From Candidatus Krumholzibacteriia bacterium (GTDB lineage Bacteria > Krumholzibacteriota > Krumholzibacteriia > WVZY01): a stretch of DNA of 10,578 nt. Numbering within the stretch: position 1 is the first letter of the stretch; every line of letters starts with the position of its first letter. Positions 1-10,578 of this stretch are shown in pieces. The stretch lies in the NCBI GenBank assembly GCA_036478295.1, contig JAZGDW010000018.1:1-10578 (forward strand), given 5' to 3'. Under the pieces are notes generated by a model, which was not told the DNA's origin, did no database searches, and was given only the letters and a program-made list of their open reading frames with translations. The position numbers were made by a program, and so were the translations under genes.

Positions 1-281
1 TTCGCACCCAGGTCGTCGCGGCCGGATAGCCGGCGCATCTTCTCCACCGCGAGGTAGCAGAGATTGTCCCGGCCGGTGGGAACGCCGGGGTCCGAGCAGG
101 TGAGGAGGATGCGGCCGCTGTCGTTGAACTCTAACTCCAACTCATCATAGAGGTTAACGCTTTGGAAGATGGTTTCCAGCTCGTGGTAGCCGTCACTTCG
201 CTTGCGGATGATTTCGAGTGCCAGGTTGACTTTTGCGCGGGCACGAGCGCGAACGCTCGGGTTGTCACCGGAACTGGTCAT
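1..281 (-). CDS. ispE: 4-diphosphocytidyl-2-C-methyl-D-erythritol kinase (MEP pathway), partial: 3' end runs off the window
   Basis: Not in the ORF track. Translated by hand from ATG at 281: MTSSGDNPSVRARARAKVNLALEIIRKRSDGYHELETIFQSVNLYDELELEFNDSGRILLTCSDPGVPTGRDNLCYLAVEKMRRLSGRDDLGA... It contains the IspE N-terminal signature AKVNLxLxIxxKRxDGYHELETIFQ and the downstream DNL motif. The start overlaps the upstream TGA (ATGA, 278-281). Confidence 0.95.
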   Translation of the reverse strand, partial: MTSSGDNPSVRARARAKVNLALEIIRKRSDGYHELETIFQSVNLYDELELEFNDSGRILLTCSDPGVPTGRDNLCYLAVEKMRRLSGRDDLGA

Positions 282-1414
282 GTCGTCTTGACTTGCCCGT
301 CTCCACCCGCGTAGAGGGACACGGGCGGTTTGCTGCCGTCGCGGTAGTCATCGAACAGTCGGCCCCACGGGGTTCTCGAAAAGGCCTGGATCCGCCGCCG
401 GCCGATCGTGGGGTACCACAGATAGTCGTGGTAGACGTTCGAGGCGAACGGAGCCCAGACCACCATTGGGGAATGGAGCAAGAGCTTCTCCAGGAATCGC
501 AGGGGACCCAGCCGCAGCATCTGGTCGCCCCAGATGACCAGGCTCTTCCGGCTGGAGAATCCGAAGTTCATCTTCGAAATGTCCTCACCGGCGATCTCTA
601 TCTTCTCGATTCTGCCTTCACCCAATCCTCTTTCCGTCGCCATGCGGATGTAAGGGATATCCATCGGCTCGAACCCCATCAGCTTCGCCGCCACCGCGTC
701 GATCGCCACCGAGTCTGCACTGGCCAGTATCACGTTCTGGATCTTGGGAAACATGGTTCTCGGGCCGGCGCCATCTCCCGCAACGGTTCCGTCCATGACG
801 GCAAAAACGTTGGGGTGCAGTTCCCGCTGCATGTAGAGCAGGTCGACTAGCACCTCGTGGATGTACTTGTGAGCGTAGTGACGGACTTCTTTCAGCAGGC
901 CGCCGAAAGCATTCTTTATCGCACCGGTGGTCACCGAATGGCCGTGCGTTTTGACCGTCGGCAGGTGAAGTATGTCTCTGCCCACGTACATCGCGGGGAT
1001 CTCTATGCCTTCGGGAAAGATGTGGTTGAGTTTGAGCAACTCGGAATCGAACCGGTACACCTTCCATTCGACGTCCGTGAGCGGCCGGAACCGGCAGCGG
1101 TGCTTCTCCAGCACGGGGAGCCAGCGGTTGTTGCGCGCGCCCTTCAGGGGATTGGTTACAACCGTCTTGTTCTCCACCGGCAGCACCTTTTCGGGTTTGT
1201 AACGCTTTTCGAGCAGCGTCTCGAGAACGCCGTCGAGCTGCCACGGCTGACTGGAACAGGCTGGAAAATACTTGGTCCAGGATAAGTTGAGCTTCAGCAA
1301 CAGATCCCGCTCGCCGGTCAGGTGGTCCTGCCAGTGGGCAAGCTCCATCACGCGCTTGTAGTCGGGCAGAATCGTCTCGGGCCGTGTCCTGACGACCGAA
1401 ACAACGGAGGCCAT
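278..1414 (-). CDS. DUF362 domain-containing protein (378 aa), no ferredoxin domain
   Basis: DUF362-type motifs: LLKLNL (KPN-like), LPTVKTHGHSVTTGAIKNAFG, VMDGTVAGDGAGP, ILASADSVAIDAVAAKLMGF and IPYIRMATERGLG. The start is placed at ATG 1414, which has AGGAG 8 nt upstream. The track's extension to 1567 only reads through intergenic repeats. Confidence 0.85.
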   Translation of the reverse strand: MASVVSVVRTRPETILPDYKRVMELAHWQDHLTGERDLLLKLNLSWTKYFPACSSQPWQLDGVLETLLEKRYKPEKVLPVENKTVVTNPLKGARNNRWLPVLEKHRCRFRPLTDVEWKVYRFDSELLKLNHIFPEGIEIPAMYVGRDILHLPTVKTHGHSVTTGAIKNAFGGLLKEVRHYAHKYIHEVLVDLLYMQRELHPNVFAVMDGTVAGDGAGPRTMFPKIQNVILASADSVAIDAVAAKLMGFEPMDIPYIRMATERGLGEGRIEKIEIAGEDISKMNFGFSSRKSLVIWGDQMLRLGPLRFLEKLLLHSPMVVWAPFASNVYHDYLWYPTIGRRRIQAFSRTPWGRLFDDYRDGSKPPVSLYAGGDGQVKTT

Positions 1415-1422
1415 AATCTTAT

Positions 1423-1427
1423 CTCCT
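1423..1427 (-). promoter_or_regulatory. Shine-Dalgarno site of the DUF362 gene
   Basis: The minus strand reads AAC-AGGAG-ATAAGATT-ATG. Confidence 0.8.
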
Positions 1428-1448
1428 GTTGGATGCGTGTGCGGTTTG

Positions 1449-1545
1449 CCACCGTACCGGCATTCTCCTGCGGCGCCGTCGACCACCGAACCGGCGTTCT
1501 TCCGCGGCGCCGTCGACCATCGAACCCGCGTTCTCCCGCGGCGCC
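1449..1545. repeat. Intergenic tandem direct repeat, 34-bp unit, ~2.9 copies
   Basis: Copy 1449-1482: ccaccgtaccggcattctcctgcggcgccgtcga. Copy 1483-1516: ccaccgaaccggcgttcttccgcggcgccgtcga (30/34 identical). Copy 1517-1545: ccatcgaacccgcgttctcccgcggcgcc (26/29 identical to the middle copy). A possible degenerate remnant lies near 1564-1590. There are no spacers. Confidence 0.92.
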
Positions 1546-1612
1546 CTTCTCCGCCGGTGTTCGCCACCCACGGACTTCGCGGCGCTGTCAGGAGCAGCTT
1601 GCAACCTTAATA

Positions 1613-1641
1613 AGTATATTAGAAAAGGTGAAATATCGCAA
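1613..1641 (-). promoter_or_regulatory. Candidate sigma70-type internal promoter for DUF362-ispE
   Basis: The minus strand reads TTGCGA (1641-1636), a 17-nt spacer, then TATACT (1618-1613). It lies in a conspicuously AT-rich patch overlapping the end of the UbiA-family gene. Matches to TTGACA and TATAAT are 4/6 and 5/6. Confidence 0.55.
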
Positions 1642-2509
1642 CCACGAGCAGTATCCACACAAAGACGTCGATGAGGATAAACCGGTCGCTGAGAAGCATC
1701 TCCGATGGACTGCCGCCCTCTTCCCTGCTGTAGACCAGGTAGAGGTAGCGCATGACCCCGATCAGAACCAGGGGTATGGTATAAATGAGCCCCGTGGTGC
1801 CGAAGTGCGCGACCGTATCCGGCCAGATGGTGTAGATCGAATACGACAAGACGGCCCCCCCCGCCGAGATGCCGACCAGTTGATCGATCAGCATCGGCGA
1901 ATACTCCGCCAGTGATTCGCGATGACTGCTGGCATCGTCGAGCGTGCGCAGCTCGTAGCGCCGTTTGCAGAAGGCCAAAAACAGGGACAGGAAGAGCGTA
2001 CAGATCAGAAGCCACGGAGAGAGCTCGATCGTCGAGTCGGCACCCACTAACGCTTCGACTCCGGCGATGGCGCGCACGACAAAGCTCAGTGAAATACTCA
2101 CAACATCGAGCAGCACGATCTTCTTGAGAAGAAAGGAATAGAGAAAATTCAGAGCGAAGAACACGACGGCCACGGTGAAGAAACTCGAACCCACCCGGTA
2201 GGCAAGGAACAGGGCGACGGCGCCGACAACGATCGCAAAGACAAGTGCTTCCGCCACCCGCAGTTCGCCCGCCGCAAGCGGCCGTTTCTTCTTGCCGGCG
2301 TGAATCTTGTCCTTCTCGATGTCGGCGATGTCGTTGACGAGATAGATGACACCGGAGAGTGCACAGAAAATCATAAACGCATACACGCTCTTCAGCAGCA
2401 ACGCCCCGTTGGTGATGTTCTGAGAAAAAATCAGACCGGCAAAAAGGACGAGGTTTTTCGTCCATTGGCGTGGCCGCATCGCCACGAGAAAATAGTAAGG
2501 TTTTTTCAT
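1619..2509 (-). CDS. UbiA-family prenyltransferase, decaprenyl-phosphate phosphoribosyltransferase (DPPR synthase, Rv3806c-like) subfamily
   Basis: Polytopic membrane protein with RPRQWTKNLVLF, YLVNDIADIEKDKIHAGKKKRPLAAG, YSFLLKKIVLLDV, FVVRAIAG, LFLAFCKRRYEL and IGVMRYLYLV..GGSPSE, all typical of this subfamily. The start is ATG 2509 (alternative GTG 2518). Confidence 0.85.
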   Translation of the reverse strand: MKKPYYFLVAMRPRQWTKNLVLFAGLIFSQNITNGALLLKSVYAFMIFCALSGVIYLVNDIADIEKDKIHAGKKKRPLAAGELRVAEALVFAIVVGAVALFLAYRVGSSFFTVAVVFFALNFLYSFLLKKIVLLDVVSISLSFVVRAIAGVEALVGADSTIELSPWLLICTLFLSLFLAFCKRRYELRTLDDASSHRESLAEYSPMLIDQLVGISAGGAVLSYSIYTIWPDTVAHFGTTGLIYTIPLVLIGVMRYLYLVYSREEGGSPSEMLLSDRFILIDVFVWILLVVAIFHLF

Positions 2510-2533
2510 TCGTGTCACCGGATTGGCCGCGGC

Positions 2534-5329
2534 CTAGTCCATGGACGCGCGTATTTCACGCGCCGGTTTCTCGCACAGAAGCGTGTGAAGGTTGCCGAGC
2601 AGTTGGGCGCGGTCGGCATCTCCTGGCGCGTGCAGGCACCGCTCGACAGCCGTCAGCATTTCGCTGCCGGCCGGGTACAACGGGCTCACCACGACGCTTG
2701 CACCCGGGATGGACGATCCTTTGAGCAGCTCCGAAGGAAAAAGCATGCGCCTCTCATCGGGCGCCTCAGTGGCTGCGTATCCGCTGGTTTTTCGATCACG
2801 GAAAAACCTCTGCAGATCGCGCGCCCCGATGGGCACCTCGTCTCGAGGGATGATAAGCGCTCTTCCTCTCGCGCTCGCCCCCGCATCCACACACAGCGCC
2901 ACCGCTTCGGGCTCAAAAACGGAGAAACGCTCCTCGGCGTGACCGGTCCGCCCAGCCACGGGCGGCACGCCATCCAGTATTTCCAGGAGCCTTTTCTCCG
3001 TCAGAACCGTGGCCACACGGACGACCCTCGGTGAAGCGGCGTGAAGTTGCCGACAATTGAGGACGCGCGCTTCACTCACGGACAGGAGTTTGGCCGCTTC
3101 GTCCGCCGCCGAGAGATTTTCCCAGAACGAAATCAGCGTCAAGGATTCAACCGGGAGTGCCGAGACGACCTTGACCAGGGCATCGGTCGAGTACACCACG
3201 CTCCGCCACAGGAAATCCCGCTCGTTGACCACAGGGCCCGCGTAAGTCGAGATACAGTGAAAAATCACCTGAGGCTCACAGCCGGAAACAATTCGGGCCG
3301 CTTCGTCCTGATCATCGAGTCGGCCGATATAAAACCGGCAACCCGCGCCCTGCCAACCACCGAAGCGCTCGACGTCCCACTGTGAGTCGATCTGAACGGT
3401 CACCCGTGCTCCCATTCCCACCAATCGTTTCACCAGTGCGCTGCCGATGATGTGACCGCCGTTCGTCACCAGCACGCGTTTTCCGGTGTAGAACTCGCTC
3501 GATCTCTTCTGGCCGTGCAGCGGCAATCCTCTCTTCATGGACCGGCTTATCTGGTCGAACAGCACGACGCCTGACTCCTGCTGTTTGCGATAACGCCCGT
3601 CCCGGGTCTCCAGCGGCAAGCCCGCCGCACGCGCGAGATCGACAAAGGCATCGAGTTGCTTCTGCGGCAACGACGCGATACCCAGCACGAGCGAGTCAAC
3701 TTCGAGCTCTTTGCATATCGCGTCCAGGTTGTCCGCCGGGCCGCGAATGGGGATTCCTTGCAGGGTAAGGCCCTGTTTGTCCTCGTCGTCGTCGATGTAG
3801 CAGACCAGGGACACACTTTTGTCGTGCGTGCCGCGGATCGCACGGCCGATTCGCTCGCCGCGGTCACCGGCTCCAATTACAGCGACACGTTTGACCCGGC
3901 CGCCGAGCGCCTCCTTTCCAAACTCGTGGAAGAGACGCGAGGCGAAGCGTGTGCCCCCCAGCGCCACGATAAGGAGAAAATACTCGATAATAAAAAGAGA
4001 GCGTGGAAACGCAACAAATCTGTAAAACAAGACAAGCAGCACGACGATGATCACGGAGCCGCTGGTGACCGCCTTGACGATTCGGACGACATCGGGTGTG
4101 CTGGTGTATTTCCACACGCCGCGATAGAGACCGTAGTAATAGAAACAGGCGCTCCTGACCACAAGCACCAGCGGGAACGCCTTGAGGATGGCCATCCCCT
4201 CCGCCTCGGTGAAACGAAAGTTCATGCGCAGAAAATACGCTCCGAAATAGGCCAATGCGGTCACCAGCAGGTCACCGGCCACGACCATGAGCGTTCTCCG
4301 TTCCCAGAAGAGACGATCTCCCCTTTCCAGACTGCGAATCTTGAGAATCGTTGCGGTAAAGATCACCACCCAGCACAGGGTCAGAAAGATCGGAAAGAAG
4401 CCGCCCGCCTTGAAGAAGATCAAGGCGCTGACGCCCAGAAGGATGGTCAATGCGTATTCCAGCACTGTCACCTGCTTGTGGTTGAGCCCGAGTGACAGGA
4501 GTCTCTGGTAATAATGGGTGTGGTGGGGCTGGAAGATCTTTTCACCCTTCAACGCCCTCTTTACCAGCGTGAGCCCGGCGTCGAGAAACAAGGAGGAGAG
4601 CATCAACACCGGTATGAAGAACGGAATCTCCGGGCTCAGGCCGTTTCCCATTATCGCGACGCCGGCGAAAACAAACCCCAGAAACGTGCTGCCGCTGTCC
4701 CCCATGAAGAGTCTTGATGGGGGAAAGTTGAACTGCAGGAATCCCACGGCGCTGCCCGCCAGAACCACGCACACCAGCGCCAGCGGAATGTGGCCCAGCA
4801 TGTAAGCAATGAGGGCGAGAAACGTGGCGACGATGAAGGCGCTGCCCGCGGCGAGGCCGTCGACACCATCCACAAAATTGTAAAAGTTTATGCTCGCAAG
4901 GACAAAAAGCGCCGTGAACGGTATCGCCAGCGGGCCCAATTCGAGGGTCCCGACAAGCGGCAGGAAGATGTGGTCGACATAGTGGCCCGCCACAATCAGG
5001 AGCGTTACGGCCAGTCCCTGCGCCAGGAACCGTACGTAAACCGGCAGCGAGCGGCGGTCGTCCATCACTCCGGCTCCGAAAACCAGCAACCCACCGAGCA
5101 CAAGCGGAAGATAGGCCGTCATTCCCGGCCGCACGGTCAGCAAAACCAGGTACACGACCGTGAACGCCCCCACGATGGCGATGCCACCGAGGCGGGGCTT
5201 CGGTGTTTCGTGCGAACTCCGTTCGTTGGGCACGTCGACGAACGCGTTCCGCAGGCGAATCCTCAGAAGCAGCACGGTACCGACATAAGAGACTATGAAT
5301 GCGGAAATGAATGCACCAAGACCGGTCAT
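2534..5329 (-). CDS. Fusion protein (931 aa): WecA/WbpL-type polyprenyl-phosphate HexNAc-1-phosphate transferase + WbpM/PglF/CapD-like membrane and Rossmann linker domains + degenerate SDR dehydratase domain
   Basis: The N-terminal ~335 aa carry MraY/WecA motifs DVPNERSSHETPKPRLGG, GVMDD, NFYNFVDGVDGL, FMGDSGS and HHTHYYQRL. The middle carries PglF-like GDL..AYFLR, GLYRGVWKYTS, PRS, VAVIGAGDRG and YIDDDEDKQG..GIPIRG. The C-terminus begins GKRVLVT but lacks catalytic motifs. The frame is uninterrupted. AAGGA lies 9 nt before ATG 5329. Confidence 0.88.
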   Translation of the reverse strand: MTGLGAFISAFIVSYVGTVLLLRIRLRNAFVDVPNERSSHETPKPRLGGIAIVGAFTVVYLVLLTVRPGMTAYLPLVLGGLLVFGAGVMDDRRSLPVYVRFLAQGLAVTLLIVAGHYVDHIFLPLVGTLELGPLAIPFTALFVLASINFYNFVDGVDGLAAGSAFIVATFLALIAYMLGHIPLALVCVVLAGSAVGFLQFNFPPSRLFMGDSGSTFLGFVFAGVAIMGNGLSPEIPFFIPVLMLSSLFLDAGLTLVKRALKGEKIFQPHHTHYYQRLLSLGLNHKQVTVLEYALTILLGVSALIFFKAGGFFPIFLTLCWVVIFTATILKIRSLERGDRLFWERRTLMVVAGDLLVTALAYFGAYFLRMNFRFTEAEGMAILKAFPLVLVVRSACFYYYGLYRGVWKYTSTPDVVRIVKAVTSGSVIIVVLLVLFYRFVAFPRSLFIIEYFLLIVALGGTRFASRLFHEFGKEALGGRVKRVAVIGAGDRGERIGRAIRGTHDKSVSLVCYIDDDEDKQGLTLQGIPIRGPADNLDAICKELEVDSLVLGIASLPQKQLDAFVDLARAAGLPLETRDGRYRKQQESGVVLFDQISRSMKRGLPLHGQKRSSEFYTGKRVLVTNGGHIIGSALVKRLVGMGARVTVQIDSQWDVERFGGWQGAGCRFYIGRLDDQDEAARIVSGCEPQVIFHCISTYAGPVVNERDFLWRSVVYSTDALVKVVSALPVESLTLISFWENLSAADEAAKLLSVSEARVLNCRQLHAASPRVVRVATVLTEKRLLEILDGVPPVAGRTGHAEERFSVFEPEAVALCVDAGASARGRALIIPRDEVPIGARDLQRFFRDRKTSGYAATEAPDERRMLFPSELLKGSSIPGASVVVSPLYPAGSEMLTAVERCLHAPGDADRAQLLGNLHTLLCEKPAREIRASMD

Positions 5330-5389
5330 GGAGGCCAATCCTTTCGGAATCGATTATCCTCCGGATTTTAGTGACAATAAGGGCTTGCG

Positions 5390-5420
5390 CGCCGGTAAGA
5401 CAAGGGCTTTTCTACCGGCG
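5390..5420 (-). other. Stem-loop immediately after the epimerase stop codon (possible weak terminator, pause or mRNA-stabilising hairpin)
   Basis: Perfect 8-bp inverted repeat CGCCGGTA (5390-5397) / TACCGGCG (5413-5420), extendable with a bulge. No U-tract follows directly on the minus strand. Confidence 0.5.
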
Positions 5421-6398
5421 TCACCGAGTGCCGGCGCGTAGGGATGCCACGATATCCGGCATCTCGTCCTTGAGACTTCGCGTGGAGTGGTACCCGAGCG
5501 TTTTCCGGATGAGCGCCGAATCGTAACAGGCCGACCCCAGCAGTTTTTGGAAGGCCGCCGAATCAAACGGAAACGGGCGGCCCAGCACGCGGGCGCAGCC
5601 GTCTCCGAGTCTGGCCAGGACACGCAGAGACCTCACCGGCACCGTCCACGGAGGCACACGGCGATGCATCGCCTCGCAGATCCATTCGTAGAGCTCACGA
5701 GTACTATAGTCGCGGCCGTCACTCACGATGAAGACGCGACCATTGGCCTCGGGTTTCTCCGCTGCGAGAAGCAACGCGTCTACCAGGTCGTCGACGTGGA
5801 CCATCGATCGCCGGTTGTGGGCATGCGGAATCGGGGGGAACAACCCTCGCTCCATCGCCCGGATCATTCGGGCGAGATTTCCCTTCGCCCCCGATCCATA
5901 AACCAGCGTCGAGCGCAACACCGACCGATGTGGTATCCCGCTGTCTTCCAACACCTGTATCTCCGCCCGGCGTTTCGACCGGCCGTAGGGCGATTGCGGT
6001 TCCGCGGCGGCGTCCTCGCTCAGGCAGGAGTTTCCCCCCTCACCCATCGCCTTGACCGAGCTGAGAAAAACGAAACGCGCGACGCGGGCGTGCCCGGCCG
6101 CACGCAGCAGGCGGGCCGTGCCTTCCACGTTGAGCCTGTCATAGCCCCCGGCATCGCCGGCACGGCGACCGAGATCGTGGGCTTTGCCGGCCAAGTGAAA
6201 AACCGTATCCACGCCGGCGACGGCCTCGTCCAGCGGTGAGTTCATTTCCAGGTCCGCGAATACCGCCTCGTGCCACGGCCCCTCGCCCGGGCGGCGGAGC
6301 AGCGCACGCACGCGACCTGCGCCGTACAAACGCCGGCACAGGGAGCGGCCGACGAAGCCCGACGCGCCGGTGACCAGGTATGCCGGTCCCTTGCTCAT
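5421..6398 (-). CDS. NAD-dependent epimerase/dehydratase (extended SDR), resembles WbpV/WbpK-type UDP-4-keto-6-deoxy-HexNAc 4-reductases
   Basis: Motifs LVTGASGFVG (GxxGxxG), VFHLAG, FVFLSSVKAMGE, catalytic YGRSK (YxxxK), LVYGSGAKGN and NRRSMVHVDDLVD. The start overlaps the upstream stop (ATGA, 6395-6398). The subfamily call is less certain than the family call. Confidence 0.88.
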   Translation of the reverse strand: MSKGPAYLVTGASGFVGRSLCRRLYGAGRVRALLRRPGEGPWHEAVFADLEMNSPLDEAVAGVDTVFHLAGKAHDLGRRAGDAGGYDRLNVEGTARLLRAAGHARVARFVFLSSVKAMGEGGNSCLSEDAAAEPQSPYGRSKRRAEIQVLEDSGIPHRSVLRSTLVYGSGAKGNLARMIRAMERGLFPPIPHAHNRRSMVHVDDLVDALLLAAEKPEANGRVFIVSDGRDYSTRELYEWICEAMHRRVPPWTVPVRSLRVLARLGDGCARVLGRPFPFDSAAFQKLLGSACYDSALIRKTLGYHSTRSLKDEMPDIVASLRAGTR

Positions 6399-7591
6399 CG
6401 TTCGATTTCCACCAGTGATCGGTAGACGTCCATCGTCTGCCGCACGACGGTATCTTCCGAGAAATGTCCGATGACCAGCTCGCGCCCCTTTGCACCCATG
6501 TCGGCCCGCATCGCCGGGTCGCGCGACAGGCGCCGGATCGCGTCGACGAGCGCGCCGGGGTCACCGGTGGGTACCAGCAAACCGTTCTCGCCATCGCGGA
6601 CGATTTCGCGGCACCCGGCGGTATCGGTCGCAATAATCGGTCTCCCACAGGCCGCCGCCTCCAGCAGGCACTTGGGGACCCCTTCACCGTAAGTCGTCGG
6701 CAGAACGGCGATGGCCGATCTTGCCCAGATATCGGCGACGTCGGTGCGATGCCCGAGCCATTCGACATGGCCGGCTTCCTGCCACGCGGTCAATTGGGAT
6801 TCGGGGATCGATGCCGGGTTTTCCGGATCCGGAGAGCCAACTAGCAAAAAGCGCACGGGCTCGCCGGCGCCGCGCAGGCGCTTCGCCGCTTCGACCAGGT
6901 CTCCGACGCCCTTGTTCCACAACATGCGGGACACCATCGTGACCACGACATCGTCGGGCTGCGGGCGGGGCACAAAGTGTTCGACGTCCACACCCGAACC
7001 CCGGATCAACACCATCTGTTCCGGGCGCGGTTTGCACAGCGCCGCGAACAAATCCCGGTCGTCGGGGTTCTGCAGGATGATACGAACGTTCGGCCTCTTG
7101 AGCAGCGAGCGGAACGCCGCCTTGAGGATCCCGCCGAGTATCCTCGCCTTCCACTGGCGCGACGTAAACACGTAGCCGAGCCCCGCAACGGTGTTGACGG
7201 CCGCCGGCACGCGGGCCAGGCGCGCCGCCACCGAGCCGTAGACCGCCGGTTTGAGTGCAACATGGTGTACCAGGTCTGGTTTTTCGTGGCGGTAAACACC
7301 GGCGACTTCGGCCACCACCCGCAGCTCACGCCACGGGTGAAGCGAGCGCCGCTGCCAGCGCAGCGGAACGAGCCGAAAGCCTTCGTCAGTAATCTGCGTT
7401 CCGTGATCTTGTACCCGCGTGGCCACGACGACCTCGAAACCGGCATCGCGTGCGGCCCGTGCCACGGGCAGACGATGGGAACAAAAATACCAGTCTTCCG
7501 TCACGAGATAAAGGATTCGGGGTCGCGGCCTTTCGCCGGCCATGGCGCGCGTCGACGCGCTCGACGTTCTGCCTGTGCTCGTCATCATCAT
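6395..7591 (-). CDS. Glycosyltransferase family 4 (GT-B, CapM-like)
   Basis: Motifs LVTEDWYFCSHRLPVARAA, PDLVHHVALKPAVYG, QNPDD, IRGSGVD, SRMLWNKGV, YGEGVPKCLLEAAACGRPII (EX7E) and GENGLLVP. The start is uncertain: ATGs at 7591/7588/7585 just after the asnB stop, or ATG 7543. Confidence 0.92.
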   Translation of the reverse strand: MMMTSTGRTSSASTRAMAGERPRPRILYLVTEDWYFCSHRLPVARAARDAGFEVVVATRVQDHGTQITDEGFRLVPLRWQRRSLHPWRELRVVAEVAGVYRHEKPDLVHHVALKPAVYGSVAARLARVPAAVNTVAGLGYVFTSRQWKARILGGILKAAFRSLLKRPNVRIILQNPDDRDLFAALCKPRPEQMVLIRGSGVDVEHFVPRPQPDDVVVTMVSRMLWNKGVGDLVEAAKRLRGAGEPVRFLLVGSPDPENPASIPESQLTAWQEAGHVEWLGHRTDVADIWARSAIAVLPTTYGEGVPKCLLEAAACGRPIIATDTAGCREIVRDGENGLLVPTGDPGALVDAIRRLSRDPAMRADMGAKGRELVIGHFSEDTVVRQTMDVYRSLVEIER

Positions 7592-7593
7592 TC

Positions 7594-9504
7594 TCACACA
7601 GCCATGTACCGCTGCCACCACGATTGAAAAACAATCAGGCTCCACACCTGGCGCTCGATGTCGCCGGGGCGCCGGCCAAACAGACGGCGTTTTACATCGC
7701 GGACAGCGCCGACATCGAAAATGCCCTGCGCTTCCACGAAATCGTCATCGAGCAGGTCGTCGCAGATCATCGAACGAAGCTCGGTGCGGAACCATTTCAT
7801 GAGTGGTACATCGAACCCGTGTTTGCTCCTCCGATACAACGCCGGCGGCAGCTGCGACCGGAATGCGTCCCTCAGGATTCGCTTGGTCATGCCCCCGCTG
7901 ATCTTGTACTCGGGCGGCAGCGTAAAGGCCATCCCCACGACGTGATGGTCCAGAAACGGCACCCTGACCTCGAGTCCATGGGCCATCGACATTCCATCCA
8001 CCTTACGGAGCATGTTGTTGTGCAGCACCAACTGCGTGTCTGCGTAGAGCACGTCGTTCAGGTCCCCATCTTCGCCGATGCCGGCGAGCACGGCCTCTCG
8101 TCTCTCATCGAACGCTTCCTCCTCTTGCAAGCGCCCGAAGCGCTTGCGCGAGGGTGCGAGAAGCGCCAGCACTTCATCCGCCTCGGTGAACGAGCACCAG
8201 CTCCAGTAGCGCTCCCTGGCAGAAAGCCGCGCGCCGCGTGCAAAGCGGTGCAGTTGCCGCAGCTTGTTGCCCCACACTGAATCACGGGACCATGGCACCA
8301 TGGCGAGCAAGGGCGCCGAGCGCTTCACCATGAATGCGGCCGGTCCTCCCCTGCGGACTCTGAATTCCCCGAGGTGCTTGTTGTACCCGCCGAACAGCTC
8401 GTCGGCGCCATCGCCCGACAGCGCCACCTTGACGTGCTCGCGCGTGCAGCGGCTGAGTATGTAAACGGCGAGTGCCGAAGGATCGGCGAACGGTTCGTCC
8501 GTGTATTCCAGCACTCCCGAGAGGCACTCGTAGAGCTCTCCGCTGGTCAGGGGAAAGGTCGTGTGGCGGGTGCCGCAGTGATCGGCGACCAGCTGCGCGT
8601 ATTTCGACTCGTCGTAGAGCGGATTGTCACGGAACCCTATGCAGAACGTATCCAAACGGTCAACATGACGCGCGGCCAGCGCTACAATAATAGAAGAATC
8701 AATTCCCCCGCTGAGAAACGCTCCCAGCGGGACATCGGAAACAAGGCGGCTGCATACGGACGCCTCTAATGTCTCGACCAGCTTCGCCTGAACCTCACGG
8801 TAGGACCCGTTTGTGGAAACACCTTTCTCGAAGGGGATTTCGTAGTATGAGGTCTCGCTCACCCGTCCGTCCTTGACGCGGAGATATTTGCCGGGTTCCA
8901 GTTTGCGGACGTTTTCAAAGATCGAATACGGCGCCGGAATGTAGTTCAACTGCAGGTACTGGTACAACGAAACGTTGTCTAGTTCGCGGGGAAAAGGAAA
9001 CTCGGCCAGGGACTTCATCTCGGACGCGAAAATGAAATGGTGCCCGTCCTGATAAAAATAGAGCGGCTTTATTCCCAGCCGGTCTCTCGCCACGAACAAC
9101 GAGCCATCGACCCGGTCATAAATAGCGAACGCAAAGAAACCATTGAGCCTGCGAAGAAACGACGGACCCTCCGCGGCAAAGAACTTCAACACCACCTCGG
9201 TGTCTGACTCTGTGTCGAATGTTACGCCACGCGCCTCGAGTTCCCTCTTGAGCGAGCGAAAATTGTAGATCTCGCCGTTATAAACGATGGTGTACCGGCC
9301 TGATTCACAGCTCATCGGCTGGTTGGCCCCCGGCGATGGGTCTATGATGACCAACCGGCGGTGACCCAGCCCCACCCCTTCATGGTAAAACGTGTCCCGA
9401 TGGTCGGGTCCTCTGGACCGGAGTCTGTCGGTCGCCGCTTCCAAACGGTCGAGCGAGGCCTTTCCCCGCTCGTCGAATGCCACGACACCTGCTATGCCAC
9501 ACAT
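7594..9504 (-). CDS. asnB: Asparagine synthase (glutamine-hydrolysing) family amidotransferase, probably glycan-amidating given the context
   Basis: Ntn N-terminus MCGIAG, plus RGPD, GHRRLVIID, NGEIYNF, SDTEV, ARDRLGIKPLY, the PP-loop FLSGGIDSS, ALSGDGADELFGGY, LEVRVPFLD and KHGFDVP. Confidence 0.95.
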   Translation of the reverse strand: MCGIAGVVAFDERGKASLDRLEAATDRLRSRGPDHRDTFYHEGVGLGHRRLVIIDPSPGANQPMSCESGRYTIVYNGEIYNFRSLKRELEARGVTFDTESDTEVVLKFFAAEGPSFLRRLNGFFAFAIYDRVDGSLFVARDRLGIKPLYFYQDGHHFIFASEMKSLAEFPFPRELDNVSLYQYLQLNYIPAPYSIFENVRKLEPGKYLRVKDGRVSETSYYEIPFEKGVSTNGSYREVQAKLVETLEASVCSRLVSDVPLGAFLSGGIDSSIIVALAARHVDRLDTFCIGFRDNPLYDESKYAQLVADHCGTRHTTFPLTSGELYECLSGVLEYTDEPFADPSALAVYILSRCTREHVKVALSGDGADELFGGYNKHLGEFRVRRGGPAAFMVKRSAPLLAMVPWSRDSVWGNKLRQLHRFARGARLSARERYWSWCSFTEADEVLALLAPSRKRFGRLQEEEAFDERREAVLAGIGEDGDLNDVLYADTQLVLHNNMLRKVDGMSMAHGLEVRVPFLDHHVVGMAFTLPPEYKISGGMTKRILRDAFRSQLPPALYRRSKHGFDVPLMKWFRTELRSMICDDLLDDDFVEAQGIFDVGAVRDVKRRLFGRRPGDIERQVWSLIVFQSWWQRYMAV

Positions 9505-9519
9505 CGCTGCACGCTTTCG

Positions 9520-10578
9520 TCAGGTGGACACGTTGCTCAAGGTGGCGAGAAAAGCCTGCGCGTTACCTGCCACCGAGTAACGCGACTCCACTTTGCGCCG
9601 TCCCGCGGATCTGAATGTCTGCCGCAGATCGCTGTCGCTGAGAAGACGGGCAAGGTTCGATTTCCATTCCTTCACATCAGTGCACAACAATCCATCCACG
9701 CCGTGGTCGATGATGTCGGTGTTTACACCGACCGCAGACGCCACGGTCGGTATTCCCAAAGCCATGTACTGCAAAATCTTGAAACCACACTTGCCGCGCG
9801 CCCATTCGGTGTCCGGCAGCGGCATCAAGCCGATATCCAGCGCCAGGAGATCATCGATCTCGGACTCCTTGTTCCAGCGAACGAACTCGATGATATCCGT
9901 ATCAAAACGCGGTGGGTGGTCGGCGATAACCCGGATGGTAAAACCGAACTCGGACCGCAGGTGGCGCAGAACCGGCATCAACGGTTGCAGGTGCCCGATG
10001 GTGGAGTGCGTTCCCGTCCACCCCACCACCCGGACACTGCCCGCTTCACGCATGGTAGCGTGGTAGTTCTCAGCGTCCACCACCGTCGGGTTTACGACTA
10101 CGTCGCTGTTATGGCGGCGCGCGAAACCTGCCAGAAACTCGTTGCCGCAGGAAACACGGCTGCTCCACCGGCAGATGCGGCCGACCTTCGAATGCCATCG
10201 AAGTCTGCCCGCGAATGGGTTGGCGCCCGATGCGTGGCACATCCAGATGGCATCGTCGAAGTCGTAGACGGTTCGTTTCTTGAACAGACGCGTGACGATC
10301 CACTCGAAAACGGGAGGACCCACAGGCGCCATCTCCCTGTGGATGAAAACCAGTTCGTAGCGCCGCAGCCGCGCCAGGAGCCGCAGCCGTCCAATGAATC
10401 CCCGCACAAGACCAATCAGCTTGGAGAACCGTTTGCCCTTTCGGTACAGGATATTCCACGATCTGTGGTCCCAGAACGGCAGCGAGTCGAACTCCATCCT
10501 CTCCAGCGCTAGAAGGGGAAAGTACTGTTCGAATCTAAAACGCTGGCTCGCCGCCTGACCCAAAGGATAGGGAGTGAC
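9520..10578 (-). CDS. Glycosyltransferase family 4, partial: start lies beyond the right edge
   Basis: The frame is open to the window edge (VTPYPLGQAASQRFRFEQY...). Motifs include VYDFDDAIW, VGWTGTHST, DIGLMPLPDTEWARGKCGFKILQYMALGIPTVASAVGVNTDII and DGLL. Confidence 0.92.
   Translation of the reverse strand, partial: VTPYPLGQAASQRFRFEQYFPLLALERMEFDSLPFWDHRSWNILYRKGKRFSKLIGLVRGFIGRLRLLARLRRYELVFIHREMAPVGPPVFEWIVTRLFKKRTVYDFDDAIWMCHASGANPFAGRLRWHSKVGRICRWSSRVSCGNEFLAGFARRHNSDVVVNPTVVDAENYHATMREAGSVRVVGWTGTHSTIGHLQPLMPVLRHLRSEFGFTIRVIADHPPRFDTDIIEFVRWNKESEIDDLLALDIGLMPLPDTEWARGKCGFKILQYMALGIPTVASAVGVNTDIIDHGVDGLLCTDVKEWKSNLARLLSDSDLRQTFRSAGRRKVESRYSVAGNAQAFLATLSNVST

Follow-up and report, generated by a model that had tools for sequence, protein, structure and literature searches.

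The window analysed here, the whole stretch of 10,578 nucleotides from a Candidatus Krumholzibacteriia bacterium, raises the question of what a DUF362 protein might do beside an enzyme predicted to build a lipid-linked pentose. Our literature searches found no published function for DUF362. The original prediction was that this protein acts on the lipid-linked pentose, for example as a non-homologous epimerase or oxidoreductase; in the reading developed below, the protein may be a new one-protein route turning lipid-linked ribose into another pentose of cell-surface glycans.

The gene pair and its surroundings

The locus comprises these features:
3..281, minus strand: 5' part of ispE, its ATG at 281 overlapping the DUF362 stop
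278..1414, minus strand: DUF362 protein of clade A, 378 aa (PF04015); by its model a candidate nickel-pincer epimerase
869..952, minus strand: DUF362 codons 155-182, K-T-H(157)-x9-K(167)-N-x10-H(179)-x2-H(182); from alignments, a putative cofactor-binding and catalytic motif
1449..1550, no strand: three tandem 34-bp GC-rich repeats between the two genes
1613..1641, minus strand: promoter-like site TTGCGA-17-TATACT from a consensus scan, overlapping the UbiA gene end
1619..2509, minus strand: PPPRS/DPPRS-type polyprenyl-phosphate phosphoribosyltransferase of the UbiA superfamily, 296 aa from ATG (NF008977, PF01040)

The UbiA gene, for which a GTG at 2518 is a possible alternative start, scores 253.4 bits against a cut-off of 234 with NF008977 ('decaprenyl-phosphate phosphoribosyltransferase'), and its best sequence match in the PDB is 8j8j (E 1.7e-30). 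Loop II (N-D-x-x-D-x-x-x-D) and loop IV (R-x-x-E) keep all of N59, D60, D63, D67, R183 and E186, each conserved in 58-59 of 59 cases; matched by motif spacing, these are the six residues tested in ORF15 of Citrobacter youngae, as given in the available part of the published account (PMC11127046). Its product is predicted from these features to be a PPPRS and should load phosphoribose onto a lipid carrier. The DUF362 gene (PF04015, 75.3 bits against a cut-off of 24, E 8.7e-21) has AGGAGA ahead of its ATG; a longer, GTG-started frame (1567-278) was dropped since homologs begin at the ATG at 1414. The two profile matches bear out the described pair, a stand-alone PPPRS-like gene with a DUF362 neighbor. 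That the second gene 'follows directly' on the first holds for same-strand neighbors but has to be amended for a gap of 204 bp, which contains the repeats and the promoter-like site. The repeats are probably a local leader expansion: they have no further copy of note in the assembly, and only the closest relative has three copies of a related core. Six of 53 tandem loci, each from a close relative, have a -10-like hexamer at this offset, and the site may drive DUF362-ispE separately. In relatives, ispE is the first gene of an ispE-spoVG-prs-rplY cluster (isoprenoid and PRPP supply), with spoVG, prs and rplY recognized downstream; the genes upstream in related loci encode uridine kinase, SIS or sugar transferases.

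The claim that DprE1, DprE2, phosphatase and GtrA genes are absent from the window stands among its eight scanned proteins, which also include no linked small flippase, but it needs to be qualified by an extended-SDR epimerase gene (PF01370) at 6398-5421. We set this gene aside as an ORF13-type epimerase since it has matches in only 6 of 80 related loci. There is no HAD or PAP2 gene in the window, and a HAD-UbiA query matches the UbiA part only. In the organism's own assembly, which is 91% complete, the DprE1 model stays far below its 500-bit cut-off with 25.9 bits, a DprE2-like protein finds at best a match of 24% identity, and GtrA (PF04138) has no match. The Pfam ALO model proved a poor DprE1 detector across the phylum (1 of 151 genomes, and weak), and the survey was redone with a DprE1-like protein from genome G021 (386 bits on NF053785, cut-off 500) as the query. 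The expected near-absence of dprE1 was upheld: a DprE1-like gene occurs in 2 of 151 phylum genomes and in none of 50 outside it, and both bearers (G021 and G060) also keep a clade-A DUF362 gene. The proposal that the pair feeds an adjacent glycan locus found no support: there is no GT-C gene in the window, no more than 19 of 80 loci have a WecA-fusion neighbor, and the genes upstream differ across the phylum. The assembly has nine PMT_2 matches elsewhere, and at least 4 of the 80 related loci (L073, L063, L041, L045) have GT-C (PMT_2) genes inside or next to the pair.

Fold and motif of the DUF362 protein

The predicted model of the DUF362 protein (pLDDT 83, pTM 0.86) matches LarA structures with Z-scores of 13.5-16.0 over 214-247 aligned residues, the next fold scoring at most 5.3; as modeled, it has the fold of the LarA N-terminal domain, which binds the nickel-pincer (NPN) cofactor. 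The LarA fold and the DUF362 family are placed in the same Pfam clan (PMC11770544). The protein has no match to a Lar_N or LarA family profile, PDB sequence searches with it or its alignment found no relative, and an ESM Atlas search returned DUF362 clusters only. K155, H157, K167 and H182 do not vary among 74 clade-A rows or among 42 rows spanning the subfamilies, and H-x9-K parallels H174-K184 of LarA, with a third histidine at +13 to +15 as against +16 (H200). The best local profile alignment pairs H157/K167 with H174/K184 of LarA, but not significantly (E 0.31, 0.43), and the equivalence of residues therefore rests on spacing and fold. H108, the first catalytic histidine of LarA, has no conserved counterpart in DUF362: position 81 varies among E, Q, D and H, this protein having E81/N82 near that place in a low-confidence alignment. 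Nor are there equivalents of the LarA cofactor contacts D72/R75, K41/N43 standing at the roughly aligned place, again at low alignment confidence. In place of the LarA C-terminal substrate domain, the model has a helical extension that is basic and aromatic (residues 286-357: median net charge +6.5, 18% aromatic), which suggests membrane docking. An Fe-S role for clade A was set aside, as it is without a ferredoxin domain and its sole invariant cysteine, C53, is missing in clade B. Structure prediction and fold search, with the racemase/epimerase fold of LarA and the key His/Lys/His residues, thus make the originally envisaged non-homologous epimerase plausible.

The same fold bears on the idea that DUF362 is the missing 5-phosphatase for polyprenyl-phosphoribose-5-phosphate. 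The window offers no HAD or PAP2 candidate for that step and the PPPRS has no HAD domain, but the predicted fold is that of LarA rather than HAD or PAP2, no phosphatase takes the place of DUF362 where it is deleted, and a HAD gene is found with the intact pair in 8 of 80 loci. We regard this role as very improbable.

Linkage of the pair and fate of the DUF362 gene

Among 80 related loci, which come from many phyla, 62 have the DUF362 gene next to a PPPRS gene, 53 in tandem and 9 divergently; of the rest, 2 have the genes within 8 kb, 3 are cut by contig ends and 13, all untruncated, are unlinked, each in a genome with a PPPRS at another site. The pair persists in unrelated gene contexts and in both orientations, and its association is far beyond chance, as the linkage predicted for it requires. 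A second DUF362 subfamily, too, adjoins a PPPRS in one genome (G099, locus L167). In sister clade B the same motif is present in 79 of 80 proteins, but PPPRS is nearby in only 2 of 80 loci, the neighbors being enolase (26), GT2 (16), citrate synthase (13) and larB (13); the substrate of DUF362 could therefore be soluble. Under that alternative, an NPN enzyme would act on a 2-hydroxy acid, sugar acid or sugar phosphate, with PPPRS as its neighbor through co-regulation or precursor supply. Every characterized LarA-fold enzyme acts on soluble 2-hydroxy acids, and other DUF362 subfamilies lie beside larE/larC with no PPPRS link seen. We nevertheless consider it unlikely for clade A: each untruncated locus tested comes with a PPPRS, be it next door, no more than 8 kb away or at another site in the genome, the second subfamily shares this neighbor in G099, and the predicted C-terminal helices suggest membrane docking.

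An epimerase of the preferred kind would need NPN. The organism's own assembly encodes larB, larC and larE, and the cofactor should therefore be available. Across the phylum, larC or larE is found in 45 of 53 clade-A genomes and 10 of 12 sister-clade genomes, as against 19 of 86 others; outside it, larC is found in 36 of 50 genomes and larB in 9 of the remaining 14. In five genomes (G095, G147, G002, G102, G010) larC is retained, no LarA was found and a gene of this DUF362 type is the sole PF04015 member. Conversely, 55 DUF362 copies following an intact PPPRS gene are without the motif, 50 of them in genomes that have neither larC nor larE. This decay falls into about three separate clades of a PPPRS tree, which was a quick search on PPPRS alone and omits most clade-A genomes of families f1, f2 and f5. 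It tracks the absence of larC/larE in family f7 and a large f6 clade, and does so as deletion in genus g10; families f6 and f7 taken alone show no association (NPN-positive, 2 of 9 intact versus 5 of 55 decayed).

There are exceptions. Seven f6 genomes (87-98% complete, two clades) have a perfect motif and no larC/larE, with no larB in the five tested, and 4-5 of the 50 outside genomes keep an intact gene with no NPN pathway found. Together with the missing H108 counterpart, they would fit a protein that works on the lipid-linked pentose through hidden or net redox chemistry with another cofactor, be it a different pyridine nucleotide or a bare metal. This reading is quite unlikely in our judgment: in f7, the large f6 clade and g10, motif decay or deletion goes with absence of larC/larE, and two of the seven (G110, G138) have a canonical LarA but no larBCE, suggesting that the cofactor is scavenged or that part of the sequence is missing. 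In G006 and G015, on the other side, larC and larE are present and searches found no LarA and no DUF362.

The decayed copies are still open frames, with P-W-Q kept in 36-38 of 55 and D208/D234/D239 in 51 of 55, and PPPRS is present in 148 of 151 phylum genomes regardless of DUF362. The pair might then reflect inherited gene order, or DUF362 might serve PPPRS chiefly as a structural partner and do no pentose chemistry. We think this improbable, since clade-A proteins from many phyla share 64-87% identity and an invariant polar motif and since inteins in relatives (P0121, P0123 and others) are inserted exactly within it, at K155|T156. Moreover, a clean deletion has removed DUF362 from 28 of the 95 loci examined, ispE then following directly, so that it is not a required PPPRS subunit. 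As many relatives retain PPPRS but no intact DUF362, the latter is accessory rather than a core step and behaves as a dispensable tailoring enzyme.

The candidate reaction and its known counterparts

The preferred reading is that DUF362 is an NPN-dependent epimerase acting on polyprenyl-phosphoribose, which, drawn from sequence and model, we hold tentatively, at a little under an even chance. An unlinked phosphatase, which we assume, would strip the 5-phosphate from the lipid-linked ribose. The peripheral-membrane, LarA-fold protein would carry NPN made by LarB, LarE and LarC, with K167 tethering the cofactor, H182 (or H179/H186) binding nickel and H157 serving as acid/base. A hydride would be taken from C2 or C3 of the ribose and returned to the opposite face, such that a single protein would yield arabino- or xylofuranose in place of DprE1/DprE2 or the SDR ORF13. 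Unlinked GT-C enzymes would consume the donor; the step would be optional, and lineages losing it would keep PPPRS and presumably use ribofuranose. Linkage, rare dprE1, the LarA-only fold, the motif, NPN genes and the decay pattern count for it. Against it count the seven f6 exceptions, the lack of association within f6/f7, the unlinked clade B, the missing H108 counterpart, the non-significant profile alignment with LarA, the DUF362 genes of both dprE1 genomes, the orphan larC/larE of G006/G015, and the carboxylate carried by known LarA substrates.

If true, this would bring the chemistries for making pentofuranose donors to three and give the NPN cofactor a new class of reaction. The pair offers a guess at the substrate, residues to mutate and two published assay systems, namely the farnesyl-phosphate PPPRS assay and larBCE co-expression in E. 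coli. The wider proposal, which we hold possible at clearly less than even chances, is that clade-A DUF362 is, beyond the LarA family, the first NPN enzyme whose substrate can be identified: a lipid-linked-pentose epimerase made of one protein and replacing DprE1/DprE2 across many uncultured phyla, tying nickel supply to envelope glycan structure and providing a missing client for larBCE without larA. Unpublished or patent claims of NPN-dependent sugar epimerases may exist and could lower its novelty. In one survey, as far as the available part of its report goes, about 15% of genomes have larB, larC and larE without larA, and the cofactor's other clients are undescribed (PMC11796402).

LarA proteins (PF09861; PDB 5huq, 9eia, 7s91, 6d6z, 9q3j/9q3k, 4nar) share with DUF362 the N-terminal cofactor-domain fold, H-x9-K with a later histidine, the Pfam clan and co-occurrence with larBCE. 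DUF362 differs in its 8-13% identity, lack of a Lar_N match and C-terminal part, and has no conserved H108, D72 or R75, with K41-x-N43 in that region. Other DUF362 subfamilies (Tat-exported with polyferredoxin, ferredoxin-fused, and Npun_F2552, NF052623) have the same K-x-H-x9-K-N-x-H, whereas clade A lacks both a Tat signal and a ferredoxin domain, is tied to PPPRS and scores 44 bits on NF052623 against a cut-off of 500. The mycobacterial DPA pathway, given as Rv3806c, Rv3807c, DprE1/DprE2 and Rv3789 in the available part of PMC11127046, has a homologous first enzyme here (8j8j, E 1.7e-30), whereas DprE1, DprE2 and GtrA-type genes were not found in this 91% complete assembly. A non-actinobacterial pentose-donor route, put forward as new in the original prediction, is already described in the same source for the three-component pentofuranose glycosylation of C. 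youngae O1/O2, with ORF15 (PPPRS-PRP), ORF14 (flippase), ORF12 (GT136) and ORF13 (SDR epimerase). Unlike that system as there described, the present one has a PPPRS without a fused HAD, a window without a linked flippase, GT-C or 5-phosphatase, a single-copy gene nearly universal across the phylum at the ispE-prs cluster rather than a serotype locus, and a candidate epimerase of predicted LarA fold rather than SDR or DprE1/DprE2. The two are alike in their non-actinobacterial, UbiA-fold PPPRS with the same tested residues, and in an optional epimerase gene that adjoins the synthase and leaves decayed remnants upon loss; an epimerase lost and a synthase kept is the pattern published for C. youngae O1 versus O2 (PMC11127046).

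Genomic setting of the phosphoribosyltransferase and DUF362 genes

All genes of the window, which forms the beginning of its contig (assembly 3.5 Mb, 91% complete), lie on the minus strand, in the series GT4, asparagine-synthase-like amidotransferase, GT4, extended SDR, WecA-type glycosyltransferase fusion, UbiA, DUF362 and the start of ispE. Coordinates of three of them:

2509-1619, minus strand: UbiA-family polyprenyl-phosphate phosphoribosyltransferase (PPPRS)
1414-278, minus strand: DUF362 protein
2534-5338, minus strand: fusion protein of about 930 aa, in which a WecA/MraY-type glycosyltransferase is joined to a CoA-binding domain and to a degenerate tail resembling an SDR

The UbiA protein scores above the NCBIfam cut-off for decaprenyl-phosphate phosphoribosyltransferase, with 8j8j as its best solved relative. 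It possesses N59, D60, D63, D67, R183 and E186, matching the residues mutated in Citrobacter youngae ORF15 (PMC11127046). PPPRS matches occur in 148 of 151 phylum genomes, nearly always as a single copy, usually immediately upstream of ispE-spoVG-prs. Among relatives, the genes upstream of PPPRS range from sugar transferases and O-antigen ligase to uridine kinase and SIS-domain proteins. The neighboring glycan locus is therefore no fixed partner, and the original prediction that the pair feeds it is not supported. Of the 80 related loci, up to 19 have a fusion similar to the WecA/MraY-CoA-binding one. In one genome (G070:C7:1628593-1630014, L122) the sole PPPRS match is HAD-fused and ORF15-like; a phylum-type copy was not found there.

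The 204-bp UbiA-DUF362 spacer holds three 34-bp repeats (1449-1550) and a promoter-like site, and the DUF362 stop overlaps the ispE start. The closest relative has a comparable leader (about 83 bp x3, L005:7637-8000), and both sets of repeats surround a common 26-bp core; 52 further tandem loci showed no such expansion. The window's nearest relatives are labeled Krumholzibacteriia or Latescibacterota, which hints at its phylum.

Linkage of DUF362 to PPPRS and the dprE1 census

A GTDB scan confirmed 202 relatives of the window DUF362 (clade A), of which the best 80, 64-87% identical, were analyzed at the locus level; their labels span Krumholzibacteriota, Aminicenantes, Zixiibacteriota, Planctomycetota, Binatota, Bacillota and others. 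The adjacency anticipated by the original prediction is found in 62 of these best 80 (53 tandem, 9 divergent). Among the rest of the 80, PPPRS lies within 8 kb in two, is possibly lost at a contig end in three and is absent from 13, all 13 of which have PPPRS elsewhere in the genome (E 2e-63 or better); the one contig-end case tested gave merely a weak genomic match. Clade-A DUF362 is almost always accompanied by PPPRS, but PPPRS does not depend on DUF362. The pattern differs in sister clade B (43% identical): among its 80 metagenome loci, a good number of which are short, two have PPPRS within 6 kb and 13 have larB, mostly in one gene arrangement.

The expected absence of dprE1 is largely borne out: a DprE1-like query matched just two of 151 phylum genomes, its own included, and none of 50 outside genomes picked from the 80 loci. 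Both positive genomes also carry clade-A DUF362. Their dprE1-dprE2-like pairs (G021:C50:2949-4985, L125; G060:C145:3308-5379, L289, the latter near a TMEM260-like GT-C) stand in otherwise dprE-free lineages; since pair and DUF362 are both kept, these organisms could have two pentose donors.

An EamA/DMT transporter near the pair in 15 loci (L023:3307-4221 and 14 others; 13 upstream), exemplified by Aminicenantes-labeled records, is a possible flippase. In a chromosome-level Phycisphaerales record (G191, genome of L073), two GT-C/TPR genes lie between PPPRS and DUF362; the record has larB and a duplicated larE, and no larC match was found.

Fold and motif of DUF362 and genes for its putative cofactor

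In a fold search, the DUF362 model (74 sequences, pLDDT 83) matches only structures of the lactate racemase (LarA) family, with Z 13.5-16.0 across 214-247 residues, while no other fold exceeds 5.3. According to PMC11770544 the two families share a Pfam clan, DUF362 serving there only as an outgroup. Key LarA residues are D72, R75, H108, H174, K184 and H200 (PMC7583248, PMC12611868, PMC11851776). Both families have H-x9-K; the third His follows at +16 in LarA homologs of the phylum genomes, whereas clade A invariantly has H157-x9-K167 with His at +15. The motif is kept in 79/80 clade-B proteins, and 15 of 16 further DUF362 matches place the third His at +13 to +15. The best local alignment of a broad DUF362 profile with LarA pairs H157 and K167 with H174 and K184 of LarA, at a non-significant E of 0.43; a narrow profile gave no match, and no conserved counterpart of LarA H108 was found in DUF362.

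Unlike the core, the helices at the C-terminus (286-357) are rich in basic and aromatic residues, and they contain no transmembrane segment; from this composition, DUF362 may dock on the membrane through them. Several homologs carry an intein between K155 and T156, and intein insertion is a typical sign of a conserved active site. Carriers (P0121, P0123, P0133, P0138, P0142, P0152; G010:C43:8700-11333, L123) come from clades A, B and C, with inteins of about 175-530 aa at one site in the putative catalytic motif (K155 / T/C156) and a LAGLIDADG domain in the long ones scanned.

The window's own assembly has a single DUF362, one LarA-family gene and larB, larC and larE, the biosynthesis genes of the nickel-pincer nucleotide (NPN). 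Phylum genomes were sorted by DUF362 score, the motif being inspected directly only in nine f6/f7-family cases and at the sister-clade loci. Of 53 clade-A genomes 45 have larC or larE, as do 10 of 12 with sister clades only and 19 of 86 with neither. Outside the phylum, larC is present in 36/50 genomes and larB exceeds the cut-off in 9 of the remaining 14 (completeness not given). Further DUF362 subfamilies adjoin larE or sit within a few kb of it in five genomes; there, a subfamily with a Tat-like N-terminus lies at larE/larC (G001:C10:88521-92130, G004:C38:7012-10621, G078:C20, G140:C53, G141:C75; L275-L279), and no LarA match was found in these five.

Of 95 phylum loci lacking an intact clade-A gene behind PPPRS, 55 hold a decayed copy, 28 a clean deletion, nine another arrangement and three a truncation. 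None of the 55 retains the H/K motif: Lys is absent from all 43 in which position 167 aligns, and four of the 12 unaligned copies end at a contig edge. Both larC and larE are missing from 50 of these 55 genomes. On a quick PPPRS tree the decayed copies fall in about three clades, two of which hold one intact, NPN-positive member each (G058, G093). Within genus g10, DUF362 and larC are retained together in five genomes and lost together in four; one is larC-positive with DUF362 deleted, and two match none of the three genes sought. There are exceptions: seven motif-intact f6 genomes yielded no larC or larE, nor larB in the five tested, and within f6 and f7 alone the association is gone (NPN-positive, 2/9 motif-intact vs 5/55 decayed). 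Because related genomes are not independent, the decay and cofactor counts are given without a statistical test.

The decayed frames, between PPPRS and ispE (L093-L124, L291-L338; f6, f7), keep P-W-Q and three Asp residues, not the His/Lys motif, and are possible pseudoenzymes. Canonical LarA genes in G110:C5:325706-326323 (L127) and G138:C74:1230-1850 (L128), genomes in which larB, larC and larE were not found, suggest cofactor scavenging or missing sequence.

Proposed role and relation to known pentose-donor routes

Taken together, the LarA-like fold, the motif and the cofactor genes suggest that DUF362 would bind NPN and use it for hydride transfer. The simplest joint reading, which we advance tentatively and as rather short of probable, is that DUF362 would epimerize lipid-linked ribose at C2 or C3. 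The genes and their families, the linkage, the lack of dprE1 matches, the model's fold, and the conservation and decay of the motif are observed; NPN binding, docking on the membrane, substrate and product are inferred. Since PPPRS persists without DUF362 and DUF362 rarely occurs without PPPRS, this one-way dependence fits an optional, downstream tailoring step. An obligatory phosphatase role is at odds with PPPRS not needing DUF362.

In the openly readable literature searched, we found neither a DUF362 function nor a DUF362-PPPRS link. The present analysis adds a census of dprE1, the one-way dependence of DUF362 on PPPRS, and the decay of the motif together with the exceptions to it. Non-actinobacterial pentose-donor routes, one of which the pair was first proposed to define, are already known: PMC11127046 describes lipid-linked pentose donors made from PRPP in bacteria other than Actinobacteria, where DprE1/DprE2 or an SDR can serve as optional epimerases. 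In that paper, the SDR epimerase ORF13 is optional beside PPPRS in C. youngae O2 vs O1, as DUF362 would be here; the pathway type is therefore known, and the DUF362 enzyme would be its new element if our reading holds.
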